From NCBI GenBank assembly GCA_018711945.1, contig DVHP01000086.1:1-58678 (forward strand): DNA of 58,678 nt, written 5' to 3'. This document shows, in pieces, positions 1 to 58,678 of the stretch (its first letter is position 1; each line of letters opens with the position of its first letter). The translations under genes and the position numbers were made by a program. The stretch is from Candidatus Ventrenecus avicola (GTDB lineage: Bacteria > Bacillota_I > Bacilli_A > RF39 > UBA660). The notes below the pieces were generated by a model. The model was given only the letters and a program-made list of their open reading frames with translations, was not told the origin of the DNA and searched no databases.

Positions 1-113
1 ATTTATTATAAACGAGTTTTTACATTTGTAAATTCTCTTTTTATTTAAAATCGAGTGTTTACTATTTTAATTAACAAACTTATATTAAACGAATAGATAA
101 AAATAGTATTATT

Positions 114-142
114 TTGACAAATATAGCAGATTTTGATATAAT
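114..142 (+). promoter_or_regulatory. sigma-A type promoter upstream of the first NUDIX gene
   Basis: TTGACA (114-119), 17-nt spacer, TATAAT (137-142), with a TG extended -10 at 134-135. Confidence 0.6.
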
Positions 143-240
143 CAGTGCTGTTAAAAACCCATTAGAAATGAAAAAAGAAAGTTTATCTTTTGGACAAAAT
201 ATATTAGAATATATAAGTGAACAATTAAAGGAGGATAAAG

Positions 241-663
241 ATGAGTAAAAGAGTAAGTGCAAGAGGTATCATAATTGATAAAGATGAAGTGATTGCTATG
301 TTTCGGCGAAGAATTAAAGAAGATGGTTCTGTTAAGGAATATTATGTGATTCCTGGTGGAGGTATTAATGAAGGAGAAACTTTAGAGGATAATGTAAAGA
401 GAGAATTAAAAGAAGAATTTTCTGTTGATATAGAAATTTTAGGATATTTAGGCTCAGATGAAGGAGAAGATTCTATTGCACATTTTTTTTGCTGTAAGAT
501 AATTAATGGCGTTCCTAAATTGGGCGGAGAAGAATTGGAAAGATGTTGTAAAGAAAATTATTATGAAATCAGAAAAGTAGCCATTGATGATTTAGATAAT
601 ATTGATATTTTATCAAAAGATATGATAAGAAAAGCATATAATAAAGATTATATTGAATTATAA
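241..663 (+). CDS. NUDIX hydrolase
   Basis: 140 aa. Nudix box GGGINEGETLEDNVKRELKEEFSV. AAGGAGG RBS upstream. Clear paralogue of 7787..8197. Confidence 0.9.
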   Translation: MSKRVSARGIIIDKDEVIAMFRRRIKEDGSVKEYYVIPGGGINEGETLEDNVKRELKEEFSVDIEILGYLGSDEGEDSIAHFFCCKIINGVPKLGGEELERCCKENYYEIRKVAIDDLDNIDILSKDMIRKAYNKDYIEL

Positions 664-686
664 CGTGTTTAAGGGGGGATTTTACG

Positions 687-2891
687 ATGAGTAATAATGA
701 AAGATTTAATATTGAAAAAAAATATTTGCAGAAAGTTCAGCGTCGAATTGAAGCTGAAAAAATATATCAGAATAAAGAATTTGAGGACGTACCTCAACAA
801 TACAAGGGAAGATATTCTGATGTAAAATGGGGAGACGAAGATTTAGTTGAACATTTGCAAAGCATGATTTTAAAAGCATTAAAAAAATTAAATAATTTGG
901 AAAAAAATCCATACTTTGGAAGAATTGATTTTCAAAGAACAGGTGAAAATGAAGCAGAAAAAATATATATTGGAAAAACTACTTTAACTGATGACAATAT
1001 GGTAGACGCTCTAGTCACAGACTGGCGTTCTCCAATTTGTACTTTATATTATGATCAAAGTTTGGGTAAAGTGAGTTATGATGCTCCTCAAGGAAAAATT
1101 AGTGGAACTTTAAATTTGAAAAGTCAAATCATGATAAAAGACGGTGAATTAATTAGTGTAAGAGATACAGATTTAGTAACTGATGATGAACTATTAATTC
1201 CGTATCTCTCAACAAATGCTGATTCTAGGCTAAAAAATATAGTAGCGTCAATTCAGGCTGAGCAAAATGCGATTATTCGCAGAAGCATGAAGAAAAATAT
1301 TATTGTTCAAGGTGTTGCTGGTAGTGGCAAAACAACTGTCGCTTTGCATCGAGCAGCATATTTAATATATAATGAAGATAAATATAATGCTGATAACTTT
1401 ATGATTATTGGACCCAATAAATATTTTTTAAACTACATTTCTGCATTATTGCCTGATTTGGATACAGAAAATATTAATCAATATACTTATGAGGATTTTG
1501 CTGCTGAATTTTTAGATAATAGTGTAAATATAAAAACAGATTTACCTTCTTTAAATATATCTTCTCAAAAAGCATTAAAATATAAGACAACTTTAGAATA
1601 TAAAAATTTACTAGACTTGTATATTACAGATTATATTACCTCTGTCATCAGCCAAGGTATTTATGTTGATCAATATGAAGTTATATCTTCCGAAAAAATA
1701 CAAGAATATTTTAAAAATTTAAAGGGTGCACCACTAAATATTTTTATTCAAAATTTAAAAAAAACATTGTCAAAAAGAATTAAAGATAATCATGAAAAAA
1801 TATTTGATGAAATAAAAAAACAATTTGCTGAAGACATGAAAAAGTTTTCAAAAGAAAGTGAAGAATTCAAAAAATTATCTACTAGATTAGATACAATAAA
1901 AAAAGAATTACAAAAAGGCTGTTCGACTGTAATTAAAAATTATTTTAAACCATTAACAATCAGCTCTATTAATTTATATAAAAATTTTATTTCATCTTTA
2001 ACTGAAGTTCCCGGATTAGATTCGAAAGAACTCCTAATTTTTAAAAAACAATCTTTGGAACAAATTAAAGAAAAAAAATTTTGCTTTGAAGAAATTCCAG
2101 CGGTTATGTATTTGGATATGATTTTAAACGGCAATGAACGATCAGAATTCAGAAAAATTGCTCATGTGATAATTGATGAAGCTCAAGATTTAGGTATGTT
2201 CCATTACTTTATGCTTTCTAATGTTTTTAAACAAGCAACTTTTTCTATATTTGGTGATTTAGCACAATCTATTTATCCTACTAGAGGTATAGACAGTTGG
2301 GAAGATGTAAATAAAAAAATATTTTCTTCAAATTGTGATTTGTTATTATTGAGTAAAAGCTATCGAACTACCATTGAAATTACTGAAAATGCTAATGCTA
2401 TCTTAAAGCAAATCAGGCTAGCACAAGCATTACCTGTTATTAGAAATGGAATTCCAGTTACTTATGCCAAAACTGAACCTGAGAATTATGTTGATTTCAT
2501 ATTGGACACAATTGATGATTTCAAGAAAAAATCATATCAATCCATTGGAATTATTTGCAAAAGTAGTGAAGAATGCAAAATGTTAAAAGAAATTTTAGAT
2601 GTTCATAATATTAATGTTTCTCTTATAAGCAATGAAGAAAGTGAGTACATTGGTGGCATAAGTTTATTAACAAGTGAATTATCAAAAGGATTGGAGTTTG
2701 ATGGAGTGATTGTGACAGATGCATCTGAAAAATGTTATTCATCAAATAGCCAAAATGATTTAAAACTTCTTTATGTTTCTTCAACAAGAGCATTACATGA
2801 ATTAAGAATTTTTTATTCTGATGAATTAAATTTAGCATTATCTGAAAATGTTGCTAATTTATCACAATCAAAATTAATAAGAAAACAATAA
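687..2891 (+). CDS. helD: HelD-type UvrD-like helicase (helicase IV / RNA polymerase recycling ATPase)
   Basis: 734 aa. N-terminal PYFGRIDF block, Walker A GVAGSGKTTVALHRAAYL, Walker B IIDEAQD, SKSYRTT, KGLEFDGVIV. Confidence 0.85.
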   Translation: MSNNERFNIEKKYLQKVQRRIEAEKIYQNKEFEDVPQQYKGRYSDVKWGDEDLVEHLQSMILKALKKLNNLEKNPYFGRIDFQRTGENEAEKIYIGKTTLTDDNMVDALVTDWRSPICTLYYDQSLGKVSYDAPQGKISGTLNLKSQIMIKDGELISVRDTDLVTDDELLIPYLSTNADSRLKNIVASIQAEQNAIIRRSMKKNIIVQGVAGSGKTTVALHRAAYLIYNEDKYNADNFMIIGPNKYFLNYISALLPDLDTENINQYTYEDFAAEFLDNSVNIKTDLPSLNISSQKALKYKTTLEYKNLLDLYITDYITSVISQGIYVDQYEVISSEKIQEYFKNLKGAPLNIFIQNLKKTLSKRIKDNHEKIFDEIKKQFAEDMKKFSKESEEFKKLSTRLDTIKKELQKGCSTVIKNYFKPLTISSINLYKNFISSLTEVPGLDSKELLIFKKQSLEQIKEKKFCFEEIPAVMYLDMILNGNERSEFRKIAHVIIDEAQDLGMFHYFMLSNVFKQATFSIFGDLAQSIYPTRGIDSWEDVNKKIFSSNCDLLLLSKSYRTTIEITENANAILKQIRLAQALPVIRNGIPVTYAKTEPENYVDFILDTIDDFKKKSYQSIGIICKSSEECKMLKEILDVHNINVSLISNEESEYIGGISLLTSELSKGLEFDGVIVTDASEKCYSSNSQNDLKLLYVSSTRALHELRIFYSDELNLALSENVANLSQSKLIRKQ

Positions 2892-2988
2892 TAACCCAAT
2901 AACATTCCAATTTGATCTTAAAAACAACTCATTTTTACCAAAAAATAAACTTGACTTCAACTAGTACTGTGATAAAATATGGTTAAAT

Positions 2989-3020
2989 ACGAAGTTTCTG
3001 TGAAAGGACTTCGTTTTTTT
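2989..3020 (+). terminator. Rho-independent terminator downstream of helD
   Basis: 7-bp stem ACGAAGT (2989-2995) / ACTTCGT (3008-3014) with inner TTTC/GAAA pairs, followed by a T7 run. Confidence 0.7.
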
Positions 3021-3060
3021 GTGAGGTGATGAAAAATATAGAAAAAAATATTGTTAATCA

Positions 3061-3089
3061 TTAGTTAAAATCGGTATCATTTTAACTAA
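3061..3089. repeat. perfect 11-bp inverted repeat (candidate operator or hairpin)
   Basis: TTAGTTAAAAT (3061-3071) and ATTTTAACTAA (3079-3089) around a 7-nt spacer. Followed by three GATTRA direct repeats at 3091, 3103 and 3113. Confidence 0.5.
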
Positions 3090-3114
3090 AGATTAACAAA
3101 TCGATTAAGAACGA

Positions 3115-3143
3115 TTGACAAAACCCTTATATTTCAGTATTAT
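3115..3143 (+). promoter_or_regulatory. sigma-A type promoter in front of the tRNA-like element
   Basis: TTGACA (3115-3120), 17-nt spacer, TATTAT (3138-3143). Confidence 0.55.
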
Positions 3144-3176
3144 ATGCTTGATGGTTGCATGGAACGAGTTCTTGCA

Positions 3177-3238
3177 AGGGGTAGTAGATTTTCACTCCAA
3201 AACTTTTGATGGGAGTTCGATTCTCTCCGCCCCTGCCA
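3177..3238 (+). ncRNA. tRNA-Trp(CCA)-derived tRNA-like RNA lacking a D-arm and the 5' anticodon-stem strand (non-canonical RNA or tRNA pseudogene)
   Basis: 3' part reads CTCCAAA-ACTTT-TGAT-GGGAG-TTCGATT-CTCTC-CGCCCCT-G-CCA, matching my recollection of the bacterial tRNA-Trp 3' half. 5' AGGGGTA pairs with CGCCCCT. Only 62 nt, so no cloverleaf is possible. Confidence 0.55.
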
Positions 3239-3250
3239 TATGTAAATAAT

Positions 3251-3275
3251 GTCCAGTCTAAGATTGGACTTTTTC
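3251..3275 (+). terminator. Rho-independent terminator after the tRNA-like element
   Basis: 8-bp stem GTCCAGTC / GATTGGAC (one G-T wobble), 3-nt loop, then TTTTT. Confidence 0.6.
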
Positions 3276-3304
3276 TATAAAATTGATTATAAGAGGTGAA
3301 TATT

Positions 3305-3631
3305 ATGGAAAAAACATATAATAAATTGGTTCGTGATAATATTCCTGAAATTATTGAAAAAAATGGAGGAAAGCCATTTTTTCGAGAGTTAAATGAGCAA
3401 GAATATTGGGAGTACTTATTAAAAAAAGATGAAGAAGAATTACAAGAAGTAAAGGAAGCATTTTCTAGAGAAGAGAGAAAAGAAGAACTTGCTGATAAGT
3501 TGGAATTACTAATAGCAATGGCTTCATATAACGGATTTAGTTTACAAGATATTATTAATGAAGCTAACATCAAAAAATCAAAAAATGGTGGTTTTGAAAA
3601 AAGATTACTATTAGAAAAGGTAATTGAATAA
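3305..3631 (+). CDS. MazG-like / PRA-PH-like nucleoside triphosphate pyrophosphohydrolase family protein
   Basis: N-terminal YNKLVRDNIPEII block and an all-alpha acidic EExxE-rich core. AGAGGTG RBS 6 nt before ATG 3305 (the ORF track starts at GTG 3296). Confidence 0.65.
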   Translation: MEKTYNKLVRDNIPEIIEKNGGKPFFRELNEQEYWEYLLKKDEEELQEVKEAFSREERKEELADKLELLIAMASYNGFSLQDIINEANIKKSKNGGFEKRLLLEKVIE

Positions 3632-3734
3632 TAATTTGGAAACTTATTCAACTTTTGTACTATATGTAAATAAAGTCTAAATGTAAATTTGGATTTCTTA
3701 CTTATATAGATTTATTTGAAAAGGTGTGAGATGG

Positions 3735-4103
3735 ATGATAGAAATATTAGGATATGATTGTGATGGTCGGGAGTTATATGAGTTCGATATAATAAGAGCA
3801 ATTTGGTATTCTGATACAGATTTTAGAGAAGAAACTCATGTTGATCCTAGGCAATACTGCATAGTTAAAACATCGCTTGGTATACCTTATTTAATTAGTG
3901 TTTATGATCTTCGGAATAAAGAGGCAATAAATCGTTTTGAAGGTAGAAGTTTAGATTCTGAAGTTCCAATTAAAATCATGCCAATAATAGAATCTGTTAA
4001 TTATGAAGTTGCCTTTGATTGTGATGGCATGTGTCTTTCTATTGAAACAAAATCAGAAAAAGCTCAATTAGTAAAATCTTTAACCAAAAAATTAACAAAA
4101 TAG
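3735..4103 (+). CDS. hypothetical protein
   Basis: 122-125 aa ORF. AAGGTG RBS about 8 nt before ATG 3735. No recognisable motif. Confidence 0.5.
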   Translation: MIEILGYDCDGRELYEFDIIRAIWYSDTDFREETHVDPRQYCIVKTSLGIPYLISVYDLRNKEAINRFEGRSLDSEVPIKIMPIIESVNYEVAFDCDGMCLSIETKSEKAQLVKSLTKKLTK

Positions 4104-4326
4104 TGCTTGGGAATTTATTAGAGTTTTGTTTTTTGTGAAAATTTAGATTTTTTCTTGTATAAGTTGAGAAAATCTTTAGAGGCTTTAGGGTTATCAAAAG
4201 AAAGAATAGATGAAATAATCGCTTCTGGTTATTCGGTCGAAAGCGTTTTAGATATTAAGCCAATTGGAAATACAAGAAAGTAAGGAAAAATCAAAAAGAT
4301 TTTGAATATATTATAAGAGGAGAAAA

Positions 4327-5022
4327 ATGAAGAAAAAAATTAGATTTGTTGAAGTGATATTAATTATTTTAATATTATTAGTTGTTATCATAGCGGTTTA
4401 TTTGTGTTCTGATTCTTTTCATAATCATTCTTTTTATGAGGAGAATTCTGAACAAAATAATGTTTATAATGATTCAAGTACAGAACCAGAAAATATTCAA
4501 GATGAAACGCAAGAAAATATTATTTCTATTGAAACACAACCATTTTATGGTCATGAACCTAATTTAGAGTATTTAACTGGGGCTGCTGATCTTATTGTTT
4601 CTGGAACTATTGATACATCTTCTTTTACTTATGAAGTTCAAAATACTTTTATATATACTAATATGGATATTCAAGTAACTAAAGTTTTAAAAAATAATAC
4701 TGAAAGTAATCCATCAGGTTCTTTAAATATTCAAATTATGGGTGGAAAGTTAAGTGCTAAAGATTATATTAGTTCTTTAGATGATAGTTATAAATCAAAT
4801 TATTCTTTAAGTGAAGAGGAATTAGAGAAATATAGCTTTTCTTTAGATACTTCTAATGGAAAATTAAATCTTCAAGAGGAAAATGTTGAGTATCTTTTCT
4901 TTTTGAATAACATGTATGGTAATTGGGGTCCAAATTCTAATCACTATGGTATTCGAAGAATAGAAGGTAATAAAGTATATGATTATGAAACTAATACCTA
5001 TATTGAAACAGATTTATTATAA
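4327..5022 (+). CDS. hypothetical membrane-anchored or exported protein
   Basis: 231 aa. AGAGGAG RBS. N-terminal hydrophobic anchor FVEVILIILILLVVIIAVYL, then an acidic Ser/Asn-rich segment. Confidence 0.65.
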   Translation: MKKKIRFVEVILIILILLVVIIAVYLCSDSFHNHSFYEENSEQNNVYNDSSTEPENIQDETQENIISIETQPFYGHEPNLEYLTGAADLIVSGTIDTSSFTYEVQNTFIYTNMDIQVTKVLKNNTESNPSGSLNIQIMGGKLSAKDYISSLDDSYKSNYSLSEEELEKYSFSLDTSNGKLNLQEENVEYLFFLNNMYGNWGPNSNHYGIRRIEGNKVYDYETNTYIETDLL

Positions 5023-5113
5023 ATTTATAGAATTAACTGAAATTATTTCATTTAACTTGTTGCGTTTTATGTATTTATCCAGTAGAATGAGCTTATGAAA
5101 GCGTGGTTATTTT

Positions 5114-6058
5114 ATGGACAAAATTAGTAAATTAAATCGAGAGATAAGAAATTTGGAAGAAAGAAAAAGAGTATTAGAAGAGTTATTGAAACAGACGGAA
5201 AAACAGCAGGAAGTAGATAGGAAAGAAATTGCTAAAGCTTATGAAGATTTTTATACTAATAAGACAAATACTGAGTTTGTTTTGCATGATAGACATCCTA
5301 GTGTAGAAGCTTTAGAGTTATATTTACGATATATTTCTGATCGATTTCCATTATATGATTTTGGTAAGTTAAATGTAAAAGAGCTTGCAGAAATTGTGAA
5401 GCATATTTATCAATTTAAAACAGGACAAGAGTTTGATATTGTAACTGTAGGAGCTGTAGAATATCAACGGACGGATGTTTATGGCAGTTTGAAACCTCAT
5501 TTATATTTTATGGTTGGCGATAATAAAACATTAGAACCTTTTCGAGAGTATCAGGGTATGTTTGTAAATTCTGATAAATTATTTACAACTATTGATTTAA
5601 ATGCAAAAGGTAAGAATTTAGTAAATATTGAGGTCGATCAAGACCATCGTACACCACTGGGAATAGAATGTCTTACGGGAAGTTTTTGGGATGAAAAAGG
5701 TACGATTAATTATTCTAATGATCGAAATTCTTACTATAATACACTTGATGCTAGTTTATATAAACAAATTTTTTCTAGTCATATTCGTTCTAACTGGGGC
5801 TTTTATAGTAAACAAAAAGGTATTAAAGATGTCATGAGCTTTTATTTGCATACATATGACAGTGATATTGCAAAGATTTTAATTAGTATTGTTATCTATA
5901 AAAGAAATAATCACATTAATAATTTAACACAAGAAGATTACAATCATATTTTTGAGGTGTTATATAAAGAAAAAGTAGATATTATTGGTGCTAGTGAAAG
6001 AGATATTCCACGAACATTAACTTATGTGCCAAGAGGCAAATTGGGAAAAAATATTTGA
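5114..6058 (+). CDS. hypothetical protein, coiled-coil N-terminus; member 1 of a local paralogue family
   Basis: 314 aa. Shares blocks with 14773..15663: VKELAEI.K..YQFKTGQEF, YRTPLGI.C, ILISI.IYKRNN, EDY.HIFE.LY.EKVDI. Confidence 0.75.
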   Translation: MDKISKLNREIRNLEERKRVLEELLKQTEKQQEVDRKEIAKAYEDFYTNKTNTEFVLHDRHPSVEALELYLRYISDRFPLYDFGKLNVKELAEIVKHIYQFKTGQEFDIVTVGAVEYQRTDVYGSLKPHLYFMVGDNKTLEPFREYQGMFVNSDKLFTTIDLNAKGKNLVNIEVDQDHRTPLGIECLTGSFWDEKGTINYSNDRNSYYNTLDASLYKQIFSSHIRSNWGFYSKQKGIKDVMSFYLHTYDSDIAKILISIVIYKRNNHINNLTQEDYNHIFEVLYKEKVDIIGASERDIPRTLTYVPRGKLGKNI

Positions 6059-6079
6059 TGTATCGAAGAAGAGTTTGGG

Positions 6080-7165
6080 ATGGTGAGGAGTATTACGCAT
6101 TATAAATCTTATGATAGTTTTAAAACTAAGAAAAGTTTAGAACGTAAGCAAAAAGCTAAGGATAAGTCGCTTCATAAAAGTAAAAAAATTGAAAATTATT
6201 TTATTATTTCAGAAGCTTCTTTATTTGGTGTTGTGATAGAAGTTAGATACAATGATTGCTATGTAATGTATCAAGATAAAGTTGTTTTGGCGTGTCTTTC
6301 TAAAGAAATAAATGGTGTATGTAATCAAATTTTGTTTCCTGGGGATAAAGTTGTTCTTTTCTTTCAGTCTGGGAAGTATTATATTAAAAATTTGGTAAAA
6401 AGAACTTCTATACTTACGAGGATTAAAAAAGATAGTACTAAGTTAGATGATTTAGGAACAACGAAATATATTGCTGCTAATATTGATTTAGCTGTGATAG
6501 TTGTTGCTGCGCAAGAACCACCTATGCATTCTAAGTTTATTGATAGGTATTTGCTTGTTTTACAAAATAGTAATATTCCTGTTCTTTTATGTTTTAATAA
6601 GTGTGATATGAAGACTCTAGAGGATGAAAAAGTCTTAGATATTTATCGAAAAATTGGAATTGCTGTGGTTGAAACTTCTACTGTACAAAATATTGGTATA
6701 GATGAGTTAAAGAGTTATTTGTATCATAAGCAGGCTATTTTCGTTGGAAATAGTGGAGTAGGTAAATCCTCTTTAACGAACGCAATTATGGATACTGAGG
6801 AAACTAAAACAAGTCATGTTAGTGAAAAAAGTAAAAGAGGAAGGCATACTACAACGACATCGAAGTATTATATCTGGAATGATAGTTCGTCTATTATTGA
6901 TACTCCTGGTATTCGTAGTTTAGATGTTACTTCTTTTGAACCTATAGAAATTCAAAATTATTTTTCTGAGTTTCAAGGTTATCGATGTAAATATAACGAT
7001 TGTTATCATTACAATGAGCCTTATGAGAATTGTGCGGTGAAACAGGCAGTTGTAGATGGTTCTATCAGTATGGAGCGTTTTGAAAGTTATGTAAAAATTA
7101 TGGAGGATGTATTAGATGGTAATAGCTTTGATTTAATTATTCAAGATTTACACTCTAGAAAATAA
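6080..7165 (+). CDS. rsgA: ribosome small-subunit-dependent GTPase A
   Basis: Circularly permuted GTPase motif order: NKCD, then GNSGVGKSSL, then DTPGIRS. C-terminal Zn knuckle CKYNDCYHYNEPYENC. Lys-rich N-terminal extension of about 45 aa. Confidence 0.9.
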   Translation: MVRSITHYKSYDSFKTKKSLERKQKAKDKSLHKSKKIENYFIISEASLFGVVIEVRYNDCYVMYQDKVVLACLSKEINGVCNQILFPGDKVVLFFQSGKYYIKNLVKRTSILTRIKKDSTKLDDLGTTKYIAANIDLAVIVVAAQEPPMHSKFIDRYLLVLQNSNIPVLLCFNKCDMKTLEDEKVLDIYRKIGIAVVETSTVQNIGIDELKSYLYHKQAIFVGNSGVGKSSLTNAIMDTEETKTSHVSEKSKRGRHTTTTSKYYIWNDSSSIIDTPGIRSLDVTSFEPIEIQNYFSEFQGYRCKYNDCYHYNEPYENCAVKQAVVDGSISMERFESYVKIMEDVLDGNSFDLIIQDLHSRK

Positions 7166-7166
7166 T

Positions 7167-7204
7167 AAAGATTTTTAATTAATAATGGTGAAAAATCTTT
7201 TTTG
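7167..7204 (+). terminator. AT-rich hairpin terminator after rsgA
   Basis: AAAGATTTTT (7167-7176) pairs with AAAAATCTTT (7191-7200), followed by T residues. The stem has only one G-C pair. Confidence 0.4.
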
Positions 7205-7258
7205 GTGGTTGTTTTATAAAATACTGTTATACTATTTTTAGAGAAAAAATGTAAGGAG

Positions 7259-7771
7259 ATGTTTTTAAATGGATTCTGCTTTTATTTTGTTTCGAGTTGT
7301 TTAGAAGAAAGTGGTCATAATACTAAGCCAGTGTTATTTCATTCTTTTAAAGTAGCAATGTCTTTGTATTCTTCTGGTTATTCTCGAGATATTGTTATAG
7401 CCTCTATTTTACATGATTTGCTTGAAGATACGGATGTTACGTATGATGAGTTGGTTATGCGGTATAGTACCCCTGTTGCGGATATTGTAAAAGCTGTCAC
7501 TTTTGATTCTAAAATTAACGATAAGTTAGAACAGGCAAAAGATATGTTTCAAAACTGTTTGATATTTGGTTATGAGGCTCTTATTGTTAAGTGTGCTGAT
7601 TTGTTAGATAATATTCATTATGTTTCATGTGTTGACGATAAAAAAGAGAGAACAAAACTTCTTTCGAAATATGAATTATTTTTAAATATGGCAGAAGATG
7701 CTTTAAAACATGAAACAATTTATCATAAATTAAAAGAACTTTATTTTACATATAAGCAAAATGCACAATAG
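7259..7771 (+). CDS. HD-domain protein of the RelA/SpoT hydrolase type (stand-alone; small-alarmone-hydrolase-like)
   Basis: 170 aa. ASILHDLLEDT motif and upstream His (VLFHS). No synthetase domain. Start context is anomalous (see findings). Confidence 0.7.
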   Translation: MFLNGFCFYFVSSCLEESGHNTKPVLFHSFKVAMSLYSSGYSRDIVIASILHDLLEDTDVTYDELVMRYSTPVADIVKAVTFDSKINDKLEQAKDMFQNCLIFGYEALIVKCADLLDNIHYVSCVDDKKERTKLLSKYELFLNMAEDALKHETIYHKLKELYFTYKQNAQ

Positions 7772-7786
7772 ATCGGAGTAGTATTT

Positions 7787-8197
7787 ATGAATAAACGTGT
7801 AAGTTCTAGAGCAATTATTTTTGATCATGATGAAGTATATTTAATGTTTCGAAGAAAAGTTTGTGATGATTGTTCTATTAGTGAATATTATGTGGTTCCT
7901 GGTGGAGGAGTACAAGAGGGAGAAAGTTTAGAAGAAAATTTATGGAGAGAACTTCAAGAAGAGTTATCGGTGAATGTTTCTATTCTTAAGTATCTTGGTA
8001 TGGATGAAGGAAGTAATTCTGTTGCTCATTTTTTTCTTTGTAAAATAGTATCAGGAATTCCTGAGTTAGGTGGGGAAGAATTGGATAAATGTTGTGAGAA
8101 TAACTTTTATGAAATTCGAAAAGTTAAAGTAAGTGATTTGGATAGTATTGATGTTTTAGCTAAAGATATTATTAAACGGGTCCATTTTTATTTTTAA
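7787..8197 (+). CDS. NUDIX hydrolase (paralogue of 241..663)
   Basis: 136 aa. Nudix box GGGVQEGESLEENLWRELQEELSV. Shares EYYV.PGGG, AHFF.CKI, LGGEEL..CC and FYEIRKV with the first copy. Confidence 0.9.
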   Translation: MNKRVSSRAIIFDHDEVYLMFRRKVCDDCSISEYYVVPGGGVQEGESLEENLWRELQEELSVNVSILKYLGMDEGSNSVAHFFLCKIVSGIPELGGEELDKCCENNFYEIRKVKVSDLDSIDVLAKDIIKRVHFYF

Positions 8198-8212
8198 AAT
8201 ATTTTGAATTTA

Positions 8213-8247
8213 TTAAAAAAAAAGAAAATAGCTAAAAACTATTTTCT
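8213..8247 (-). terminator. Rho-independent terminator of the nrdD-nrdG operon
   Basis: 9-bp stem AGAAAATAG / CTATTTTCT (8223-8247), followed on the minus strand by a T9-10 run (8213-8222). Confidence 0.6.
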
Positions 8248-8253
8248 TGAGAG

Positions 8254-8805
8254 TTATATATATATATGTTTTTTACGTGGCACCTCTATTTTGTGGGTGC
8301 GTTCTTTCATATATTTTTCAATGATTACTGGCTTTTTTTCTTCTAAACTTTTTTGTACATCGATGATTCTTTGGTTTCTTGAGCCTCTAAAATCCAGATT
8401 TAAACTAAATTGGCTTTTATCAAATTTTCCATCTACTAAAACATCTGTGTATTTTAGAAGTTCTAACATATCCTTGTTTTTTAATGTTTGTTCGAATGTA
8501 AAACCGGTATAACACCAAACGTTTAAGCCTATTTCTTTTGCATGTTTTGCTATTTCAGCACATGCTTTTGCTTGAAACATTGGATCTCCTCCTGATAAGG
8601 TGATTCCTTGTTGGCCTAAAAGAGAATCCAATTCTTTTTTTACGTCTTCTACATTTACGGAAAAACCGCCATTAAAATCATGGGTTGATGGATTTTGGCA
8701 TCCTTCACAATTATGACTACACCCTTGAGTCCAAATGACGGTTCTTATTCCTGGGCCATCGACTATACTGTCTGGTTGTAAGTCGCTAGCTAAACGTATA
8801 TTCAT
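8254..8805 (-). CDS. nrdG: anaerobic ribonucleoside-triphosphate reductase activating protein (radical SAM)
   Basis: 183 aa. GPGIRTVIWTQGCSHNCEGCQNP cluster motif. Start overlaps the upstream stop (ATGA). Confidence 0.9.
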   Translation of the reverse strand: MNIRLASDLQPDSIVDGPGIRTVIWTQGCSHNCEGCQNPSTHDFNGGFSVNVEDVKKELDSLLGQQGITLSGGDPMFQAKACAEIAKHAKEIGLNVWCYTGFTFEQTLKNKDMLELLKYTDVLVDGKFDKSQFSLNLDFRGSRNQRIIDVQKSLEEKKPVIIEKYMKERTHKIEVPRKKHIYI

Positions 8806-8972
8806 TTTTGTGGTTGATTCTCAAGTCCAGCAATACTGTGTTTTACACGGTCATGTTCTTCTGCTTTTTTTCCGTTATTGAAACGGTCTGTTGTTCCTAC
8901 TAAATAACCAGTAATTCTTCTAATTCTTTCGAATCTTACTCCTTCTCCCACTTTTTTTTCTTCTGCTTTCAT
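8802..8972 (-). CDS. separately encoded glycyl-radical C-terminal segment of class III ribonucleotide reductase
   Basis: 56 aa from ATG 8972, with GGAGG RBS 7 nt upstream. Contains RRITGYLVGTTDRFNNGKKAEEHDRVKH (RxxGY glycyl-radical motif and the NrdD C-terminal signature). Confidence 0.7.
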   Translation of the reverse strand: MKAEEKKVGEGVRFERIRRITGYLVGTTDRFNNGKKAEEHDRVKHSIAGLENQPQK

Positions 8973-8989
8973 TTTTTTCCTCCTTCTTT

Positions 8990-11293
8990 CTATCTTCCAC
9001 CACAAGTGTTTAAGCTTGCGTTTTTAATTCTTTCAATTGGAACGCCTTCGCCTTCCTTACGTCCACATCCTGGACAGAAATCGCCAATGACACCTGTATA
9101 TCCACATACTGGATCACGGTCTACTGGGTGATTGATTGCGCCGTAACCAATTCCGTTATCATGCATAACTCGGATGATACTTTCAAATGCATCGATATTC
9201 ATAGCTGTATCTCCATCTAATTCTACATAGCTGATGTGTCCGCCATTGGTAAGAGCGTGATATGGCGCTTCAATTTGAATTTTTTTTGCTGCTGAGATGT
9301 TGTAATAAACAGGTACATGGAATGAGTTCGTGTAATATTCTCTATCTGTTACACCTTTAATTTTTCCATAAATTGCTTTATCTATATTTGTAAATCTTCC
9401 TGATAATCCCTCAGCTGGTGTAGCAATTAGTGTGAAGTTCAAATTGTTTTCTTCTGAATATTGATCTGTTTTTTCTCTCATAAATTTAATGATTTTAAGA
9501 CCTAATTCTTGAGCTTCTTCATTTTCTCCGTGATGTTTTCCGATTAAAGCTTTTAAACATTCTGCTAAACCAATGAATCCAATTGTTAAAGTACCATGTT
9601 TTAAGACTTTTCTTAAACGGTCGGTAGGTTTTAGTTTTTCACTATCTATCCATACTCCTTGACCTAATAAGAATGGAAAGTTATATATTCTTTTTGAACA
9701 TTGGATTTCAAATCTTTCAAGTAGTTGATCTCTTACTAGATCCATTAACTCTCCTAGTTCTTTAAAGAAACCATCTAAATCCGTTTTTTCCTTGCTTACA
9801 ATACCATGTTTGATTCCAAGTCTTGGTAAGTTAATTGATGTAAATGAAAGATTTCCTCTTCCTGGGGTAATTGCTTTGCTTGGATCGACAACATTTGCTA
9901 AAACTCTTGTACGGCATCCCATATATCCAACTTCGGTTTCAAAGTTATTTGGATCATAAAACTCTAAATTGAATGGTGCATCTATAAACGAAAAGTTTGG
10001 AAATAGTCTTTTTGCTGAAACCTCACATGCCAATCTAAATAAATCGTAATTTGGATCTTCTTTATTATAATTTACTCCTTCTTTTACTTTAAATATTGAG
10101 ATCGGGAAAATTGGTGTTTCATGATTTCCTAAACCGGCATCTGTTGCAAGTAGATAATTTTTCATAACCATTCTACCCTCAGGTGATGTATCTGTTCCGA
10201 AGTTTACTGATGAAAATGGAACTTGTGCTCCAGCTCTTGAATGCATGGTATTTAAATTGTGAATAAATGCTTCCATCGCTTGATAAGTTTGTCTATCCGT
10301 TTTTTCATATGCTTTTTCATATGCTTTCTTGAATAATCTTTTTGCTTGCTTTGAGTCTTTTGTAAAGGAATCAAATACACTTAAATCGATATCAATTGTT
10401 TTAAATTTATCAATTTCTTTTGCAACTTTATCCATGTTTATGAAATGGTCTAAATCTGTTAAATCTAAAAAGTCATAAATTTGTTGTTTCAATTGTTTTT
10501 TAAAAGTTGCAAGTACTCCTGGTGCCATGTAGTAATCAAAGGCTGGAATAGATTGTCCACCGTGTTGATCATTTTGGTTTGATTGAATTGCAATCGCGGC
10601 AAGAGCTGAATAACTTATGATATCTTTTGGTTTTCTTAAGTAACCATGACCAGTGGAAAATCCATCTTCAAATAATTTATCTAAAGCAATTTGACAGCAA
10701 GTTGTAGTTCCCATTGCTGAAAAGTCTAAATCATGAATGTGAATATCTCCGTTATCATGTGCTTCTGTAAATTTTGGTTTCATTAAATATGATTTTGCAA
10801 ATTCTTTTGAAATTGTTGATCCAAATTGAAGCATTGTTCCCATTGCTGTGTCGCCATCTACATTGGCATTTTCTCTTTTGTCATTTACTTCAGAAGATGA
10901 TTTTAAGCCTAGGTTTTCGATCGCTTTTAAAAATTTGTGTTGTTTTTTTTCTCCGAAGAAGACTTGACGTGAAATGTTTCTTCTTTCGCGATAGTCTGAA
11001 AATGCTTTATAAACATCTGGATAACCTTGTTTTTGTAATTCTGATTCAATTAAATCTTGAATTGCTTCGATTTTAATCTTATCTTCATTCTTGTATTCTT
11101 TTTCAATTCTTTTTATTACCGCATTATAAACTTTGTTAACATCTTTTTCAGTATAATGCCTTTCTTCATCTTTTTCTAAGCTATCAAAGCTTTTTTTGAT
11201 GGCAATGGCAATTCTGGCACCATTCCATTCTACTTTCTTACCACTTCGCTTAATAACTGTTAAGTGGTTTAATTTTTCTTCTTCTTTTAACAT
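8990..11293 (-). CDS. nrdD: anaerobic ribonucleoside-triphosphate reductase large subunit, truncated before the glycyl-radical loop
   Basis: 767 aa. ATP-cone-like N-terminus (VIKRSGKKVEWNGARIAIAIKKSF). C-terminal Zn ribbon CGYTG...CPGCG. Ends GEGVPIERIKNASLNTCGGR with no RxxGY motif. Confidence 0.9.
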   Translation of the reverse strand: MLKEEEKLNHLTVIKRSGKKVEWNGARIAIAIKKSFDSLEKDEERHYTEKDVNKVYNAVIKRIEKEYKNEDKIKIEAIQDLIESELQKQGYPDVYKAFSDYRERRNISRQVFFGEKKQHKFLKAIENLGLKSSSEVNDKRENANVDGDTAMGTMLQFGSTISKEFAKSYLMKPKFTEAHDNGDIHIHDLDFSAMGTTTCCQIALDKLFEDGFSTGHGYLRKPKDIISYSALAAIAIQSNQNDQHGGQSIPAFDYYMAPGVLATFKKQLKQQIYDFLDLTDLDHFINMDKVAKEIDKFKTIDIDLSVFDSFTKDSKQAKRLFKKAYEKAYEKTDRQTYQAMEAFIHNLNTMHSRAGAQVPFSSVNFGTDTSPEGRMVMKNYLLATDAGLGNHETPIFPISIFKVKEGVNYNKEDPNYDLFRLACEVSAKRLFPNFSFIDAPFNLEFYDPNNFETEVGYMGCRTRVLANVVDPSKAITPGRGNLSFTSINLPRLGIKHGIVSKEKTDLDGFFKELGELMDLVRDQLLERFEIQCSKRIYNFPFLLGQGVWIDSEKLKPTDRLRKVLKHGTLTIGFIGLAECLKALIGKHHGENEEAQELGLKIIKFMREKTDQYSEENNLNFTLIATPAEGLSGRFTNIDKAIYGKIKGVTDREYYTNSFHVPVYYNISAAKKIQIEAPYHALTNGGHISYVELDGDTAMNIDAFESIIRVMHDNGIGYGAINHPVDRDPVCGYTGVIGDFCPGCGRKEGEGVPIERIKNASLNTCGGR

Positions 11294-11319
11294 AACTACC
11301 TCCCATATTTTCTGACTTG

Positions 11320-11348
11320 ATTATATAACTCTATAATAGGAGTGTCAA
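11320..11348 (-). promoter_or_regulatory. sigma-A promoter of nrdD with an overlapping imperfect palindrome
   Basis: Minus strand: TTGACA (11343-11348), 17-nt spacer, TATAAT (11320-11325). The spacer contains ACTCCTATTATAGAGT (CTAT-N-ATAG core), a weak NrdR-box-like palindrome. Confidence 0.6.
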
Positions 11349-11534
11349 CAGAAATGTTCGCTTTTTTTAAAACTTTTTTTATGGCTTTTTTCACTTCCCT
11401 TATTTTAAGGGAAAAATTTCAAAAAATTCATTTTGTAAAATTTACACTTTTTTCAATTTACAATTTTTTTTGAATTTTCACAGTTTTATTTTCTTAAGTT
11501 TTTTGCGTTTTTCCTTTTATTTATGGGAAAAATC

Positions 11535-11630
11535 AATGTTTTTTGGTGTTTTTTGATTTTTTGGGAATTTTGATTTTTTAATTTTTTTCTTTTTTTAAAA
11601 TTACCGATTTTTTTATTTTTTTAATTTTTG
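11535..11630. repeat. phased T-tract (A-tract) array, predicted intrinsically bent DNA
   Basis: T4-T7 runs recur every 9-10 bp (GTTTTTTGG TGTTTTTTGA TTTTTTGGGAATTTTGATTTTTTAATTTTTTTCTTTTTTT...) within the 580-bp nrdD / 11875 divergent intergenic region. Confidence 0.6.
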
Positions 11631-11874
11631 CTAAAAATGACTATTTTTATCATATATGAAGGGTAAAGTGTTCGCCATTTTTTCCTTTCTTTTAGGTATA
11701 GTATTTTTCTCTTTAAAATCGTTTTTGTTGCTTTTATTTTATTTGTTGATAAGTAAATAGAATTTCTTTTTAAAATACCGAATATTTAAAAAAATGTTCG
11801 TATTTTTAATGTTTTTCTGATTTCTTTTTAAAAATACTTAGAATTGTGGTATCCTATACCTAGGAAGTGATATA

Positions 11875-13233
11875 ATGCAATCTAAGTTTTTAGAATATCG
11901 AAAAAATTATCCTACATTTATTTATCATAGTTTTGATATAGTAGATCTGGGTAAAAGTATTCGTTTGTCTTTTGACTATGAAATATCAGGTCTTACATCT
12001 TTTCGTCCTTGGATAGAAATTAATAAAGATGATAGAGATGTAGATGTGAATGATTCTTTTTTCCGTTATTTAGTATTTCATATTGGACTCATCGAATTAG
12101 TTAGTTATTTCAAATGTACTTGTAGTCCAAATGTTATTATAGAAGCAGGGTATTTGTCAGAAGAACAAATATCATGGTTTAAAAAATTATATTATTATGG
12201 GCTTGGAGAGTTTTTATATTTGAATCACATTGATATTAGTGAAGATGATTTGATGAATATTCAATGTGCTTCTTTTCCACAAACTATTTCTATACCTCAT
12301 TATCAGGGAGTTGGAAACTTGATACCGATAGGTGGTGGCAAGGATTCTTTGGTTAGTTTAGAATTGTTAAAAGATTATTATAAAGATAATCACTGCTTTA
12401 TTATTAATCCGAAACCTGTTACTACTTCTTGTGCTGAGGCAGGTGGATATCAAAGTGATAGAATTATTGGAGTTAAAAGAATTATTGATAAGAATTTAAT
12501 AGATTTAAATCAGCGTGGATTTTTAAATGGGCATACTCCTTTTAGCGCAGTGGTTGCTTTTCTTTCTTATTTAACGGCTTATATTTATGGAAAAAAATAT
12601 ATTGTTTTATCGAATGAAGCTAGTGCGAATGAAGCTACCGTACTCGATACGAAAATTAATCATCAGTATTCTAAGACCTATGAATTTGAAAATGATTTTA
12701 ATTGTTATACTCAAAAGTTTTTTGGGATTGATATTCATTACTTTAGTTTGCTTCGACCACTTAGTGAGTTTCAAATTGCATTATTATTTTCGCATTATCC
12801 TAAGTATCATTTTATCTTTCGAAGCTGTAATGTTGGAAGTAAAAACGAAAAATGGGAATGGTGTTGCCATTGTCCAAAATGTTTATTTGTTTACATTATT
12901 TTAAGTCCCTTTTTATATCCTGATAAGTTGGTTTCTATTTTTGGAGAGGATTTATATTCTAATAAGGAATTGCTACCAATCTTTTTAGAGTTATTGGGTT
13001 ATAGTGAGACAAAACCGTTTGAATGTGTAGGAACTTATGGGGAAGCTAGATATGCAGTAAGTTTAACGATACAAAAACTAGGAGATCAACTTCCTTATTT
13101 GCTTTCTTATTATAAAGAACATTATCCATTAGAATTATCTACTCATTTTGAGAGGGAGTTTAATACAGAACATAATTTGCCGAAAGAGTTTGAAGAAATT
13201 TTGAGAAAAGAGTTGAGTCATTATGTATCATAA
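11875..13233 (+). CDS. PP-loop-like (adenine nucleotide alpha-hydrolase superfamily) protein; candidate MurL-type partner of the downstream Mur ligase
   Basis: 452 aa. IPIGGGKDSLVS resembles the SGGxDS PP-loop. Cys cluster CCHCPKC. Stop overlaps the start of 13223..14581. Confidence 0.6.
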   Translation: MQSKFLEYRKNYPTFIYHSFDIVDLGKSIRLSFDYEISGLTSFRPWIEINKDDRDVDVNDSFFRYLVFHIGLIELVSYFKCTCSPNVIIEAGYLSEEQISWFKKLYYYGLGEFLYLNHIDISEDDLMNIQCASFPQTISIPHYQGVGNLIPIGGGKDSLVSLELLKDYYKDNHCFIINPKPVTTSCAEAGGYQSDRIIGVKRIIDKNLIDLNQRGFLNGHTPFSAVVAFLSYLTAYIYGKKYIVLSNEASANEATVLDTKINHQYSKTYEFENDFNCYTQKFFGIDIHYFSLLRPLSEFQIALLFSHYPKYHFIFRSCNVGSKNEKWEWCCHCPKCLFVYIILSPFLYPDKLVSIFGEDLYSNKELLPIFLELLGYSETKPFECVGTYGEARYAVSLTIQKLGDQLPYLLSYYKEHYPLELSTHFEREFNTEHNLPKEFEEILRKELSHYVS

Positions 13234-14581
13234 AATTCTTGATTTTTTTGCTGGAAAAAGAATCGCTATTTTGGGATTTGGAATGGAAGGAAAATCTACT
13301 TATCGTTTTATTAGACGTTATATGAAGGATATTTCTCTTACGGTTATTGATCAGAAAAATATGCAATTGGAAAATGAAGCTTTATTTTCTTTGGATCATT
13401 CTCTTTCCTTTGTGTATGGTGAACATTATTTAGAAAATTTAGAGAAGTATGACGTGATTATGAAAAGCCCGGGTATTTCTTTTAAGGATATTGATATTAG
13501 TAAAATACGAAATAAGATATATTCTCAAATTGAATTGTTATTAATGTTTTATCGAGATAATATGATAGGGATTACTGGAACAAAGGGGAAGAGTACGACT
13601 TCTACTTTAATTTATCAAGTATTATGTGAATCGGGCAAAGACACACGATTAGTTGGAAATATTGGAATTCCTGTGTTTGATGAAATTGAAGAATATACGG
13701 ATCATACTATTTTAGTGGTCGAAATGTCCAGTCATCAATTAGAGTATGTAGATTTTTCTCCTCATATCGGAATTATTTTAAATTTGTTTGAAGATCATTT
13801 GGATCATGCTGGTAGTGTAGAACATTATTATGCTAGTAAAATGCATATGTTTGATTATCAAAGAGAAGAGGATATTTCTATTTATTCTCGAGATAATAAA
13901 AATTTGTGTGAATATATAAAGAATGGAAATTATCGTTCTCATATGTATCCTGTGCAATTAGAATACGATTCAAACTGTGTGTCTTTAAAAGGAAATGAAG
14001 TTCGTTTTCAAGATACTGTTTTATATGTTGATGATCATCAAAGGCATTTGCTTGGAACTCATAATCTAGAAAATATCATGGTTGTTATGCTTGTCGCTAA
14101 ATTATTGAATTTGGATTTAGAGAAAGCAAAAAAGACCGTAGATTCTTTTAGGGGATTAGAACATCGTCTTGAATTTGTAGGTGTTTTTGGAGATGTGACA
14201 TACTATAATGATGCAATCGCGACTATTCCTGAAGCAACTATGAATGGTATTCGTGCTTTAAAAAAGGTTGATACTTTGATTTTTGGAGGCATGGATAGAG
14301 GTATTGATTACTCTCAATTTATTACTTATTTACTTCATGCAGATATCTCTAATTTAATTTGTATGCCTACGACTGGTTATAAAATTGGACAACTGTTGAT
14401 GGAAGAAGGTTGCACTAAGAATATTGTGTTTGTTGATACGTTGGAAGAAGCTGTTGCTACTGCAAAAAAAGTAACTGCGAAAGGTGGCATTTGTTTATTG
14501 TCTCCGGCAGCATCTAGTTATGAATATTTTAAAAATTTTCAAGAAAAAGGTAATTGTTATAAGAAGCTAGTGCAAGATTGA
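13223..14581 (+). CDS. murD: MurD-family UDP-N-acetylmuramoyl-L-alanine--glutamate ligase (stand-alone, outside any dcw context in this window)
   Basis: 452 aa. Rossmann-like N-terminus GKRIAILGFGMEGKS, Mur ligase P-loop GITGTKGKSTT, NDAIAT block. Confidence 0.85.
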   Translation: MYHKILDFFAGKRIAILGFGMEGKSTYRFIRRYMKDISLTVIDQKNMQLENEALFSLDHSLSFVYGEHYLENLEKYDVIMKSPGISFKDIDISKIRNKIYSQIELLLMFYRDNMIGITGTKGKSTTSTLIYQVLCESGKDTRLVGNIGIPVFDEIEEYTDHTILVVEMSSHQLEYVDFSPHIGIILNLFEDHLDHAGSVEHYYASKMHMFDYQREEDISIYSRDNKNLCEYIKNGNYRSHMYPVQLEYDSNCVSLKGNEVRFQDTVLYVDDHQRHLLGTHNLENIMVVMLVAKLLNLDLEKAKKTVDSFRGLEHRLEFVGVFGDVTYYNDAIATIPEATMNGIRALKKVDTLIFGGMDRGIDYSQFITYLLHADISNLICMPTTGYKIGQLLMEEGCTKNIVFVDTLEEAVATAKKVTAKGGICLLSPAASSYEYFKNFQEKGNCYKKLVQD

Positions 14582-14772
14582 TATTTTTTCATTGCTTCTA
14601 GTAATTTTTCTGTGTTAATATAGCTTGTAAGACATGGCGCTTTAAAATAAAAAAACGAAATTATTGCTGATTATGGCTATGCAGGAGTGCCATTTTTAGA
14701 TGAAATGCTTTTCAGGTATTTGTAAAAAAATGATAGAGATTTTATTTTTTGAAACTAGAAAGGATGGATATT

Positions 14773-15663
14773 ATGACTAGTATGGAAACTATATTGAAAA
14801 ATATAGAGTATTTAGAAAATGTAAAAAAGAACCTTGAAATGTCTCTTAAAGGAGTAGACGAGTTAGTAACAATGCATTCACGTCTCTTAACAGAATCTTA
14901 TAAGAAATTTTATGATGAGAAGAGGAGTAAAGAATTTGTTTTGTATGAAGATTATCCTAGTCTTTCTCTTTTAGAGTACTTTTTGCAATGTAATCAAAGT
15001 TTTCCGATGTATCAATTTGGGCTTTTCCACGTCAAAGAATTGGCAGAGATTATTAAATATGTGTATCAATTTAAAACGGGGCAGGAATTTCGTATTTGTA
15101 CAGTTGGAAAAATAGAGTATGATTCTAGAAATTGTCCTTATGATGCATTTCTTTATTTTTTAATTGGTAGCTGTGAGACACTTCTAAAATATCAAGAATA
15201 TGATGGAACTCTTGCTTCTTCCCTTGAATTTTGTCATTCTGAAGCAGAAGAAAATTTGGTGAAAATTCCTTTAGATAGAAATTATAGAACACCACTGGGT
15301 ATAAAGTGTGAAACTCAAAAAAATTGGGGAATTGTTAAACCAACTTTTCTGGATTCGATTGAAGCTGCTAGTTTGTATAAGCAAGTTTTTGGTAAAAAAA
15401 TGGATATTTTAAGTACTTTACAAGCGAGTCATAGTGACGGGATTCAAAATGTTTTAAGTTTTCCAGTACATCCAAATGACGTGGAAATCGCTAATATTTT
15501 AATTAGTATTGCAATTTATAAAAGAAATAATCAAAAAGAGTTTTTGGCAGAAGAAGATTATCATCATATTTTTGAGACATTATATGGAGAAAAAGTGGAT
15601 ATTTTGGGAGATGTGGAGAAAGATTTTTCGCGCACACTTGTGTATGTCCCAAATATGAAGTAG
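14773..15663 (+). CDS. hypothetical protein, coiled-coil N-terminus; member 2 of the local paralogue family
   Basis: ORF track starts at TTG 14749. ATG 14773 has an AAAGGA RBS about 8 nt upstream. Paralogue of 5114..6058. Confidence 0.75.
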   Translation: MTSMETILKNIEYLENVKKNLEMSLKGVDELVTMHSRLLTESYKKFYDEKRSKEFVLYEDYPSLSLLEYFLQCNQSFPMYQFGLFHVKELAEIIKYVYQFKTGQEFRICTVGKIEYDSRNCPYDAFLYFLIGSCETLLKYQEYDGTLASSLEFCHSEAEENLVKIPLDRNYRTPLGIKCETQKNWGIVKPTFLDSIEAASLYKQVFGKKMDILSTLQASHSDGIQNVLSFPVHPNDVEIANILISIAIYKRNNQKEFLAEEDYHHIFETLYGEKVDILGDVEKDFSRTLVYVPNMK

Positions 15664-15913
15664 TTAAAAACATTTAAAATTTTAAATAATTGTTTTAAAA
15701 ATACAATTGAAAATAATGTAGTTTGGGGGAGATACTATGAATTTATTTCAAAACGAAGTAAGATTATTTATGATATTTGATATCTTGGACAAAGTGGGGA
15801 GTCGCTAGCAGAAGAGACTGGTACAGGAAACTGGTTAGAAGGACATCGTTTTAGTTCTAATCCATCGGATTCTGATATTTTAGAATTTACAGATAGTATT
15901 TCCTAGTTATAGA

Positions 15914-15941
15914 GATTACTTGGCTTAGTAGTCTTTTTTTT
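15914..15941 (+). terminator. Rho-independent terminator
   Basis: 7-bp stem GATTACT / AGTAGTC (one wobble), 6-nt loop, T8 run. Confidence 0.55.
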
Positions 15942-15955
15942 GATATACTTATTAT

Positions 15956-17917
15956 ATGGAGGAGTTTATGGTAGAACAATATATGAAATTACTTTCTGCT
16001 GAGGAAGTACTACAAAATAACATTTCTAAGCTTATTGATATTTTTTGTCTTTATTATGGGGAAGATTCACGGTCTTTTATTGAAGAAAAATTTTCTAATT
16101 TTCTTTTTATTCCTTATCAAACACCAGATAATTTGAATGCTTTATTGAATCAAATTGATAAAGAAAAATCTCAGGAACTTTTTTTGGATGTTTTGCAGGA
16201 TCAGTCTATTTTATCTAAAGATGATTTGTTTCGATCTTATACATTTCGTAATGCTTCAACATTTCCAATCGCGGTATATCAGACTTTTTATGAAGCATAT
16301 CAAATGGGAGAGGATATGCGTTATGTGTCTTTTTTAGAACGGGGATATCAATTATTTCATCGATATTTTCCTAGTGTTTCTTATGAAGCGTTTTATGATA
16401 TGATTTGTGATGGAAAACTATCTATGGAAGTAGAGAGTCGATGTAGTGATTTTTTAAAAGAAAAATTTTTGTATTACTTTGATAAGAGTCATTGTGAAAA
16501 AGAATATTTGAAGTTGTATACTCAGGCAGAACCTTTAATGAAAAAGGTGGATTCTTCAGTAAACATTCATAATTTCGAAGAAAAGTTGCAAAATCATGAT
16601 TTTGATATTTTAGTTAATTCTGTGGAACGTTTTGCTAGTGCTTTGAAAAATTTTCATGATTTTGATAAAGAGTTGGCACAATATCGCCAGTATCTAGAAG
16701 ATGCTGAAGAGATTCAAAAAGATTTGTCTGACAAGTTTATGCGTGAGTTTTGCGCGCAATTTCGTGATATGGTACCTTCATCGTGTCAGGCTAAATTTCA
16801 AGATTTTATAGATGGAAAATGTAATTTTTTTTCTCTTCCATCATCGATGCATATGGTGTTCGTTTCTTTTCCCTATTCTACTTCTATTTCTGTTTTGGCG
16901 TCTTTTTCTAAAAAAAGTGAAGCTTTGTTAAAGGAAAATGCAAATCGTACTGATATCAAATATGACCGTATTCGTTATTTTAAAATGTTTGGGTTTGATT
17001 TTGGAAACAATTATGAGGAATATGTTAATCATCCAGAAATTCAAAAGATATGGCCTTCTTATGATTTTGTGGATCAATTTATAGAAACACGCGAAAAATA
17101 TTTACAAGCTTATTTAAAAGAATATTTTTGTAAGTTGCCAAAAAATCAAGAAATTCACAAGAAAATTGATGCATTGGCACTGCTAGATAAAGATGATGGA
17201 TTTTCCGAGAGATTATATAAGCGTGGTGGAGGTTGTTGTGCTACAAATTTAATAAATACAACACATGGAATTGAAGCATTTTCTTTGTTATTTTTAGAAA
17301 TTAAAAGTTCTTTTCAAAATTTAGATCATCCTCTTATTCATGAACTTAATCATTTGCTAGAAACTTCTCTTTTATTTATTCAAAATGGGGAATATAAAAT
17401 GATTAGTGGTTGGGATTATGTCGGTGGAAAAATCGGTGTAAATTCAGATGATGAAGATTTTATTTCTGCTTCAAATAAACGAGATTATGAATTATTAAAT
17501 GAAGCTATTAATGAATTAATTTCTCAAGAAATTTGCTTTTTAATGGAAAAAAATGATTTGTTTGTTTTTTCCTCTAAAAATTCTTTTTCTTATCAACGAG
17601 AAACTAGTTATGATAATTTATTTTTTCTGGTACAAGATTTTTTCCAGGAATTTAAAGAGGAAATTTTAAAAAGTAGAAGAAATGCCAATATAGATATTAT
17701 TTTTCAGGCGGTTGGAAAAGAAAATTTTGACCAATTGGCCTTATTATGTACTTCTTTTTATAAACGATTTCCTGGTTTAAAAATTAATTCTCTTCTTTCT
17801 TCTCTTAGTAATGGAATTATGGATGAAGATACACAATTTTATCTCGAATGTATCGAAAAGCGAGATACTATCTTTCAAAATATGAGAGAACACTACCGAA
17901 CAATGTCTTTTTCTTGA
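15956..17917 (+). CDS. hypothetical protein with an HExxH motif (possible zinc metallopeptidase-like)
   Basis: 653 aa with consistent coding potential. LIHELNHLLE is the only motif I recognise. Confidence 0.7.
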   Translation: MEEFMVEQYMKLLSAEEVLQNNISKLIDIFCLYYGEDSRSFIEEKFSNFLFIPYQTPDNLNALLNQIDKEKSQELFLDVLQDQSILSKDDLFRSYTFRNASTFPIAVYQTFYEAYQMGEDMRYVSFLERGYQLFHRYFPSVSYEAFYDMICDGKLSMEVESRCSDFLKEKFLYYFDKSHCEKEYLKLYTQAEPLMKKVDSSVNIHNFEEKLQNHDFDILVNSVERFASALKNFHDFDKELAQYRQYLEDAEEIQKDLSDKFMREFCAQFRDMVPSSCQAKFQDFIDGKCNFFSLPSSMHMVFVSFPYSTSISVLASFSKKSEALLKENANRTDIKYDRIRYFKMFGFDFGNNYEEYVNHPEIQKIWPSYDFVDQFIETREKYLQAYLKEYFCKLPKNQEIHKKIDALALLDKDDGFSERLYKRGGGCCATNLINTTHGIEAFSLLFLEIKSSFQNLDHPLIHELNHLLETSLLFIQNGEYKMISGWDYVGGKIGVNSDDEDFISASNKRDYELLNEAINELISQEICFLMEKNDLFVFSSKNSFSYQRETSYDNLFFLVQDFFQEFKEEILKSRRNANIDIIFQAVGKENFDQLALLCTSFYKRFPGLKINSLLSSLSNGIMDEDTQFYLECIEKRDTIFQNMREHYRTMSFS

Positions 17918-17996
17918 GTTATTCTAGCGGAAGAATATTTTTCTTCTTTTTTCTTTGCTGTGCTATAATAGATGTAATTTATAAGGCGGTGATGTG

Positions 17997-19331
17997 ATGA
18001 AGCAATCCTCTTTATTTGAAAATGAGAATATTCCTTTGGCTAGTCGTATTCGACCTAGAACATTAGAAGAGTTTGTAGGACAATCTCATTTACTTGGCGA
18101 AGGAAAAATTTTAAAAAAATTGATATTGCAAGATCAAATTCCTTCGATGATTTTTTGGGGACCTCCTGGAGTTGGTAAGACAACTCTTGCGACGATTATT
18201 GCAAGACAAACTAATGCTACTTTTATTAATTTTAGTGCTGTGACAAGTGGAATTAAGGAAATTAGAAATGTTATGGAACAAGCAGAGGAAAGTAGACTTG
18301 TGGGAACTAAGACTATTTTGTTTGTTGATGAAATTCATAGATTTAATAAAGCTCAGCAGGATGCTTTTTTACCATTTGTAGAAAAAGGAAGTATTATTTT
18401 GATTGGGGCGACGACAGAAAATCCATCTTTTGAAATTAATTCAGCGTTACTTTCACGATGTAAGGTTTTTGTGCTTCAAGCTCTTTCTGTAGAAGATATT
18501 TGTGTTCTTTTAAATCGTGCTATAAAAGATGAACGGGGGTTTGGTAGACAAAATGTTTTGATAGATGCTTCTCTTATTCGGGCAATTGCAGTATATGCAA
18601 ATGGAGATGCTCGTTGTGCTTTAAATATGCTTGAAATGATTGTTTTAAATAGTGAAGAAAAAGATGGTAGTATTCTTGTAACGGAACAAATTGTGAAACA
18701 ATGTTTAAATAAAAAGTCTTTGATGTATGATAAAAGTGGGGAAGAACATTATAACTTGATTTCCGCTTTACATAAATCAATGCGTAATAGTGATGTTCAA
18801 GCTTCTATTTATTGGCTTGCCAGAATGCTTGAAGGGGGAGAAGATCCATTATATATTGCACGTAGGCTTATTCGCTTTGCTAGTGAGGATATTGGTCTTG
18901 CTGATCCGTCTGCTTTAACGCTTGCAGTTTCTTGTTATCAAGCTTGTCATTTTATTGGAATGCCTGAGTGTAATGTTAATCTTACTGAGTTGGTTACTTA
19001 TTTAGCTGTGGCTCCTAAATCGAATGCTCTTTATGTTGCGTATGAGGCTGCACGTAAGGACGCAACGGAGCAAATTGCGGAACCTGTACCTCTTCATTTA
19101 AGAAATGCACCTACTAAGTTAATGAAAGAACTTCATTATGGAGAAGGATATCAATATGCGCATGATACGAAAGAGAAGATTACCACAATGTCTTGTTTAC
19201 CAGAGACTTTAGCTAATCGTGTTTATTATATCCCGACTGTTCAAGGAAAAGAATTAAGGGTAAAAGAACGGTTAGAAAAGATTGAAAATTGGAAAAAAAC
19301 ACATATAAAAAGTGAAGAAAATCATGATTAA
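17997..19331 (+). CDS. rarA: replication-associated recombination protein A (MgsA/RarA AAA+ ATPase)
   Basis: Walker A GPPGVGKTTLA, Walker B FVDEIHRFNK, C-terminal MgsA block EEHYNLISALHKSMRNSD...YWLARML. Confidence 0.92.
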   Translation: MKQSSLFENENIPLASRIRPRTLEEFVGQSHLLGEGKILKKLILQDQIPSMIFWGPPGVGKTTLATIIARQTNATFINFSAVTSGIKEIRNVMEQAEESRLVGTKTILFVDEIHRFNKAQQDAFLPFVEKGSIILIGATTENPSFEINSALLSRCKVFVLQALSVEDICVLLNRAIKDERGFGRQNVLIDASLIRAIAVYANGDARCALNMLEMIVLNSEEKDGSILVTEQIVKQCLNKKSLMYDKSGEEHYNLISALHKSMRNSDVQASIYWLARMLEGGEDPLYIARRLIRFASEDIGLADPSALTLAVSCYQACHFIGMPECNVNLTELVTYLAVAPKSNALYVAYEAARKDATEQIAEPVPLHLRNAPTKLMKELHYGEGYQYAHDTKEKITTMSCLPETLANRVYYIPTVQGKELRVKERLEKIENWKKTHIKSEENHD

Positions 19332-19350
19332 AATTGTTGTTGTATATAAA

Positions 19351-19379
19351 AAGAATCGATGTTTAAGTAGTCGATTCTT
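19351..19379. terminator. bidirectional hairpin terminator between rarA and the YitT/YczE-like gene
   Basis: 9-bp stem AAGAATCGA / TCGATTCTT, flanked by an A-run on the left and a T-run on the right. Confidence 0.65.
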
Positions 19380-19946
19380 TTTTCGTTTTTGTCATCCAAT
19401 ATATTACTTGTGTTTGAATTAAAGTAAAGATAATGCCATAGATGACTGAGAGAATTCCAAAGGTAACAATTCCCACTAGGAGAGCAAAAATACCGATGAC
19501 TCTTAGAATAATGGCTGTGTTCCACTTTGGTATTTTTTTATGAATAAATAATGCAATTACGTCATATCCTACTGTGGATGAGTTTTCTCTTAAGCATAAA
19601 GAGTGGCCAACTCCTACTAGAATTCCTGCGATAATAACACAGACGATGATAGGAAGTTTTATCGGAATGGCGATTTGATGAAATATGTTAAAAAAAACAA
19701 CATAGCAAACACTGCTGAAAGCTGATTTAATAAAAAAATTTTTTTCCCTAAAGTAATTAAGCCAAATAATAATAGAAAAAGTGTAATTGCTGTACTTATA
19801 TAGCCTATATCTATATTTAAATAATGAGAAATTAATAAGGAAGTACTAGTCACTCCACCATTAATAATATTGTTTGGCACGGTTAGAAAAGTATATGCTC
19901 CTGTTAATAATACATTTCCGATTAGTATTTTTAAATAACTTTTCAT
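19363..19946 (-). pseudogene. YitT/YczE-like integral membrane protein interrupted by a frameshift in an A8/T8 homopolymer
   Basis: N-terminal frame MKSYLKILIGNVLLTGAYTFLTVPNNIINGGVTSTS stops after the homopolymer at 19690-19697. A shifted frame continues NIFHQIAIPIKLPIIVCVIIAGILVG...KWNTAIILRVIGIFALLVGIV to a stop at 19363. Confidence 0.65.
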
Positions 19947-20075
19947 TTTATTCCCTTCTATTGTTGTATATACTATTTTAGCAAAGATTTTTTTAAATAG
20001 TAGAAAAGTATCAAGAAATGATGTAAATATCTTATGTTTCTATGATATACTTTTGCTAAAGAAAGTAGGTTTTTT

Positions 20076-20978
20076 ATGGAGAAACAATTAGCTGTTATTG
20101 AGATAGGAAGTAATAATACAAAAGTACATATTTATGAAAATAAAAAATTGGTGTTTGATAGTACTACTACAATTGAATTTAAAAGAAATTATCAGTTGAA
20201 TAAGCAAACTCTACAGCAAGATTTAGAAAAGTTGTATCAAGTAATTGAAGAGACACTTAAAAAAACTAAAAATATTTATATTTTTGGATGTAGTATTTTC
20301 AGGAAAATTTCACAAGAAGAATTGAATGAGATTAATCAGTATTTATTAGAACATTATGAGTTACAAATACAGGTAGTTTCACAAAGTGATGAAGCTTTTT
20401 ATACTGCATATGGATGTTATGCCGATATTGATTATGATAAAGAAATTTGTATTTTTATTGGTGGTGGAGGTTCTATAGAGCTTTTGTTTGTTAAGAATAA
20501 AGAAGTGGTAGAACAAAAATATTATGATTTTGGTGTTGTTGATGTTACCAATCAATTTCCTTCTTTAAAAGAAGATTATAATACTTGTAGTTTTGATGAA
20601 GTATCGGATTATGTTTCTTCGTTAATTGGAGACTTACCGTATACTTGTGATGTATTAATTTTAGCTGGTGGTGATCACTTGTATTGGTATAACAATGCAC
20701 GTTATGAATTAGGGGAGAATACGTTATATCATAGTGAGAAGCAAAAATATATGATTAGTATTACTCAAAGTGATAATTATGATCATGATGCTTTAAAAAC
20801 ATCTTTGAATCGTATTCGTGAAAACAGTGATAATCCGTTATGGTTTGATGGTTCTAGAGCTATGAAAGTAATTACAAATACTATTTCTCATAAAATAGAT
20901 GCGAAGTATATTGTTCCTACTAAAATTAATATGGAAGATGGTTTGCTGGAAAAAATTATGGAAGAACGAAACGATTAA
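20076..20978 (+). CDS. Ppx/GppA phosphatase family (ASKHA fold) protein
   Basis: 300 aa. LAVIEIGSNNTKVHIY phosphate-1 motif and IGGGGSIEL phosphate-2 motif. Confidence 0.7.
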   Translation: MEKQLAVIEIGSNNTKVHIYENKKLVFDSTTTIEFKRNYQLNKQTLQQDLEKLYQVIEETLKKTKNIYIFGCSIFRKISQEELNEINQYLLEHYELQIQVVSQSDEAFYTAYGCYADIDYDKEICIFIGGGGSIELLFVKNKEVVEQKYYDFGVVDVTNQFPSLKEDYNTCSFDEVSDYVSSLIGDLPYTCDVLILAGGDHLYWYNNARYELGENTLYHSEKQKYMISITQSDNYDHDALKTSLNRIRENSDNPLWFDGSRAMKVITNTISHKIDAKYIVPTKINMEDGLLEKIMEERND

Positions 20979-21061
20979 TTGTCAATTTTGAGTCAATTGG
21001 TAAGTTTAGCATGTTTAAGAAGTTTATTTTCTGTTACTATAAATATAAGGAGTGATGGATA

Positions 21062-22090
21062 ATGAAATGTGTAATGTTGAAAGGAAAAAGAGAATTTGAA
21101 GTTGGAGATATTCCTGAACCTAAGAGTGTAGAAGGCAGTGTTGTTATTGATGTAAAAAAAGCTGGTATATGTGGTTCTGATATACATTATTGGGATATGG
21201 GAGAGCCTAAAGGTTTAGTAATGGGTCATGAATTTTGTGGAGTTGTTACTGATACAGGAAATCGTGATGATTTGAAAGTTGGAGATCGTGTTACTGGGCT
21301 TCCTATTTCACCATGTGGTCATTGTTCAGCATGTTTGACAGGTAATCCTCAATATTGTCGAGAGACATGGACTTATGCAACGGGACTTTCTTTAACCAAT
21401 CCTGGGGCATTGGCACCTAAAATGGCCATTCGTTCTGATATGGTACTTAAAGTTCCAGATAATGTTACAGATGAAGAAATGGCAATGGTGGAACCGACAG
21501 CTGTTGGACTTCACGCAATTCATTTAGCAGATATCAAAGTTGGTCAAAAAGTTCTTGTAATAGGTGGCGGTATTATTGGTTTGGTTTCTGCTATGTTTGC
21601 TAAAAAAGAAGGTGCTAGTTTTGTAGCGGTGAGTGAAACAAATTTAAAACGTGGAGAAAAGTCTGTTAGTCTTGGAGTTGCGGATAAGTATTATGATGCA
21701 ACTAGTGAAGATTTTATGAAATCTATTATGGAAGATACACAAGGAAATGGATTTGACGTTGTCATTGAATGTTGTGGTAATGATAAAGCCGTTAGTAGTG
21801 CGCTTATGACTTGTCGTCCTGGAGGAATGATTGTTTTAGTTGGAGTGGCTCTTGGTGCTATTAATATCCCAACTGTAGTGGGTGTTATGAGTGAGCTTAC
21901 TATGAAAGGCGCTATTGCATATACCAAAGAAGAGTTTCAAACATGTATTGATTTGATTTCAAGTAAACAAATTGATGTTATGAAGTTTGTTGATGATATT
22001 GTTTCTTTGGAGGAAGTGCAACATGCATATGAAAGACTTACCAGTGGTGATGATCCAGCTGTTAAAATTTTAGTGGATCCTAATAAATAG
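21062..22090 (+). CDS. zinc-dependent medium-chain alcohol/polyol dehydrogenase family protein
   Basis: 342 aa. GHEFCGVV catalytic Zn motif, structural Zn CGHCSACLTGNPQYC, Rossmann VIGGGIIG. Confidence 0.88.
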   Translation: MKCVMLKGKREFEVGDIPEPKSVEGSVVIDVKKAGICGSDIHYWDMGEPKGLVMGHEFCGVVTDTGNRDDLKVGDRVTGLPISPCGHCSACLTGNPQYCRETWTYATGLSLTNPGALAPKMAIRSDMVLKVPDNVTDEEMAMVEPTAVGLHAIHLADIKVGQKVLVIGGGIIGLVSAMFAKKEGASFVAVSETNLKRGEKSVSLGVADKYYDATSEDFMKSIMEDTQGNGFDVVIECCGNDKAVSSALMTCRPGGMIVLVGVALGAINIPTVVGVMSELTMKGAIAYTKEEFQTCIDLISSKQIDVMKFVDDIVSLEEVQHAYERLTSGDDPAVKILVDPNK

Positions 22091-22134
22091 AAAGTATAGA
22101 AATATATTTTCTCTTTTTTTAAAGGAGTGGTAAT

Positions 22135-22560
22135 TTGTATACGTTAAAAATTGCAAATATTAAAGATATCTCATTATTAGAAACTTGGAAACTTCAGACT
22201 GTTTTTGATTATGCTGGTAAGTTGTCTATGGAAGAGCAAGAAAAAATCAGTAATTATGTGCATAATGAAGTTTTAGAATATTTACACTTTTTTGAATTAA
22301 TAGAAGTTTCTAGTAATATAGTTGGTTGTGTGCTAGTTAGACCTTATCAAGATGGTTATTTACTAGATGAGATTTATTTAGAAAAAGAATATCGAAATTT
22401 AGGAATTGGTTCTAGTATTTTAAAAGATAAAACTATGCAATTTTCTCCACTGTATTTATGGGTATATAAAGATAATCAAAAAGCTATTTCATTATATAAA
22501 AGAATTGGATTTTTAGTAAAAGAAGAAACTGCAACTCGTTATTTTATGGAATTTGTGTAA
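22135..22560 (+). CDS. GNAT family N-acetyltransferase
   Basis: 141 aa. Motif A EKEYRNLGIGSSIL. TTG start with GGAGTGG RBS. Confidence 0.75.
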   Translation: MYTLKIANIKDISLLETWKLQTVFDYAGKLSMEEQEKISNYVHNEVLEYLHFFELIEVSSNIVGCVLVRPYQDGYLLDEIYLEKEYRNLGIGSSILKDKTMQFSPLYLWVYKDNQKAISLYKRIGFLVKEETATRYFMEFV

Positions 22561-22615
22561 TAGAATATATTATTTTTGAAAATAAAATTAGATGTCGTTA
22601 TGATATTATTTGAAT

Positions 22616-22648
22616 GATAACAAGAAACTTTAACAGTTCCTTGTTATC
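22616..22648. repeat. 9-bp inverted repeat hairpin between convergent genes
   Basis: GATAACAAG (22616-22624) / CTTGTTATC (22640-22648), 15-nt loop, no clear U-tract. Confidence 0.5.
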
Positions 22649-22707
22649 ATGGCTATTTATTATTTACATATTTGTTACAAAATTTTTTTGAGTTCGATAC
22701 TTTTTTA

Positions 22708-23931
22708 TTATTCTTTATCGTTTGGGTTAGTATACGTTCTTTTTCTTACTAATACTGTTTCTTTTTCTTCATAAGGTAATGGATCGTTGAAATTTTTTTC
22801 GATTGTAAATAATTGTGAAAAGTCTTTAAATGAAATATCTTTTTGCTCTTTTGATTTATTTTTGCTTTCCAGATGCATTTCTGAGTCCTTTTTTGAATCC
22901 ATACTGTTAAATATTTGTTGTTCTTCCTTTAATTGAATTACAGTTAAACTAATATTTCTTATTTGTTTTTCAGTTAATGTTTTAATTTTTTCTTGTTCTT
23001 TATAAACACTATCATACTTTTCATATTTTTCTGGTAAAGCATTTTCACCTAATTGTGCATTAAAATTATCAAATATTTTCTTGTGGTCTTTATTTCTTTT
23101 TATCATATATCCACAGGCACCAATGATTCCAACAATAAATGGTGTAAAGGTAGTAGTTATGAATGAAAGTGTTGAACTATATGTTACTGCTTCATTTATC
23201 ACCATAAGTGGTAATTCGGTAAAAAACATTGTAAACATACCAATTAATGTGGCTGTTACAAACGTATCTGTTATTATCTGAATTTTGGATCTTATTCGCC
23301 AAAATCTATTGTGTAAAACTTTTTGAGTTGAAAGTATATCTAATTTATTATATTGTTCTTTTACAAGAATGGATAATTCTTCAATTCTTTTTCTAATATC
23401 TTCTTCCTTTTTTGAAGCACTTTTATCATTTATCTCATATTTACTTGATATTTCTCTTAACATTGCTTCGGTGGAATTTACTTGGTTTATAGTTTGATTT
23501 ATAACTAGATTTCTATTGATAGCTTTTTCTAATTCTATTTGATAATGTAGCTGTTCTTTTAATTTTTCGGTTTGTGTTTTTGCGGTAGAAAAAACTTTCA
23601 ATCTTTTTTTTGTTTGAAATTTTTTATTTATTAGATTGTTAATTAAAGTTCCAATTCCTAAAGAACCTCCAACTACTATTGCGGGATAACTTAGTGCGGG
23701 GATAATATTTGTAAAAGTGATAATTCCTAAATTTTTGATTAAAACTAATGATATAAGAAAAATTACTAAATAGCTAATCATTGAAAAAGCTAAAGTATTT
23801 CCTGCTTTATATTCAAATGTATTTACTTTTGATATTCTTGCTTTTTCGTCATATAATATGATTTTTTTTTCGTTATTTTGTTTTTCTTGTTCTAAATCTT
23901 CTTTTATTTTGTCAAAACTCCCTAATTTCAT
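22708..23931 (-). CDS. hypothetical membrane protein with long coiled-coil segments
   Basis: 407 aa. GGAG RBS. Two pairs of hydrophobic helices separated and followed by heptad-like charged regions. Confidence 0.7.
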   Translation of the reverse strand: MKLGSFDKIKEDLEQEKQNNEKKIILYDEKARISKVNTFEYKAGNTLAFSMISYLVIFLISLVLIKNLGIITFTNIIPALSYPAIVVGGSLGIGTLINNLINKKFQTKKRLKVFSTAKTQTEKLKEQLHYQIELEKAINRNLVINQTINQVNSTEAMLREISSKYEINDKSASKKEEDIRKRIEELSILVKEQYNKLDILSTQKVLHNRFWRIRSKIQIITDTFVTATLIGMFTMFFTELPLMVINEAVTYSSTLSFITTTFTPFIVGIIGACGYMIKRNKDHKKIFDNFNAQLGENALPEKYEKYDSVYKEQEKIKTLTEKQIRNISLTVIQLKEEQQIFNSMDSKKDSEMHLESKNKSKEQKDISFKDFSQLFTIEKNFNDPLPYEEKETVLVRKRTYTNPNDKE

Positions 23932-24201
23932 AAAATCTAATTCTCCTAACTATCTTAATTATTGTATTATTAAATGCGTTAACATAATAATTTTTACATA
24001 TATATTTTATTGCTTTTTTTTGTAGCTAATAATATTATAGGTCAGCGTGAAAATATAAGCAATATTTTTTGTATTTGAACTAACTTATTTCTTGTAAAAA
24101 ATAATAATTTTTGTTATCATGTCTATGGATGAAGGAAACTTCATAAAATAAAAAAGGATATATCTGAAGTGGTGATCAGATGCATCCCTAAATGTTGGTT
24201 T

Positions 24202-24250
24202 GACACCTGATTCAACTAATGATGAAGTTGATTCAGGTGTCTTAATTTTT
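24202..24250 (+). terminator. strong orphan hairpin (15 of 16 bp) with a T-rich tail
   Basis: GACACCTGATTCAACT (24202-24217) / AGTTGATTCAGGTGTC (24226-24241), 8-nt loop, then TTAATTTTT. No annotated gene ends here. Confidence 0.45.
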
Positions 24251-24529
24251 AAATTACTATTCATAATAGGTAGATTACACAAAAAAAGTTGATTTCTATT
24301 TTTCGCATAATTACCGCTCCTTTCTAATTCTTTGTTGATAAGAAAGGGAAGATGGTTGACATTCAGATATAACGGATATTATTATGGACAACATCTTTTT
24401 TTAGAACAAGTTAAGATTTTAAATGTTGTAAATATTTCATTGTTAATTTTCTTTGCGTAGTTTCCAAAGCTTTTTGGTAGAAACTTTCTTTGTATTTTAC
24501 TATAATGGTGGAGATGAAAGGAGAAGTTT

Positions 24530-25093
24530 ATGAAACTCGGAGAAAAGATTTTAAAGTATAGAAAGGAACAGCATTTATCTCAGGAAGATCTAGCTTTTAA
24601 GGTGGATGTTACAAGGCAGACCATCTCTAACTGGGAACTTAATGAAACAATGCCTAATCCAGAACAATTAAAGAAATTATCACAAGTTTTTCAAGTGAGT
24701 ATTGATGAATTACTTGATAATGATGTTCATGGAATATTAGCAAGTAAAATTTCGAATACCGAAAAGTTAGCGGGAATTATTATTAAAATATTGAAAGTTT
24801 TGGGAGTCTTATTTATTTTATATATTATTTTTATAGTGATTGCTATAGTTATGTTTACATTGGTTCCAAATGAACCTTCTGTTGATTCTATTTCTTCTAC
24901 TAGTATGACATGTTCTATTAAAGATGACGTTTATCATATAACAATTGGTGAACAAGATTATTTTCAGTGTGATAATTGTAGTGCTAGTATGCAAGTTTAT
25001 TTAAAAGATTTAACTGATTGGGCTAATTTAGATAGTAGTATTACTAATATTGAAAATTATTTTATAGAAAATGGTGGAAGCTGTAGTTTTTAG
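24530..25093 (+). CDS. XRE-family HTH regulator with a transmembrane helix and a Cys-containing C-terminal domain
   Basis: 187 aa. LSQEDLAFKVDVTRQTISNWE HTH. TM segment GIIIKILKVLGVLFILYIIFIVIAIVMF. Confidence 0.85.
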   Translation: MKLGEKILKYRKEQHLSQEDLAFKVDVTRQTISNWELNETMPNPEQLKKLSQVFQVSIDELLDNDVHGILASKISNTEKLAGIIIKILKVLGVLFILYIIFIVIAIVMFTLVPNEPSVDSISSTSMTCSIKDDVYHITIGEQDYFQCDNCSASMQVYLKDLTDWANLDSSITNIENYFIENGGSCSF

Positions 25094-25134
25094 GAGTAAT
25101 CAAAGTTACTTCTTTTTTTTTAATTTTTGTTGAC

Positions 25135-25690
25135 ATGAGAGTTACTCACGGGTGTATTAATACTGGTAATTATTTTTATGACCCAGGGTTTGTTCCATAT
25201 ATGACACGTTATGAGGCAGAAGGAGATGCGAAGGGTGCTGTATTGATTAATCCAGGAGGAGATGTTCAATTTCGTTCGGAAACTACGGAAGGGCAAGAAG
25301 TTGCTCAAAAGCTTAGCAGTTTAGGATATGTTACTTTTGTGGTTCATTACCGTGTGTGTCCTTACACTATGCAAGAGGGAGCACTTGATTCAGCACGGGC
25401 GGTTCGATATGTCAGAAGTCATGCTGATGATTATCAGATTGATGAAGAGGATATTGCTATTATTGGTTTTTCAGCAGGCGGTATCTTGTGCGGTGAAGAA
25501 GTTTTGCATTATGACGGATTTGTAAATGGAAACTTCTTTGGACGCTTCTTATGTTTCAGATGAACTTGATGAAGTTTCCGTTGATGTTCATGTGTTAGAA
25601 ATTATGCCTCATGGGTTTGGAATTGTTCGTGAAGACTCTCAATGAATTATTCCTTTTGATGAGTGGTTGTCAAATATTTTTGAAAATTAG
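25135..25690 (+). pseudogene. degraded alpha/beta-hydrolase (esterase/lipase-type) gene
   Basis: GFSAGG nucleophile elbow. The ORF stops at 25563. A C-terminal remnant (LEIMPHGFG...) continues in another frame with an internal stop. The N-terminus also looks truncated. Confidence 0.7.
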
Positions 25691-25869
25691 TTTTTTAAAA
25701 TAAGAAAAGCTGTGAATGCAACTTTTTATTTTATGTATTGATATGGAAAGTAAAATAATGCTATAAATTTCACGTTTTTGGCACATAGTGTTAGTTTTTC
25801 TATAAGTTTTTTGTTAAATTTTTTTAAGATTATGCTTTTTCTGATTATAGTTTTGGGGTGTTACTCTTG

Positions 25870-25909
25870 CAAAATTGTAACATTTTTTGCTTTTTTTTCG
25901 TGCTATAAT
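25870..25909 (+). promoter_or_regulatory. promoter region of the module-1 regulator/kinase operon, homologous to 33310..33351
   Basis: CAAAATTGTAACATTT box, T-rich spacer, extended -10 TGCTATAAT (25901-25909). Confidence 0.5.
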
Positions 25910-25931
25910 AAAAGGAAAGGAGTGAACTCTA

Positions 25932-26594
25932 ATGAAAAAAATTATGATTGTAGAAGATGATAAAGTTATTTGTCAAGAACTAGAGGAAATGCTTAATCAT
26001 GCTGGATATGAAACGGTTGTTTTACAAGATTTTTCGAAAGCTACTGAAGAAATCTTGGCTTCTTCTGTTGATTTAGTGTTACTTGATATTAATATTCCTG
26101 TTATTAATGGAGAAGTTTTACTTAAAAGTATTCGAGAGAAGTCAGAGGTTCCTATTATTATGATAACAAGTCGTAATAATGAAACAGATGAAGTATTATC
26201 GATGAGTTTTGGAGCAGATGATTATATTACAAAGCCTTATAATCCAAATATTTTGCTTCTTCGGATTGGGGCTGTACTAAAAAGAGCCGGAAAGAATAAT
26301 GATGTTACAACTTATAGAAATTTAAATGTAAATGCGAAGAAAGGTGTTTTGAGTGATGGTGAAAGAGAACTTTGGTTAACGAAGAATGAAATGATAATTT
26401 TTCAATTTTTGCTTAATCATCAAGGAAGTATTGTTAGTCGTGATGATTTAATGACTGACTTGTGGAATAATGATGAATATATTAATGATAATGCTCTTAC
26501 AGTAAATATTAGTCGACTTAGAGCAAAGCTTACTGAGTTTGGAATAGAGAATGCAATTGAAACAAGAAAGGGACAAGGGTATATTTTATTATGA
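25932..26594 (+). CDS. OmpR/PhoB-family response regulator (BceR-like), module 1
   Basis: 220 aa. Receiver domain (DLVLLDINIP) plus a winged-helix output domain. Confidence 0.92.
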   Translation: MKKIMIVEDDKVICQELEEMLNHAGYETVVLQDFSKATEEILASSVDLVLLDINIPVINGEVLLKSIREKSEVPIIMITSRNNETDEVLSMSFGADDYITKPYNPNILLLRIGAVLKRAGKNNDVTTYRNLNVNAKKGVLSDGERELWLTKNEMIIFQFLLNHQGSIVSRDDLMTDLWNNDEYINDNALTVNISRLRAKLTEFGIENAIETRKGQGYILL

Positions 26595-27607
26595 AGTTTT
26601 CATTGTTTTTAAAAGATAAATTTGTTTTTATTCTGTTATTTTTTCTTTTTTTCTTTTTGTTAATTTTATTGTTTTTTGCATTTAAAGTTCCTGTAGTTCT
26701 TTCCAATGTTGTTCTTTTTTCGATGCTTATTTTTGGAGTATTGGCTCTTTTTCTTGATTATTTTCGTAAGAAGTCTTTTTATAATACTTTTCTTTTAAAT
26801 TTAGAACATTTGGACAAAAAGTATTTAGTATTAGAAACATTAGAAAGACCACGTTTTTATGAAGGACAACTTTTTTATGATGCTTTTTATGAAATTAATA
26901 AGGCTATGAATGAATATATTAAAAATTATGAATTTCAAATGAATGATTTTAAAGAATATATTGAAATGTGGATTCATGAAGTAAAAATTCCAATTGTTAG
27001 TTTGATTTTAATGCATCATAATCATGGAAATATGCCAAAAGAATATGTTGGTCAGGTAAAAAAGTTGGATAATTATATTGATCAAATTCTTTATTATGTA
27101 AGAAGTGAGAATTTTGAGCATGATTTTGTTATCAGTGAAGTACCTTTAGATAAAGTTCTTAAAAATGTGAATTTAAAAAATAAAGATGATTATTTAGAGA
27201 ATGATATTCATTTAAGTGTTTCTAATGTTCGATATTCTGTTTTTAGTGATGCGAAATGGTTAGAGTTTATTATCAATCAACTTATTAACAATAGTATTAA
27301 GTATCAAAGAAATCATGTGGAAAAAGAGATACGAATTACTGGGGAAGATTATCCGGATTTTTTTGTTCTTTCGATTTATGATAATGGTATTGGAATACCA
27401 CCTAGAGATATTGCAAGAGTTTTTGAGAAATCTTTTACTGGAGAAAATGGACGGACACATAGTAAGTCTACCGGTATGGGACTTTATATTGCTAAAAAGC
27501 TTTGTACTAAGTTAGGTCATAAAATAGAAATTTCTTCTGAAGTGAATGACCATACTATTGTAAAAATATCATTTGCTAAAAATCATTTCTATCAAATTGA
27601 CGATTAA
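26591..27607 (+). CDS. intramembrane-sensing histidine kinase (BceS-like), module 1
   Basis: 338 aa. Two N-terminal TM helices with a minimal loop. H-box IHEVKIP. ATPase N/G boxes (NNSIKY, DNGIGI, GMGLYI). ATGA overlap with the regulator gene. Confidence 0.9.
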   Translation: MKFSLFLKDKFVFILLFFLFFFLLILLFFAFKVPVVLSNVVLFSMLIFGVLALFLDYFRKKSFYNTFLLNLEHLDKKYLVLETLERPRFYEGQLFYDAFYEINKAMNEYIKNYEFQMNDFKEYIEMWIHEVKIPIVSLILMHHNHGNMPKEYVGQVKKLDNYIDQILYYVRSENFEHDFVISEVPLDKVLKNVNLKNKDDYLENDIHLSVSNVRYSVFSDAKWLEFIINQLINNSIKYQRNHVEKEIRITGEDYPDFFVLSIYDNGIGIPPRDIARVFEKSFTGENGRTHSKSTGMGLYIAKKLCTKLGHKIEISSEVNDHTIVKISFAKNHFYQIDD

Positions 27608-27618
27608 TATTAAGATTT

Positions 27619-27672
27619 TGTAATGTTTGGTAATATTAAAGTAGCGACAAAATTCTTTTTGTTTCGTAAAAT
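27619..27672 (+). promoter_or_regulatory. candidate response-regulator-dependent promoter of the module-1 ABC genes
   Basis: Direct repeats GTAAT (27620) and GTAAT (27630), 10 bp apart, upstream of a weak -35 GCGACA and a -10 TAAAAT (27667-27672). Confidence 0.4.
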
Positions 27673-27697
27673 GGGGTAGTAAACAAGGAGGAATAGT

Positions 27698-28465
27698 ATG
27701 GAAACAATTTTAAAAGTTGATAAAATTGAAAAGTATTATGGAAGTAGGTCTAGTCTTACAAAAGCTATTGATAATATTTCTTTTGAAGTAGAAAAGGGAG
27801 AATTTGTAGCTATTATGGGGGCAAGTGGCTCTGGTAAGACAACTTTACTAAATTGTATTTCAACCATTGATAAAGTGACTAGTGGTCATATTTTTGTAGG
27901 TGGTATGGATATTACGAAATTAAAAGGTAATTCCTTAAATAAATTTCGAAGAGAAGAATTAGGGTTTATTTTTCAAGATTTTAATTTGCTTGATACCTTA
28001 ACGGCTTATGAAAATATTGCACTTGCTTTATCTATTCAAAATACAAAAGTGAGTGAAATGGATACACGAATTAAGAAAGTGGCTCGAGAGTTAGATATTA
28101 CAGATGTTTTAAAAAAATATCCTTATCAAATGAGTGGTGGACAAAAACAAAGAGTAGCAAGTGCGAGAGCTATTATTACAAATCCGAAGTTAGTTTTGGC
28201 AGATGAGCCGACTGGAGCACTAGACTCAAAGTCTGCTAAGATGCTTTTGGAGAGATTTCAATATTTAAATCAAGAGCTTTTAGCAACAATTTTAATGGTT
28301 ACTCATGATGCATTTACAGCAAGTTATGCCACACGTGTTATCTTTATTAAAGATGGTAAGATTTTTTCAGAACTTCGTAGAGGAGAAGATACCCGTAAAG
28401 AATTTTTTGACCGTATCATAGATGTGGTTACTTTACTTGGGGGTGACTTAAATGATGCTTTGTAA
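27698..28465 (+). CDS. ABC transporter ATP-binding protein (BceA-like), module 1
   Basis: 255 aa. Walker A GASGSGKTT, signature SGGQKQR, Walker B LADEPTGALD. Confidence 0.93.
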   Translation: METILKVDKIEKYYGSRSSLTKAIDNISFEVEKGEFVAIMGASGSGKTTLLNCISTIDKVTSGHIFVGGMDITKLKGNSLNKFRREELGFIFQDFNLLDTLTAYENIALALSIQNTKVSEMDTRIKKVARELDITDVLKKYPYQMSGGQKQRVASARAIITNPKLVLADEPTGALDSKSAKMLLERFQYLNQELLATILMVTHDAFTASYATRVIFIKDGKIFSELRRGEDTRKEFFDRIIDVVTLLGGDLNDAL

Positions 28466-30503
28466 GTTATCTTTTAAAAATATCCGGAAAAGTTTTAAAG
28501 ATTATGCTATTTACTTTTTCACATTAATTTTGGGGGTAGCGATTTTCTATGTATTTAACGCGATAGATAGTCAAACGGTTATGATTAATGTTTCCTCTTC
28601 TACAAAAGAGATTATTCAACTGATGAACCAAATGTTATCTGGTGTTAGTGTCTTTGTTTCTTTTATTCTAGGATTTTTGATTATTTATGCAAGTCGTTTC
28701 TTGATTAGGAGAAGAAATCGAGAGTTTGGTATTTATCTAACACTTGGTATGAGTAAGCGTAAGATTTCAGCAATTTTGCTTATTGAAACATTGTTGATAG
28801 GTGTTTTATCATTAGTGGTTGGACTTGGATTAGGAGTCGTTTTATCGCAGTTTATGAGTTTGCTTGTTGCGAATATGTTTGAAGCAGACCTTACAAATTT
28901 TCAGTTTGTTTTCTCTAGTAGTGCTTGTATTAAAACTTTAGGCTATTTTAGTATTATGTATTTGGTTGTTATGATTTTTAATACGGTTAATATTAGTCGT
29001 TGTAAATTGATTGATTTAATTCAAGCTAATCGTAAAAGTGAAAAAGTAAAAATGAAAAATCCTTATGTTTGTATTGTTGTCTTTATTATTTCGGCAATTT
29101 TTCTTGGTTATGCGTATTGGCGGGTGACCGGAGATGTCGAGTCCATGGCTTATGCTGGTGAGATTTTAGTTATTATGGCTATTGGAGCGATTAGTACTTT
29201 TTTCATTTTTTGGTCTTTGTCTGGTCTTTTACTACGGATTGTTCAGTCTAATAAGAGGTTTTATTATAAGGGACTTAATAGTTTTATCTTAAGACAGATT
29301 AGTAGTAAGATAAATACAACTGTATTTTCTATGACAACGATTTGTTTGATGTTATTTATTACGATTTGTGTGTTATCGTCTGCTTTGTCTATTAAGAATT
29401 CTATGACAGCAAATTTGACGACACTTGCTCCTGCTGATATTGAGATTGATAAGAATTTGGACTTGGTACCTAACAATCGTGTAACAGAGGCACAGGCAGA
29501 GGATTCGCATCTTAGTGTTCGAGAGACTTTAGAACGGATGGATTTTGATGTTGATGCATATTTTAAAGACATTGTAGATTTTAATGTTTATGCGACCAAT
29601 GATCTTACTATTCGTGATACGTTGGGAAGTTCTTTTGAGAAAATAAGAAATCAATTTCCTAATTTGATGTATGACTCTGCAGAAGCTATCGTTCGGGAAA
29701 GTGATTATAATCAGGTTGCTTCATTATTTCATTTAGAACCTGTTCATTTAGAGGATGATGAGTATGTTGTTATAGCTGATTTTGATTCGTGGGTTATGAT
29801 TCGTGATGAGGCTTTAAAAATGGGTGAATCTATCACTTTAAATGGCAATGTTTATTATCCAAAATACGAGGAATGTATCGATGGATTTTTAGAAATGAGT
29901 AGTAATCATATTAATACAGGGTTCTTTGTAGTTCCTGATGATGCGGTTGATGAAAGTATTCGGGCTCAAAATATTTTGATTGCAAATTATAAAGCGGAGA
30001 CTGATGAGGAGAAACAAGAAATTGAAGATAAAATTGTTCAATTGGATAATCATCCTTATGCATCTTCTACGACTATTTCAGCGTCTTCTAAGATTGCAAT
30101 TTATGAAGGTAGTGTTGGACTTGGTGCTTGTGTGACCTTTATTGGACTTTATTTAGGTATTATTTTCTTGATTTCTTGTGCTGCTATTTTGGCTTTGAAA
30201 GAACTTAGTGAAAGTAGTGATAACCGTGAACGTTATACTATGCTTAGAAAAATAGGAACAGATGAAAAGATGATTAAACGTGCTTTGTTTAGACAGATTG
30301 CAATTTTCTTCTTATTTCCTCTTGTTCTAGCAATTATTCATTCTATTTTTGGAATTATGTTCTGTAATTTTATTTTAGAAACATTTGGAAATGAACAATT
30401 ACTTTATTCTATTATTATGACTGCTATTTTTATTATTGTTATTTATGGTGGATATTTCTTAGTGACATATTTCTGTAGTAAAAATATTATTCGAGCACAT
30501 TAA
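28452..30503 (+). CDS. FtsX-family ABC permease (BceB-like), module 1
   Basis: 683 aa. Multiple TM helices with a large extracytoplasmic domain in the middle. Overlaps the ATPase gene. Confidence 0.9.
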   Translation: MMLCKLSFKNIRKSFKDYAIYFFTLILGVAIFYVFNAIDSQTVMINVSSSTKEIIQLMNQMLSGVSVFVSFILGFLIIYASRFLIRRRNREFGIYLTLGMSKRKISAILLIETLLIGVLSLVVGLGLGVVLSQFMSLLVANMFEADLTNFQFVFSSSACIKTLGYFSIMYLVVMIFNTVNISRCKLIDLIQANRKSEKVKMKNPYVCIVVFIISAIFLGYAYWRVTGDVESMAYAGEILVIMAIGAISTFFIFWSLSGLLLRIVQSNKRFYYKGLNSFILRQISSKINTTVFSMTTICLMLFITICVLSSALSIKNSMTANLTTLAPADIEIDKNLDLVPNNRVTEAQAEDSHLSVRETLERMDFDVDAYFKDIVDFNVYATNDLTIRDTLGSSFEKIRNQFPNLMYDSAEAIVRESDYNQVASLFHLEPVHLEDDEYVVIADFDSWVMIRDEALKMGESITLNGNVYYPKYEECIDGFLEMSSNHINTGFFVVPDDAVDESIRAQNILIANYKAETDEEKQEIEDKIVQLDNHPYASSTTISASSKIAIYEGSVGLGACVTFIGLYLGIIFLISCAAILALKELSESSDNRERYTMLRKIGTDEKMIKRALFRQIAIFFLFPLVLAIIHSIFGIMFCNFILETFGNEQLLYSIIMTAIFIIVIYGGYFLVTYFCSKNIIRAH

Positions 30504-30529
30504 AAAGCAAAAAGAAGGGAAGGGATATT

Positions 30530-31612
30530 ATGGGTTATGGTGAAGCGATTAAAACTGCAATCTTTCTTTTCCCTTTTATTGCTCTTTTTTTTACTGTTCC
30601 GTTTATGTTACATCAGTATCATAAATATGGGTCAATCGATAAATGGCGCGTTGTGATTATTTATTCTTTTATTTTGTATTTGTTAGTGATTTATTTTTTA
30701 GTTATTTTACCTTTACCTAAAAGGGAAGATGTTTTAAATAATACGAATATGATACGATTGCAACCGTTTGCGTTTGTAGTTGATTTTATGAAGGAAAGTT
30801 CTTTTGTTTGGAATGATGCTAGCACATATTTAAAAGCAATGACTGAGTCGTGCTTTTATGTGCCGGCGTTTAATATTTTGATGACTATTCCTTTTGGTAT
30901 TTATTTACGTTATTATTTTCAGTGTAGTTTTAAGAAAACACTTCTTTATAGTTTTTGTTTATCTTTGTTTTTTGAGATTACACAAGTTACGGGACTTTAT
31001 TTTATTTATCCAAAACCTTATCGGTTGTTTGATTTAGATGATTTGTTTTTAAATACTTTAGGAGGAGTTCTTGGATATTTTATCGCTGCCTTTTTTCTTA
31101 AGGTATTACCAAGTCGTGAGGAAATTGATGAGCGGTCACTTAAGGAAGGAAAAACTGTTTCTGGACTTAGAAGAATTACTTTATTTTTCTTAGATTTGTT
31201 TTTATACACTTTTTTAGGAGGACTAACGAAACCTTTTATACCTATTCCATTTTATCTTCTTATCTTTTTTATTCTTTATTATGTAGTCTATCCAACACTC
31301 ACTAGGGGATATACGTTGGGAGGAAAATTTCTTCATGTACGGGTGCAGTTTCCTAAGTATACATTTTTAAGACAGGCAGTGCGAATTGTGTTTTTATTCT
31401 TTTATTATTTTGGATTGCCAATTTTATTCTTGTATGGAGCTGGTATTCTTTATTATTTTCTATCCTTTTCTGTTGTCGAGGCCCTTTGGTATTGGCTTAT
31501 TGTGGGAAGTTTCTTCTTAGGGTTTTATTTTATTCATTTTGTAAAGTTATTAAAGAAGAAGACTTTGTTTTATGATAGATGGTTTCATGTTTTGTATGAG
31601 AGTACGATTTGA
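30530..31612 (+). CDS. VanZ-like membrane protein fused to an RDD-like C-terminal membrane domain
   Basis: 360 aa. VanZ-like N-terminal half (LPLPKRED...RLQPFAF). C-terminal half with RRITLFFLDLFLY...LTRGYTLGGKFLHVRV. Confidence 0.7.
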   Translation: MGYGEAIKTAIFLFPFIALFFTVPFMLHQYHKYGSIDKWRVVIIYSFILYLLVIYFLVILPLPKREDVLNNTNMIRLQPFAFVVDFMKESSFVWNDASTYLKAMTESCFYVPAFNILMTIPFGIYLRYYFQCSFKKTLLYSFCLSLFFEITQVTGLYFIYPKPYRLFDLDDLFLNTLGGVLGYFIAAFFLKVLPSREEIDERSLKEGKTVSGLRRITLFFLDLFLYTFLGGLTKPFIPIPFYLLIFFILYYVVYPTLTRGYTLGGKFLHVRVQFPKYTFLRQAVRIVFLFFYYFGLPILFLYGAGILYYFLSFSVVEALWYWLIVGSFFLGFYFIHFVKLLKKKTLFYDRWFHVLYESTI

Positions 31613-31706
31613 TTTCTGCAGTTCTATTTATTTTAATATGTAGAATTTTGTTAAAAATGTGGTATGCTTTTATTAGATTTTTTATCTGTAGTTTGTGAGG
31701 TGTGAC

Positions 31707-33248
31707 ATGAACTTGATTTTTATGAGACATGGGGAAGCTACTGACAATGTGCGAGAAGTCATTTCTGATAAAGAAATTTATTGGTCTGTTTTAACTGAAC
31801 AAGGGAAGGCATCTGTTTTAGAGTCTTTGGAAGGGTTACCAGCGGTTATTGATAAGATTTATGTTTCTCCTTTTCCTAGAACTATTCAAACAGCTCATTA
31901 TGTGTTTCTGAAGTATCCAAAGACAGAAGTAGTGATTGAAAATAGATTGCATGAAATAAATAATGGAAAATATTCTGGTAAGAAAAACAATGATGATTTG
32001 GATCAAACGCGAATAAAGCAAATTCAAGGCGATTACTTTGTTCGATTTGGCGAGTATGGTGAAAATAAATTTGATATAGAAACAAGATTATGTGAATTTT
32101 TATATGATGTTTATACAAATAATTTTTGTGACAATACCATCTTAATTGTTTCTCATGGGTCTATTACTTCTTATATGAAGAGAATATTAAATATAAAAAC
32201 GCCGCATATTAAAACAGGAAAGATTGAAGAATTTGTCCACGTTGATTTTCAGCCTCTTTTTGAATACATGGAAGTGTTAGAAAAAGTTAAAGATACTAAA
32301 ATAAAAGAGAGAGTTCAGCTTGTTCGTTCTTTGAATATTCGAGAGTCTTTCAAAAATACCTTAATTAAAATGGTAAAAAAAGAATTTAATAATATTGAAT
32401 TATCAGATTATGTTTTTTTAAATTTTATAAATGGTCTTCAATCTACAAACCTTAAATTAATAGAACCTTCTCATTTTGAAAAGGGGGTTATTTTAGTTTG
32501 TTTTTATCATAATTTTGAATGTTTTGCGGAAAAATGGATTAATCATTATATTGATATTGGTATAAGAAATTTTGTGTTAGTTGATAATCATTCTACTGAC
32601 TGTTCTACAGAAATTTTAAAAAAATATTCTGAAACTGTTCATATTTCTTTTTGGAGTATACATGAGAATTTTGATTGTTATAAAATGTGTGGTTGGAAAC
32701 AACAGATTTTAGAATATTATGGGGTAGGCCAACAATATTTAATGGTTGACTCAGATGAACTGTTTATATATGAGAACTATCAGAATATTTCCTTTGAAGA
32801 TTATTTAAAGAAAAATTCTATTCCTTTTATTAAAAGTTTAATGCTTGATGTTTATACTAATAAAAAGTTGTTTGATGGTACTCTTGAAGATTTTAAATAC
32901 GTTGATAGGGGAACCTATAAAATAAGTACTAACGTTTCTTATTATGAAAAGCTTTATGGTGGACCGAGATACCGAGTTTTTGGTATGTGTTCTAGTTTGC
33001 AAAAAATACCTTTTGTTTCCTATACAGGAAATGAGATTTTTATTGATCAACATTATTGTTATCCTTGGAATTTGAATAAAGAAGCTAGGCTTTGTTCTTA
33101 TCTTTTGCATTATGAATTTTTGTTTGAAAACAGGAAGAATTATTGTTTATGTACAGAAGAAAAACAGCATATATCTCAGAGTGATCCTATTTCTTTTTTT
33201 GATAAGGATATTTCTATACCAATTGATAAAATAGATTTTAAATTTTAA
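31707..33248 (+). CDS. fusion protein: histidine phosphatase (phosphoglycerate-mutase-like) domain plus family-2-like glycosyltransferase domain
   Basis: N-terminus LIFMRHGEATDN (RHG motif) ... VSHGS. C-terminus FVLVDNHSTDCSTEIL and DxD-like VDSDELF. GAGG RBS 6 nt before ATG 31707. Confidence 0.75.
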   Translation: MNLIFMRHGEATDNVREVISDKEIYWSVLTEQGKASVLESLEGLPAVIDKIYVSPFPRTIQTAHYVFLKYPKTEVVIENRLHEINNGKYSGKKNNDDLDQTRIKQIQGDYFVRFGEYGENKFDIETRLCEFLYDVYTNNFCDNTILIVSHGSITSYMKRILNIKTPHIKTGKIEEFVHVDFQPLFEYMEVLEKVKDTKIKERVQLVRSLNIRESFKNTLIKMVKKEFNNIELSDYVFLNFINGLQSTNLKLIEPSHFEKGVILVCFYHNFECFAEKWINHYIDIGIRNFVLVDNHSTDCSTEILKKYSETVHISFWSIHENFDCYKMCGWKQQILEYYGVGQQYLMVDSDELFIYENYQNISFEDYLKKNSIPFIKSLMLDVYTNKKLFDGTLEDFKYVDRGTYKISTNVSYYEKLYGGPRYRVFGMCSSLQKIPFVSYTGNEIFIDQHYCYPWNLNKEARLCSYLLHYEFLFENRKNYCLCTEEKQHISQSDPISFFDKDISIPIDKIDFKF

Positions 33249-33305
33249 AAAGTTTAACAATATTTTTATGGAAAGGCTAGTTTATAGTCTTTTTTTGTTG
33301 TATTT

Positions 33306-33351
33306 TGTTAACAAAATTGTAATATTTCTTTTGCTCTTTCGTTGGTATAAT
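33306..33351 (+). promoter_or_regulatory. promoter region of the module-2 ABC operon
   Basis: TTGTTAACAAAATTGTAATATTT box, poor -35, extended -10 TGGTATAAT (33343-33351). Homologous to 25870..25909. Confidence 0.5.
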
Positions 33352-33375
33352 GTAGTAGAAAGAGAGGGAATTATC

Positions 33376-34140
33376 ATGAGTGTATTAAAATTAGAAAATG
33401 TTAAAAAGTATTATGGAGTTAAAAATAATATTACTAAAGCCGTTGATGGGATATCTTTTCAAGTAGATGAAGGAGAGTTTGTGGCAATTATGGGAGCGAG
33501 TGGTTCAGGGAAAACTACTTTATTAAATTGCATATCGACAATTGATAATGTTACTTCAGGACATATCTATGTTGGTAGAGAGGATATTACAGAAATTAAA
33601 GAAGATGATATGGCGGATTTTAGAAGAGAGAATTTAGGGTTTATTTTTCAAGACTTTAATTTGTTAGATACTTTAAGTATTGAAGAGAATATTTCTTTGT
33701 CTTTAATTATTAATCATACTGATGTGAATGAAGTGGATAAAAGAGTTTTAGATATTGCTTCTAAATTAGGAATTTCTGATGTTTTGAAAAAGTTTCCTTA
33801 TGAAGTAAGTGGTGGTCAAAAACAAAGATGTGCTTGTGCAAGAGCTTTAATAACGCATCCTAAATTAATTTTGGCAGATGAACCGACCGGGGCATTGGAT
33901 TCGAAATCTTCTAGAATGTTATTAGAGACTATGAGGGATATGAATGAACATTTAGGAGCGACTATTTTAATGGTAACGCATGATACTTTTAGTGCTAGTT
34001 TTTGTAAGAGGGTGTTGTTTTTAAAAGATGGTAAAATCTTTAATGAGATTTTACGAGGAGATAAATCACGGAAGGAGTTCTTTGATGAGATTATTGATGT
34101 TTTAACACTTCTTGGAGGAGATACAGAAAATGTTAGGTAA
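33376..34140 (+). CDS. ABC transporter ATP-binding protein (BceA-like), module 2
   Basis: 254 aa from ATG 33376. The longer ORF-track start lies over the promoter. GASGSGKTT, SGGQKQR, LADEPTGALD. Close paralogue of 27698..28465. Confidence 0.92.
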   Translation: MSVLKLENVKKYYGVKNNITKAVDGISFQVDEGEFVAIMGASGSGKTTLLNCISTIDNVTSGHIYVGREDITEIKEDDMADFRRENLGFIFQDFNLLDTLSIEENISLSLIINHTDVNEVDKRVLDIASKLGISDVLKKFPYEVSGGQKQRCACARALITHPKLILADEPTGALDSKSSRMLLETMRDMNEHLGATILMVTHDTFSASFCKRVLFLKDGKIFNEILRGDKSRKEFFDEIIDVLTLLGGDTENVR

Positions 34141-36127
34141 GTTGGCTGTCAGGAATGTAAAAAGAAGTGCTAAAGATTATGTCATTTATTTTATTACGGT
34201 TGTTCTAGCTTTTTCTTTTCTGTTTGCCTTTAATTTGCTTGGTAGTTCTTCTGAGATTCTAGAACTAAGCGATGTAATGAATAACTTTGCTATTGTTATG
34301 CATGTTGTAAATATTTTTATTTTATTTGTTGTTTGTTTTTTGATTAATTATACGATTAAATTTATGTTTAGTAAAAGGAGTCTAGAGTTTGGTACCTATC
34401 TTCTTTTAGGAATTAAGAAAAAACAAATTTCTAATTTGTTTACTTTAGAAAATGTTTTTTTAGGACTTCTGACTATTCCTTTGGCTATTTTTGTTGGTTA
34501 TATTCTTAGTTTATTAATGTCTTTTATTATAACAGGGTTATTTGAATTAGAGTCTATTGTTCATATTACGTTTTCTATAGAAGCTGTTTTGTTGTTATTC
34601 GCTTATTTTGCTTTTATTTATGTGTTTGTACTATTTTTGGCAAGAAGAAGAATTCGAAAAGTGAAAATATATGATTTGCTTTATTTAGAAAAGAAGAATG
34701 AGGAAAAACAATTTCGGAAAAATAAAGTGCGTAATGTATCGTTTTTTGTTTCTCTTGGTTTAGGAATTCTTGCGATGGCTTTGTTTTTTCAAGAGTTTCA
34801 TCGACCTGGTGTTGATCCTTCGATGGCAACAGTTTTACTTTGTATTGTTCTTATTATTTTTAGTATCTATGGTGTCGTTATTACGTTAGCAGATTTTCTA
34901 TTGAAGGTAGTTTTAAAAAGTAAAAAGTTAAAGTATCAGAAAGATTATTTGTTTTTGGTGAGAACTTTTTCTTCTAAAGTGAAGACAATGAGTTTTACTT
35001 TAGGAACGATTTCTGTACTTATTACTTTTACTTTAATAGCATTAAACTTGTCTAGTTTGTTTAAAGCTATGTTTGATTATCAGTTAGAGCTATCGGCTCC
35101 TTATGATATTAGTGTTACGGAGATAGATGAAAATGAAATTCCTTTGTACTTTGATTTTATCAAGGAGCATTATACGATAGAGGAGGAGTTTGTTTATCAT
35201 GGATATACGGAGTCTAATCGTAATGTTAGTAAGGTATTAGGAGAGCTTGGTGGATGGAGAGAGTATGATCAGGTTGTAAAGTTAAGTGATTATAATAAGT
35301 TGTTAGAGTTAAAAGGGGATAAGCCTTTACAGTTGGAGCAAGATGAATATCTTATTCATGCGACACGGGAGTTTGAAGATATTTTGACGAATACTTCTTC
35401 TATTCAGGAAATTATTTTGCCTAATGATGAGGTGTTAAAGTTAAAAGATGTTGTTACAGATGGCTATACTTATGCTTGGGGAACAGGTTATGGTTTTCTT
35501 TTAGTTGTGCCAGATGATGCCGTAGAAGGACTAGCGGTAGAGTCTACCAATCTTATCGTGGATACGAAAGAGGAAACAACGGAGGAGTTTGCTAAAGTGT
35601 TTGAAAGACTTCTTGTCCCAGATATTTGTGAAGAAGAGGATGATGGATATACAGTTTGTTATTCCCTTGCTAATGTTACGGTTCGGGGAAGTGTCGAGGC
35701 TACTAATAATGGATTTATTACTATTGTTTCCTTTGTTTGTTTCTATATTGCATTTATTTTTATTTCTGTTGTTGGAACAATTTTAGCTATTCAAGGGTTA
35801 AGTGACTCTTCAAAATATAAATATCGTTATCAAGTTTTAAGTAAACTTGGAGTAAAAGAGAGTGAACTTGATAAAACTATTTTTAGGCAATTGTTTGTGT
35901 TCTTTTTGTTCCCGGTTATCTATCCAATCATTATTAGCTTTTTTACAGTCTTTTCGTTAAATCATCTTTTCCAGTTCGTTTTAACTACGGATACTGTGTA
36001 TATTTTATATTATTTTATTAATCTGCTTGTCTTTTTACTAATTTATATTATTTATTTTTTGACTACTTATTTTGGGTTTAAAAGAAATATAGGGGATAGT
36101 CAAGGAGGTGGTTTCTTTGCTCGGTAA
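34130..36127 (+). CDS. FtsX-family ABC permease (BceB-like), module 2, copy 1
   Basis: About 665 aa. GGAGGAG RBS 9 nt before ATG 34130. N-terminus MLGKLAVRNVKRS. Confidence 0.9.
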   Translation: MLGKLAVRNVKRSAKDYVIYFITVVLAFSFLFAFNLLGSSSEILELSDVMNNFAIVMHVVNIFILFVVCFLINYTIKFMFSKRSLEFGTYLLLGIKKKQISNLFTLENVFLGLLTIPLAIFVGYILSLLMSFIITGLFELESIVHITFSIEAVLLLFAYFAFIYVFVLFLARRRIRKVKIYDLLYLEKKNEEKQFRKNKVRNVSFFVSLGLGILAMALFFQEFHRPGVDPSMATVLLCIVLIIFSIYGVVITLADFLLKVVLKSKKLKYQKDYLFLVRTFSSKVKTMSFTLGTISVLITFTLIALNLSSLFKAMFDYQLELSAPYDISVTEIDENEIPLYFDFIKEHYTIEEEFVYHGYTESNRNVSKVLGELGGWREYDQVVKLSDYNKLLELKGDKPLQLEQDEYLIHATREFEDILTNTSSIQEIILPNDEVLKLKDVVTDGYTYAWGTGYGFLLVVPDDAVEGLAVESTNLIVDTKEETTEEFAKVFERLLVPDICEEEDDGYTVCYSLANVTVRGSVEATNNGFITIVSFVCFYIAFIFISVVGTILAIQGLSDSSKYKYRYQVLSKLGVKESELDKTIFRQLFVFFLFPVIYPIIISFFTVFSLNHLFQFVLTTDTVYILYYFINLLVFLLIYIIYFLTTYFGFKRNIGDSQGGGFFAR

Positions 36128-38090
36128 GTTGGCTTTTAGAAATGTGATGCGAAGTAGTAAAGATTATCTTATTTATTTTATTACGATTACTACACTTTTT
36201 TCGCTTATGTTTGCATTAAACTTGGTTTCGTGGTCAGATGAGGTTGTGTTTCTTTCGGAAAATATGGATACTTTTAAAAGTACGATTGTTTTTGTAAATG
36301 TGATTGTTGTGGTTGTTATTTCTTTTTTAATTAATTATACGACAAGGTTTATGTTTGAAAAGAGAAGCAAAGAATTTGGAATGTATTTGCTTCTTGGTAT
36401 TCCGAAGAAAAAAGTTTCTAGAATGTTTCTTTTAGAAAATGTGTTGTTTGGTTTTGTAGCGCTTATTCTTGCTATTCCAATTGGTTTTGTTTTTAGTCAG
36501 TTTATTTCTCTTTTTATTGTTCAAGTGTTAGAATTACCACAGATTATTTTTATTAAATTTCATGTTATGGCATTTCTTTTATTGTTTATTTATTTTGTTT
36601 TTATATATATTATCGTGTTATTCTTGGCATATCGGAGAATGAAGAGAATTAATATTTATCAGTTGCTTTATTTGGAAAAGCAAAATGAAGAAAAAGTTAT
36701 TCGCAAAGGAAAACATCGTATGCTTTTGTTTGTTTTTAGTCTTTTGTTAGGGTTTTTTGCTTTTCTTGTTTGGAATTCACAGTTTCAATTAGATTTGGTA
36801 CAAGATAGTTCCGTGTTGACTTATTTGATTTTTGGACTTTGTTTATTTATTTTTAGTATCTATGGTGTGATGTTTAGTGTTTCTGATTTTTTCTTGTCTT
36901 TGGTGCTAAGGAAGAAAGAAATTAAGTATCGGAAGGATTATTTGTTTTTGGTTAGAACTTATGCATCGAAAGCACGGACAATGGGATTTACGATGGGGAC
37001 ACTCGGCGTATTGATTTTGTTTACTTTCTTGTTTTTAAATTTTTCTAGTTTAAATAAAGGGCTTTATGACTCTATTATCGAGACTACTGCGCCTTTTGAT
37101 GTCTCAGTTCATTTAGAAAATCGGGAATATTTAGAAGATGTTCTTGCTGTTGTTTCTGAAGATTATACTATTTCTAGTTATGTGATGTATGATATTTATT
37201 TGGATACAAATTCTAATATTGAAAAGTTATTGCCAGCTTATTCTTATAAAAGTGAACCTTATGATAGGCTTATGAAGGTTAGTGATTATAATCGGTTGCT
37301 TGAAATGAAAGGAAAGGAACCTACTTCTCTTGATAATGATGAATATTTGTTGGTTGTAGAAACTGCCGGGATGGAATTTGTTAAGGATAGTTCTATAAAA
37401 ACGATTTTGTTATCTAATGGCGTAGAATTACATCAAAAAGATATTACGACGGAGATGTTCTTTTATGGACTTTCTAATGAAAGTTATGTTGTGGTGGTAC
37501 CGGATGAGGCTTTAAAAGGTCTTGATGTTTTTGAGACGTTTCTTTCTATCGATACTCGTGAGGAAACAACGAGTGCTTTAGAAGAAAAGCTAGAAATAGA
37601 ACTTAGAGATGTTTTGTGTGGATTTATGGAAGATGGGACTTCTCATTGTGAGAATTACCGGATTACTGTGCAGGGAACGACTGTGGAAGAATCGAATGTT
37701 ATGACTGCTTTGGTTACTTCTATTTGTGTATATATGGCATTTATTTTTGCAGCGATTGTCGGGACTATTTTGGCAATTCAATCACTTAGTGATAGTGCGA
37801 AATATCGTTATCGTTATACAGTATTAAAACGATTGGGTGTTCGAGATGAGGTGTTATATAAAACAATACGAAAACAACTTTATATTTTGTTTGGTGTTCC
37901 AGTTATTTATCCTTTTATTATCAGTTTTGGAACTGTATATCTTCTTAACCAGATTTATCAAACTTTACTTCCTAGTCCAACGGCTTATTTGGGATATTTC
38001 TTTCTAAGTACAGTGATTTTTCTGGTTATTTATGTGATTTATTTTCTTGCTACTTATTTTGGCTTTAAGAGAAATATTAATCAGAATTAG
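36117..38090 (+). CDS. FtsX-family ABC permease (BceB-like), module 2, copy 2
   Basis: About 657 aa. AAGGAGG RBS 8 nt before TTG 36117, giving (M)LGKLAFRNVMRS, parallel to copy 1. The ORF track starts at GTG 36108. Confidence 0.88.
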   Translation: MLGKLAFRNVMRSSKDYLIYFITITTLFSLMFALNLVSWSDEVVFLSENMDTFKSTIVFVNVIVVVVISFLINYTTRFMFEKRSKEFGMYLLLGIPKKKVSRMFLLENVLFGFVALILAIPIGFVFSQFISLFIVQVLELPQIIFIKFHVMAFLLLFIYFVFIYIIVLFLAYRRMKRINIYQLLYLEKQNEEKVIRKGKHRMLLFVFSLLLGFFAFLVWNSQFQLDLVQDSSVLTYLIFGLCLFIFSIYGVMFSVSDFFLSLVLRKKEIKYRKDYLFLVRTYASKARTMGFTMGTLGVLILFTFLFLNFSSLNKGLYDSIIETTAPFDVSVHLENREYLEDVLAVVSEDYTISSYVMYDIYLDTNSNIEKLLPAYSYKSEPYDRLMKVSDYNRLLEMKGKEPTSLDNDEYLLVVETAGMEFVKDSSIKTILLSNGVELHQKDITTEMFFYGLSNESYVVVVPDEALKGLDVFETFLSIDTREETTSALEEKLEIELRDVLCGFMEDGTSHCENYRITVQGTTVEESNVMTALVTSICVYMAFIFAAIVGTILAIQSLSDSAKYRYRYTVLKRLGVRDEVLYKTIRKQLYILFGVPVIYPFIISFGTVYLLNQIYQTLLPSPTAYLGYFFLSTVIFLVIYVIYFLATYFGFKRNINQN

Positions 38091-38126
38091 ATAGTTATAG
38101 TATAATAACAAATATGGGGTGATGTT

Positions 38127-38786
38127 ATGAATATTACAATCGTAGAAGATGAACCAATTATTCGAAGTGAACTTGATAAAACCCTTAGAGAGGCTGGATA
38201 TGAAACAACGTTAGTTGATGATTTTAGGAATGTTTATGATAGTTTATTAAAAGAAAATACCGATTTGATTTTGTTAGATGTAAATTTGCCTTATATGGAC
38301 GGTTTTGAATTGTGCAAGAAAATAAAAAATCATAAGAATGTTCCGGTTATTTTTTTGACAAGTCGCAGTGCAACGGAAGATGAGTTAAAAAGTATTCAGG
38401 TAGGGGGATTTGATTATATTACCAAGCCTTATCATAAAGTGGTTTTACTTGAAAAGATAAAGCGTGCCTTAAAGTTAAATGATCCGATATTGTACCGAGA
38501 GATTACTAAAAATGGTGTTACATTGGATTTGCATTTATCGATGTTAAAATATCAAGGAGAAGAAGTAGAACTTACACGGAATGAATTTCGTATTTTGTAT
38601 TATTTTTTTACAAATCCTAATCGTATTATTGGGAAAGATGAGTTGTTAGAACAACTTTGGAATGATAAATATTACTTAGATGATACGGTGTTACTTGTAA
38701 ATATCAATCGGTTAAGAAAGAAAGCACAAGAAATTGGTATTTCTAATTTTCTTATTAATGTGAGAGGAAAGGGGTACCGGTTATGA
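38127..38786 (+). CDS. OmpR/PhoB-family response regulator (BceR-like), module 2
   Basis: 219 aa. Receiver domain plus winged helix. Confidence 0.92.
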   Translation: MNITIVEDEPIIRSELDKTLREAGYETTLVDDFRNVYDSLLKENTDLILLDVNLPYMDGFELCKKIKNHKNVPVIFLTSRSATEDELKSIQVGGFDYITKPYHKVVLLEKIKRALKLNDPILYREITKNGVTLDLHLSMLKYQGEEVELTRNEFRILYYFFTNPNRIIGKDELLEQLWNDKYYLDDTVLLVNINRLRKKAQEIGISNFLINVRGKGYRL

Positions 38787-39787
38787 AGTTTGTTCTTTAT
38801 TTGGAAAATAAAATTTTTTATATTTTGTTTCAAGCTACGACGATTGTTTTTCTATTGTTGATACTTAGTATGGCTGGAATTCAGTTTTTTTATATTTTTT
38901 TGATTATTCTTATTTTGATCGGATTGTTATTTTTGTATTTAGTTGTTGACTTTATGATACAAAAGAAAAAGTATTTGCAAGTTATTCGTTTGGTAGATCA
39001 GTTGGATGAGAAGTATTATATTTCGGAGATGATACCAAAATCGAGTAATTTAGAAAATCAAGCTTATATTTATGCTTTAAAAAAAGCGTGTAAAGCTATG
39101 AATGATAAGATTAGTTCTTTGGAACAAGAAAGTCTTGATTACCGAGAATATACGTTAAGTTTTGTTCATGAGATAAAAACGCCTTTGTGTGCTTTGTCGA
39201 TGTTGTTTGATTATCATAAAAATAAAACAGTTCGAAAAGAGTTAGATAAGATTGATAGCTGTGTGGAGCAAATGCTTTATTATGCACGGAGTGGAAATCC
39301 AGAAAAAGATTATTTTATTAAGGAATTTGTTTTTTCTGATTTGCTTCATAGGGTATTATTAGATTATAAGCCTTATTTGTTAGAGGAAGGTGTGCATATT
39401 CTTGTTTATGATGCAGATACTACGGTGTTTAGTGATGAGAAATGGTTACATTTTATTCTATCGCAGATTGTTCAAAATTCTTTGAAGTATTTTGATAAAA
39501 AGGAGAAGACTTTGGAATTTTTTTGTGAATCGAAAGAACATAGTGTTTTAGTTCATATTAAGGATAATGGTTGTGGTATTCAAGCTTCTGATTTGCCGCG
39601 TGTTTTTGAAAAAGGATTTACTGGGTCTTTAAGACAAAAAAAGCACTCCACAGGAATGGGGCTTTATTTGGCACGAGAACTTTGTTTGAAATTAGGATTG
39701 TCTATTGAAATTTTCTCAAAAGAAGGAGAGTACACTGAAGTTATTATTACTTTTCCTTTGAATACTCATGAATTTAAGCGGGGATAA
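38783..39787 (+). CDS. intramembrane-sensing histidine kinase (BceS-like), module 2
   Basis: 334 aa. Two TM helices. H-box VHEIKTP. DNGCGI and GMGLYL boxes. ATGA overlap with the regulator gene. Confidence 0.9.
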   Translation: MKFVLYLENKIFYILFQATTIVFLLLILSMAGIQFFYIFLIILILIGLLFLYLVVDFMIQKKKYLQVIRLVDQLDEKYYISEMIPKSSNLENQAYIYALKKACKAMNDKISSLEQESLDYREYTLSFVHEIKTPLCALSMLFDYHKNKTVRKELDKIDSCVEQMLYYARSGNPEKDYFIKEFVFSDLLHRVLLDYKPYLLEEGVHILVYDADTTVFSDEKWLHFILSQIVQNSLKYFDKKEKTLEFFCESKEHSVLVHIKDNGCGIQASDLPRVFEKGFTGSLRQKKHSTGMGLYLARELCLKLGLSIEIFSKEGEYTEVIITFPLNTHEFKRG

Positions 39788-39793
39788 TTTATT

Positions 39794-41053
39794 TTAATCT
39801 TTTAATGTTCCAATAGATACGACGTATACTCCATCATTGCGTTTGTATGAATAATTTGCTCCCGTTAATACTAGTAAGAATGCAGGTTCTCCACATTTTT
39901 TCGTATCTACGTGTTCTTTAAATTTTAAAAGATTTTGAGCTGCTTGATCTATAAATCCGGCTCCAAGCTTAATTTCTATTGCACCCCAGGTTCCGTTACT
40001 GGTTCTTAAAATTGCATCTACTTCAAAATCTTTTTCGTCGCGATAGAAAGTAATACTACCGCCATAACTTTCAGTGTATATTTTTAAATCACGCATACAA
40101 AGGGACTCAAATAGTAAGCCGAAGGTTTTTAAATCATTTATTAAATCATTTGGTTGTATGTCAAGAATTGCAGTAGCAATAGAAGGGTCTACGAAATATT
40201 TTTTTGGTTTTGTTCTAATAGCATATTTACTTCTTAAATTTAAATTTGTGGCTTTTACTTCTTCGATGACAAATAGTTTTTCTAATGTGTTTAAATAATC
40301 TATTAGTGTTGGTCTAGAGATGTCATCTTCAAAACTATTTTTGATATCTTCTTGTAGGGTAGAATTCGATACTTGTGTAGATATGTTTCTGGCAAGGCTT
40401 CTTAATACACTTTCCATTTTTTCTGGATTTCTTTCTGTACCGTCTATTTTTTTTACTTCTTCATGTATTAAAGATTTTACATATTCTTTGGCTATTCTAA
40501 ATTTTCTGTTGGTTGCTATACTGATAGCTGCTGGCCATCCTCCTCTTACAATAATATTTGCTAAATCTTCTAATGATAATTTTGATTCTCCAGATATATC
40601 TTTTCCGGCTAATATATCTTTAAAAGAGACTTCTCCAGTCGATTCTTTTGACTCATAAAGACTCATCGGACGCATTAAAACTCTGGCAATTCTTCCAGTT
40701 CCACTGTGCATGACTTCGCCTTCTTGGGGTTTGGCTGAACCCGTGAGTAAGTATTGTCCTTTTCGCCCTGTATGGTCTACATCTGTTCTGATAGAGTCCC
40801 AAACAACAGGGTACATTTGCCATTCATCGAACATTCTAGGCTTTTCACCATTTAAAAATAATGATGGCTTTGTGTTTTTGATTTCTTCAAATTCTTCTTT
40901 TTGGTCAGGGTTTTGAAATTCTATAACACTTTTTGCATGATGTGCACCAGTGGTTGATTTTCCACACCATTTACATCCTTCAATTAGAATTGCACCCATT
41001 ATTTCCATAAGTTCTTCAATTTCTCTGTCTACAACTCGAGGTAAATATTCCAT
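39794..41053 (-). CDS. AAA-type ATPase with DUF4143-like and PD-(D/E)XK-like C-terminus
   Basis: 419 aa. P-loop GCKWCGKST. C-terminal DFEVDAIL...GAIEIK nuclease-like motif. GGAGG RBS. Confidence 0.8.
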   Translation of the reverse strand: MEYLPRVVDREIEELMEIMGAILIEGCKWCGKSTTGAHHAKSVIEFQNPDQKEEFEEIKNTKPSLFLNGEKPRMFDEWQMYPVVWDSIRTDVDHTGRKGQYLLTGSAKPQEGEVMHSGTGRIARVLMRPMSLYESKESTGEVSFKDILAGKDISGESKLSLEDLANIIVRGGWPAAISIATNRKFRIAKEYVKSLIHEEVKKIDGTERNPEKMESVLRSLARNISTQVSNSTLQEDIKNSFEDDISRPTLIDYLNTLEKLFVIEEVKATNLNLRSKYAIRTKPKKYFVDPSIATAILDIQPNDLINDLKTFGLLFESLCMRDLKIYTESYGGSITFYRDEKDFEVDAILRTSNGTWGAIEIKLGAGFIDQAAQNLLKFKEHVDTKKCGEPAFLLVLTGANYSYKRNDGVYVVSIGTLKD

Positions 41054-41077
41054 AGTATTGCCTCCATTTCTATATTC

Positions 41078-41106
41078 ATATTAGCACCATTTTACAAAAA
41101 AAGCAA
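41078..41106 (-). promoter_or_regulatory. sigma-A promoter of the ATPase gene
   Basis: Minus strand: TTGCTT (41101-41106), 17-nt spacer, TAATAT (41078-41083). Confidence 0.5.
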
Positions 41107-41172
41107 ATTTTATTTTACATTTTGAGCAAATTTTACTTTACAAAAAAAGTAAAAATTGTTTTACAAAAAAAG
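41090..41172. repeat. short direct repeats in the ATPase upstream region
   Basis: TTTACAAAAAAAG occurs 3 times (about 41090, 41137, 41159). GCAAATTTTA occurs twice (41103, 41126). Confidence 0.6.
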
Positions 41173-41194
41173 ATTGAGTTTTTGTTGCTCAATC
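41164..41194 (-). terminator. Rho-independent terminator of addA
   Basis: Stem GATTGAG (41172-41178) / CTCAATC (41188-41194), followed on the minus strand by T7 (41164-41170). Confidence 0.65.
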
Positions 41195-44100
41195 TTATAA
41201 TGTAGTCATAGTACCGGAAAGTAGACTAAATAAATATGTGTTTACTTTTTTTTCGGTATGGTTTTCTATATAGGTTTTATAACCATTTAATTGGTTTATG
41301 TATGCTTCATCTGTGACATTGTCTAATTTGTAATCAATGATATCAATGTGATTATCATATACTAACATTAAGTCTATTTTTCCATGATATTCTGTACCAT
41401 CTTTTTCTTCGATAAATTCGTATTCTTGGTATATTTCTGCATCTTTTCTATTTTGTAAAAGAGGGGTTGTTAATAGTTTTTCTATGATACTTTTCATAAA
41501 TGGGTCTTTTATTAGTTTTAGATTTGGATTTTTTAAGTCTATGTGTTCTAATAGTTCGTGCATGGTATTACCAAATTCTATGTTTCTTTTTGTGGATAAG
41601 TCAATTAATTTGTTCATTTTTTTAGAAAAGGTTTGTTGTTTTATTTCTATATCCTCTATATTTAGTTCAGTGATATTTAGAGGGGTGATGGTTTCTTTGA
41701 TGCTTTCTTTTTCTTTTGGTATCATGTAGTCTTTGGTAAGTCCTAATGTATTTAAATCCAAATCTTCTCTATAAAGTTTTAAGACACTTGGAATAGAATA
41801 GAGGATGCTAGCTAGGCTAGAGTATTTATAACGAATAGTTTTCAAAATAACTCCGTCATTTGTTTTTCTTTCTTCGGGAATTTCTTTGTTTGGAAGGAAT
41901 AAAATCATTTTTTCTTTGGCTCTTGTTAATGCGACATAGAAGAGTCTAATTTTTTCTGAGATATCTTCTTTTGTCATTTTGTCTTTCATAAGTAGTTTTA
42001 AAACGGTTTCATAAACGCCTTCTTTCCAAATTGGAATGTATATAGGCATGTCAGGTACATAGATGATGTCTCCTTTTAAATCTTGTTTACTGAAAGATTT
42101 ATAAAGGCCTGCAAAATAGCAGATAGGAAACTCCAATCCTTTTGATTTATGGATGTTCATGATGCGCACAGTGTTGGAAGAAGAGGAGCCTACGTTGAAT
42201 TTAATGAGTTCGTTTTTGTTTAGGAGTTCTTCTAGATAATTTTTAAATTCATAAATGTCTAAGTTACTTGTACTTGCGAGTTCAATGATTTTTTCTATTT
42301 TTAAAATGCTTTCTTTGATATTACCGGTTGTGATTAATTTTTCGTAATAATTGGTTTTGTCTATGATATTCATTAGGATTTCTCTTGGAGATAAGTCATC
42401 TAATCTTTGGCTAATTGGGGATAAGTCTTTTACTATTTTGCTTTGTAATTCGATATTTTCTTTTATCATGGTTAGTATTTCTTCGTCTGGTATTTGATAG
42501 AGAAAGCTTCTTGCAATACTTACTAGTGAGTAACGGAATTCTTGGTTAAAGTTTCTTTCTTTTAAGTGGATAAGTAAGTTTAATATGTTTTTTATGATGT
42601 AGATATCATAGCCGTTATTGAGTTCTTTATCTTTATATAAAGAAAGAGGGATACTTAAGAATTCAAAGATTTTTTTGGTAAGGTCAAAGGTGCTATTGCG
42701 GTCCATGATGATACAGAAGTCTTTGTATGTTACAGGTCTTAAAGTATTAGTATTTTTATCTAGAATTGGGTAATTGTGTTCTATTTTTTCTAGGATATCT
42801 TTGGCAATTGCAAATATTTCTATTTCTTCTTTGCTGTATTCTTTGGAGTCTGTATCGTAAGTATAAATTACCATGTTGTTATCATGCTCTGTTTTGCCTT
42901 CTTCGATATAAGTTGTATTTCCAAAGACCATTTGATGAGAGCTTGTGTAATCAGCATTTCCTATTTCGTCGTCCATTACTTTATTAAAGATAATATTAAT
43001 ATTATCTAGGACTTCACTCCTGGAACGAAAGTTTTTTAGTAAATCGATTTTCATTCCATCTAGACCATTTTTGTATTTATCATATTTTTCTTTGAATATA
43101 TAAGGGTTTGCATTTCTAAATCGGTAGATACTTTGTTTAATATCTCCTACCATGTAGACGTTGTGGTTGGAAATAAGTGAGATAAATTCTTCTTGAATAT
43201 CTGAGGTATCTTGGTATTCGTCGACCATGATTTCTTTGAATGTTTCTTTTAGTTCTTCTTTAATACTTGTATTTTCTTTGATAAGTTTTAAAGAGAGTTT
43301 GGCTATGTCTGTAAAATCAAAAATATAATTTTCTCGTTTGTATTTTTCTAATGCTTGGAAGTAGTCTGTAAGTATTTCTAGAAGGGCGGTGATGAGAGGT
43401 TTAGTGTTGTTGTAATCTTCTAGGATTTCAGACACACTCCCATAAACACAGTAAGCTTTGCATTCTTTTAGTTTGGTATTTATTTTTTCGCGTGCTTCTT
43501 TTGTTTCTTCTTCACTGCCACGAGGGGAAGCGGGAATTTTTAAGGCTTTTATGATAGCTATTTTTTCATCTAGAGACGTATTTTGTTTTAATGGAGTAAG
43601 AGAAGATCGCACTTTGGACTCATATTCTGTATCAAAATAGTTTTTATTGTCTTCTAGTTCGATGAAGATTTCTTCTATTTTGTTTTCTAGAATTTTCGTA
43701 TAACTTTGAAGGATTTGATGTTCTATTTCTTCGTTATAATATGTGGATAAGTAGTTTTTTAAATAATCTTCTAAATCGGTTTTCATGTTTAGTTTGTCTG
43801 CTAAGGCTAAAATATTTTTTTGTAATTCTTCATCGTCTTTGACACATAGGGTATCTATTAGGGTACAGAAATGAGATTTTTTTTCTTGATAGAAACGTTC
43901 TAGAATGTCCGCTAATATTTTCTTTTTTTGTAGGGTAATGATAGAAGCATCTGTGATGGTAATGTTTTTGGGAATATTTAGTAAGTAATGATATTTTTTT
44001 ACTAAGGATAAAGCAAAAGAGTCAAAGGTTGTAATATAGGATGCGTCTATCAATTCTAGTTCATCACTTAAGTTTTCTTTCTCGATGTTTTTTTTAATTC

Positions 44101-44293
44101 GTTCTTTCATTTCGGCTGTGGCAGCATTCGTGAATGTTAAAATAAGTAATTCATTTATATGAATGCCATGTTTTAGTTTTTCAAGAACTCTTGTTGTTAA
44201 GACCGCGGTTTTTCCGGAACCTGCTCCAGCTGAAACGATGATGTTGGTACCACTTTCTTGAATTGCTTTTAATTGGTCAGGTGTCCATGCCAT
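41195..44293 (-). CDS. addA: ATP-dependent helicase/nuclease subunit A (AddA/RexA)
   Basis: 1032 aa. UvrD-type N-terminus WTPDQLKAI...AGAGSGKTAVL. C-terminal nuclease motif GKIDLMLVYDNHIDIIDYK. Confidence 0.9.
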   Translation of the reverse strand: MAWTPDQLKAIQESGTNIIVSAGAGSGKTAVLTTRVLEKLKHGIHINELLILTFTNAATAEMKERIKKNIEKENLSDELELIDASYITTFDSFALSLVKKYHYLLNIPKNITITDASIITLQKKKILADILERFYQEKKSHFCTLIDTLCVKDDEELQKNILALADKLNMKTDLEDYLKNYLSTYYNEEIEHQILQSYTKILENKIEEIFIELEDNKNYFDTEYESKVRSSLTPLKQNTSLDEKIAIIKALKIPASPRGSEEETKEAREKINTKLKECKAYCVYGSVSEILEDYNNTKPLITALLEILTDYFQALEKYKRENYIFDFTDIAKLSLKLIKENTSIKEELKETFKEIMVDEYQDTSDIQEEFISLISNHNVYMVGDIKQSIYRFRNANPYIFKEKYDKYKNGLDGMKIDLLKNFRSRSEVLDNINIIFNKVMDDEIGNADYTSSHQMVFGNTTYIEEGKTEHDNNMVIYTYDTDSKEYSKEEIEIFAIAKDILEKIEHNYPILDKNTNTLRPVTYKDFCIIMDRNSTFDLTKKIFEFLSIPLSLYKDKELNNGYDIYIIKNILNLLIHLKERNFNQEFRYSLVSIARSFLYQIPDEEILTMIKENIELQSKIVKDLSPISQRLDDLSPREILMNIIDKTNYYEKLITTGNIKESILKIEKIIELASTSNLDIYEFKNYLEELLNKNELIKFNVGSSSSNTVRIMNIHKSKGLEFPICYFAGLYKSFSKQDLKGDIIYVPDMPIYIPIWKEGVYETVLKLLMKDKMTKEDISEKIRLFYVALTRAKEKMILFLPNKEIPEERKTNDGVILKTIRYKYSSLASILYSIPSVLKLYREDLDLNTLGLTKDYMIPKEKESIKETITPLNITELNIEDIEIKQQTFSKKMNKLIDLSTKRNIEFGNTMHELLEHIDLKNPNLKLIKDPFMKSIIEKLLTTPLLQNRKDAEIYQEYEFIEEKDGTEYHGKIDLMLVYDNHIDIIDYKLDNVTDEAYINQLNGYKTYIENHTEKKVNTYLFSLLSGTMTTL

Positions 44294-44305
44294 AGTATCC
44301 CTCCT

Positions 44306-46621
44306 TTATTGTTTTGTTTCTTCTTTTTTCAAGAAGTTTTTGTCACTTGTTAAATATACATTTTGTTTGTTTGTATGATAGCAAATGTCTTTTAATTTGC
44401 AATATTCACAACTGATGTTTGTTTTATTATCAATGATTTTAGAAGTCATAGGAAATTCCCCATTTTGGATTTCTAAAGCATCTTTTTCTATGAAGTTTTT
44501 AGCAACACTCGTTAATGTATCCATATCGCTTTCGTCTAGTACTTTTGCATATTGATAGAATTCTCCGTCACTTTTTGTTTTTAAACCATTAATGATTTTA
44601 GAGTCGTTGTAGTTTTTGTCGACATATTGTAGTATTTTTTGATTTCTATTGCTGTATCCTTGTAATTTTAAAGCATCTTTTTTTTGCATTTCGTACGTTT
44701 TTTTGTCGTTTCTATTTATTCTATTTGGTAAGATGTTTTGAAAATAAATTCCTCCAACAGAGGCACTTTTAAATTGTTCTGTATGTTTTATTAAATATAA
44801 ATAAAGAGGAAGTTGTAGGCTAAATCCTAAGGGGATTAATTCTTTTAAAATCTTGGTAGAACCCGTTTTATAATCTATTAGACATACGATGGTGTTTTCT
44901 TTTGTTTTTTGATATTTGATTTTGTCAATTCTACCTTCAAAAGCAGATGGTAGAGGACTAGGAACTTCAATATAAAGTTCTGTTTCAAATGTTTCATATG
45001 GTAAGTCCATTTCACTTTCTTGTGTGCTTATGGTATCTAGTATGTTTTTTAGTTCGGGTTTTAATTTTTCTAAAAAATACTTTTCTTTCCAGTTTGCTTC
45101 AAAGTCTGTGGATAATTCGTCATATAAGGACTCCCAATTTTCTGTATCTTTGTGTTCTAAAATTTTATGAAAGAGATTTCCGATAATTAATGTGAAAGTA
45201 CTTTCGTAAGGAATGATTTTTAGAATGTAAGTTATGAAGTAACGGAAAGGACACTTATTATAAATATCAATTGAGGTATAGGAAAGCTTTAGTTCTTTTA
45301 AATAAGTGTGTAAGGTATTAGTAGGTATTTTACTATAGTTATTATCGTAAGTTCGATAAGGAATTTGGTAATGGGTTTTTAGAAATTCTAGATTTTTTGA
45401 AGTGGTATTGTATTTTACATATTCATCGGTTTCTATTCCTAAATAAATTTGATTTAGTAAGTGAGATGTGTTCCATTTTAGTTCGGGGTGTGAAGGTTCT
45501 TCTAAATATTTTAAAAGTGGAGAAGGGTAGCACTCGGAACCATTTTTTGTTCGTTTGTATGTAATAGTCATGTGTTGACAACTTTTTATTTTTTCTAAAG
45601 CGATTGTTTTGGATAGTTTGTTTTTTTCGGTAGTTGTGTCTTCGTTGATGCTTCTTAGTACTTTATCTGGTAAGTAGTTTTCATCTTTATAAATAGTTGG
45701 AAAGTCGTTGTTGCAGCCTAAGAGAAAAATATAGGTATCCTTTTCTGGTTCTAATTCATCAAATTGTACTTCTTCTATAGCGTTTTTATTTTTTTGTTTT
45801 TTTCTTTTTGTTGTGGATAACTCGTTTGTTATAAACATGCTCGCATTTTTTAGATGAATATATTTATTTGCTATTTCGATGATTTGATTGTAGATAGTTA
45901 TTGTATCTTCTGTGGTTAATAATGGCTCCAGTTCTATTAAAGCCTCTTTTGGAGACATCATTTTTAAGTTGTTTAGAAACGTATTTCCGATATGCGTTTG
46001 GTTTAAAGTTGGATCATTTGAAAGATTTACTGGAATGTGCTGTAATTTAAATATTCTTTCTATTGCAGGATAGTAATCACTTTTTAAGTTTGTAAGTTTT
46101 ATTTGTTCTGGTAAAATATGATTCGTTAGTAATTCGTGAATTTGTTCACTTACAAAGAGAACTTCATCTTCTAGAGTTTCTAATTCGTATATTTTTGAAG
46201 AGTAGTTTTCCGTTGTAGACTTTTCAAATTTTATAGAGAATGGTTCTAACCAATTTTCTAAATGTTTGGTTTTAGGAAGGTAAATTAGAATTTCTTTCTT
46301 TTTTAATTCTTCTTTTAATAGTTCGTTTGGTTCTAGGAGATTTTGATTTATTAATTCTTTTTTTAATTTGGTTAAAAATTCGCCTTTTTCTCCGGTTATT
46401 TTTTCTACAGGATATTTGATGATTTGTTCTAGGTATATTTTAGCAATATCAAGTAGAACATGATAGTTTGTGATGATGTAGTCAAGTGTTTTCTCTGTAT
46501 ATTTATAAGGATAGATTGCTTCTAGTTCCTTTAATGTCATTATTTTTATATTGTCAAAAGGATTTTTTTCTTTTAATTGTTTTTTCTTTTTTTCTTTTGT
46601 TGTTATTATTATTTTTTGCAT
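44306..46621 (-). CDS. addB: ATP-dependent helicase/nuclease subunit B (AddB/RexB), short form
   Basis: 771 aa. Nuclease motif GRIDKI...CLIDYKTG. Fe-S cysteines CPFRYF ... CEYCKLKDIC. I see no N-terminal Walker A. Confidence 0.85.
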   Translation of the reverse strand: MQKIIITTKEKKKKQLKEKNPFDNIKIMTLKELEAIYPYKYTEKTLDYIITNYHVLLDIAKIYLEQIIKYPVEKITGEKGEFLTKLKKELINQNLLEPNELLKEELKKKEILIYLPKTKHLENWLEPFSIKFEKSTTENYSSKIYELETLEDEVLFVSEQIHELLTNHILPEQIKLTNLKSDYYPAIERIFKLQHIPVNLSNDPTLNQTHIGNTFLNNLKMMSPKEALIELEPLLTTEDTITIYNQIIEIANKYIHLKNASMFITNELSTTKRKKQKNKNAIEEVQFDELEPEKDTYIFLLGCNNDFPTIYKDENYLPDKVLRSINEDTTTEKNKLSKTIALEKIKSCQHMTITYKRTKNGSECYPSPLLKYLEEPSHPELKWNTSHLLNQIYLGIETDEYVKYNTTSKNLEFLKTHYQIPYRTYDNNYSKIPTNTLHTYLKELKLSYTSIDIYNKCPFRYFITYILKIIPYESTFTLIIGNLFHKILEHKDTENWESLYDELSTDFEANWKEKYFLEKLKPELKNILDTISTQESEMDLPYETFETELYIEVPSPLPSAFEGRIDKIKYQKTKENTIVCLIDYKTGSTKILKELIPLGFSLQLPLYLYLIKHTEQFKSASVGGIYFQNILPNRINRNDKKTYEMQKKDALKLQGYSNRNQKILQYVDKNYNDSKIINGLKTKSDGEFYQYAKVLDESDMDTLTSVAKNFIEKDALEIQNGEFPMTSKIIDNKTNISCEYCKLKDICYHTNKQNVYLTSDKNFLKKEETKQ

Positions 46622-46656
46622 AGAACCACCAAAGTTATTATAACATGTTTTCTGGT

Positions 46657-46893
46657 TTATTTTTTATTCATAATGCTTTTTTTATAAGGTCTTTTTTCAT
46701 CTGTTCTTCCTACTAAGTAATCAATACTTGTGTTATAAAAATCTGCTAATATATTTAATCTGTCAATTGGGATAAGTTGAATTCCTAGTTCGTATTTTGA
46801 ATATTGTTGTTGGGTGGTATTTAGAAGTTCTGCGATTTCTTGTTGGTTTATATCTTTATCTTCTCTAATTTCTTTTAAACGATTTATATTCAT
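46657..46893 (-). CDS. XRE-family HTH transcriptional regulator
   Basis: 78 aa from ATG 46893 (GGTGA RBS). INQQEIAELLNTTQQQYSKYE HTH. 35 bp upstream of addB on the same strand. Confidence 0.85.
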   Translation of the reverse strand: MNINRLKEIREDKDINQQEIAELLNTTQQQYSKYELGIQLIPIDRLNILADFYNTSIDYLVGRTDEKRPYKKSIMNKK

Positions 46894-47488
46894 AGATTTC
46901 ACCTATAGGTATTGTTTCATACATCTTTTTTAGTTCTAAATATACAACATTTTCTAAAATATGCCCCATATCTTTACCAGAGTTTTGGCCTAGCATGTAA
47001 TATCTAAGACCGATATCTATGGCATAATATTTTTCTTGTGTTTTTAAATATTCTTTTTCTTTAATATCATATCTATTTGCTCTAAATATTAAGTAACTAT
47101 CTAACAGTGCATTAATGTAATTGGATATTGTATTGTAAGATGAGTTTTTTTCTAGTCCTTCTATGTTATTTACGATGCTTTTGATACTTGTTTTGTTACA
47201 AATATTATCATATAAATATTTCGTAATTCTTTCTAAGAGATTTTTATCAGTTATTCCTTTTCTTTGCATTACGTCTTTAAATAGTATTGTATTATATATT
47301 CCATTTAGAAACATGTTAATATTTTCTGGATTTATTTTGTATAGTTCTACGGCTTGAGGAAAAGAGCTGTATCTTAAATAATCTCTAAATTTTCTTGAGA
47401 TATCTGTTTGGGCATCAAAAACGGAAATATATTCTTTAAATGATAAGGGAAGCATTTTTATTTCTATATATCTTTTTTCTGCTGTCAA
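46865..47488 (-). pseudogene. remnant of an AAA/DUF4143-family ATPase gene (missing the P-loop N-terminus and the C-terminal nuclease-like end)
   Basis: 207-aa ORF with LPLSFKEYI and SSFPQAV blocks typical of the family middle region. No Walker A. The 3' end runs into the XRE gene. Confidence 0.6.
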
Positions 47489-47514
47489 CTTTCTGTTTTT
47501 CTTTTGCTCTTAGC

Positions 47515-47546
47515 TTGTCAATATTCTTCTTCAGTTGTAATATAAT
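47515..47546 (+). promoter_or_regulatory. promoter of 47578..48387
   Basis: TTGTCA (47515-47520), 17-nt spacer, TAATAT (47538-47543), overlapping a TATAAT at 47541-47546. Confidence 0.45.
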
Positions 47547-47577
47547 AGAGTAAGTATGAATTTGAAAGGAGAATGCG

Positions 47578-48387
47578 ATGGTAGTAAAAGAATTACAACA
47601 TATTTATGAGGAATTAAAGCATAAAAAAAAGAGTTTAAACTCTATTGAGTCGAAGATAAATGATTTATATACTGATATTTTAAAACTTAGCGCACAGATA
47701 GATGAATCTGAGAAATTTCTACGAATATATAATGATAAGGCACAGCTTTTAAATGCGTTAAACACTGAGAAAAAGAGATTAGAAAGTGAAATTAGTTCTT
47801 TAAGTAAACAATTAACGAATCATTATGATGCAAGAATGAAATACCAAACTCATGATATGACACAACTAGGGGAAATTCTTGCTTATTTTGTCTCTTGTTA
47901 TAAGGGAATTTCATACGAATTTCAAAGGGGAAATTTAGTTGCTTCTGATGTTTTTGAAATGCCGATTTTTTTGCTAGTTCGTGATAATAGTGGGCTTTCT
48001 TCTTATGATTTTATGGCAAAAAAAGATCAGCAAGGACTGATACATTCTAAAGTACTTCAAATACTTTATCAATATCAGATTGTGATACCTTTGCCACTGC
48101 AACAAAGGCTAGGTATGGAAGATAGTAGTGATGTAGAGTATCAAATATTGAATAAAGAAGATCATCCTTATGAACTTTATGTTTCTTCTATGAATTACTA
48201 TGAACATAGTAAAAAAGCTTTTTATATTGAAGAAATTATTAGTGATTTTTTGATTCAGATTTTTTTGTATAAATCTAATATGAATAGGAATCTGTTGAAT
48301 GATAATGAACTTACTTGTTTAGCAGATTCGTTTATAAAGGAAATATCTTTAGAAGAAACGCGAAAAAAAACTAAGAAAAAGAAGTGA
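47578..48387 (+). CDS. hypothetical coiled-coil protein; possible distant third member of the 5114/14773 family
   Basis: 269 aa. AAAGGAG RBS. N-terminal heptad region. Weak block similarity only (LGEILAYF..CYKG, FLIQIFLYKSNMNRN). Confidence 0.7.
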   Translation: MVVKELQHIYEELKHKKKSLNSIESKINDLYTDILKLSAQIDESEKFLRIYNDKAQLLNALNTEKKRLESEISSLSKQLTNHYDARMKYQTHDMTQLGEILAYFVSCYKGISYEFQRGNLVASDVFEMPIFLLVRDNSGLSSYDFMAKKDQQGLIHSKVLQILYQYQIVIPLPLQQRLGMEDSSDVEYQILNKEDHPYELYVSSMNYYEHSKKAFYIEEIISDFLIQIFLYKSNMNRNLLNDNELTCLADSFIKEISLEETRKKTKKKK

Positions 48388-48394
48388 TTTTTGA

Positions 48395-48423
48395 TTTACA
48401 AAGAACATAATTTTTGCTAAAAT
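48395..48423 (+). promoter_or_regulatory. promoter of the rpsF-ssb-rpsR operon
   Basis: TTTACA (48395-48400), 17-nt spacer, TAAAAT (48418-48423), with a TG extended -10. Confidence 0.55.
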
Positions 48424-48497
48424 AAGTGGCGAGTAAGAGATTACTCCTTGCTTTTTACTTTGATAAAAAGCCAATAGACCATAAGGAGGTGTAGAAA

Positions 48498-48788
48498 GTG
48501 AACAAATATGAAATTATGTTTATCGTGAAGGCTACTATGGAAAGTGCAGATGTTAAGAAAAGTGCAGAAACTTATAAGAACTTAATTGAAACACTTAAAG
48601 GTAAAGTAGTAGAAGCGAAGGAACTAGGCGAAAAGAAGCTTGCTTATCCTATTAAAAAAGAACTTAATGGATATTATTATGTAATGCAAGTAGAAGCTAA
48701 TAAAGAAGCGATTCAAGAATTTGATCGTAAAATTCGTTTAGATGAAACTATTTTAAGACATTTGATTATTCGTCAAGAAGAGGAGTAA
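48498..48788 (+). CDS. rpsF: 30S ribosomal protein S6
   Basis: 96 aa. GTG start after GGAGGTG. N-terminus NKYEIMFIV. Confidence 0.93.
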   Translation: MNKYEIMFIVKATMESADVKKSAETYKNLIETLKGKVVEAKELGEKKLAYPIKKELNGYYYVMQVEANKEAIQEFDRKIRLDETILRHLIIRQEEE

Positions 48789-48791
48789 AAT

Positions 48792-49268
48792 ATGAATAAA
48801 GTAATTTTAATAGGAAGATTGTCAAGAGATCCTGAAATGAGAACTACTGGTAGTGGGATTGCAGTTACACGTTTTACTGTAGCTGTTTCAAGACCTTATA
48901 ATCCTCAAAATGGACAACCGGCAACAGATTTTCTTAATTGTGTTGCATGGAGACGGCAAGCAGAAAATATCGCCAAGTATTGTAGTAAAGGCTCTCAAGT
49001 GGCTGTGGAAGGAAGAATTCAAACAGGAAGTTATGATGGTAATGATGGACAAAGACATTATACAACAGATATTGTTGCGGATAATGTTACGTTCTTAGGT
49101 AGTCGTAGTAATGCTACTGATACATCAAATTTCTCAAATGCTGATTATTCTCAGCCTATGCCAAGTTATAATGAGCCTCAAGAAATGGAGACTACTGATG
49201 TATCAGAAGATCCATTTAAAGATTTTGGAGATGAAATTGCCTTGTCCGACGATGATCTTCCATTCTAG
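48792..49268 (+). CDS. ssb: single-stranded DNA-binding protein
   Basis: 158 aa. [17 protein letters not shown]-fold start. C-terminal acidic tip DDDLPF. Confidence 0.95.
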
Positions 49269-49285
49269 GAAAGGAGAACGTACTA

Positions 49286-49501
49286 ATGGCTGAATTTAGA
49301 AGAAAGAAGAAAAAAATATGTCAAATGTGTGCTGGTAAAAGCGTAGATTATAAAGACGTTATGATTATTAATAAATATATCAGTGAAAAAGGAAAAATTT
49401 TACCTAGACGTATGACTGGTGCTTGTGCAAAACATCAAAGACATATTGCCGAGCAAATTAAATATGCTAGATTTATGGCTTTAATTCCATTTGTGAAATA
49501 G
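49286..49501 (+). CDS. rpsR: 30S ribosomal protein S18
   Basis: 71 aa. [24 protein letters not shown]...KHQR. Confidence 0.95.
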
Positions 49502-49534
49502 GAATACTTTTTTGATAAAAGTGTTCTTTTTTTT
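49502..49534 (+). terminator. Rho-independent terminator after rpsR
   Basis: 10-bp stem GAATACTTTT / AAAAGTGTTC (one wobble), 5-nt loop, T8. Confidence 0.7.
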
Positions 49535-49586
49535 CTATGAATTGTTTTCTTTTTCGATTATACTAGTAAATGAATGGAGTGATAAA

Positions 49587-50555
49587 ATGTTAGTAAGTGA
49601 ACTAAAACAGGAATTAGAGAAATATGATAAAAAAGAACTTATAAAAATCGCTGCAGAACTTTATAAACGAGTTTCAAAGGCAAAAAAAGAAGAATATCAG
49701 ATTGATGAGTTCATTAAAGACTTTAAATTGCAGACAAAGCCTCAAGAAAAAAAGGTTTCTTTGTCAGATTTGCAAAATGAGATTCTTGAATTTTTAAGTG
49801 ATGTGGATCAAGGGTATTATGCATCGCCTAATCGAAAAGTTTCTAAAAAGGAACGAAGTGGATGGAGATTTAAAGTTAAAAGGTATTATAAGGAACTTAT
49901 TTCGTATGATGCGGGTAGTATGGAAGGTGTTTTGGCTACGGATTTACTTATTGAAATTTATAAAAGAATTAGTCGTGGTTCTAACTATCTTTTGTTTGCT
50001 AATTGGGAGACTTTTCGTGCAATTGGAGTGAGTCAATATGAATATAGTAATATGCTTTTTACAAGGATTTTGAATCGTGGGCACAGTGAAAATACTCTAA
50101 AAAAATGTATCGATCTTTTGGGACTTCCTTCTGATCCATATGAAAGTTTATCTAGAGATGTTTATGATACGTTTATTTCTCATTTAGTTTCTTCGGATGA
50201 TAAACACTTTGTAATTCAAGTATTAATGGAAAAAGTAGGAGAGTTGGAAGAAAAGAAAAAAGAATATGAAAAGCAGCGAAAAGAAACTTTTTATTTACAA
50301 GAAGAAATCAATGACTGTACTATGTGTATTTTGGATATTAGCATTTTACTTGGAGAAATAGATAAAGGAATTAAATATTATCATAAATATTATGATTATT
50401 CTACTGCGGAAGTTAAGGAATATGTATTGCTTGAGGAATTAGAAAGATATGAGCTTTATTCGGAATGGATTCAAGAATATGAACGTCATTCTTTAGATTA
50501 TCGTGATACTTTACAAGAAAAATATAAAAAATTTAAATGTATGACATTTAATTAA
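49587..50555 (+). CDS. hypothetical protein inserted between rpsR and rplI
   Basis: 322 aa from ATG 49587 (GGAGTG RBS). The ORF-track start at 49512 lies inside the terminator. No recognisable catalytic motif. Confidence 0.7.
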   Translation: MLVSELKQELEKYDKKELIKIAAELYKRVSKAKKEEYQIDEFIKDFKLQTKPQEKKVSLSDLQNEILEFLSDVDQGYYASPNRKVSKKERSGWRFKVKRYYKELISYDAGSMEGVLATDLLIEIYKRISRGSNYLLFANWETFRAIGVSQYEYSNMLFTRILNRGHSENTLKKCIDLLGLPSDPYESLSRDVYDTFISHLVSSDDKHFVIQVLMEKVGELEEKKKEYEKQRKETFYLQEEINDCTMCILDISILLGEIDKGIKYYHKYYDYSTAEVKEYVLLEELERYELYSEWIQEYERHSLDYRDTLQEKYKKFKCMTFN

Positions 50556-50613
50556 GTGTTTATATTCATGAGTTTTTTGATATAATATAGTGCATATATA
50601 TAAGGAGGTCGTT

Positions 50614-51054
50614 ATGAAAGTTATTTTACTTAAAGATGTGAAAGGTCAAGGAAAAAAAGATGATATTATTGATGTTAGTGATGGGTATGCTACGAACTTT
50701 TTAATTAAAAAGGGACTTGCCGTTGCTGAGACAAAACGGAGTAAAGAAGTGCTTGATAAGTCATTACTTCAAAGACATTTGGAAGAAGAAGATCGAGTGA
50801 AAGAATTTGAAGAAATACGAAAGGTGTTGGAAAAGAAAGTTCTTACTTTTTCTGTGAAAACGGGAAAAGATGATAAAGTATTTGGAATGGTTTCTACGAA
50901 ACAAATTAGTGATGAATTAAAAAAATTGGGATATTCTATTGATAAAAAATGTATTAAGTTAGACCATCCACTGGATACTTTAGGAAGTCATCTTATTACG
51001 ATTGAACTTCATAAAAGAGTTGTTTTTCAAATGAAAGTAGTTTTAAAAAAGTAG
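50614..51054 (+). CDS. rplI: 50S ribosomal protein L9
   Basis: 146 aa. AAGGAGG RBS. MKVILLKDVKGQGKKDDIIDVSDGYATNFL. Confidence 0.95.
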   Translation: MKVILLKDVKGQGKKDDIIDVSDGYATNFLIKKGLAVAETKRSKEVLDKSLLQRHLEEEDRVKEFEEIRKVLEKKVLTFSVKTGKDDKVFGMVSTKQISDELKKLGYSIDKKCIKLDHPLDTLGSHLITIELHKRVVFQMKVVLKK

Positions 51055-51063
51055 GTGAAGTAT

Positions 51064-52413
51064 ATGGCAGCTAGAGAAATGCCACAAAATGTAGAAGCAG
51101 AAATGAGTGTTTTAGGAGTTGTATTTTTAAATTCTCATGCTATGGAAAAAATTATGGAGAATATTACAGAAGATATGTTTTTTGTAGATGCTCATAAGAA
51201 GATTTTTCAAGCATTAGTGGAACTTTATAAAAGTAATACGCCAATTGATATTACTACTGTTAAAAATGAACTTGATAAGCAGAAGAATTTAAACGCAATC
51301 GGAGGGATCGATTATTTAACTGAGGTAATAAGTTCTGTTGTTACTAGTGCAAATTTGGATTATTATATTGAGATTGTGAAAGAAAAAGCGACAAGAAGAA
51401 GACTTATTGATACGGCAACGAATATTATTACAGATGCTTATAATGAAGAAGAAGGGCTTACAAAACTTCTTGATAGTTCTGAACAAAAACTTTTGAATGT
51501 TATTCGAACTCGTAAAACAAGTGAGTTTAAACCAATTAGTGAAGCGTTAAGAGAAGCACATGAAAATTTAGAGAGAATGAGTAAAAATAGAAGTGCTGTT
51601 ACGGGTCTTTCTACTGGGTTTGTTGATTTAGATAAAGCAACGGCGGGATTACATGAAGGAGAACTTATTATTTTAGCGGCTCGTCCTGGTATGGGAAAAA
51701 CAGCATTTGCACTTAATATTGCGACGAATGCAGCGATGACTACGGATAAGGCTGTTGCGATTTTTAACTTGGAAATGAGTGCTGAACAACTTGTTAATCG
51801 TATGATTAGTGCAGTAGGGCAAATTGAAGGCGATAAGTTAAAAACGGGTATGCTAAATGATAATGATTGGAAACGTTATACAGAAGCGATGAGTGAGCTT
51901 GCAGATACGAATATTTATATTGAAGATGATGCTTCTGTGACAGCTCCTGAAATTAAGGCGAAGTGTCGAAGACTTGCAACAAGCCCTAAGGGGTTAGGGC
52001 TTGTTGTGATCGACTATTTGCAGTTAGTTACAACCGGTGGCCGTGTAGAGTCAAGACAAGTGGAAGTTTCTGAAATTTCTCGTGCTTTTAAGACGATGGC
52101 AATGGAACTTAAAGTACCAGTGATTGCATTAGCACAGTTATCACGTAATGCAGAAAGACGTGAGTCTAATCAACCAAGACTTGCTGACTTGCGTGAGTCT
52201 GGTTCTATCGAGCAAGATGCCGATTTAGTACTCTTTTTAAACCGTCAAGATTATTTTGAAACAAAGACTGCAGAAAATAAAAGTAATATTGTTCCTGTTG
52301 ATGTGATTATCGCGAAACATAGACGTGGTGGTACAGGGTTATTTCAGATTTTGTTTGAGTTAAATAAAAGTTGTTTTAAACCTTATTCCCCTTTAAATGA
52401 AAATGATTTTTAG
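51064..52413 (+). CDS. dnaB: replicative DNA helicase
   Basis: 449 aa. PQNVEAEMSVLG N-terminus, Walker A ARPGMGKTAFA, VIDYLQL, SGSIEQDAD. Confidence 0.95.
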   Translation: MAAREMPQNVEAEMSVLGVVFLNSHAMEKIMENITEDMFFVDAHKKIFQALVELYKSNTPIDITTVKNELDKQKNLNAIGGIDYLTEVISSVVTSANLDYYIEIVKEKATRRRLIDTATNIITDAYNEEEGLTKLLDSSEQKLLNVIRTRKTSEFKPISEALREAHENLERMSKNRSAVTGLSTGFVDLDKATAGLHEGELIILAARPGMGKTAFALNIATNAAMTTDKAVAIFNLEMSAEQLVNRMISAVGQIEGDKLKTGMLNDNDWKRYTEAMSELADTNIYIEDDASVTAPEIKAKCRRLATSPKGLGLVVIDYLQLVTTGGRVESRQVEVSEISRAFKTMAMELKVPVIALAQLSRNAERRESNQPRLADLRESGSIEQDADLVLFLNRQDYFETKTAENKSNIVPVDVIIAKHRRGGTGLFQILFELNKSCFKPYSPLNENDF

Positions 52414-52431
52414 ATTGATAAGGGGGATTGT

Positions 52432-54708
52432 ATGCAGGTTACTAAGAAAATGTTAGAGAGTCTTTCTTCTTTAGAATTGTACCAAAAATTGTTACCTCTT
52501 ATCCAGAAGTTATGTAAACCATATTCTTATGCAAATTTTAGTGATTCTTTTATAGAAAGTGTAGCAATAGATATTATTACTGATTTAAAAAATGAGTTAT
52601 ATTCTTTTCAAGAAGAAGATTTTACTAAGCTATTTGAAAAACATTTCTGTGCTGGTTTGGAAGAGCAGTTAAAGAAAGATCTTGAAGATGATGAGTTATT
52701 TTCAATTATTATGAATCGTTATATCAAGTTATATTTTAAAAAACTTTACTCTGACTATGATATTTCTAAAGTTATTGGTGTACTACAGAATTTGTCACTT
52801 TTGTTTCAGAAGATTAAATTTCCATTCAATCCTGATTTTTGTTCCAAGATGTTAGAAAATCCTCTTTTTTCTAAATATATTTCTGTAGTGGTTGATACGT
52901 ATCAAGAAAGTATTTGTAAAGGAACTTTGGATTCTTTGAAAGAATTTTCTGATGAAACGTTGTGTATGTTTGTTTCTCTTTATTGTGATTTACATGATAT
53001 ACCAATGAATGAAACTGTGGATGATGAATTAGACGTGGAGTTAGTTGATTCTTTGAATCATGTTAATTCTCTGCAAACGTATTATAATTCTATTCGTAAA
53101 CCTGTTTTAAATCGAGAACAAGAATTAGAACTTATTCAACGTATCAAAGAGGGCGATGAAGAAGCTAGAAATACTATGATTGAGCATAATTTAAGATTAG
53201 TTGTTAGCATTGCCAAACATTATTTGGGACAAGGATTATCATTTGATGATTTAATTCAGGAAGGGAATCTTGGTCTTATGAAGGCGGTAGAAAGATTTGA
53301 TGGCGAGAAAGGCTTTCGATTTTCTACTTATGCAACCTATTGGATTAAACAGACTATTCGTCGTGCATGTACTGATAAGGGAAGAAATATTCGGGTACCC
53401 GAATATATTAAGAATTCTTTAAATCGATTTACAAAAGAGCATGCACGCCTCCAAAAAGAATTGAATCGTGAGCCAACTATAGAGGAGATTGCAGAATATC
53501 TTCATATTTCTCGAGAAAAAGCAAATGAACTATATCGTTTACTTAGTGATACTATCAGTGTTCATCAAATTGTAGGGGATGATGAAGAGAGTAAGATTCT
53601 AGATTTTATTCCGGATTCTAATGACATCGCTACTGATTATATACTTTTGGATATGCAAAGAAATGTCCGGAAGTTACTAGAAGATGTAAATTTGACCGAT
53701 AGGGAAAGAGATATTTTATATTTAAGATTTGGACTTGATTCGCAAGAAATGACATTCCAAGAAATTGCCACAAAATATGGTGTTACTCGAGGACGAATTC
53801 GCCAGATTGAATTAAACGCTATTTCTAAAATACGAAAATCTCCTCATATTATGTCGTATGTTAATTATATGGATTATCCTGAAGAAGCAAGGAACCGTAT
53901 TTTAGAATATCGTAAAAATTATAGAACCGATCCCACTTTTATCCATAAGTCTAGTTATTTTAATCAAAAAAATAAGAAAGCAGATAAAGAAGAGAAACAA
54001 CAAATTTTTAATAAGAAATCTGTGGATGAAAAGGAAGGAAATGATATTATGCCAAAGAAATTAAAAACTATTTTTGAAACGCTTAGGAAGTATGATAGAA
54101 AGAATATTCTTTTTGTTATAGAGCATTTTAATGAAGAAGAAAAAGAGATATTCGACCTTAGAAATGGAGACGATTTAGATCATCCTTCTCATAGGCCAGA
54201 ATGGGAAAGTTCTGAGCATACGCAAAAATATGATTCATTAGTAGGGAAAATGAAATATAAATTAGAAAAAATGCAGAATTTAGATGACCCTGATATAGAA
54301 ATATCAGAGGAAAAACATACTAATCAAATTTCTTCTGAAACAAATTTAGAAAAAGCTTCTGTAGAAGCTCAAACGATTTCTGTTTTAGAGCCTTCTTCTG
54401 TTATAGAAAACAGGGATTTTGTTGCTGCTTTAGGGTTTTTGAGACAAATGCGATTTGATGAAATGTTAAAATATTTAACCCCAAAAGAAGCAGTGATTTT
54501 TTTTCTTAGACTTGGTTATGTAAATGATGTGTATTATACGTCAGAGGCTATTGCTAATTTTTTAGGTATTTCTGTGGAAGAAGTTTGCGAAGTTACTAGA
54601 AAGATATTGCTTTTATATAAGGAAAAAATTAATGGATTACTTGATGAGGCTGTAGAATCGATGGGAAATTTTAGTCCTCAACGAAAAAAAGATGATTCTT
54701 CTAAATAA
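52432..54708 (+). CDS. sigma-70 family (group 1/2-like) RNA polymerase sigma factor with large N- and C-terminal extensions
   Basis: 758 aa. Region 2 [38 protein letters not shown]...[10 protein letters not shown]. Region 4 YLRFGLD...[12 protein letters not shown]. About 230 extra aa N-terminal and about 290 extra aa C-terminal. Confidence 0.85.
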
Positions 54709-54729
54709 TTTTGATATTTTGGGTGTTCG

Positions 54730-54758
54730 TTGATTTACGAATGCTTTTTTGTTATAAT
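54730..54758 (+). promoter_or_regulatory. sigma-A promoter of the M23 peptidase operon
   Basis: TTGATT (54730-54735), 17-nt spacer, TATAAT (54753-54758). Confidence 0.55.
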
Positions 54759-54780
54759 GAATTAGTCGAAAGGATACATT

Positions 54781-56319
54781 ATGAAGAAGAAAGATAAAAT
54801 CATTGTTGCGATTGTTACTGTTTGTATGGTTTTGATAGTCGTACTAATTGGAATTCATAAAGAACCTTCTACTCCTAGAAGTGTTTATCAAGTTTACTTA
54901 GATGGACAAAAAATAGGGTTGGTAGAAGATAGAGACGAACTATTAAATTTAATTAATGAAGAACAACAAGAAATTAAGGATACTTATGCGGTTGATCAAG
55001 TTTATCCACCAAATGGGTTTGATATTTTAGAATATGTTACTTATGATGAAAATATTTCTTCGGCAAAAGAAATTTATAAAGAGATTCAAGAACAGAGTGA
55101 TTTCACGGTGGAAGGCTATGAAATTACTATTACCTCACCGGCTACAGAAGGTGAAGAAGAAACTGTTACTAAGATAGCTGTGTTGGATGATCAAGTTTTT
55201 TATGATGCAGAGTATCAATTTATTACTACATTCGTTAATGAAGAAGATTATAATGCATATATTACTAATACTCAAGAAGAAATTACGACAGTTGGTACTT
55301 ATATTAAACATATGGAATTTGAAGAATCTATTACTGTAAAACAGGCTTATATTTCTGTGAAAGATAAAATATTTACAGATGCTGATGAGCTTACTCAATA
55401 TCTTCTTTATGGAACTACGGATACTCAAGAAAATTATACCGTAAAGCAAGGGGATACTTTGGCTTCTATTGCTGAAGCTAGTAAGCTAAATGTACGAGAA
55501 CTATTAATCGCGAATCCGAAGTATCGTAATGAAAATGCAGTTCTTGCGATTGGGGATACGATCTCTAATAGTATTATTGATCCGATTTTAACTTTGGTTC
55601 AAGAAGTACGAGCAGTCGAAGATGTGGAGCAAGCTTATACGAAGAAGAGTGTTGTGGATAATTCCTTGAAGACTGGAGAAAGTGTTGTGACTCAAGCAGG
55701 AGTGACAGGACTTGAGCGAGTTACTCAAGAACTTCGTATTATTAATGGAGAGCGTTCTCAGGATACTACATTGATTGATTCTGAGACAATTCGGGCTGCT
55801 GTAGAAGAAGTAACGGCTGTCGGTCCAAGTTATAATCCTGCTAATTCTTGGACTGGGAATAGTGGAACAGGTGGTGTCATTAGCACTGGACTTTCTTGGT
55901 CTTGGCCAACAAATACTCCGTATATTATTACGACAAATTATGAATGGCGTTGGGGTTCTTTCCATGATGCACTTGATATTTCAGGTCCAGGATTTAATTC
56001 TCCAATTTATGCTGCACGTGGAGGAACCGTTGTAGAAACATATAATGGCTGTGCTGATTATGGTTGGTATGGTAGTAGCTGTGGTGGTAGTTATGGTAAT
56101 TATGTTGTGATTCGTCATGAAAATAATTATTATACCTTATATGCTCATTTAAAAAGTAATTTGGAAGTTAGTGTAGGAAGTGTGGTTTCTCAAGGACAAC
56201 TTATTGGTCATATGGGGTCAAGTGGCTCTTCTACCGGTGCTCATTTACATTTTGGCTTTGCTGTTGGTATGCCAAACCATGGTGGAAGATGGTATAGTCC
56301 ATGGAGTTTGTTCCGATGA
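54781..56319 (+). CDS. M23 family metallopeptidase with N-terminal membrane anchor, LysM and G5-like domains
   Basis: 512 aa. LysM YTVKQGDTLASIAEASKLNVRELL. M23 motifs HDALDI ... GNYVVIRHENNYYTLYAHL ... GSSTGAHLHF. Confidence 0.88.
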   Translation: MKKKDKIIVAIVTVCMVLIVVLIGIHKEPSTPRSVYQVYLDGQKIGLVEDRDELLNLINEEQQEIKDTYAVDQVYPPNGFDILEYVTYDENISSAKEIYKEIQEQSDFTVEGYEITITSPATEGEEETVTKIAVLDDQVFYDAEYQFITTFVNEEDYNAYITNTQEEITTVGTYIKHMEFEESITVKQAYISVKDKIFTDADELTQYLLYGTTDTQENYTVKQGDTLASIAEASKLNVRELLIANPKYRNENAVLAIGDTISNSIIDPILTLVQEVRAVEDVEQAYTKKSVVDNSLKTGESVVTQAGVTGLERVTQELRIINGERSQDTTLIDSETIRAAVEEVTAVGPSYNPANSWTGNSGTGGVISTGLSWSWPTNTPYIITTNYEWRWGSFHDALDISGPGFNSPIYAARGGTVVETYNGCADYGWYGSSCGGSYGNYVVIRHENNYYTLYAHLKSNLEVSVGSVVSQGQLIGHMGSSGSSTGAHLHFGFAVGMPNHGGRWYSPWSLFR

Positions 56320-57098
56320 AAACTGTGGTATTAGCAAGTGGAAGCGAAGGGAATTCCACTTTCTTTTCTTATCAAAACGAGAAAATCTTGTTAGATATTG
56401 GAAAGAATGCAAAGTATATTAAAGAGAAACTACTAGAAATTGGAGAAAATCCCCAGGATGTTACAGCTATTTTAATCAGTCATACGCATGATGATCATGT
56501 GAGTGCTTTAAGAGTGTTTTTGAAAAGCTTTCATCCTAAAGTTTATGTGACTGAGAAGATGTTTTATGATTTGGAATGCTTGAAAGACTATCCTAATGTT
56601 GTGATTTATGATGATGATTTCTATTTGGGAGATGTGAAGGTAACTACTATTCGTACTAGTCATGATGCAAGTGATTCTCGCAACTTTGTTTTGTCGGCTG
56701 GAGATGAGTCTTTGGTATACTTAACTGACACGGGATATTTGAATCGAAAATATTTTCCGGTTTTAGAAAATAGAACGTATTATTTAATGGAAAGCAATCA
56801 TGATATTGAAATGCTTATGAATGGCCCTTATCCAAAGTGGCTTAAGCAACGAGTACTTGGAACGCTGGGTCATCTTTCTAATAAGGATAGTAGCTTTTAT
56901 TTGTCCAAGTTAATTGGCAATAAAACAGAAAAAATTATATTAATGCATTTATCCAAACATAATAATACAGAAGAAAAAGCATTACAAACATTGGAAGAGA
57001 CTTTCGGTGAATACGATATTTCTTTTACAAATATTGTGTGTGCGAAACAAAATGAGATTACGAAGGTGTGCAATGATCAGGATCGTGTGTGTCGGTAA
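56316..57098 (+). CDS. MBL-fold metallo-hydrolase (YycJ/WalJ-like)
   Basis: About 260 aa. ATGA overlap with the M23 gene. MKTVVLASGSEGNS. HTHDDH motif. Confidence 0.88.
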   Translation: MKTVVLASGSEGNSTFFSYQNEKILLDIGKNAKYIKEKLLEIGENPQDVTAILISHTHDDHVSALRVFLKSFHPKVYVTEKMFYDLECLKDYPNVVIYDDDFYLGDVKVTTIRTSHDASDSRNFVLSAGDESLVYLTDTGYLNRKYFPVLENRTYYLMESNHDIEMLMNGPYPKWLKQRVLGTLGHLSNKDSSFYLSKLIGNKTEKIILMHLSKHNNTEEKALQTLEETFGEYDISFTNIVCAKQNEITKVCNDQDRVCR

Positions 57099-57510
57099 AA
57101 TTAAAGAACGCTATTTAACAGAGATGATAGAAGATTATTACAAGAGAATTTCTAAATATCAAAGGATAGAAATTATTGAAGTCAAAGACGTAGGAACTTT
57201 GGAGAGTGAAAAATCTTTGATTGAAAAGCATTTGAATTCTAAAGATTATATTATTACTTTAGAAATCCTTGGTAAGGAATATTCTAGTGAAGAGTTTGCT
57301 ACAAAGATTTGTGATATTTTCAATCATTATCCTAATATTACGTTTGTGATCGGTAGTTCTTTGGGGCTTCATGAAGATATAAAGAGGCGAGCTAATCTAG
57401 CTTTATCGTTTTCTAAGTTTACTTTTCCACATGGCTTGTTTCGAGGAATTTTATTGGAACAGATTTATCGCGCATTTAAAATTATCAATCATGAGACGTA
57501 TCATAAGTGA
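57073..57510 (+). CDS. rlmH: 23S rRNA (pseudouridine1915-N3)-methyltransferase
   Basis: 145 aa. MIRIVCVGKIKERYL N-terminus. SPOUT C-terminus IGSSLGL...LSFSKFTFPH...EQIYRAFKI. Confidence 0.9.
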   Translation: MIRIVCVGKIKERYLTEMIEDYYKRISKYQRIEIIEVKDVGTLESEKSLIEKHLNSKDYIITLEILGKEYSSEEFATKICDIFNHYPNITFVIGSSLGLHEDIKRRANLALSFSKFTFPHGLFRGILLEQIYRAFKIINHETYHK

Positions 57511-57518
57511 GGTGGATT

Positions 57519-58328
57519 ATGACATTAGAAGAGTTAAAAAAGTGTAAGGTTGGAATTACTCATTCCGGTTCTTTTCATACAGATGATGTGTTTTCGGCAG
57601 CTTTCTTGCAACTTATTGTTCCTGATATTCAGATTAAGAGAGTTCATGAGGTACCCGATGATTTTTCCGGCATCGTTTTTGATATTGGACTTGGAGAATT
57701 TGATCACCATATGAGTGATAACGAGAAACGGAGTGATGGCATTCCTTATGCTTCTTTTGGTAAGCTTTGGCGTGCTTTTGCACCAGAGCTTTATGGTGAG
57801 AAAGTTTATCAAAGAATTGATAAATCTTTTATAGAGGGCCTTGATTTATCCGATAATACAGGAAAATATGATAGTCTTTGCTCGGCTATTGAATCTTTAA
57901 ATCCGCTTGACCGGGATGCGACAGGTGATACAGAATTTTTTGCAGCAGTGGAATTTGCCAAGAAAGTATTAAATCAAAAGATTCAAAAGCAGTTACGAAA
58001 TTTAGAAGAAGAAAAGTATGTATTAAGTATTTATGAAACGATGGAAGATAAACGAATTGTTATTTTACCGAAATATGCATCTTTTTATGAGGTATTACCT
58101 AATACAGAAGCGATCTATGTTGTTTATCCTTCTAAGAGAGGAGGCTACTCTGCTCAAGGTGTGACAAAAAGTCCAGATACCATCGAATTAAAGAAAGATT
58201 TTCCAAAAGAATGGGTCGAAAAATTACCAAGTTGTTTGCGCTTTTGTCATAATAGTCGATTTTTGATTTCAGCAGATACTCTAGAAGACATTTTAAAAGC
58301 GTGTAAAGAAGCTCTAGATACTAATTAA
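57519..58328 (+). CDS. MYG1/UPF0160 family metal-dependent hydrolase
   Basis: 269 aa. GITHSGSFHTDDVFSAAFL and FDHH motifs. GAGGTGG RBS. Confidence 0.8.
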   Translation: MTLEELKKCKVGITHSGSFHTDDVFSAAFLQLIVPDIQIKRVHEVPDDFSGIVFDIGLGEFDHHMSDNEKRSDGIPYASFGKLWRAFAPELYGEKVYQRIDKSFIEGLDLSDNTGKYDSLCSAIESLNPLDRDATGDTEFFAAVEFAKKVLNQKIQKQLRNLEEEKYVLSIYETMEDKRIVILPKYASFYEVLPNTEAIYVVYPSKRGGYSAQGVTKSPDTIELKKDFPKEWVEKLPSCLRFCHNSRFLISADTLEDILKACKEALDTN

Positions 58329-58435
58329 TGCTTCTTTTTTTCGACAAAAGATGACAAAAGTTGCCAAAATCTCTCGTTGCCTTTTTGTTTTTCAGTCTTT
58401 AGAATAGAAAGACATAAAGACAAGGAAGTGAAATT

Positions 58436-58678
58436 ATGACTGCTACTCTAGTAAAAGAAGAAATAAAAAACGAAAACATTAATTTAATGAATGATGCTTT
58501 AGCAAAAAGTATATTAAGGAGTAAAGAAGCAAGAGGACCAGTGATTAAATTTTTAAGTGGGATTACCCATATTCCCAAAAGAAAATTTAATGATGCTTTG
58601 TTTGTTGGTGGAGAAATACCAAAGAACCATAAAAAAGAAAAAGGAAAAGCGAGTGATGTCATGTGTATCCTGAAAGAT
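58436..58678 (+). CDS. Rpn / PD-(D/E)XK nuclease-family putative transposase, 5' part only (runs off the window)
   Basis: Open frame of 81 codons from ATG 58436 with AAGGAAGTG RBS. LMNDALAKSIL...FLSGI...KGKASDVMCILKD resembles the N-termini of this family. The minus-strand ORF 58399..58662 is its shadow. Confidence 0.45.
   Translation, partial: MTATLVKEEIKNENINLMNDALAKSILRSKEARGPVIKFLSGITHIPKRKFNDALFVGGEIPKNHKKEKGKASDVMCILKD

Follow-up and report, generated by a model that had tools for sequence, protein, structure and literature searches.

A tRNA-Trp-like sequence upstream of a MazG-like gene in Candidatus Ventrenecus avicola is probably the remnant of a trnW gene at a recombination hot spot

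INTRODUCTION

Between a helicase gene and a MazG-like gene of Candidatus Ventrenecus avicola lies a 62-nt sequence whose 3' part reads as tRNA-Trp(CCA) and whose 5' part is degenerate. Is this sequence the remains of a trnW gene, or does it encode a tRNA-like RNA that has its own function? A first-pass annotation had proposed either a decayed trnW copy or recombination scar, or a functional tRNA-like RNA, and had preferred the latter. To answer the question, the locus was compared with its relatives, which are labeled here with L-numbers (L002, L016, L092, and so on). The window, that is, the whole stretch of DNA that was analyzed, comprises 58.7 kb from Candidatus Ventrenecus avicola, which belongs to a low-GC lineage of the chicken gut (GC content of the genome, 29%). 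As judged by sequence comparison, the unit is probably a broken tRNA-Trp(CCA) locus, a relic at a recombination hot spot where two blocks of DNA meet inside the tRNA.

RESULTS

Layout of the locus

The following features were located in and around the unit.

687..2891, plus strand: HelD-type UvrD-family helicase gene (Pfam UvrD-helicase, AAA_19)
2989..3021, plus strand: hairpin and T-run terminator 3' of helD (9 pairs, then T7)
3051..3099, no strand: inverted repeat, arms 3051-3071 and 3079-3099, 7-nt spacer (20 of 21 positions match)
3091..3118, plus strand: three GATTRA direct repeats running into the -35 hexamer (motif search and L092 alignment)
3115..3143, plus strand: sigma-70-type promoter, TTGACA-17-TATTAT (11 of 12 consensus positions)
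3150..3176, plus strand: predicted leader of ~26 nt with a hairpin at ~3156-3176 (from folding; start inferred from the -10 position)
3177..3194, plus strand: degenerate 5' part, acceptor-like AGGGGTA followed by GTAGATTTTCA (direct reading and detectors)
3195..3238, plus strand: intact tRNA-Trp(CCA) 3' half (82-87% identity to annotated tRNA-Trp genes)
3251..3275, plus strand: intrinsic terminator of the trnW unit, hairpin 3251-3269 with 8 pairs (4 G-C), then T5
3305..3631, plus strand: MazG-like or PRA-PH-like pyrophosphohydrolase gene (Pfam matches to PRA-PH and MazG-like families)

The helicase is 100% identical to HIR74657.1 of Candidatus Ventrenecus avicola (NCBI), the name HelD being carried by its more distant homologues. 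For the MazG-like protein 486 homologues were collected; an identical protein occurs on seven contigs, five of which share the neighbor genes of L001. The contig stops ~3.5 kb to the left of the unit, inside a gene fragment whose HTH_38 domain is like those of IS30-type transposases. Only this fragment, a NUDIX gene, and HelD, and no integrase or recombinase gene, lie between the contig end and the tRNA fragment.

The 62-nt sequence lacks a D-arm and an anticodon stem

The sequence at 3177-3238 is present as the first-pass annotation had described it and reads AGGGGTA GTAGATTTTCA CTCCAAA ACTTT TGAT GGGAG TTCGATT CTCTC CGCCCCT G CCA. Its last 44 nt had been recognized as the 3' half of tRNA-Trp(CCA), and blastn against annotated tRNA-Trp genes bore this out at 82-87% identity, with alignments limited to 3195-3238 and reaching 3253 in some plasmid records. 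This half holds the anticodon loop, the 3' strand of the anticodon stem, the variable loop, the T-arm, the 3' strand of the acceptor, G73, and CCA. The proposed pairing of AGGGGTA with CGCCCCT also holds, with five Watson-Crick pairs, one T.G wobble, and one A.C mismatch; the T-arm (GGGAG-TTCGATT-CTCTC), acceptor stem, G73, and CCA are thus all there. In contrast, GTAGATTTTCA stands where the D-arm and the 5' strand of the anticodon stem should be. Only 11 nt separate the 5' acceptor strand from the anticodon loop, a gap that is seen against intact alleles, and TTTCA is unable to pair with ACTTT.

The claim that this is not a canonical tRNA was upheld by both detectors, neither of which returned a normal cloverleaf: ARAGORN called no tRNA gene in the window, and RF00005 scored 15.4 bits against a cutoff of 29. 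No Rfam family reached its gathering score on the unit, the best subthreshold match being mascRNA (21 bits; gathering cutoff, 42.5). The minimum-energy fold loses the T-arm, with ACUCC pairing with GGGAG, and folding z scores of -1.4 for the 62 nt and -2.2 for the full transcript are not distinctive. No T-box was found in the window.

Lacking both the D-arm and the anticodon stem, a 62-nt RNA of this kind should be unable to decode, and a working trnW would therefore lie elsewhere in the genome. Codon usage leads to the same point. TGG is in use (89 of 17,428 codons) and TGA is a stop, ending 10 of 47 open reading frames, with long frames unbroken under code 11; an intact trnW should therefore exist elsewhere in the genome. 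On the TGA stops and the unbroken long frames, a code in which UGA specifies Trp and trnW(CCA) is dispensable was rejected. An att partner inside the window was likewise ruled out, as no second copy of the 3' half was found in the 58.7 kb even with three mismatches allowed.

The unit occupies the trnW locus upstream of the MazG-like gene

Most of the relatives examined carry a tRNA-Trp gene or fragment immediately 5' of the MazG-like gene, and most carry a canonical tRNA-Trp(CCA) of 74 to 76 nt. ARAGORN called intact tRNA-Trp(CCA) in L004, L005, and L006 (MazG 91% identical), a tRNA-Trp upstream of the gene in L007 (MazG 79%), where the downstream spacer differs, and a tRNA-Trp upstream of an inserted NUDIX gene in L010 to L012 (MazG 76%). 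L021 (MazG 96%) has a complete tRNA-Trp gene as judged by reading, and those of L014 (MazG 96%), L016, and L017 (both 99%) are partial, being cut by contig ends. L004 to L006, L014, L016, L017, and L021 share the 3' junction 'ATGTAAATAAT-hairpin-TTTTTCTATAAAATTGATTAT'. In the lineage, about 35 nt separate the terminator from the MazG-like gene. Positions 3195-3238 are identical to L016 at 44 of 44 nt and 86.7% identical to L007, and the L016 identity continues at 99.1% from the 3' half into the MazG block. In L016 the three bases preceding the anticodon loop are AGT, which could pair with the ACT in ACTTT, and the window has TCA there; the upstream intactness of L016 is judged from these 3 nt before its contig end.

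By position, directly upstream of the MazG-like gene and with the same conserved terminator and spacer, the locus is trnW. Since relatives carry an intact syntenic tRNA-Trp with the same terminator, the unit is, on this comparative evidence, best described as the trnW locus of the lineage with a broken gene.

The trnW-MazG junction is variable, and the window is a mosaic

Among strains with 94 to 99% identical MazG, the DNA upstream varies: it may be different DNA, either of two tRNA alleles, or a cassette. The cassettes upstream of MazG end in a conserved hairpin plus GTGCCA, and a large serine recombinase adjoins trnW in L010. This pattern indicates that, within Candidatus Ventrenecus and among its relatives, the trnW-MazG junction is a recombination hot spot. 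The window lacks the hairpin that ends the L019 cassette. A 9-nt likeness, AACTCGTTC, exists between the leader of the window (reverse strand) and that L019 hairpin and is too short to interpret.

The window itself is a mosaic in which the HelD block on the left and the MazG block on the right each occur elsewhere, in other contexts, in close relatives, and the left and right homologies overlap within the tRNA 3' half. The left block, up to 3046, is 96 to 98% identical to L003 and 94% to L092, both in other contexts (L093 and L094 provide further ones); its end, 2908-3046, is ~97% identical to L003, which from 3047 onward has an ISAs1-type transposase instead of the unit. The helD terminator stretch is also present in L092 and L093, and the unit is absent from the HelD-bearing L003, L093, and L094. 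From 3195 the right block is 99% identical to L016 to L020, whose upstream DNA differs. The 3' half is thus identical to the alleles of other strains, keeps its native flank, and has variable DNA on the opposite side, as expected of a displaced fragment.

A second HelD-linked copy has decayed

L092 is the only other copy of the truncated form. It shares HelD and the -35 hexamer with the window, and likewise the leader and the D-armless junction, GATTTTCA followed by CT; no MazG is seen in the 62 nt left before its contig end. A 10-nt gap deletes its -10 hexamer, its anticodon reads ACA, and its 3' end reads TCA, so that CCA is lost in both places. Of the stem pairs, 2-71, 5-68, and one T-stem pair are broken and two others are reduced to wobble, against a single new pair. 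Over the 62 positions, 12 differ from the window (19%), against ~6% over helD. The divergence is about as large in the 3' half (16%) as in the 5' part (28%, over only 18 nt), and L092 alone is no proof that recombination renewed the 3' half.

No consistent compensating changes were found in L092 relative to the window. The first-pass annotation had proposed that relatives be checked for conservation of the unit and for compensatory substitutions; neither is borne out, since close strains lack the unit and L092 has decayed without consistent compensation. Together with the normal tRNA-Trp of the relatives, this decay supports a decayed trnW copy or recombination scar. Conversely, the preference for a functional tRNA-like RNA is not borne out, as L092 is decayed and the other HelD strains are without the unit.

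Promoter, repeats, and terminator

The regulatory elements previously described were all recovered. The 11-bp perfect inverted repeat at 3061-3089 forms the inner part of the larger repeat with 21-nt arms, which is restricted to the window strain and appears as an indel relative to L092, where it is absent from the alignment. All three GATTRA repeats, at 3091, 3103, and 3113, were found, and a fourth copy lies at 3054 on the minus strand; the motif is scarce in the window overall, with 77 copies where ~150 are expected. L092 keeps two of the three repeats in addition to the -35 hexamer, and the repeats at 3091..3118 may represent an operator.

The near-consensus promoter at 3115-3143 matches 11 of 12 positions. 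Matches of at least 11/12 number 10 in the whole window, compared with 5.6 ± 2.1 in shuffled sequence, and chance placement of such a promoter at the right spot and on the right strand is unlikely. In the leader, 33% of the positions aligned with L092 differ and the inner stem is lost there. The hairpin and T5 terminator at 3251-3275 was confirmed; across six loci its hairpin is kept with seven pairs, two of which are preserved by changes on both sides.

Promoter and terminator had been taken to favor expression of a dedicated RNA. Both do look intact, but their presence is explained by a trnW-MazG transcription unit. The two elements would be parts of such a unit, kept in relatives, which is a simpler account than a dedicated RNA. 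No promoter-like site was found between the terminator and the MazG-like start, so the promoter may have been kept because it feeds the downstream genes.

Wider searches

A HelD-anchored scan of genome contigs gave one locus, L003 of the same genus, without the unit. The exact leader pattern GGTTGCATGGAACGAGTTCTTGCA matched 0 viral contigs and 0 metagenome contigs. An architecture pattern for a D-armless tRNA-Trp (AGGGG, a short gap, CTCCAAA, a gap, the T-loop, and CCCCT) gave 0 matches in viral contigs and 70 in metagenome contigs. The latter were of two kinds, none related to the unit of the window: tRNA-Trp genes with a small D-arm in large tRNA arrays, several of them called by ARAGORN, and unrelated truncated tRNA-Trp fragments with AGGGG upstream by chance. 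In L067 and L086, such truncated fragments are accompanied by an intact tRNA-Trp of like orientation at a distance of 1.5 to 3.9 kb. The generic tRNA-Trp 3' half was all that blastn recovered from phages and plasmids.

DISCUSSION

How the relic may have arisen

In this lineage trnW has its own promoter and the conserved terminator, followed by the MazG-like gene. In the reading that we favor, only the 3' 44 nt of the tRNA survive intact in the window strain, still joined to the native terminator and the MazG block; to the left of 3195 would lie a different, HelD-linked block ending in an old D-armless tRNA-Trp relic. This older relic would comprise AGGGGTA, the junk standing where the D-arm and one strand of the anticodon stem should be, the leader, and the promoter. 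Recombination at a tRNA target, whether site-specific or homologous, would leave such a hybrid or displaced fragment beside the native downstream flank, and the simplest place for the working trnW would be the other end of the inserted DNA. The promoter would have been retained because it also drives the MazG-like operon, via partial read-through of the terminator.

Some points weigh on this model. The 58.7-kb window has no intact trnW, no integrase, and no second 44-nt core, and with the contig ending as it does, a model based on an island or an att pair cannot be completed. Furthermore, the 5' acceptor-like strand, the leader, and the strong promoter need an extra assumption, namely, an older relic of the whole trnW locus in the left block, as L092 suggests. 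Transposase genes at the edges of the HelD block (IS30-like in L001, ISAs1-type in L003) make IS-mediated or homologous recombination an alternative to an integrase.

Alternative explanations

The strongest competitor, which we regard as possible though a good deal less likely, is that the resident trnW decayed where it stands, without any mobile element. Made dispensable by a second trnW copy, the gene would have lost ~11 nt of D-arm by slippage at short GTA repeats, point mutations would have followed, and HelD would merely happen to lie upstream. Indeed, 'AGGGGTA|GTAGA' can be derived from canonical 'AGGGGTA TAGTTCAGTTG GTAGAAC' by an 11-nt deletion, the promoter, ~26-nt leader, and terminator are laid out as in the intact trnW of L007 and L010, and the acceptor changes resemble the G/C-to-A/T transitions expected at 29% GC. 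However, the sequence past GTAGA needs more than one deletion, and the 5' 18 nt are heavily altered compared with 3' 44 nt that are identical to L016. The D-armless junction is moreover HelD-linked in L092 too, with MazG not seen in the remaining 62 nt, and the left and right blocks are found apart in close relatives.

It is improbable, in our estimation, that the unit is an exapted tRNA-like small RNA with a nontranslational role comparable to that of tRNA-Other of Bacillus cereus. A transcript of ~125 nt, made from the strong and possibly operator-controlled promoter, would be processed by RNase P and 3' trimming into an acceptor/T-arm minihelix with a CCA loop and a CCA end, which could bind TrpRS or a T-box, act as a decoy for tRNA-directed enzymes, or modulate read-through into the MazG-like operon. 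The 11/12 promoter, the inverted repeat and GATTRA cluster overlapping the -35 hexamer, and the intact T-arm, G73, A1-U72, G5-C68, CCA anticodon, CCA end, and terminator are all consistent with this, as is the precedent of an expressed Trp-anticodon pseudo-tRNA in B. cereus (PMC3399842). Given the strong promoter and an intact acceptor/T-arm with an encoded CCA, a stable transcript could be produced. On the other hand, strains with 94 to 99% identical MazG have normal tRNA or other DNA at this position; the unit is missing in L003, L093, and L094; and L092 has lost pairs, anticodon, CCA, and -10 hexamer. The fold is unremarkable (z = -1.4 and -2.2) and does not keep the T-arm, no Rfam family was found at cutoff and no T-box in the window, and the architecture search of viral and metagenome contigs found no similar element. 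Slightly less probable still is a mixed history, in which the hybrid relic was recruited as a regulated tRNA-like sRNA, transcribed from the strong promoter with its flanking operator-like repeats and processed to a minihelix with Trp identity elements. The target of such an sRNA would be TrpRS or some other factor that binds tRNA, or else it would adjust read-through into the operon of MazG-like, RsgA, HD, and NUDIX genes.

An assembly chimera, in which the metagenome assembler joined two strains or loci via shared tRNA sequence and no real 62-nt molecule exists, seems very unlikely. The contigs of L002, L008, L009, L014, L016, and L017 do break inside the tRNA, and the assembly graph is tangled there. 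Yet L092, an independent assembly of a different sample, has the D-armless junction, GATTTTCA plus CT, amid many substitutions; the identical MazG protein is on seven contigs, five with the neighbor genes of L001; and joining at the shared 44-mer would not yield the 5' part AGGGGTAGTAGATTTTCA. Finally, a working, extremely reduced tRNA-Trp is scarcely credible: its trnW position, CCA anticodon, T-arm, acceptor stem, G73, and CCA, and the D-armless tRNAs known in some mitochondria (PMC3399842), are outweighed by the complete absence of an anticodon stem, the A.C mismatch in the acceptor, the failure in ARAGORN and RF00005, the normal genes of relatives at 96 to 99%, and the loss of the anticodon in L092.

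Meaning of the locus

For annotation, the unit is a trnW pseudogene or fragment and not a new RNA class, and beyond that little follows from it. The very active trnW-MazG junction may be informative on the use of tRNA genes by mobile DNA in uncultured gut bacteria. If the functional reading were true, the unit would be a second, independent Trp-anticodon pseudo-tRNA with a regulatory use, after tRNA-Other of B. cereus and in an uncultured gut lineage.

Comparison with known systems

Genomic islands are known to insert into tRNA genes, where a regenerated gene and a displaced fragment then remain (Islander database, PMC4383910). The window unit resembles the att fragments of islands and prophages in that its 3' part equals a functional allele with the native downstream flank and a variable other side. 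Further likenesses are the junctions within or at the end of the tRNA, the reuse of the locus in relatives, and the recombinase beside trnW in L010. The window differs in having no integrase, regenerated trnW, or second core copy. A simple displaced fragment, moreover, would have no 5' acceptor-like strand, leader, or strong promoter, whereas the unit has all three.

The closest functional precedent is tRNA-Other of B. cereus ATCC 14579, an expressed pseudo-tRNA with a Trp anticodon that lies beside a genomic island (PMC3399842). It affects trpS1 expression and antibiotic resistance, with deletion phenotypes measured (PMC3399842). It is ~74 nt long, is predicted by tRNA finders, follows a thioesterase gene, and is contained in longer transcripts, which reach as far as 565 nt to its 5' side and 523 nt to its 3' side (PMC3399842). 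Like the unit studied here, it has a CCA (Trp) anticodon, lies at the edge of variable DNA, and has promoter-like sequences and putative regulator sites upstream. Neither would have a normal tRNA use, as judged for the unit from its missing arms (loop CTCCAAA). The unit differs in being 62 nt long, in lacking a D-arm and an anticodon stem, in failing the finders, in its lineage and context, and in the decay of its sister copy. Identity with tRNA-Other was rejected on the published size, finder calls, thioesterase neighbor, and transcripts, the two being set apart by description (PMC3399842). Maintenance from strain to strain, as for a functional pseudo-tRNA, fails in L092, L003, L093, L094, and the strains with 94 to 99% identical MazG.

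With ordinary bacterial tRNA pseudogenes the unit shares its derivation from tRNA-Trp, the loss of structure, the stem-weakening transitions, and a functional copy presumed elsewhere. Unlike them, it has decayed very unevenly: the 5' part is scrambled and the 3' half pristine, which speaks for a recombination junction and against uniform drift. Other short acceptor/T-arm RNAs, of about 56 to 62 nt, are mascRNA/menRNA (RF01684) and the D-armless mitochondrial tRNAs. mascRNA and menRNA are eukaryotic and unrelated, and at 21 bits against 42.5 the likeness comes down to the retained T-arm and acceptor only.

The tRNA-like unit between helD and the MazG-like gene

The metagenome contig from which the window is drawn (ENA ERZ4767204, NODE_54; window GC content, ~29%) encodes a HelD protein that matches NCBI HIR74657.1 (Candidatus Ventrenecus avicola) at 100% identity; among species genomes, the sole relative found was an uncultured Bacilli MAG of chicken origin. 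TGA terminates 10 of 47 ORFs, and TGG accounts for 89 of 17,428 codons; the genetic code is therefore the standard one, and the organism requires a tRNA-Trp(CCA). The inverted repeat, GATTRA repeats, promoter, tRNA-like sequence and terminator listed in the first-pass annotation are all present in the sequence, although its 11-bp perfect inverted repeat is only the core of a larger one:

3051-3071 and 3079-3099: inverted repeat, 21-nt arms, 20/21 matching
3115-3143, + strand: promoter TTGACA-17-TATTAT, 11/12 consensus positions (consensus scan)
3177-3238, + strand: tRNA-like sequence, AGGGGTA GTAGATTTTCA CTCCAAA ACTTT TGAT GGGAG TTCGATT CTCTC CGCCCCT G CCA
3251-3269, + strand: terminator, then T5 (consensus scan)

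The three GATTRA repeats were confirmed and a fourth was found on the opposite strand; elsewhere in the window the motif is under-represented. Promoter sites matching at least 11/12 positions number 10 in 58.7 kb (both strands), compared with 5.6 +/- 2.1 in shuffles, and several of the others stand before operons.

As had been proposed, the tRNA-like sequence is not a canonical cloverleaf. ARAGORN called no tRNA over the whole window, and an Rfam search returned no family at its gathering score; when the search was relaxed, the tRNA model scored 15.4 bits against a cut-off of 29, and the top sub-threshold match was mascRNA, a eukaryotic tRNA-like RNA (21 bits against 42.5). Using blastn with phage and plasmid records, positions 3195-3238 (to 3253 in some plasmid records) aligned alone to annotated tRNA-Trp genes at 82-87% identity. 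The 3' 44 nt, likened to tRNA-Trp in the first-pass annotation, are therefore its 3' half.

An intact trnW precedes the MazG-like gene in most relatives examined

Homologues of the MazG-like gene number in the hundreds, and surrounding DNA was retrieved for several (L numbers denote the compared loci; percentages, MazG protein identity to the window). Most retrieved loci carry a normal tRNA-Trp(CCA) immediately upstream of the gene, followed, as in the window, by 'ATGTAAATAAT - hairpin - TTTTTCTATAAAATTGATTAT'. ARAGORN called this tRNA-Trp in L004, L005 and L006 (91%), in L007 (79%), where the downstream spacer is different, and in L010-L012 (76%), where it lies just upstream of an inserted NUDIX gene. 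A complete gene was recognized by reading in L021 (96%), and partial ones, cut by contig ends, are present in L014 (96%) and in L016 and L017 (99%). The terminator hairpin is conserved in these loci, two of its pairs having changed on both sides, and a promoter-like site lies a few to ~30 nt upstream of each intact tRNA-Trp gene. That tRNA-Trp occupies the same place in relatives shows that the unit is the trnW unit of this lineage and that the tRNA inside it is broken in the window strain. Of the stand-alone transcription unit originally described, the promoter and terminator hold, but its identity is that of a trnW unit with an intact tRNA-Trp in relatives.

NUDIX hydrolase genes lie at 241-663 and 7787-8197 of the window and are probably paralogues, because the NUDIX copy of L003, the closest species genome, matches both at 73% nucleotide identity. 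Such genes also adjoin trnW/MazG in L008-L012, L016 and L021; nucleotide-pyrophosphatase genes (NUDIX, MazG-like, HD) thus cluster repeatedly around the trnW-MazG locus.

Unusual tRNA-Trp forms were also encountered. Genes for tRNA-Trp(CCA) of 69-71 nt with a very small D-arm (4-bp stem, 3-nt loop; e.g., AGGGGTG CCGC TGG GCGG ...) occur in metagenome contigs L038, L046, L050, L052, L059, L068, L075, L082 and L090, as members of tandem tRNA arrays (10-27 genes) on soil and rhizosphere contigs, and ARAGORN calls only some of them. Sequences without a D-arm that keep the anticodon stem and T-arm are found at L058 2460-2517, L076 1207-1264, L078 1752-1809, and L030 888-944 and 6559-6615. The first three, among which L078 alone carries a human-gut label, are identical (AGGGGAT TTTCTT ACGGT CTCCAAA ACCGT AGAT GGGGG TTCGAGC CCCTC TTCCCCT; anticodon stem intact, CCA not encoded); L030 has a similar sequence twice, 5.7 kb apart with identical flanks, its anticodon stem containing one mismatch. 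Neither D-armless form is called by ARAGORN; an origin as att-type fragments is one possibility among others.

The window is a mosaic of two blocks

The left DNA, up to 3046, comprises a NUDIX gene, helD and the helD terminator. It is 96-98% identical to L003 and 94% to L092, recurs in L093/L094, and has different surroundings in each; beyond the equivalent of 3046, L003 runs into an ISAs1-type transposase gene (L003 6324-7406; DDE_Tnp_1 and DDE_Tnp_1_assoc domains), and L093 and L094 carry unrelated genes. The right DNA, from 3195, is 99% identical to L016-L020, all of which have different upstream sequences. L016 is identical at all 44 nt of the tRNA 3' half; just 5' of the anticodon loop it has AGT, which could pair with the ACT of ACTTT, whereas the window has TCA. 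In L017 and L021 the tRNA-Trp is a second allele, differing in its T-arm, and L019 (99%) and L013 (94%) have, instead of a tRNA, a cassette ending in a hairpin and GTGCCA. The varying upstream DNA, the two alleles and the cassettes among close relatives thus show the trnW-MazG locus to be a recombination hot spot, whose junctions fall within the tRNA or at its end.

The cassettes end in a conserved element of ~28 nt, TTTGG(A/G)AACTCGTTCAGTTTCC GTG(C/T)CA, consisting of a 6-bp hairpin and then GTGCCA, which is absent from the window:

L010, 3919-3946
L011, 3919-3946
L012, 1899-1926
L013, 517-544
L019, 448-475

The element sits exactly at the expected tRNA-Trp 3' end, with the same terminator and MazG gene attached, and closes differing upstream cassettes (a NUDIX gene in L010-L012, with an intact tRNA-Trp just upstream in L010; unrelated ORFs without a Pfam match in L013 and L019). 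It is near-identical between relatives with MazG only 76% identical, and may be a site of recombination or what decay has left of a tRNA 3' end.

To the left, the contig breaks off after 3.5 kb, within a fragment that encodes an HTH_38 domain (L001, the window's own contig, 3-176; 217 nt left of the window start), a domain typical of the IS30-family transposase N-terminus. Transposase genes thus stand at the edges of the HelD block in L001 (IS30-type-like fragment) and L003 (ISAs1-type). Downstream of helD, L003, L092 and L093 part from one another just past 'agataaaaaa', which therefore marks a second breakpoint hot spot. An indel of ~50 nt relative to L092 corresponds to the inverted repeat (window 3047-3100), L092 passing directly from 'agataaaaaaca' to GATTAAGAAC GATTGACAAAAC repeats. 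Also downstream of helD, a promoter-like TTGACT-16-TAAAAT with a TG extension (2951-2978) is followed after ~10 nt by a terminator hairpin and T-run (2989-3021). This stretch is well conserved in L003, L092 and L093/L094, with the T-run shortened in L093; it is probably just the helD terminator and, less probably, a tiny transcription unit. In L003 (4001-6072), helD is broken into three ORFs, with window 2766-2907 missing, and a HelD fragment of 197 aa (P0241; protein cluster of P0121) occurs on 29 contigs, so a broken helD seems commoner than the intact form in this lineage.

A sister copy of the unit is decayed

L092, from a different sample, carries a helD variant in a different context and, downstream of it, a homologue of the whole unit. 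It retains the GATTAAGAACGATTGACAAAAC stretch, -35 hexamer included; the -10 hexamer is removed by a 10-nt gap, and a diverged leader follows. Its tRNA-like part reads GAGGATAGGTGATTTTCA CTACAAA ACTTT TAGT GGAAG TTCGATT CTCTC TGCTCCT GTCA. The junction GATTTTCA, directly before the anticodon loop, is the same in L092 and the window, and is therefore real and older than the split of the copies. L092 has anticodon ACA in place of CCA and a 3' end of TCA in place of CCA; of its stem pairs, three no longer form (2-71, 5-68 and one of the T-stem), two persist only as wobbles, and there is one new pair. Its tRNA-like part departs from that of the window at 12/62 positions, against ~6% over helD, and L092 has neither the terminator hairpin nor the 21-nt-arm inverted repeat. 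Unselected DNA changes in this manner, and the decay is direct evidence against the truncated form as a conserved functional RNA.

Probable origin of the hybrid tRNA sequence

The site is the trnW locus: the tRNA 3' half and everything right of it are the conserved MazG block, and everything left is a HelD-linked block whose end is an old trnW relic without a D-arm. Within 3195-3249 the homologies of the two blocks overlap. We infer that recombination within the tRNA sequence joined the blocks, either site-specifically (integrase/recombinase) or homologously (relic x resident gene), which would yield a hybrid whose 5' part is decayed and whose 3' half is pristine. Simple decay in place, in which 11 nt were lost by slippage between GTA repeats and point mutations accumulated, accounts for 'AGGGGTA|GTAGA'; however, it leaves unexplained both the uneven decay and the separate occurrence of the left and right blocks in close relatives, and we consider it rather doubtful. 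An expressed tRNA-like RNA with a function, which the first-pass annotation favoured, is not supported. An exapted small RNA of this kind has a precedent in B. cereus tRNA-Other (PMC3399842), and the promoter, acceptor/T-arm and CCA are intact, but neither conservation nor covariation speaks for it, L092 is decayed, and the folds are unremarkable, the minimum-energy structure pairing ACUCC with GGGAG and not forming the T-arm; it is highly improbable. Nothing related to the tRNA-like element turned up when viral and metagenome contigs were searched by pattern. An assembly chimera is unlikely, since the junction recurs in L092 and the arrangement is seen on several contigs. A working minimal tRNA is very unlikely.

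Lacking a D-arm and an anticodon stem, the hybrid should be unable to decode, so a working trnW is expected at another site, most simply past the contig's left end. The consensus scan found no promoter-like site in the ~35-nt gap between the terminator and the start of the MazG-like gene (3305..3631, + strand); the unit's promoter has probably survived because that gene lacks such a site of its own. In L092, where the -10 hexamer is gone, MazG is not seen within the 62 nt past the relic, where the contig ends.

The alternative raised at first pass, a decayed trnW copy or recombination scar, is supported by the intact trnW in relatives, the block boundaries and L092. In the standard model as outlined in PMC4383910, an element that integrates into a tRNA gene restores that gene at one of its ends, and a displaced fragment remains at its other end. 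Truncated tRNA-Trp fragments were common in a metagenome scan, and two scan loci pair one with an intact tRNA-Trp in the same orientation:

L067, 597-672 and 4511-4563: intact tRNA-Trp and truncated 3' fragment, 3.9 kb apart
L086, 3717-3791 and 2130-2178, minus strand: intact tRNA-Trp and truncated 3' fragment, 1.5 kb apart

Both have the appearance of classic att pairs that bracket small elements inserted at trnW. Remnants of tRNA genes at recombination junctions are well known, and the feature in the window is a further one.
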